From Paramoeba atlantica (taxonomy: Eukaryota > Protista > Discosea): a stretch of DNA of 13,633 nt. The position numbers and the translations under genes were made by a program. Below are positions 1 to 13,633 of the stretch, piece after piece (within the stretch, counting starts at the first letter, position 1; the number at the start of each line of letters is the position of its first letter). Below the pieces are notes generated by a model. That model did no database searches, was not told the origin of the DNA, and saw only the letters and a program-made list of their open reading frames with translations. The stretch is taken from NCBI GenBank assembly GCA_977017575.1, contig CDRNVI010000223.1, positions 1 to 13,633 on the forward strand. Reading direction: 5' to 3'.

Positions 1-354
1 CATTTACTATCAGGTCATGTGCATGGAGTTGGTACTGTGCATAATATCATTAATACGCCAACTCAATACGATTTACATATTCATGTTCCACAAGCTTGGC
101 TACCCTATATTGTTGCTAAAGGCTTTATTGGCTTAAATGGATCGAGTTTAACGGTTGTTGATGTGGACCATTCACAATCAACGTTTAGTGTGTCTCTTAT
201 CCCAGAAACGTTGAAACGCACACGTTTTGCTGACCGCCAAGTGGGTGATCGACTGAATGTCGAACTCGATCAACAAACGCGTACTATTGTTGATACAGTG
301 ACGCGTATTTTAAAAATAAATCTTGTACCACTGATTGACACTACGATCCATTAG
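1..354 (+). CDS. ribE: Riboflavin synthase (alpha chain), 5'-truncated by the window edge
   Basis: Frame is open from base 1 (HLLSGHVHGVG...). It shows the C-terminal riboflavin synthase motifs KGFIGLNGSSLTV, SLIPETL and VNVELD-like LNVELDQQTRTIVDTV, resembling the stand-alone E. coli RibC type. Confidence 0.93.
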   Translation, partial: HLLSGHVHGVGTVHNIINTPTQYDLHIHVPQAWLPYIVAKGFIGLNGSSLTVVDVDHSQSTFSVSLIPETLKRTRFADRQVGDRLNVELDQQTRTIVDTVTRILKINLVPLIDTTIH

Positions 355-2290
355 CGATTGTCGTTATCAACTGATCGTTAAATTGTTTATCTTTGATTTT
401 AATCTTGCTCTCTTTCAGCAAATTCGCTAAGAATTGTTCGTAATCATAACTTGCCATCATTTGCATCAATTGTTGTTGATAACGTAAGCGCGCCATGGCA
501 TCCTTTTCAATCTTTTTAGTTAATTTGCCGGGATGTACAGCATTTACTCGAACTAATACATAATCCCCAGATGGCAGCGTAATACCGCCATAGCTTGGTT
601 GTTGTGAGGTTGGAGGTGGCAATGTAAATGCATAATCAGCAATGGCAGGTGTCACCTTCTGACTATTGCGGTTAATACTAGCTGCTTTCCACGCAACATG
701 CATGTTAGTCAATTCAGTTGTTTTTACCCCATTGCCCAACTTAGTCAGCATTGGTTTGCCGATTGCTTGCGCACGCGCTGCACTACTTTGTTTAATCAGA
801 GTTTGTTTAATGCTTTGATGTACATCCGCCAACGGACGCACTTGTTTTGGAGTGTGTTTTATTACTCGCAATACGATCACCGACTTGGCATCAAGAGCAA
901 TCACATCACTATTATTACTGTTGATTAGCACATCATTACTAAATGCGGCATTAACCACACGTTTATTCGCAGCAATGCCGGTCTTTGCCCCAGCACGAGT
1001 AAAGGTATCGCTTTGTTGGATCGGTAAATTCAATTGTTGGCTTGCTTTAGTCAAACTATCTGGATTTTCATAGGTAATGCTAGCCAATAATTCACTGTCA
1101 TTGGCAAACAACGTTTCTGCTTTTTGCTGGGTTAACAGTGTTTTAATTCGTGCTTTCACTTTAGCAAACGGTTGCACAACAGCGGGTTTGACACTGAGTA
1201 ATTTAATAATCTCATAACCATATTGCGTCTTAATTGGATCAGCAACCTTTCCTGGCTTTAACCCAGACACGGCTGCATCAAATTTAGCACCTAATACGCC
1301 AAGTGCATAGCCGACTAACACACCGCCTTTATTTGCAGTTAATCCATCTTGAGAATAGCGTTTAGCCAATTTAGTAAAGTTGGCACCTTGGCGCAATTGA
1401 CTGACTATCTGATCAGCTTGTTGTTTCACTTGTTGGGTTGCTTGCTCGTTAGCATCAGCTGGAACACTCAATAATATATGCGCCACGTGCCAAGTCGGTG
1501 ACGTAGTATATTGTTCACGATGTGTTTGGTAATACTCTTCAAGATCGTGATTAGTTAGCTGAATGGGTTTGGCTAATTTATCGATGGACAGCGTAATATA
1601 GGCAATACGCACTCGCTCTGGCACACTAAAATTTTCTTGATGCTGCTGATAATACTGTGCAATATCAGCATCATTAACCTTAATCTTTTTGGCAAACTGT
1701 TTTGCTGAAATGGTTGCGTAATGGATATCACGTGTCTGCAATCCTAGCCCAATAAATTCATCTAATTCATTTGGCAAAATAAACGTACTGTCTTCAAATG
1801 TCGCGCGCAATTGCTGGTTAACAAATTGGGTTTTAATCTGTTGTAAAAATGCTGCTGGACTAATGCCTTGGACACTTAACGCATTTAGAAAACGTTGCTG
1901 AGAAAATTGTCCCTCTTGTTGAAAGGCAGGAATTTGCGCGATAACGGCATTTATCTGTACATCAGATGCCATTAAGCCCAGTTTGGTTAATTGCTGATAC
2001 ATGACTTGTTCAAGTAACAAGGTATTTAAGGCTTGCTGCCATAATTTGCGATCAGATGATGCGCTATTGTCACCCTCTTCAAGCGTTGCCTGTTGATTGC
2101 GTTGTAAGTGTTGATATTGTTGGTTTAATTGTTCACGACTGACTTCATGACCATTCACTGTGGCCACAACATCCGATTGACCTAGGTGAAAATAACTGGA
2201 AAATCCCCATACAACAAATGCCAAACACAGCACAATAATAATTGTCCATGCAATCCACCCTTGTGATTTATCACGAATGCTTTGCAGCAT
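341..2290 (-). CDS. ppiD: PpiD, inner-membrane-anchored periplasmic chaperone (SurA-N domain + parvulin-like domain)
   Basis: 649 aa. Typical start MLQSIRDKSQGWIAW followed by one TM helix, VATVNGHEV, and a parvulin-like segment VAHILL...FTKLAKRYSQD...KGG. GGGG RBS 6 nt upstream of the ATG. Confidence 0.92.
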   Translation of the reverse strand: MLQSIRDKSQGWIAWTIIIVLCLAFVVWGFSSYFHLGQSDVVATVNGHEVSREQLNQQYQHLQRNQQATLEEGDNSASSDRKLWQQALNTLLLEQVMYQQLTKLGLMASDVQINAVIAQIPAFQQEGQFSQQRFLNALSVQGISPAAFLQQIKTQFVNQQLRATFEDSTFILPNELDEFIGLGLQTRDIHYATISAKQFAKKIKVNDADIAQYYQQHQENFSVPERVRIAYITLSIDKLAKPIQLTNHDLEEYYQTHREQYTTSPTWHVAHILLSVPADANEQATQQVKQQADQIVSQLRQGANFTKLAKRYSQDGLTANKGGVLVGYALGVLGAKFDAAVSGLKPGKVADPIKTQYGYEIIKLLSVKPAVVQPFAKVKARIKTLLTQQKAETLFANDSELLASITYENPDSLTKASQQLNLPIQQSDTFTRAGAKTGIAANKRVVNAAFSNDVLINSNNSDVIALDAKSVIVLRVIKHTPKQVRPLADVHQSIKQTLIKQSSAARAQAIGKPMLTKLGNGVKTTELTNMHVAWKAASINRNSQKVTPAIADYAFTLPPPTSQQPSYGGITLPSGDYVLVRVNAVHPGKLTKKIEKDAMARLRYQQQLMQMMASYDYEQFLANLLKESKIKIKDKQFNDQLITTIANGS

Positions 2291-2464
2291 ATGCTTTCCC
2301 CGTTATGTAAATTAAATTGACGTTGATTTACTTTAGCTTTTTAAAAGCTCTAAAGATTAATTAAACAATAATTACACCATTAAACGTGTGTTAGCGTTAA
2401 CATTGACGCGACAGTATACCGTGCTTTTTTAGTAAATTCGAGCTAATCATGCACACTCACGATG

Positions 2465-2488
2465 CAGTTTTACAAACTGAACTATACT
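2465..2488 (+). promoter_or_regulatory. Candidate -10 element CTATACT (2482-2488) with an upstream inverted repeat CAGTTT-tac-AAACTG (2465-2479)
   Basis: CTATACT matches the RpoS-type -10 consensus and there is no good -35. The palindrome lies where an operator or activator site would be. It sits directly upstream of a terminator-bounded segment. Confidence 0.35.
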
Positions 2489-2513
2489 GTTAACTGTGTG
2501 CAGGACTGATCCC

Positions 2514-2588
2514 ATGCGTTCTACCCCCCAGGCTGAAAATCAGCCAAGTATTAGATCGGTTACTGTCCATGACAAGAGGGTGATCTAA
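2514..2588 (+). CDS. Possible 24-aa small ORF MRSTPQAENQPSIRSVTVHDKRVI
   Basis: AGGA at 2502-2505 lies 8 nt before ATG 2514. The TAA stop falls in the terminator loop. No homology recognised. Confidence 0.25.
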   Translation: MRSTPQAENQPSIRSVTVHDKRVI

Positions 2589-2603
2589 CGATCGCCCTTT
2601 TTT
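2577..2603 (+). terminator. Intrinsic terminator
   Basis: AGGGTGATC-TAAC-GATCGCCCT followed by a T run (2598-2603). The one G-U pair works only on the + strand. Confidence 0.8.
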
Positions 2604-2768
2604 ATTGGGTATCTGGGATAAATCTTAGTAAAGTTGCTTAATGCCAATAAATTACTAATTTAGTTTAAAATTGTACCAAGATTGACACGATGCTCAACTT
2701 TTTAGGGAAATGCAAATACCCGCTAAATGCAATTTAAACCTTATACTTCCAACCACGACTACTATAGA

Positions 2769-3137
2769 TTAAATAACACCAGAATATTCTACTGTAAATG
2801 TTGTTTCTGGCATTCCAGCATGATGCTCTACTGGTAAATTTTCTTCTTTCAAATGCCAAATTGATGGTTGCGGTATAAATCTATCAAGCCACTCACGTTC
2901 TGGTTCTGATAACGGTTTCTCTTGTGTTGTATCGGGCAAATACACCACCGCTTTTGCTTTGTTAACATCCCCATCTTCTTCACCCTTAACTTCAACTTCC
3001 TCAACAGTTAATCCATATTTATTGATTAAAAAATAATCCATTAAAAAATTAGCATAATCTTCTTGATCCTCCCCTTGCTGTAATAACAAAGTACCCAGCA
3101 CAATGATGGGATCAATATCTTTGATATAAACAGCCAA
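2769..3137 (-). CDS. Hypothetical acidic protein, or the C-terminal fragment of the upstream disrupted gene
   Basis: 122-aa ORF with only a TTG start. The frame is open up to 3218 and overlaps the neighbouring ORF. Confidence 0.45.
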   Translation of the reverse strand: MAVYIKDIDPIIVLGTLLLQQGEDQEDYANFLMDYFLINKYGLTVEEVEVKGEEDGDVNKAKAVVYLPDTTQEKPLSEPEREWLDRFIPQPSIWHLKEENLPVEHHAGMPETTFTVEYSGVI

Positions 3138-4000
3138 GTTACTGGTACTATCTTGCCTTTGTTGCCAATTTGTTTTTCTATATTGTTGATAACAACAATC
3201 AATAAATGGTAAGTTTTCTCATCATTAGGTAATTTTTTTGCAGAATCAGCTTTCATTAAACTTGAAAAGCCCAAAAAGCAATCAAATGGATCTTCAGTTA
3301 ATATTTTATGAAGATAATCAACATATTGCTGTGAAAAATAAGGCAATAAGTCAAGTAATAGTGGCATGACAACATCAAATAACCACGGATCATAAAAAGT
3401 GCCTTTTGCAACATGCACTGAAAAGAGTGATTTTAATACCAAATACATTTTATCTGTACTAGTTTCAAGTTTAACCAACGCCATAATATAGTTTTTTATT
3501 GATTCTTTACAATTCCATCTATTATTAGATTCAATTTTTCTTATAACAAAATCACTGACCTTTTCTATCCATCCTTCTTTGTATTGCAACATTTCTTTCG
3601 CTTGTAGATTTTTTTCTATCAATGTTGGAATAACATCCAATAAATTTCCTATAATATTAAAGTTATCATTATTTTCAGCATAATTAAGTGAAAAAATAAT
3701 GTCTATATATTTTTCAAACTCAAATTGATTTCTGCACACTTGAATAAAACCAATATAATAAAATGTAAATCCCCAATTCGGATTTGGAGATAATTGCATG
3801 ATTCTATCAATCCATTCATATTTTTTTTCTTTAAAAATAAAAGCAAAAAATCGTCTTTTTTCCACTATGGTTGCTTCTTGCTGAAAATGTTGAACAAAGT
3901 GGTTAAAACAACCATCTGAAAAATTCTGGTTTATGATCCAAGAAATTCTTTTTTTATATAAATTATTTTTGAATATCCCTTCAATTAATCGGAGAATACT
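3041..4000 (-). pseudogene. AT-rich, probably alpha-helical hypothetical protein, 5'-truncated by the IS3 element
   Basis: The frame of the 3041-3865 ORF stays stop-free up to the IS boundary (SILRLIEGIFKNNLYKKRISWIINQNF...) with no ATG. The first stop is inside the IS at 4061-4063. Confidence 0.7.
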
Positions 4001-4078
4001 ACGGTAACCCTCCCATAAAATAGACCTGTTTATAAGTAGAATATTCTGATAATTTATTACTCATCAGGAGATTTTGCG

Positions 4079-4366
4079 ATGAAGAAAAGTAAATTGAGCA
4101 CGACCCAAATAGTAACGATGTTGTCGGAAGGAGAAGCGGGATTATCGGCAGGGGATTTATGCCGCAAATATCAGATTTCGTCTGCGACCTATTATAAGTT
4201 AAGAAGTCAATATGCGGGTATGAGTGTGTCTGAGCTAAAACGCTTAAAGGAACTAGAGGCAGAGAATCAGCGATTAAAAGCGATGTATGCTGATATTAGC
4301 TTGGAACATAAGATATTAAAAGAGGTACTTGAAAAAAAGTATCCAGAGCTGCTAGACGAGAATTAG
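4079..4366 (+). CDS. IS3-family transposase OrfA (HTH)
   Basis: MKKSKLSTTQIV...DLCRKYQISSATYYKLRSQYAGMSVSELKRLKELEAENQRLK. AGGAG RBS at 4066-4070. Confidence 0.93.
   Translation: MKKSKLSTTQIVTMLSEGEAGLSAGDLCRKYQISSATYYKLRSQYAGMSVSELKRLKELEAENQRLKAMYADISLEHKILKEVLEKKYPELLDEN
4333..4339 (+). other. Programmed -1 ribosomal frameshift site A-AAA-AAG
   Basis: The heptamer is in the correct phase with orfA (E-K-K). A -1 shift reads VSRAARRELVSAICQRYSLSINRSC straight into orfB, giving a ~372-aa OrfAB. Confidence 0.85.
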
Positions 4367-5196
4367 TCAGTGCAATTTGCCAGAGATATTCATTGAGTAT
4401 TAATCGCAGTTGCCAACTGATGTCTATCAGCAAGACAGGGTATTACTACAAGAGCAAGAAGCATACATCAGATGGAGAAATATTATCTTATTTGCTTAAT
4501 TTAACAGACAAGTATACACGTTGGGGATTTGACAAGATGATGTTGAAAGTTAAACAAGAGCAAAGAGGTTGGAACCATAAACGTGTTTATCGAGTTTACC
4601 GTGAACATGGGTTAAATATTAGGATAAAGCCTCGTAAACGATTAGCCAAAGGAGAAGCAAAGATGTTGTTGCAACCTATTGCCAGGAATATCTGTTGGTC
4701 GATTGATTTTATGTCAGATGCATTAGCATGTGGCACTAAGTTTAGAACGTTTAATGTTATTGATGATTATAACCGTGAATGTTTGCTGATTGAGGCAAGT
4801 TATTCTTTTCCAGCCAAGCGAGTAACGCAATTGCTTGACCAAGTTGCCATAACCCAAGGTTATCCAACAATGATACGTGTTGACCACGGGCCAGAATTTG
4901 AGTCTTATCATTTCAAGGAGTGGGCTAAGCAACATCACATATTGCTTCACTTCATTCAGCCTGGCAAGCCAGCACAAAATGGATTTATTGAGCGTTTTAA
5001 CCGTACGTATCGTGAAGATGTATTGGACATGAACTTGTTTAGAAATTTTAATGAAGTCAGAAAAATTACTCAGCAGTGGATCAACTGCTACAACCAAGAT
5101 AGGCCACATGAATCGTTGGCTGGACTGTCTCCTGTGCAGTTCAGACAATACCGGAAACAAATCACAGGCAATGAGAAATTTTCTACTGTAGACTAG
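4337..5196 (+). CDS. IS3-family transposase OrfB (DDE/rve integrase core), expressed as an OrfAB fusion
   Basis: WSIDFMSD, RVDHGPEF and QNGFIERFNRT carry the D-D-E triad. No internal stops. Confidence 0.93.
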
Positions 5197-5334
5197 TTTT
5201 ATAAATGGGGGGTTTACAGTTCTTTCCTCACAATTAGCCTCAGTTCTTAACAGAGTCTGCTATTTTTAGAAGTACTCAAGATGATTGTACAAATTCAGAT
5301 GCGTTCACCCTTAGATGACAACCTAGGAAATTCC

Positions 5335-5363
5335 TTGCACTTTGTAACTTTATAGGTTATAAG
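5335..5363 (+). promoter_or_regulatory. Sigma70-type promoter for cspA
   Basis: TTGCAC (5335-5340), a 17-bp spacer, then TATAAG (5358-5363). This gives a ~195-nt 5' UTR, as expected for cold-shock genes. Confidence 0.55.
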
Positions 5364-5563
5364 GCTATCTGAGTTTTTGTTACTCTTGTCTGAAATGATG
5401 TTACTAGTGATAGTATGCCCCTGATAAAAGGGTATCTGAAGATCTTCTATATTGTTGATCCTAAGCGTTAACGTTTGAATAAGAGTGAAATGGTGAGCTG
5501 CGTAGTGCAACTGACTGAATAAATGCTCTTTAACTAACAATCTAAACGCTAAAGGAAAATATC

Positions 5564-5773
5564 ATGGCAAACGGTATAGTAAAATTTTTCAACACGGCCA
5601 AGGGCTATGGCTTCATCGCTCCTGATGATGGCTCAAAAGACATCTTTGTTCATATCAGCGCATTAGAAAAAGCTGGTCTACGTCAACTGAATGATGGACA
5701 AAAAGTCTCTTACCAAATAGAGACTAATAATGGCAAGACTTCTGCCGTAGATATTCAGCTACAAGACGGCTAA
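5564..5773 (+). CDS. cspA: Cold-shock protein, CspA family
   Basis: 69 aa with RNP1 KGYGFI and RNP2 [16 protein letters not shown]. Confidence 0.96.
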
Positions 5774-5866
5774 TATCACTCATCCAATTCTAATTGCTCA
5801 AAGCAGATTACGCCGTCATTTGTGTGTGGCATTTGGCGTGCGTTTATCTGTGACAAGGGGATAAAC

Positions 5867-7057
5867 ATGAAAACATTTCAAGAAATGGGGCTTCCGGAAA
5901 CCCTGATACATACTTTGCAGCATATGCAATTCAATGAACCAACCCCTATTCAGGCTAAGGTCATTCCTCTGGCATTGCAAGGCAAAGATATATTGGGATC
6001 AGCGCAAACTGGAACGGGTAAAACCGGTGCCTTTGGTATCCCACTTGTTGCAAAACTGTTATCCAACCCCCTTGCTTCTGCGCTAGTGATGACACCGACG
6101 CGTGAGCTTGCCACACAGGTGATGAGCCAATTACAAGCCATGCTGGGTAAGAAATCAAAGATCAAATCGGCTTTACTAATTGGTGGTCAATCTATGCCGA
6201 AGCAGTTTGCTCAGCTTCGTAATCATCCACGCGTTATTGTGGGCACACCCGGACGTATTAATGATCACCTCAAGCGTGGCACTTTGAAGCTTCATGATAC
6301 TGATTTTCTGGTACTGGATGAAACAGATCGAATATTGGACATGGGTTTTACCATCCAAATTGAGAATGTAATGAAATATATGGCTGCTAAACGTCAGACA
6401 TTGTTATTTTCAGCTACGTTGCCGAAAAATATTGTGCGAATTGCTGAAAAATATCTAAATAAGGCTGTCCGTGTTGCTGTGAGTGCAACGTCAGCACCCG
6501 CCGCCAATATCAAACAAGATATTCTGCGAATTAGTGAAGCAGATAAATACCCCAACTTGCTCTCTCAGCTCGAGAAGCGAGCAGGCTCGATTATTGTATT
6601 TGTAAAAACAAAATATGGTACCGAAAAAATGGCTGCCAAACTCTCGAAGGATGGCCACAGCGCTGATGCTATTCACGGTAATCTTCGTCAAAACAAGCGT
6701 GATCGAGTGATGGCTGCCTTCCGCAATAAAAAATACCGCATTCTTGTTGCAACTGATGTTGCAGCTCGTGGTTTGGATATTCCTCATATCAAGCACGTCA
6801 TCAATTATGACCTACCTCAATCTGCAGAAGATTATATTCACCGCATTGGTCGTACAGCCAGAGCTGGAGCAGAGGGCTCTGCCCTGAACCTCGTAACACC
6901 TTCCGACAAAATGAAATGGAATACAATTTGTCGGCTGCTTAACCCAGATGCACCAGCAAAAAAATTAAGCAAACCAAAGCGTAATAGCAAAAAATCAAAT
7001 AAGTTCAGAGGCAACCACAAACCTTTTGACCAAAAGCCAAGTCGAAAAGTCGCTTAA
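5867..7057 (+). CDS. DEAD-box ATP-dependent RNA helicase (RhlE-like, DETD variant)
   Basis: Q motif PTPIQ, AQTGTGKT, PTRELA, GG, TPGR, DETD, SAT, ARGLD and HRIGRTAR, with a short basic C-tail. The ATG at 5867 has an AAGGGG RBS, so it is preferred over the GTG at 5822. Confidence 0.94.
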   Translation: MKTFQEMGLPETLIHTLQHMQFNEPTPIQAKVIPLALQGKDILGSAQTGTGKTGAFGIPLVAKLLSNPLASALVMTPTRELATQVMSQLQAMLGKKSKIKSALLIGGQSMPKQFAQLRNHPRVIVGTPGRINDHLKRGTLKLHDTDFLVLDETDRILDMGFTIQIENVMKYMAAKRQTLLFSATLPKNIVRIAEKYLNKAVRVAVSATSAPAANIKQDILRISEADKYPNLLSQLEKRAGSIIVFVKTKYGTEKMAAKLSKDGHSADAIHGNLRQNKRDRVMAAFRNKKYRILVATDVAARGLDIPHIKHVINYDLPQSAEDYIHRIGRTARAGAEGSALNLVTPSDKMKWNTICRLLNPDAPAKKLSKPKRNSKKSNKFRGNHKPFDQKPSRKVA

Positions 7058-7116
7058 ACTGCTTCCTTCAAGGTTATTAGCTTCTGTTACAAGTAACGCC
7101 ATGTTCGACTTTATCT

Positions 7117-7139
7117 AAAAAGCCAAATTTATTTGGCTT
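7117..7139. terminator. Hairpin or possible terminator between convergent genes
   Basis: AAGCCAAAT-tt-ATTTGGCTT (7120-7139). The U-tail is present only on the minus strand (A run at 7117-7121). Confidence 0.45.
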
Positions 7140-7178
7140 CAAAAATACCTTAATAGAACCTCTGCGCGTTGAGGCGTT

Positions 7179-7210
7179 ATCCCAGAAGCCGTGGAACGGC
7201 TATCTGGGAT
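7179..7210. repeat. GC-rich long hairpin (REP/MITE-like palindrome?)
   Basis: ATCCCAGA-AGCCG-tggaa-CGGCT-a-TCTGGGAT: 13 bp of pairing with a single-base bulge and no U tail. Confidence 0.45.
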
Positions 7211-7505
7211 CTGAATAGTCAAATAGTTGCGCTATTACATAGAAAGTCAAATATCATGTTACAAATACAGTTTTTTGTTTCGTTTTTTTGTTAGTCATAA
7301 TTAAGTATCCAATAATTTTTTATATTTCTTAGCCAAGCTACATTTTCTTGATTTAAAGCTTTGATCAACGATTTTTAAAAATCCACCTTCGACATTAGCT
7401 TATTCTGTATTTTTAATCATGCCGATAATATGCAGATAAATTACTGAGAAAATCCTGATATCAATACAGGGTAATCCATGTGTGGGTTGCGTCTACTTTA
7501 ATACT

Positions 7506-10500
7506 TTACTTATTTCCCTGTGTCGTTAAGAGAGAGTAAGAATTACTCTTTTTCTTATCCTCTTTATCGTCGTCATCACCGGTATCAGACGGCGATAACT
7601 GCCCAAAAAATGACAAACGTGGCGGTGGCGGCTGCGATGAACCCCGTAGTCGCTGCCGTGACGACTGTCTTTCTTTCTCCAAAACAAGCGGCGACTTTCG
7701 CGACGTGGGCTGCTGTTGCATGAGAGGAATAAGAGTAGCATCCTCCTCCTTACCTTCTTCTTTACCCTTCTTCTTATCGCTGTAATCGAGATCAGACGGT
7801 GATGTGTTCTGCGACGGTGATTGCGACGGCGGTGTGGTTGATGACGCAAGCCCAAAAAAAGGCAAATTCGACGACGGTATTTCCAATTTCTTAGACGATT
7901 GCGACGCCAGCTGTGATGACGATGCATGCGACTCCGGTATAACCAGTGGAGACACCGCCGAGAGAATCGACGACTTCGACGGCAGCTTTTCCGACAACGA
8001 CTCCAAAAACGACGGTTTCTTTCCTCCTGTTAAAGGGTCCTCATCGGTAGCAGTGACCTCTTCTTTCGGCGACTGAAACTGCGACGGTACCGGATTTGAT
8101 ATAACTAATGGAGACGGCGGTGGAGGAGACCGCTTTACTCCTACCGACTTCTTCAAAGACGGCGACGGCAGCTTTTCCGACAACGACTCCAAAAACGACG
8201 GTTTCTTTCCTCCTGTTAAAGGGTCCTCATCGGTAGCGGTGACCTCTTCTTTCGGCGACTGAAATTGCGACGGTACCGGATTTGATATAACTAATGGAGG
8301 TGGCGATGGAGGAGACCGTTTTACTCCTACCGACTTCTTCAAAGACTGGGATGAGAACTGTGACGACAACGACTCCAAAAACGATGGTTTCTTCTCCCCT
8401 GTTAAAGAATCCTGCTCAGTGGCAGTGACCTCTTCTTTCGGTGACTGAAGTGTCGAGCGTAGCGGTGGCAACGGTTGCGGTTTGTTACTAGTATCATCCG
8501 GCAGAGGCGCCTGCGGTTGCGACAATCTCCGTCTCCATTGTCGCGGTTGCGACGATGGTATTTGCGGCCGCGGTGACGGTTCTGGCTGTGGCGTTTGCGG
8601 CCGCGATGACGTTTGCTTTGACAAAGAAGAAGGCTGTTTGTTACTTCCCCCTTTCTTTTTTCGATTTACTACCTTTAGGTTTAGCCTTATCCCTTTCTTT
8701 TGAGCACCCTTATTTTCCCCTTTAGGAGGAGCACTACCTACCTGTTGGGCTTCCCTATTTTCTACTTTAGGAGACGCACCATCTATCTGTTGAGCCTCCC
8801 TATTTCCCCCCTGAACATCAACATTTTCTACTTCAGAAGATGATGCATCACTTACATGTTGAACGTCTTGCACATCACCATCTCTCTCCTGAGAACCGCT
8901 ATCTTCTGATTGAACGCCTTGAACATCATCATCTTCCTCTTTACCGTCACTATCTCCCATAGGTATTGGCAGTCTCAGTTGTTTAGAAAAGTTTTGCTCA
9001 GGATTAGAGCGACGATAACAGCAATACAATATCGTGGCAGAAATTGTAGAAACTAGAAACAACGGTGCCAAAACAAATTGTATCCACCATGTAAATCTAT
9101 CATCAGGCTCAAGATTAGAAAATGGGCTCGGACTTGGCGTTGGCGTTAAACTTGGGCTTGGGCCTGTACTCGGTGATAAATCCGAACTCGGTGCCGGACT
9201 CGGACTTACACTTGGACTGGGCGATGAACTCGAAATCGGTATCGGACTCGGACTTACACTTGGACTGGGCGATGAACTCGAAATCGGTATCGGACTCGGA
9301 CTTATGCTTGGACTGGGTGATAAACTCGAAATCGGTACCGGACTCGGACTTGGCTCTGGACTGGGTGATAAACTCGAACTCGATATCGGACTCGGACTTA
9401 TGCTTGGACTGGGTGATGAACTTGAACTCGGTATCGGACTCGGACTTGGAGATGAACTCGGCGATGAACTCGAACTCGGTACCGGACTCGGACTTGGGAT
9501 TGGATTTGGCGATGAACTCGGAATCGGTGACGGACTTGAGTTCGAACTCGGACTTGGTGGCCACATCGGGCAATTTCTAGTATCCACCGAAAAACATCCC
9601 GTACCATCGTTAAAACCAGGTCTAATTGTTTTTTCACAACTCACTTTTTGGTTAAAAAAACCTGTCTCTGCTAATTTTGCAACTTTGTCTGATTCAGGGC
9701 CTTTGATCACATTAGCTTGAACAACATTCGGATGTTCAGTAAATGCTATATGCGGATACCCGACTGCTTGTCCATAAAAGGTCACTGTCTCTCCTGTGAC
9801 TGCATTGCCATTGAATGTCACGATACCAGATGTACTAAAATTCGTGATCTGTGTTGCATTGAACCCTAATAACACTTCCGACACACTGCTGCCATCTGGC
9901 TTGAGTACGGTTAGAGTTAATCCGTCAATCTGTGTATGACCCACGCCAACATACTCTGCATTTCCTTGTGTGATAACTACTAATATGATGTTATTTCCAT
10001 AGCTACCACATAGGCTAGCACTCCCTCTTGCATGTTGCAGATAAAGCTCCAGCTCAGCATTAGTCAGATTGGCATACGTTATCCCCGCTGATAACCTACA
10101 AATACCATGAATAATTATTACATTACTTAAATCACCGCCGTGAATGCCCGGTAGAGTTGGATACAGTAATTTTGCTTTTCGTAAAATGGGGTTCTTTAAC
10201 GTAGCTCCTAGTAAATCTTGCAATATTTGTAGGGCTATTAAGTAAAATGCTGGCCCACCGTCAGCAACATTTGCAATTAATTGACGCTTATCCATACCAT
10301 CAGTCACCTTCACATCATGGCAGTAATATAAACTACCTCGTGGTACGACTGTTTCACCATCAATTGCCACTGTAAATGTCGAGTTGTTTGCCTGGGCAAG
10401 TTCACCTATATTCACTGCAGAGCCACTCTCTTTACCGTAATCAAAAAAGGCTTGATTGACCTCTGGCGAAATCTCATCAGCCATTTCAACACATATACTT

Positions 10501-11981
10501 GTTTCTGGTCTGCCCGATATAATTGAAAACACCCTGACTGTTTTGTCGTAACACGCCATATGTCGCGTATCTTCACACGGTAGCTCGTCGGATAGTCCTC
10601 TACGTTCCTTCTGACGATTTAACCAACGATTTCCTCCAATCGTAGCAATCCAGTTGCTGGCAAAATCTATTAGCTCCACCTGATTTGAGAGCGCATTCGA
10701 GCTTGACTGATAAGAAGAAAGGGAACTTGATCCACTGTTCGCTATCGCACCTGACCCTGCTAAAGGATCAACATCTTTGCTTCCTGATATACCCCGAGTG
10801 ACTGCAGCCGTAGCACCCATTGCCATCAACGGAACAACCCAACCCTTGCTTACTCCAAATTCAGCAGTATGTTTCCCAGACAGTGCTAATAAAGTCGTTA
10901 CGGCTAAACCTGTTACAGCAGCCTTTGGTAATACAGTTGCAGCTAACATAGTTGCACCAACACCCGCAGCACCTAACGCTGCTGTCGTCGCAACTGATGT
11001 CACTATCTCAGTTGCAGTTTGTTGTTGTTCCGTCTCTTCTTCAATCTCATCCAACGCCCCTTCATCATCGAGATCTCTGTACCACTGCGCAAACGAATTA
11101 GGATTGCGTCTTTTTACCAATTCAGGATGACGATCTGCTGCTTGGTGATAGATAAGCGCAGGGTTCTCAATTAAATACGCTCGAAATCCTAAGTGTTTGC
11201 TTAAACTGTCAAAACATTCTGTTTTTAAACGCTCGATAGCTTGCTCTTCTGTCAAACGTAATGTTGCAAGTATCGGATTTTCACCTATGATGGGGTGATT
11301 TATAATGTCAGGCTTTCTATGTAGTAATGCCCCAAGCTTATATAATGCTGAAAACTTAGGTGGTTCACTCACAAGATAAATAGGGGAAGTATTAGCTAAC
11401 TCGTTAAGCAAACAGCCAACTTCTACAGCGTATAAATCAACGTCTTCTAGATCAATTTCACCTACTTCTTCTGAATCATCATCTAGTTGAAAATTGGCTC
11501 TCTCTCCTAAAAAGTTCGCCACTTTTTGAAAGTTATCTGCTTGCTCTAAAAAGCTGATCAGCTTAATGAAATTAAATACAAACGTAAGACGTGCAGTAAA
11601 ATCATCTCCTGAATCATACAACAAACCTGGAATATGTTTAGCTGTACAGCCAGCATCATGATCCAATGCAGGGTGGTAAATTAAACTAGGATACTTAGCA
11701 AGAGCCGTTTGAAATTGCTTATTATTGAGCGTTAAGTCGTTAAATGATTCTTGGTCGAAATTGTCTTGGACGAAATCTAATAGTTCGACCGCTTCGATAA
11801 ACTTGCGTTTATCCCAGCTAGAAAGCCTCAATTGCTTAACAATATCTCCTATTGTTAATTTACTTTGCTGCTGCGCAGTCACAGATTGAAGTCGTTGTAT
11901 TTTCTGCTGTTCAGGCTGTCTCTGCCCAACGTTGCTACTTTCAACTGATTGTTCACTATGCTCATCAAGATCCTGACTCAT
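7506..11981 (-). CDS. Large eukaryote-like membrane protein (~1491 aa), putative secreted effector
   Basis: Long stop-free ORF. AGGGGG RBS 7 nt before ATG 11981. Hydrophobic cluster at ~10800-11006, TM helix at 9009-9089, Ser/Pro repeats and a low-complexity repeat tail. No signal peptide. Confidence 0.88.
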   Translation of the reverse strand: MSQDLDEHSEQSVESSNVGQRQPEQQKIQRLQSVTAQQQSKLTIGDIVKQLRLSSWDKRKFIEAVELLDFVQDNFDQESFNDLTLNNKQFQTALAKYPSLIYHPALDHDAGCTAKHIPGLLYDSGDDFTARLTFVFNFIKLISFLEQADNFQKVANFLGERANFQLDDDSEEVGEIDLEDVDLYAVEVGCLLNELANTSPIYLVSEPPKFSALYKLGALLHRKPDIINHPIIGENPILATLRLTEEQAIERLKTECFDSLSKHLGFRAYLIENPALIYHQAADRHPELVKRRNPNSFAQWYRDLDDEGALDEIEEETEQQQTATEIVTSVATTAALGAAGVGATMLAATVLPKAAVTGLAVTTLLALSGKHTAEFGVSKGWVVPLMAMGATAAVTRGISGSKDVDPLAGSGAIANSGSSSLSSYQSSSNALSNQVELIDFASNWIATIGGNRWLNRQKERRGLSDELPCEDTRHMACYDKTVRVFSIISGRPETSICVEMADEISPEVNQAFFDYGKESGSAVNIGELAQANNSTFTVAIDGETVVPRGSLYYCHDVKVTDGMDKRQLIANVADGGPAFYLIALQILQDLLGATLKNPILRKAKLLYPTLPGIHGGDLSNVIIIHGICRLSAGITYANLTNAELELYLQHARGSASLCGSYGNNIILVVITQGNAEYVGVGHTQIDGLTLTVLKPDGSSVSEVLLGFNATQITNFSTSGIVTFNGNAVTGETVTFYGQAVGYPHIAFTEHPNVVQANVIKGPESDKVAKLAETGFFNQKVSCEKTIRPGFNDGTGCFSVDTRNCPMWPPSPSSNSSPSPIPSSSPNPIPSPSPVPSSSSSPSSSPSPSPIPSSSSSPSPSISPSPISSSSLSPSPEPSPSPVPISSLSPSPSISPSPIPISSSSPSPSVSPSPIPISSSSPSPSVSPSPAPSSDLSPSTGPSPSLTPTPSPSPFSNLEPDDRFTWWIQFVLAPLFLVSTISATILYCCYRRSNPEQNFSKQLRLPIPMGDSDGKEEDDDVQGVQSEDSGSQERDGDVQDVQHVSDASSSEVENVDVQGGNREAQQIDGASPKVENREAQQVGSAPPKGENKGAQKKGIRLNLKVVNRKKKGGSNKQPSSLSKQTSSRPQTPQPEPSPRPQIPSSQPRQWRRRLSQPQAPLPDDTSNKPQPLPPLRSTLQSPKEEVTATEQDSLTGEKKPSFLESLSSQFSSQSLKKSVGVKRSPPSPPPLVISNPVPSQFQSPKEEVTATDEDPLTGGKKPSFLESLSEKLPSPSLKKSVGVKRSPPPPSPLVISNPVPSQFQSPKEEVTATDEDPLTGGKKPSFLESLSEKLPSKSSILSAVSPLVIPESHASSSQLASQSSKKLEIPSSNLPFFGLASSTTPPSQSPSQNTSPSDLDYSDKKKGKEEGKEEDATLIPLMQQQPTSRKSPLVLEKERQSSRQRLRGSSQPPPPRLSFFGQLSPSDTGDDDDKEDKKKSNSYSLLTTQGNK
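7981..8449. repeat. Coding tandem repeat, 186-bp (62-aa) unit, ~2.5 copies
   Basis: GACAACGACTCCAAAAACGA recurs at 7993, 8179 and 8365. Unit: QSPKEEVTATDEDPLTGGKKPSFLESLSEKLPSPSLKKSVGVKRSPPPPSPLVISNPVPSQF. Confidence 0.97.
8691..8804. repeat. Degenerate coding repeat, 45-bp (15-aa) unit, ~2.5 copies
   Basis: NREAQQIDGASPKVE / NREAQQVGSAPPKGE / NKGAQKKG. The Asn codons are at 8802, 8757 and 8712. Confidence 0.75.
9124..9560. repeat. Coding tandem repeat, 48-bp (16-aa, Ser/Pro-rich) unit built from hexamers, ~8 copies
   Basis: GGACTCGGACTT starts units at 9196, 9244, 9292, 9340, 9388, 9436 and 9484. Encodes SPSPSVSPSPIPISSS-like units. Confidence 0.97.
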
Positions 11982-12165
11982 CACAAAACCCCCTGACATG
12001 TCAATGATTAATGATTATTTACTTTTTAGTTGAAATAGTTATTGAAATAGTTTTAGTCTTTCAGAAAACATAATCGCAAACTGTTACAACTGTTTTCTCG
12101 GTTAAAAGCTTTGAGTATGTGAGTTTATATTGTTTGACTTATGCTTAATTTCTCTTCTCAATACG

Positions 12166-13543
12166 TTATAGTGTAAATAGACATGCTGCCTCGCTGGCAG
12201 TACAAATTTCACCCATGCCTCCAGGCCCCCAAGCTGGTGGACCGACTACTCCAGTTGTATCACCTCGAGTAACAGCCAAAGTGACCATATTATCGTAATA
12301 TTCACACCTTGCTTCTCCCAACGCATCGAATTGAGCATCAATGAAAGAAGCATTATCAAGATCAAATCCAACTGCTGACCCTAACCAACCCTCACCACCG
12401 TACTCACCACCACCAAGGGCTTGCAGCTCACTTGGCAACAAACACCTGACTGTAGACAGTTGTTTGTCAACAACAGCCAACACCGCTGTCATCCGTACTG
12501 CTGGATCCCGTATCCAATTTAATAGACTTTGATGTTGTCCGTGTTCTAAATCATTATACGTCCCAGTACCTGGATTTAATGATACATTCAAACGCCCACC
12601 ATTGCTATAGAAGCGACGGTGCGTCGCTAAACTGTCGACATAATCAGTAATTGCCATCAATTCCAATTGCATACCAGCAGGCGATGGCATTAACCAACCG
12701 ATACTACCCCTATACTGACGCTGTGTATGCTGTAACTGCGTACCAAACGTGGCTTTTAATCGTGGTAACAATCGTTGTTCTAATCTCACATGACCACCAA
12801 CACCATCGACATCATCATCATGTGCATCATACTTCGAATTAAAACGCACAATGTCGTAATCCATACCACCGGATAATCGACTGTGTGACCATAAGTGCAA
12901 TGCAACGTTAACATGCACATTACCACTGTTGGCACCCGCTATACGGCGTTGTTCGGTATAAACATTATCAGCTATTTTATCAGAGAGGTTTTTGCTACCC
13001 GAGTAGCTATAGTAACCACCAAAGCCAACTGACTCGATATATGCATTATCGATTAAGTAGGCATAATCACCTCCCACGGCATTTTGATATACCCATCTTG
13101 ATACCGTGCCAGAATCAAAACTAAAATCTAAATTTTCACCTAAAAAACTCATACGTTAATTTAATGCGATGTTTATCCGTTAACCCTAAACCATAAGTAG
13201 TATTCACTCGAATCACATTTGGACCACCGGCAATTTCCAACGCCAGTGCATTTCGTTGAGCTGCATCTAAATAGCTCGCAGCTTTGAGGTCGGTAATAAA
13301 ACCCAACTCCGTATCACCATAAGCACCCATGCTAAATACTTCTGAGTTAACTCTGCCATTACTGGTAGTTGTACTGGATTGCTTAGGACGTATTCTTGAA
13401 GCAGTTGCCCGTCGTTTGGGTAATTTACCCGGGTTTGCTGCGATAATAGTTTGAGTTGAGACTGACCCTATCATTGTAACAATGATTGCGACTAACAGGC
13501 TAAAAGCAAACTGATTACATTTGCTAGTGTGTTTGCTCATCAT
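12166..13543 (-). pseudogene. Inverse autotransporter (intimin/invasin-like, type Ve) beta-barrel protein split by a 1-nt frameshift
   Basis: N-terminal signal-peptide-like segment (MMSKHTSK...FAFSLLVAIIVTMIG). Beta-strand-like segments GPNVIRVNTTYG, RIKLTYEF, WVYQNAVGGDYAY, RRIAGA and LLNWIRDPAVRM resemble Legionellales inverse-autotransporter beta domains as I recall them. Removing one T from the T6 run (13142-13147) joins both ORFs into ~458 aa. Confidence 0.72.
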
Positions 13544-13633
13544 CTTTTCCCTATAAATCCTTTTAAAGAGAATTGTGTCACCACACACAAGGTATCGACT
13601 GTACGATAACGTGGCCTAGATTGACTTCCCTTA

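Follow-up and report, generated by a model that had tools for sequence, protein, structure and literature searches.

The minus strand of the window (the whole 13,633-nt stretch of DNA analysed) carries one large, intact gene at 7506-11981 whose product has no recognisable family. Tentatively, and with less than even confidence, we read this product as a lineage-specific ORFan accessory membrane protein of the bacterium's own inner membrane, with its N- and C-termini in the cytoplasm (N-in/C-in). On sequence alone, we slightly favour such a resident protein over a translocated effector in a host membrane, the possible but rather doubtful role proposed in the initial annotation.

An intact orphan gene in a variable interval

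The reading frame is free of stops over 1497 codons (7506..11999, minus strand) and ends with the stop codon at 7506-7508. Because an AGGGGG Shine-Dalgarno sequence sits 7 nt before the ATG at 11981, this ATG is likely the true start, which gives a protein of 1491 aa and agrees with the end coordinate initially assigned to the gene; an in-frame ATG at 11999 would lengthen the protein by 6 aa. The residue numbers used here (aa 1-1497) start at the ATG at 11999, and not at that at 11981. The gene is carried by the 2.45-Mb MAG chromosome OZ220716.1 of an uncultured gammaproteobacterium, whose genome has a GC content of ~42%. That the frame might be spurious, or an artefact of assembly, is suggested by nothing except the lack of homologues, and we consider this effectively refuted, since 1497 sense codons at this GC content are far past chance, the start combines an ATG with a Shine-Dalgarno sequence, the gene has the GC1 > GC2 > GC3 periodicity of its neighbours, and the same sequence is present both on an independent 12.5-kb contig and on the finished chromosome.

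Searches of Pfam, NCBIfam, PADLOC and PHROGs with the whole protein and its pieces (E up to 10) returned no family, and a PDB sequence search with aa 1-815, the tail and one repeat unit gave no match. With aa 1-815 as the query, a word-indexed search of 5.8 billion proteins found just one truncated copy of the same gene. The tail alone as a query, tblastn against plasmids and pattern scans of metagenome and viral contig collections yielded no homologue, and literature searches on the accession numbers returned nothing. The protein is an ORFan without a paralogue, because the full HMMER scan of 1.84 billion representatives returned two fragments of the same gene only. The initial annotation had likewise recognised no family; it had proposed looking for paralogues, of which the same 1.84 billion representatives contained none, and had put forward a match to a housekeeping family as evidence against its effector, which was not found in Pfam, NCBIfam, PADLOC, PHROGs or the PDB sequences.

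The gene lies in a rearranged, variable interval together with an IS3 element and other orphans. Mevalonate genes adjoin the region, and among plasmid-borne sequences, those most closely related to the IS3 element come from Piscirickettsia. A promoter and terminator scan of the region gave nothing beyond shuffles, Rfam and tRNA scans gave no result, and a search for IS-end inverted repeats was uninformative. Upstream of the start there is a tandem 11-mer (Table 1) that is unique within the 24.5-kb locus, the part of the chromosome covered by the analysis, and of which none is expected in shuffles; it is a candidate regulator-binding site or slippage product. Further upstream, after a gap of 167 bp, lies an orphan gene which in the public record is a single 458-aa ORF that begins with a signal peptide, is beta-rich in the middle and has four Cys in its C-terminal part, and which reads as two ORFs in the window due to one frameshift. 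No family, structure or relative was found for its product, including by a metagenome search, and a functional tie between the two genes is conjecture.

As to the lineage of the source bacterium, the nearest named relatives in a search with PpiD include Legionellales. In a neighbour-joining tree, PpiD forms a tight pair with that of one MAG (54% identity), whose contig stops at ppiD, so that the interval matching the one between ppiD and bio is not present on it; a further relative of the clade has a PpiD with 41% identity. The placement with Legionellales is without bootstrap support in this tree, and the link of the chromosome to this order is weak.

Segments and repeats of the protein

Segments were defined by hydropathy (19-residue Kyte-Doolittle window) together with a composition run, and their coordinates are collected in Table 1.

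Table 1. Features of the large gene and its upstream region, in window coordinates (aa numbered from the ATG at 11999).
Feature	Coordinates	Strand	Basis
Whole CDS, 1491 aa	7506..11981	-	ORF and Shine-Dalgarno; public record identical
Acidic N-domain, probably helical, aa 7-330	11010..11981	-	Composition; net charge -26
Weak Ala/Gly/Thr/Val-rich hydrophobic cluster, three lobes, aa 332-404	10788..11006	-	Hydropathy
Ser/Gly-rich linker, aa 405-445	10665..10787	-	Composition
9-Cys domain, 367 aa, aa 446-812	9564..10664	-	Composition/hydropathy
Ser/Pro stalk, 148 aa, aa 813-960	9120..9563	-	Composition; 48- and 144-bp tandem repeats
Strong TM helix, aa 971-995	9015..9089	-	Hydropathy; flanks
Cys-free Ser/Pro/Lys/Gln-rich tail, 502 aa, aa 996-1497	7509..9014	-	Composition
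45-bp (15-aa) repeats, acidic part of tail	8700..8805	-	Tandem-repeat search
62-aa (186-bp) repeat, 2.5 copies	7965..8444	-	TRF 7977-8449, 90% matches; alignment
Tandem 11-mer, exact, 12-bp period	12030..12052	-	31-53 nt upstream of ATG 11999
Upstream orphan gene, same strand	12166..13543	-	ORF; public record

The first 330 residues carry a net charge of -26 and three Cys, in line with the acidic, helical domain of ~330 aa initially described. Within this domain, a Pro-x-Leu/Ile-Ile-Tyr/Asn-His motif occurs three times (aa 104, 230 and 280), and segment 40-130 resembles segment 255-330 (z = 5.3). Single-sequence AlphaFold2 predicted an all-helical structure with a mean pLDDT of 41.6, which is unusable as a model. 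The N-terminus is polar and the protein therefore has no Sec-type signal, as had been noted before.

The hydrophobic cluster reaches Kyte-Doolittle maxima of just 1.4-1.6, and crude biological-scale sums gave +2.2 for the first lobe and +6.5 to +6.8 for the second and third, which leaves only aa 337-357 as a marginally TM-competent lobe. Hence, the cluster of hydrophobic segments reported initially is present, with three lobes, but the three membrane passes assigned to it are not established because only this one lobe is competent on the crude sum. The number of N-terminal passes keeps an odd parity with either one lobe or three.

The domain that follows the linker probably folds and contains exactly nine Cys (475, 483, 503, 560, 634, 664, 788, 802 and 810). 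Its composition is mixed, its final third looks beta-rich, and single-sequence AlphaFold2 again gave an unusable model (mean pLDDT 32.1). Among the 160 residues counted at aa 801-960, which include the stalk, 70 are Ser and 50 are Pro, and TRF detected 7.4 copies of a period of 48 at 9168-9536 (87% matches). The sole strong hydrophobic peak in the protein is at aa 975-993 (Kyte-Doolittle 2.02), and matches an ordinary inner-membrane anchor in hydrophobicity. Directly after it comes YCCYRR (aa 992-997, window 9009-9026), with Cys-Cys followed by Arg-Arg, and the net charges of the flanks are -2 on the N-side and +3 on the C-side. In summary, the Ser-rich linker, the domain with nine Cys (initially put at ~345 aa), the Ser/Pro stalk of ~150 aa and the single TM helix ending in YCCYRR were all recovered.

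The tail has no Cys, and 68% of its residues are disorder-promoting. It contains an acidic zone of 15-aa repeats, a basic patch (8652-8699), the 62-aa repeats and a hydrophilic C-terminus. The opening 27 residues of the 62-aa repeat are almost invariant between copies, and the later copies are 82% and 59% identical to copy 1. The initial description of ~500 Cys-free, disorder-type residues holds, but not that of a tail full of linear motifs: an SH3-type enrichment in PxxP was rejected, as the nine occurrences are no more than composition gives (7.8 +/- 2.5 in shuffles). A WH2-type reading of the 62-aa repeats was rejected as well, as no WH2 match was found (E up to 10) by Pfam with the tail and each repeat unit or by PDB phmmer with the tail and one repeat unit. 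A C-terminal sorting signal (PEP-CTERM, GlyGly-CTERM or LPXTG) was also rejected, given the 502 aa that follow the TM helix and the absence of any NCBIfam family for the whole protein and the stalk-TM pieces (E up to 10).

Codon usage and the origin of the gene

G-ending codons make up 47% of the Lys, Glu and Gln codons in the gene, compared to 23% in housekeeping genes (p = 6e-11), and this choice resembles that of the neighbouring IS3 element. The proportion increases along the gene: it is 36-44% across the N-terminal half and reaches 54% in the tail. The tail also has a higher GC3 (0.44) than the N-domain and Cys domain (0.31-0.32), and the Ser and Pro codons of the stalk and tail shift to TCG and CCG. 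Since the N-domain and Cys domain have the GC3 of housekeeping genes (0.29-0.34), at least this half of the gene is a long-term resident. The increase in G-ending codons, the higher GC3 of the tail and the shift to TCG and CCG could together be accounted for by a mosaic, in which the stalk, TM helix and tail come from a foreign, possibly eukaryotic or viral, gene for a type I membrane protein fused to a resident N-terminal half. However, we consider such a fusion unlikely, as nothing resembling a donor of the tail was found, codon counts can be skewed by repeat expansion alone, and the reading frame is unbroken with no other junction signature. A mosaic origin would fit a resident protein as well as a host-directed one.

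Placement in the bacterial or a host membrane

From the segments, composition, charge flanks, repeats and orphan status described above, we infer a topology, a compartment and a possible binding function. As a resident protein, it would keep its acidic N-domain in the cytoplasm, and the weak hydrophobic cluster, crossing the membrane once or possibly three times, would act as an internal signal-anchor. The next ~570-615 residues, comprising the Ser linker, the 9-Cys domain and the Ser/Pro spacer, would pass into the periplasm until the helix at aa 971-995, followed by Arg-Arg, acts as a stop-transfer and keeps the 502-aa disordered, repeat-bearing tail in the cytoplasm. The protein may serve as a two-anchor envelope receptor or scaffold, with a periplasmic binding domain carried by a flexible spacer and a pair of cytoplasmic arms that would recruit partners via short repeated motifs.

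By hydropathy and the crude insertion scale, two segments and no more are TM-competent, and the strong helix is flanked by positive charge on its tail side; the protein is therefore predicted to be N-in/C-in by the positive-inside rule, which is established knowledge. The presence of nine Cys in the 367-aa loop domain and none in the tail is expected at a compartment boundary. Cytoplasmic domains several hundred residues long that precede an internal signal-anchor are an ordinary bacterial design, as are inner-membrane anchors adjoined by Pro/Ser-rich spacers, with examples in GspL, ToxR, TonB, FtsN and RodZ. In TonB, FtsN and RodZ, the membrane anchor is followed by a long low-complexity spacer bearing a folded domain; the large protein has the same three elements but no homology to them, its domain has a membrane anchor on either side, and its spacer is purely Ser/Pro and encoded by tandem repeats. 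It likewise shares the order of TM1, periplasmic domain, TM2 and cytoplasmic part with two-TM receptors such as chemoreceptors and sensor kinases, the plain bacterial counterpart of a receptor-like layout, but has in addition a 330-aa cytoplasmic N-domain, and its tail is disordered with no signalling module (HAMP, HisKA, HATPase and MCP-signal domains are absent according to Pfam and NCBIfam). Two published observations also point to the inner membrane: TM segments in the hydrophobicity class of the strong helix are SRP-targeted to it (PMC12981334), and proteins with a large periplasmic loop are not exported efficiently by type IV systems (PMC11602083).

Other observations count against a resident protein. 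A conserved envelope function should have relatives, and none was found among the 1.84 billion representatives; the interval around the gene is rearranged and also contains an IS3 element and other orphans, and the Lys, Glu and Gln codons of the gene are unlike those of housekeeping genes and like those of the IS element. The 150-aa Ser/Pro stalk, the Cys-Cys at the cytosolic boundary and the 500-aa Ser/Pro-rich repeat tail would be more usual in a eukaryotic type I membrane protein or an effector. The number of Cys in the loop is odd (nine), and the residues flanking the first hydrophobic segment on its N-side are very acidic, unlike a usual inside flank.

The translocated effector of the initial annotation would be delivered by a type IVB or type III system, its cluster and strong helix would insert in the vacuolar or plasma membrane, and its tail would meet host cytosolic partners. 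In the earlier version, the Cys domain and the stalk are lumenal, while a weaker version leaves every soluble part cytosolic. We regard this as possible but doubtful. The gene is an orphan without paralogues and combines atypical codons, like those of the adjoining IS3 element, with a variable, orphan-containing neighbourhood, all of which would suit an effector. So would the Cys-Cys at the cytosolic TM boundary, within a half of 685 aa that is otherwise Cys-free, as a juxtamembrane Cys-Cys is a classic position for S-palmitoylation in eukaryotic membranes. The genomic setting fits as well, with mevalonate genes adjacent, relatives of the IS3 element in Piscirickettsia and Legionellales among the nearest named PpiD relatives, although the latter link is without bootstrap support.

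Low-hydrophobicity, Ala/Gly-rich segments like those of the cluster are found in exported TM effectors (PMC12981334; PMC6110835), and most T4BSS TM effectors share the predicted N-in/C-in topology and likewise have a long C-terminal tail (PMC12981334). Dot/Icm TM effectors such as SidF also share with the large protein the small number of TM segments, one of them of low hydrophobicity, and a hydrophilic C-terminus (PMC12981334). Three of the six C-terminal features of the S4TE type (PMC3814349) are present, and favour an effector: five basic residues in the last 25 aa (at least three needed), a hydrophilic C-terminus and a hydrophilic protein as a whole (global hydropathy -693). The other three count against one, as the C-terminal charge is -2 and not positive, there is no hydrophobic residue at -3/-4, and the strict E-block (EExxE in the last 30 aa) is absent; in its C-terminal charge and the lack of the E-block the protein differs from Dot/Icm TM effectors. 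It also has no eukaryote-like Pfam domain, and its PxxP count is not above composition.

The main difficulty for an effector is the loop of ~615 aa between the TM-competent segments, which greatly exceeds what is known from TM effectors. Those of type IV systems have one or two TM segments, with ~80% of loops below 30 aa (PMC12981334; PMC11602083), and adding 8.6 kDa to the periplasmic loop of SidF decreased translocation by 80% (PMC11602083). In addition, the strong TM helix would be expected to go to the bacterial inner membrane. We know of no precedent for such a loop crossing a host membrane post-translationally, as the lumenal version would require.

Similarity to chlamydial Inc proteins is limited to a compact cluster of close, small-residue hydrophobic segments behind a soluble N-terminal part. 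Here, only one of the cluster's three lobes is TM-competent, and the second, strong TM helix is far off. Membership of the Inc family was rejected, as there is no bilobed domain, the source is a gammaproteobacterial MAG and not a chlamydia, and Pfam gave no IncA match. The protein also resembles eukaryotic type I glycoproteins with a mucin-like stalk in its Cys-bearing ectodomain, Ser/Pro stalk, single strong TM helix, juxtamembrane Cys and basic residues and disordered tail. However, it has a 330-aa domain and a hydrophobic cluster in place of a cleavable signal peptide, and its gene lies on a bacterial chromosome, starts with a Shine-Dalgarno sequence and has no eukaryotic homologue that we could find.

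The layout also parallels that of Tir of attaching-effacing E. coli, a double-pass protein with a cytosolic N-terminal part, an exposed binding domain between the passes and a disordered cytosolic C-terminal part (PMC10864410). By analogy, a hairpin in the host membrane would display the Cys domain, and the upstream signal-peptide protein, encoded on the same strand, beta-rich in the middle and with Cys in its C-terminal part, would be its partner on the bacterial surface, tethering the bacterium. We consider such a receptor-ligand pair very improbable. The loop is about six times that of Tir (~615 aa compared to ~100), the Ser/Pro stalk is present in the large protein only, and neither protein matches Tir, intimin or an inverse autotransporter. 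The Tir N, M and C domains gave no match (no Pfam family for the whole protein, and none among PDB sequences), and none of the genes beside the large gene is recognisable as an intimin-type or chaperone gene. Moreover, the window copy of the upstream gene carries one frameshift, 167 bp separate the two genes, and there are no relatives with which co-occurrence could be assessed. In a more general form, which is still quite unlikely, the protein would be a host-membrane receptor with a Cys-stabilised domain facing the bacterium on a mucin-like stalk and a palmitoylated, motif-bearing tail, maybe paired with the adjacent secreted protein. This would amount to an independent invention of a Tir-like strategy in an uncultured gammaproteobacterial lineage, and would need a hitherto undescribed route for a 600-residue loop across the host membrane.

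If it is delivered to a host, the protein would represent only the second class of receptor encoded by a pathogen or symbiont, after Tir; it would break the short-loop rule for exported TM effectors, and would bear directly on the handling of membrane proteins by secretion systems and by the insertion machinery of the host. If it is resident in the inner membrane, as we favour, it would be a curiosity, namely a new lineage-restricted family in which eukaryote-looking low-complexity modules have arisen inside a bacterium. In either case, a large, intact and well-structured gene has been missed by every homology-based annotation method.

Reality, relatives and composition of the large gene

The minus-strand frame of the large gene runs without interruption over window 7506-11999 (1497 codons). 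An AGGGGG lies 7 nt before the second in-frame ATG (11981), so translation probably begins there, as the initial annotation had placed it, giving a protein of 1491 aa. The frame shows the GC1 > GC2 > GC3 periodicity of the neighbouring genes, its sequence is present on a finished 2,447,832-bp chromosome as well as on an independent 12.5-kb contig, and the window copy is intact and identical to that in the public record OZ220716.1. In summary, this is a real, intact, architecture-rich ORFan. Between 31 and 53 nt upstream of its first ATG, an exact 11-mer recurs in tandem with a 12-bp period, the single such site in L001, the 24.5-kb locus around the gene in OZ220716.1 (0 expected in shuffles); the repeat could be bound by a response-regulator-type activator or could have arisen by slippage.

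Neither the whole protein nor its pieces matched Pfam, NCBIfam, PADLOC or PHROGs, even at E = 10, and a search of PDB sequences gave no match, in agreement with the earlier remark that no family could be recognised. With aa 1-815 as query, a word-indexed search of 5.8 billion clusters found nothing but a copy of this gene cut off by the end of a contig. An HMMER scan that went exhaustively through 1.84 billion representatives, with no length limit, gave only this truncated copy and one other fragment of the gene, so there is no detectable paralogue in the same genome. The tail as its own query found no relative within the 276-878 aa range, and scans of plasmids, metagenome contigs and viral contigs were blank. 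Membership of the Tir, Inc, WH2, sorting-signal and sensor-receptor groups was also tried, and every profile failed. Judged by sequence, the protein belongs to no family among those tested.

The gene is compositionally atypical, its C-terminal third most of all. GC3 is 0.31-0.32 in the N-domain and the Cys domain (housekeeping genes, 0.29-0.34) and 0.44 in the tail. G-ending codons make up 47% of Lys/Glu/Gln codons in the whole gene and 54% in the tail, against a level of 23% across the twelve housekeeping genes compared (Fisher p = 6e-11 for the gene, 8e-11 for the tail); at 46-48%, the ORFs of the nearby IS3 element are as atypical as the large gene.

Anatomy of the protein

Segments defined by hydropathy and composition analysis (see the table) reproduce the domain list of the initial annotation almost point for point.

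Features of the large protein (residues counted from the ATG at 11999) and of its surroundings
Feature	Position	Properties
Acidic N-domain	aa 1-330	net charge -26
Ala/Gly/Thr/Val-rich cluster	aa 332-404	three lobes; 19-residue Kyte-Doolittle (KD) maxima only 1.4-1.6
Ser/Gly-rich linker	aa 405-445	
Cys domain	aa 446-812	ordinary 'folded' composition; exactly nine Cys
Stalk	aa 813-960	near-pure Ser/Pro array; 48/144-bp tandem repeats in DNA
Sole strongly hydrophobic helix	aa 971-995	KD 2.02; ends Tyr-Cys-Cys-Tyr-Arg-Arg
Tail	aa 996-1497	no Cys; 68% disorder-promoting residues; hydrophilic end
Basic patch of tail	aa 1101-1116; window 8652-8699 (-)	two Lys/Arg clusters 10 residues apart
Tandem 11-mer	window 12030-12052 (-)	
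Upstream orphan	window 12166-13543 (-); L001 8458-9834	signal peptide; beta-rich middle, alternating hydrophobic pattern; C-terminal ~130 aa with 4 Cys
DEAD-box helicase	window 5822-7057 (+)	411 aa from GTG at 5822
IS3-family element	window 4079-5196 (+)	two ORFs: HTH_Tnp_1, then rve
Two overlapping orphan ORFs	window 2769-3865 (-)	274 aa at 27.9% GC; 110-122 aa; adjoin IS3 element

The N-domain is all helical in an AlphaFold model of low confidence (mean pLDDT 41.6, no alignment), carries the short motif Pro-x-Leu/Ile-Ile-Tyr/Asn-His three times, and contains two segments, 40-130 and 255-330, that resemble each other (z = 5.3). The AlphaFold2 model of the Cys domain has a mean pLDDT of 32.1 (no alignment).

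The polar N-terminus argues that the protein has no Sec-type signal, as proposed earlier. Of the three N-terminal passes suggested there, the three-lobed cluster is found, but only lobe 1 (aa 337-357) nears the strong helix, at ~+2.2 versus +1.1 (lobes 2 and 3, +6.5 to +6.8), in crude sums over a biological insertion scale that take neither position nor length into account. A single N-terminal pass and three are equally likely and, as the parity does not change, the outcome stays N-in/C-in. The flanks of the strong helix are net negative on the N-side and net positive on the C-side.

The tail includes an acidic zone of 15-aa repeats, the basic patch, whose spacing resembles that of a bipartite nuclear-localisation-type or polybasic membrane-binding motif, and 2.5 copies of a 62-aa repeat with the first 27 residues nearly invariant. 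By pattern count, the hydrophobic motif Phe-Leu/Phe-Glu/Gly-x-Leu occurs four times, once in each repeat copy (three, at the repeat heads in 7965-8444 (-)) and once near the C-terminus (7596-7616); a similar Phe-Phe-Gly-Leu at 7848-7865 is one spacing off the pattern. The function of the tail may centre on this motif. The description of the tail as full of linear motifs did not hold, with PxxP found 9 times versus 7.8 +/- 2.5 in shuffles.

Neighbourhood and source

OZ220716.1 is recorded as 'MAG: Gammaproteobacteria bacterium'. Upstream of the large gene, on the high-coordinate side, lie a biotin operon, xseB, a cupin gene and the 458-aa orphan with a signal peptide, for which family, PDB and metagenome searches found no relative. 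Downstream, towards window 1, are the DEAD-box helicase, a cold-shock gene, the IS3 element, two orphans of 28-36% GC, ppiD, ribE and mevalonate-pathway genes. Two differences separate the window from the public record: a single substituted base in the helicase gene (within 6300-6399, the ORF still being intact) and, inside the upstream orphan, a 1-base length difference, which breaks this gene once, by one frameshift, into two ORFs, where the public copy is a single 458-aa ORF. The public helicase call begins 45 nt after the GTG (396 aa).

In the more remote relative with a 41% identical PpiD, ppiD comes after tig-clpP-clpX-lon-hupB, as is usual; here, the tig-to-hupB side is swapped for the block of IS element, orphans, helicase and large gene, so the interval has been rearranged. 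The contig of the closest relative (PpiD 54% identical) stops at ppiD. At L001 19710-24494, the genes that come after ppiD are an HTH gene and those of the mevalonate pathway (GHMP kinase, diphosphomevalonate decarboxylase), an order kept in the 54% relative, which has HMG-CoA reductase. The orphan pair beside the IS3 element has a GC content far below its surroundings, and its only family match is a weak one, to a PHROG of unknown function (E = 0.005). A search of the element gave no clear terminal inverted repeats, and the plasmid-borne transposases closest to its own are those of Piscirickettsia salmonis (60% identity).

The best named PpiD matches are a Legionellales MAG (37%) and two Legionella species and Ca. 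Berkiella (33-34%), with Sedimenticola scoring on par. A neighbour-joining (NJ) tree of PpiD supports only the pairing with other MAGs (bootstrap 100% and 57%) and gives no supported link to Legionellales. A Legionellales-like, host-associated lifestyle is therefore no more than possible.

Inner membrane or host membrane

The succession of cytoplasmic part, pass, large exposed domain, pass and cytoplasmic part fits a eukaryotic receptor and a bacterial inner-membrane protein equally. The reading that we rank first, tentatively, is an N-in/C-in bacterial inner-membrane protein with a periplasmic loop. The weak Ala/Gly cluster would act as an internal signal-anchor, the loop would be exported by Sec, and transfer would be halted by the strong helix with its Arg-Arg, with Cys limited to the exported portion; this route makes special machinery unnecessary. 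Residence in the inner membrane leaves unexplained the orphan status, accessory context, codon bias, mucin-like stalk and position of the Cys-Cys pair, right at the cytosolic boundary in a 685-residue half otherwise devoid of Cys. These features keep alive the somewhat less likely reading of a translocated effector in a host membrane.

Published work on exported membrane effectors also favours the inner-membrane reading. The TM segments of most T4SS TM effectors, like those of T3SS substrates, are moderately hydrophobic and evade SRP targeting, and T4SS TM effectors have 1-2 such segments (PMC6110835; PMC12981334). The effectors are mostly N-in/C-in, with ~80% of loops < 30 aa (PMC12981334); strongly hydrophobic ones go through an inner-membrane intermediate, from which they have to be extracted towards the cytoplasm. 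[quoted passage not shown] Against these data, a loop of ~615 aa with a folded Cys domain in it would suit type IV export poorly; the loop of Tir is ~100 aa (PMC10864410). Three of the six S4TE-type C-terminal criteria (PMC3814349) apply, a count that does not discriminate. The specific form proposed in the initial annotation, with the Cys domain and stalk lumenal and the tail cytosolic, is mechanistically strained, and that exact topology takes about a third of the weight we give to an effector. We know of no precedent for an injected protein moving a loop of this size across a host membrane. That the upstream signal-peptide gene encodes a ligand for a Tir-like large protein is a conjecture at the level of layout only, and very improbable.

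In function, the closest likeness of the protein may be either a two-TM receptor or scaffold with a periplasmic loop or Tir; these two differ in compartment.

Follow-up and report, generated by a model that had tools for sequence, protein, structure and literature searches.

Tandem 62-residue repeats with a WH2-like pattern in the disordered tail of an orphan, predicted membrane protein of bacterial origin

Tandem repeats that pair a WH2-like sequence with a proline-rich segment were pointed out in an earlier note on this locus as the possible mark of an actin nucleator or recruiter, and the question is whether they are WH2 motifs, docking sites of another kind, or an expansion with no bearing on actin. 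In this work we analysed the window, a stretch of 13,633 nucleotides, whose minus strand carries at positions 7506–11999 an intact, stop-free open reading frame of 1497 amino acids (AA) that contains the repeats; all features described below lie on this strand. The 62 AA repeats are real: Tandem Repeats Finder returns a 186-bp period in 2.5 copies at 7977–8449 (90% matches, no indels, score 769), a DNA repeat far beyond chance, with units starting at AA 1184, 1246 and 1308. The sequence KKPSFLESL is found at AA 1203, 1265 and 1327 and LKKSV at AA 1220 and 1282. In unit 1 the WH2-like block, composed of KK, the helix hydrophobics, a linker and LKKSV, extends from AA 1203 to 1224 (8328–8393) and is followed by the proline-rich block RSPPSPPPL, which fits [RK]xxPxxP (AA 1228–1236, 8292–8318). 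In unit 2 the corresponding blocks are AA 1265–1286 (8142–8207) and RSPPPPSPL (AA 1290–1298, 8106–8132). Unit 3 has only the helix block (AA 1327–1335, 7995–8021); it is the same as unit 2 over the first 34 codons, with one nucleotide difference, and diverged beyond, and it retains SPLVI where LKK is lost. The positions first given for the helix, LKKSV and proline blocks are all exact, and so is the rest of that description: LKK is separated by eight residues from the Leu that ends the helix block, two prolines are present in the linker of unit 2, the position after LKK is Ser (then Val) in units 1 and 2, and both LKK and the proline block are absent from unit 3. The two full motif copies arose by a single duplication and should be counted once.

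Comparison of the unit copies by the Nei-Gojobori method gives, overall, a pS of 0.295 and a pN of 0.094 (pN/pS about 0.3), and the repeat units are under mild purifying selection. Conservation of the helix and LKK is judged here on two paralogous copies of one protein: between them the helix and LKKSV blocks show no non-synonymous change over 35 sites, and the linker that joins them is highly variable (pN 0.39). The SPLVIS…QSPKEEV block is conserved as strongly as the helix and LKKSV blocks, and the module consists of three conserved blocks, KKPSFLESLS, SLKKSVGVKRSPP and SPLVISNPVPSQ.QSPKEEV, with freely varying patches between them. The synonymous changes form clusters that coincide with those of the replacements; because the two kinds of difference cluster together, the conservation of the blocks may be due in part to gene conversion rather than to selection.

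The remainder of the protein was divided into regions on the basis of composition, hydropathy and an AlphaFold2 model computed without alignment, the two halves of which have a mean pLDDT of 34 and 39. The N-terminal domain (AA 1–330, 11010–11999) is acidic, lacks a signal peptide and is predicted to contain helices (pLDDT 39); Pfam and PDB sequence searches with it gave no match. It is followed by a hydrophobic region rich in Ala, Gly, Thr and Val (AA 332–404, 10788–11006), with two to three moderately hydrophobic helices by hydropathy, around which the low-confidence model places helices at 315–353, 359–381 and 385–404. The next domain (AA 434–810, 9570–10700) contains all nine cysteines of the protein, resembles folded domains in composition, with a mixture of helix and strand predicted, and gave no match in a Pfam search; the only PDB match, of AA ~485–561 to an Ig C1-set domain, is non-significant (E 0.2–0.9). 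A stalk made of 46% Ser and 33% Pro, with 48/144-bp tandem repeats (AA 811–962, 9114–9569), leads to a strongly hydrophobic predicted transmembrane helix (AA 967–993, 9021–9101). Acidic residues precede this helix and Arg-Arg follows it, and for this reason the tail is expected on the cytoplasmic side. The tail itself (AA 995–1497, 7509–9017; S 17%, P 13%, K 9%, Q 9%) is 503 AA long, disordered by charge-hydropathy and composition, and all coil in the low-pLDDT model. Besides the 62 AA array it contains a 45-bp tandem repeat of 2.4 copies (15 AA units, 8700–8805). Within its last 40 residues, Asp and Glu form a block between about −23 and −17 that is followed by a Lys/Ser/Asn/Thr-rich end, and none of the final three residues is hydrophobic. 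A second duplicated module, FFG…SPSD, was considered near the C-terminus and is unsupported (BLASTP E = 1). Promoter, terminator, Rfam and tRNA scans yielded nothing above background.

The 1497 AA protein is an orphan, without detectable relatives in the databases searched. Only the protein itself was recovered by an exhaustive HMMER search of AA 1–810 against 1.84 billion representative proteins, by word-indexed searches (AA 1–860, AA 1150–1497 within the full-length protein, and the tail alone), by a scan of genome contigs, by scanning metagenomes for the array and by tblastn against PLSDB. Pfam and NCBIfam contain no family either for the whole protein or for six sub-pieces, and a PDB search with the whole protein returned only a composition-driven match in the Ser/Pro stalk and the Ig C1-set match mentioned above. 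The gene lies among bacterial genes (ppiD, a cspA-like gene, a DEAD-box helicase, the bio operon) and occurs on a metagenome contig as well as on the closed 2.45-Mb chromosome (OZ220716.1) of a metagenome-assembled genome (MAG), of which 24.5 kb were read. In 47 metagenome loci anchored on the helicase, nothing resembles the large gene or the orphans beside it, and the slot downstream of the helicase is occupied by unrelated genes. GC3 is 0.29–0.33 in the N-terminal parts of the gene, equal to that of the neighbouring genes, which argues that the gene is native, and 0.45 in the tail. The source is an uncultured gammaproteobacterium, probably host-associated. Hints on lifestyle come from the 2.45-Mb chromosome of the MAG, from a mevalonate kinase gene that adjoins the biotin operon and from an IS3 transposase closest to copies on Piscirickettsia salmonis plasmids.

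The reading that we tentatively prefer, with a probability of about 0.4, is that the repeats are a recently duplicated 62 AA module of short linear motifs in the disordered, cytoplasm-side tail of a membrane protein particular to its lineage, a tail that probably serves as a docking platform facing a host. The hydrophobic region AA 332–404 and the helix AA 967–993 would be the anchors; the N-terminal domain would share the cytoplasmic side with the tail, and the Cys-bearing domain with its Ser/Pro stalk would lie opposite, a topology suggested by the charges that flank the last helix and by the confinement of the nine cysteines to AA 434–810. After putative export the tail would face the host cytosol and act as a multivalent docking platform, the valency of which would be raised by duplication of the module. 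The WH2-like block makes G-actin a candidate partner, and KRSPPxP does the same for SH3-type proline readers, although [RK]xxPxxP does not occur above chance in this tail; the tail would not be a tandem-WH2 nucleator of the VopL/Spire type. The strong hydrophobicity of the last helix and the size of the part between the anchors, about 560 residues, speak against host-facing docking. A precedent in favour of it is that about one-third of type IV effectors have transmembrane segments, most of them with both termini in the cytoplasm (Nin-Cin; PMC12981334). The periplasmic loops of known type IVB transmembrane effectors are short, large ones hindering translocation (PMC11602083, PMC12981334). In the orphan the charges support a cytoplasmic C-terminus, yet the inter-anchor part is far from a short loop.

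The same features suit a protein that never leaves the bacterium. It would be a resident of the inner membrane, with a signal-anchor, a periplasmic Cys domain on a Ser/Pro stalk, a stop-transfer helix and a tail in the bacterial cytoplasm, and the repeats would be a low-complexity expansion or bacterial docking sites whose eukaryote-like look is coincidental. A cytoplasmic N-terminus, a periplasmic domain and a cytoplasmic C-terminus form a frequent bacterial layout. The restriction of the cysteines to the inter-helix domain, the strongly hydrophobic last helix followed by Arg-Arg and the large inter-helix part, at odds with the known type IVB transmembrane effectors, also favour it. GC3 is native over most of the gene, and motifs at the level of a pattern are within what chance provides genome-wide. 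This explanation nevertheless appears unlikely, if a serious contender: a 503 AA tail that is rich in Ser, Pro, Lys and Gln and contains both proline blocks and tandem modules is odd for a bacterial cytoplasmic domain, and the first hydrophobic region is no more than moderately hydrophobic. Furthermore, a singleton absent from the neighbourhoods of the nearest relatives resembles a host-interaction gene more than envelope housekeeping, and the pN/pS ratio argues against pure junk.

The original proposal goes beyond docking: the repeats would be genuine WH2 motifs, binding G-actin through its subdomain 1/3 cleft, and would act with the adjacent proline tracts to recruit or nucleate actin where the protein is tethered, at a host membrane. 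We applied the published sequence criteria for WH2 (bioRxiv 10.1101/467431; PMC8102491), and units 1 and 2 agree with them at pattern level: basic residues precede the helix, the helix has three hydrophobics, a Ser stands directly before the last (key) one, and LKK has both basic residues, no internal proline and the form of an LKKV-type C-terminal element. The KK followed by F, L, x, x, L occurs in all three units. The disordered setting also favours this proposal, as do the constancy of helix and LKKSV between copies that differ freely in the linker, as a WH2 loop would. The profile check that had been suggested came out negative: hmmscan against Pfam-A found no WH2 at E ≤ 10 in the whole protein, the tail, the 157 AA array, the 62 AA units or the 33 AA pieces, a result to be read with the fact that HMMER filters drop many matches above E~0.1, which makes a very weak WH2 match possible. 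PDB sequence searches with the array and with the 33 AA motif piece (E ≤ 10) gave no match either. The WH2-like call stood for the pattern (KK, hydrophobics, LKK) and did not extend to profiles or solved chains.

As evidence, the motif pattern is weaker than the DNA repeat. The pattern that we scored, of our own design from the published description, is ΦΦ-x-x-Φ (Φ, hydrophobic), 5–11 residues, then LKK[TVSA]. When the de-duplicated tail is shuffled, only 0.15% of the randomized sequences contain it, a rarity in favour of true WH2 motifs. Ordinary bacterial open reading frames also contain it, four times in a sample of 122,588 residues. This corresponds to about 24 chance occurrences in a genome of 2.45 Mb, a number that drops to about 6 when a basic residue is demanded at the N-terminus, and it weighs against them. 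The helix block has a hydrophobic moment of 0.40–0.43, which ranks within the top 10% of windows in the tail and is a moderate amphipathicity, and it is coil in the model (pLDDT < 50). From the first Lys to the Val the WH2-like block measures 22 AA, compared with a WH2 norm of about 17 AA (bioRxiv 10.1101/467431); its loop has 8 residues, and the loop of unit 2 has two prolines. The equal conservation of the SPLVIS…QSPKEEV block, and the fact that SPLVI outlasts LKK in unit 3, also weigh against true WH2 motifs. The likeness of the repeats to WH2 motifs is that of a short, chance-prone pattern.

The nucleator part of the proposal fits less well. Tandem-WH2 nucleators would be expected to have proline tracts long enough for the recruitment of profilin-actin; in the repeats no more than four prolines follow one another. 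Bacterial actin assembly factors do pair actin-binding motifs with proline-rich regions (PMC9569871), which is in favour of actin recruitment by the tail. However, tandem-WH2 assembly factors have at least three WH2s together with dimerization or another nucleating element (PMC9569871; bioRxiv 10.1101/467431), and their linkers are about 15 AA long (bioRxiv 10.1101/467431), whereas the orphan has only two complete motifs, Val1224 of the first being separated from Lys1265 of the second by 40 residues. The logic of tandem-WH2 nucleators, to which the earlier note had likened the repeats, is therefore a poor fit. The Sca2 'WH2s' provide a precedent: predicted from sequence and spaced by 45–55 AA, one sign against a real WH2, they failed to bind actin (bioRxiv 10.1101/467431). 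Exposure of the tail to a host and tethering to a host membrane are themselves putative, and the ~560 residues between the two hydrophobic regions set the protein apart from known type IVB transmembrane effectors. We consider actin recruitment or nucleation by true WH2 motifs to be distinctly improbable.

Finally, it is very improbable that the gene, or at least its stalk, helix and tail, encodes a eukaryotic type I membrane protein acquired by horizontal transfer or present as eukaryotic contamination, as, in spite of an extracellular-type domain with a weak Ig C1-set-like match at AA ~485–561, a mucin-like stalk, a single helix, a long disordered tail and a tail GC3 above that of the rest of the gene, the open reading frame is uninterrupted among bacterial genes in both the metagenome contig and the closed chromosome, AA 1–810 have no eukaryotic or other homologue among 1.84 billion representative proteins, the Ig match is non-significant and Pfam reports no Ig domain.

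If the tail of the putative docking platform faces the host cytosol, this locus would encode a membrane-anchored bacterial protein without family in which host-docking motifs evolve through tandem duplication, and possibly a new route of actin to a bacterial compartment. The boldest version, which we regard as a long shot, is an effector of a new kind that would sit in the compartment membrane, with a large luminal, possibly Ig-like domain on a mucin-like stalk and, in the cytosol, long-loop WH2s and SH3-type proline ligands that would gather actin monomers and their regulators. We know of no WH2 protein with a membrane-tethered arrangement of this kind. The case also illustrates that a WH2 call made by eye can fit the written consensus and yet fail every test above the pattern level, and it flags a large orphan gene of an uncultured, probably host-associated gammaproteobacterium as worth localizing.

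The orphan can be compared with several known systems. With WH2/beta-thymosin motifs (Pfam PF02205; ELM LIG_Actin_WH2) the repeats share a disordered setting, a basic start, a putative amphipathic helix with three hydrophobics, a loop and LKK followed by a small residue, but they go unrecognized by Pfam and have 22 AA, an 8-residue loop, LKKS and prolines in the loop of unit 2; actin binding is a candidate function. As in Vibrio VopL/VopF, Spire, Cobl and Burkholderia BimA, repeated candidate actin-binding motifs alternate with proline-rich segments; unlike in these proteins, there are two motifs, short proline runs and a membrane anchor, and no similarity to solved chains. Rickettsia Sca2 is another bacterial protein with widely spaced WH2-like motifs identified by eye, each off consensus; its motifs lie in a folded helical domain, whereas those of the orphan lie in a disordered region, which is more WH2-like, and keep the basic residues of LKK. 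Legionella pneumophila VipA is likewise a bacterial protein with a proline-rich region, tied to actin assembly; it is a soluble Dot/Icm effector without a clear WH2, and shows that such factors can do without one (PMC9569871). The orphan is a predicted membrane protein, and no sequence similarity to VipA came up in the database searches run with it. Eukaryotic type I membrane proteins have the same succession of cysteine-bearing ectodomain, mucin-like Ser/Pro stalk, helix, basic stop-transfer and disordered tail with motifs, but the gene is bacterial, and a 330 AA N-terminal domain and a helix cluster take the place of a cleaved signal peptide. Last, type IVB (Dot/Icm) transmembrane effectors and chlamydial Inc-type proteins typically have two helices joined by a short loop, in contrast with the ~560 residues between the hydrophobic regions here; what the orphan has in common with them is the lack of a signal peptide, a moderately hydrophobic helix cluster rich in Ala, Gly and Thr, two termini that are both predicted to be cytoplasmic, and perhaps the character of its C-terminus, acidic and then rich in Ser, Thr and Lys.

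The intact 1497-aa ORF at 7506–11999 (minus strand) holds a 186-bp tandem array of 2.5 copies at 7977–8449 (minus strand; Tandem Repeats Finder: 90% matches, no indels, score 769), which confirms the tandem repeats described in the earlier note. The motifs reported within them are all found where they had been placed: with units starting at amino acids (aa) 1184, 1246 and 1308, the helix block (KKPSFLESL) lies at aa 1203, 1265 and 1327, LKKSV at aa 1220 and 1282, and the proline blocks (RSPPSPPPL in unit 1, RSPPPPSPL in unit 2) at aa 1228 and 1290. Unit 3 is one nucleotide apart from unit 2 over 34 codons and divergent thereafter; the LKK motif and the proline block are gone from it, and SPLVI is kept seven codons out of register. 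Units 1 and 2 differ by 27 nucleotides and 12 amino acids, and the values of pS (0.295) and pN (0.094), from this one paralogous comparison, indicate that the array is translated and mildly constrained. We propose, with a probability of about 0.4, that a linear-motif module was recently duplicated in a disordered tail, and that this tail, on the cytoplasmic side, would be a multivalent platform for docking that most likely faces the host cytosol.

The protein begins with an acidic, helical domain without signal peptide (aa 1–330; 11010–11999, minus strand), in which a weak internal repeat is seen at P-[SA]-L-I-Y-H (aa ~79–114 and ~261–295; BLASTP E 0.05 in self-comparison). It is followed by two or three clustered, moderately hydrophobic helices rich in Ala, Gly, Thr and Val (aa 332–404), a domain with folded-protein composition that contains 9 of the 14 cysteines (aa 434–810), a Ser/Pro stalk (aa 811–962; 46% S, 33% P) and a strongly hydrophobic helix (aa 967–993) with acidic residues before it and Arg-Arg after; hydrophobicity values are rough, being plain sums over a hydrophobicity scale. 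By the charge-hydropathy criterion the tail (aa 995–1497; 7509–9017, minus strand) is disordered; the charge pattern would place it on the cytoplasmic side of this last helix, and the cysteines suggest that aa 405–966 lie on the far side of the membrane. AlphaFold2 without alignment gave pLDDT of 34 and 39, too low to assign a fold. The stalk is itself a tandem array (48-bp x 7.4, or 144-bp x 2.6; 9168–9536, minus strand), and the one PDB match that the full-length protein gives (E 4e-4) lies in it and is driven by composition. At aa ~485–561 (10150–10580, minus strand) a non-significant match to the Ig C1-set of MHC class II beta chains (E 0.2–0.9) spans the entire Ig domain and aligns the second cysteine; Pfam found no Ig domain in the protein. 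Together with stalk, helix and tail, this match would make a eukaryote-like type I layout. Upstream of a polybasic stretch, the tail also has a 45-bp x 2.4 repeat (8700–8805, minus strand), whose 15-aa units abound in Glu, Gln and Lys. Two C-terminal stretches (aa ~1366–1497; 7509–7904, minus strand) look similar by eye (Leu-x-Phe-Phe-Gly, SPSD, an acidic/Lys-rich run), and their duplication is unsupported (BLASTP E = 1). The main rival to a docking platform facing the host is an inner-membrane protein resident in the bacterium, with a tail that always stays inside the cell; we consider it somewhat less likely, and a point in its favour is the stretch of about 560 residues between the anchors.

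The earlier note took the repeats for tandem WH2-like motifs of a candidate actin nucleator or recruiter. A WH2 motif has about 17 aa: it starts with a basic residue, carries its key hydrophobics in a helix at the N-terminus and continues through a loop to a proline-free LKKV that has two basic residues; tandem copies lie in unstructured stretches, separated by about 15 aa (bioRxiv 10.1101/467431; PMC8102491). Units 1 and 2 agree with WH2 at the residue level and in their disordered setting, and a helix block and LKKSV with no replacement over 35 non-synonymous sites (about 3 expected at the unit average, P ~0.04), joined by a hypervariable linker (pN 0.39), would fit a WH2 loop. However, this last argument is weakened because replacements and synonymous differences fall in shared patches, which suggests mosaic gene conversion, because the block SPLVISNPVPSQ.QSPKEEV is conserved equally, and because the older third unit retains SPLVI and has lost LKK. 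Moreover, the Pfam WH2 profile has no match at E<=10 with any slicing of the protein, the array matches no PDB chain, WH2–actin complexes included, and the block is 22 aa long, with an 8-residue loop, two prolines in the loop of unit 2 and unremarkable amphipathicity. The WH2-like pattern is present in 0.15% of shuffled tails; among 314 ordinary ORFs of bacteria its frequency is 3.3e-5 per residue, a rate equivalent to ~24 occurrences in a genome of 2.45 Mb. With two complete motifs 40 aa apart and proline runs of four at most, the protein is probably not a tandem-WH2 nucleator. True WH2 motifs binding monomeric actin are improbable here; monomeric actin stays a candidate ligand for one of the three conserved blocks.

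The DNA of the window is bacterial, and a eukaryotic origin of the gene is highly implausible. A genome scan places the same locus on a 2.45-Mb chromosome (OZ220716.1, 'MAG: Gammaproteobacteria bacterium'), with one mismatch and one gap across 13.6 kb, and it recurs on a 12.5-kb ENA metagenome contig (L001, ERZ24894578; one mismatch, three gaps). On that contig, gene calling splits the 1497-aa gene into pieces of 222 and 1287 aa; as the gene is whole in the chromosome record, the split is probably due to an error of assembly or consensus. The wider locus includes bioBFHCD, ribE and mevalonate kinase; in a gammaproteobacterium that is small and low in GC, a mevalonate pathway may indicate a Legionellales-like intracellular lineage. 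The window carries ppiD (341–2290, minus strand), a very AT-rich orphan ORF without family (3041–3865, minus strand; GC 0.28, 274 aa), an IS3 element (4079–5196, plus strand) whose transposase most closely resembles (60% aa) the copies carried by Piscirickettsia salmonis plasmids, a cspA-like gene (5564–5773, plus strand) and a DEAD-box helicase (5822–7057, plus strand). In three related loci (L004, L047, L018) ppiD adjoins the helicase; in the window the orphan ORF and the IS3 element separate them (2769–5196). The upstream gene (12166–13588, minus strand; 8413–9834 of locus L002) is a single 473-aa ORF in the chromosome record and two overlapping ORFs in the window; a segment at its N-terminus resembles a signal peptide, and it belongs to no Pfam or NCBIfam family.

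Exhaustive HMMER with aa 1–810 against 1.84 billion representatives returned only two ENA-contig pieces of the same gene, and word-indexed searches with aa 1–860 and aa 1150–1497 within full-length candidates, and with the tail alone (covering candidates of 173–550 aa), returned the same gene only. Neither a metagenome scan with the array nor tblastn against plasmids gave a match, and 47 helicase-anchored metagenome loci, the nearest 80%, 76% and 69% identical, hold nothing like this gene; the slot beside the helicase in related loci is taken by gyrA, RTX/cadherin or LRR genes. Because no relatives were found and GC3 in the N-terminal two-thirds (0.29–0.33) equals that of the neighbours, the gene is native and lineage-specific, with a tail of somewhat distinct composition: GC3 is higher in tail (0.45) and array (0.53) than in the neighbours and the remainder of the gene (0.29–0.39), and the cause may be either a separate history or a composition imposed by the repeats.

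The WH2s of the Rickettsia protein Sca2, also called from sequence, widely spaced (45–55 aa, compared with 40 aa here) and each slightly off consensus, do not bind actin (bioRxiv 10.1101/467431), a precedent against reading the repeats as WH2. In known transmembrane effectors of the type IVB kind the periplasmic loops are short, large loops hindering export (PMC11602083; PMC12981334), and in this they differ from the protein described here.
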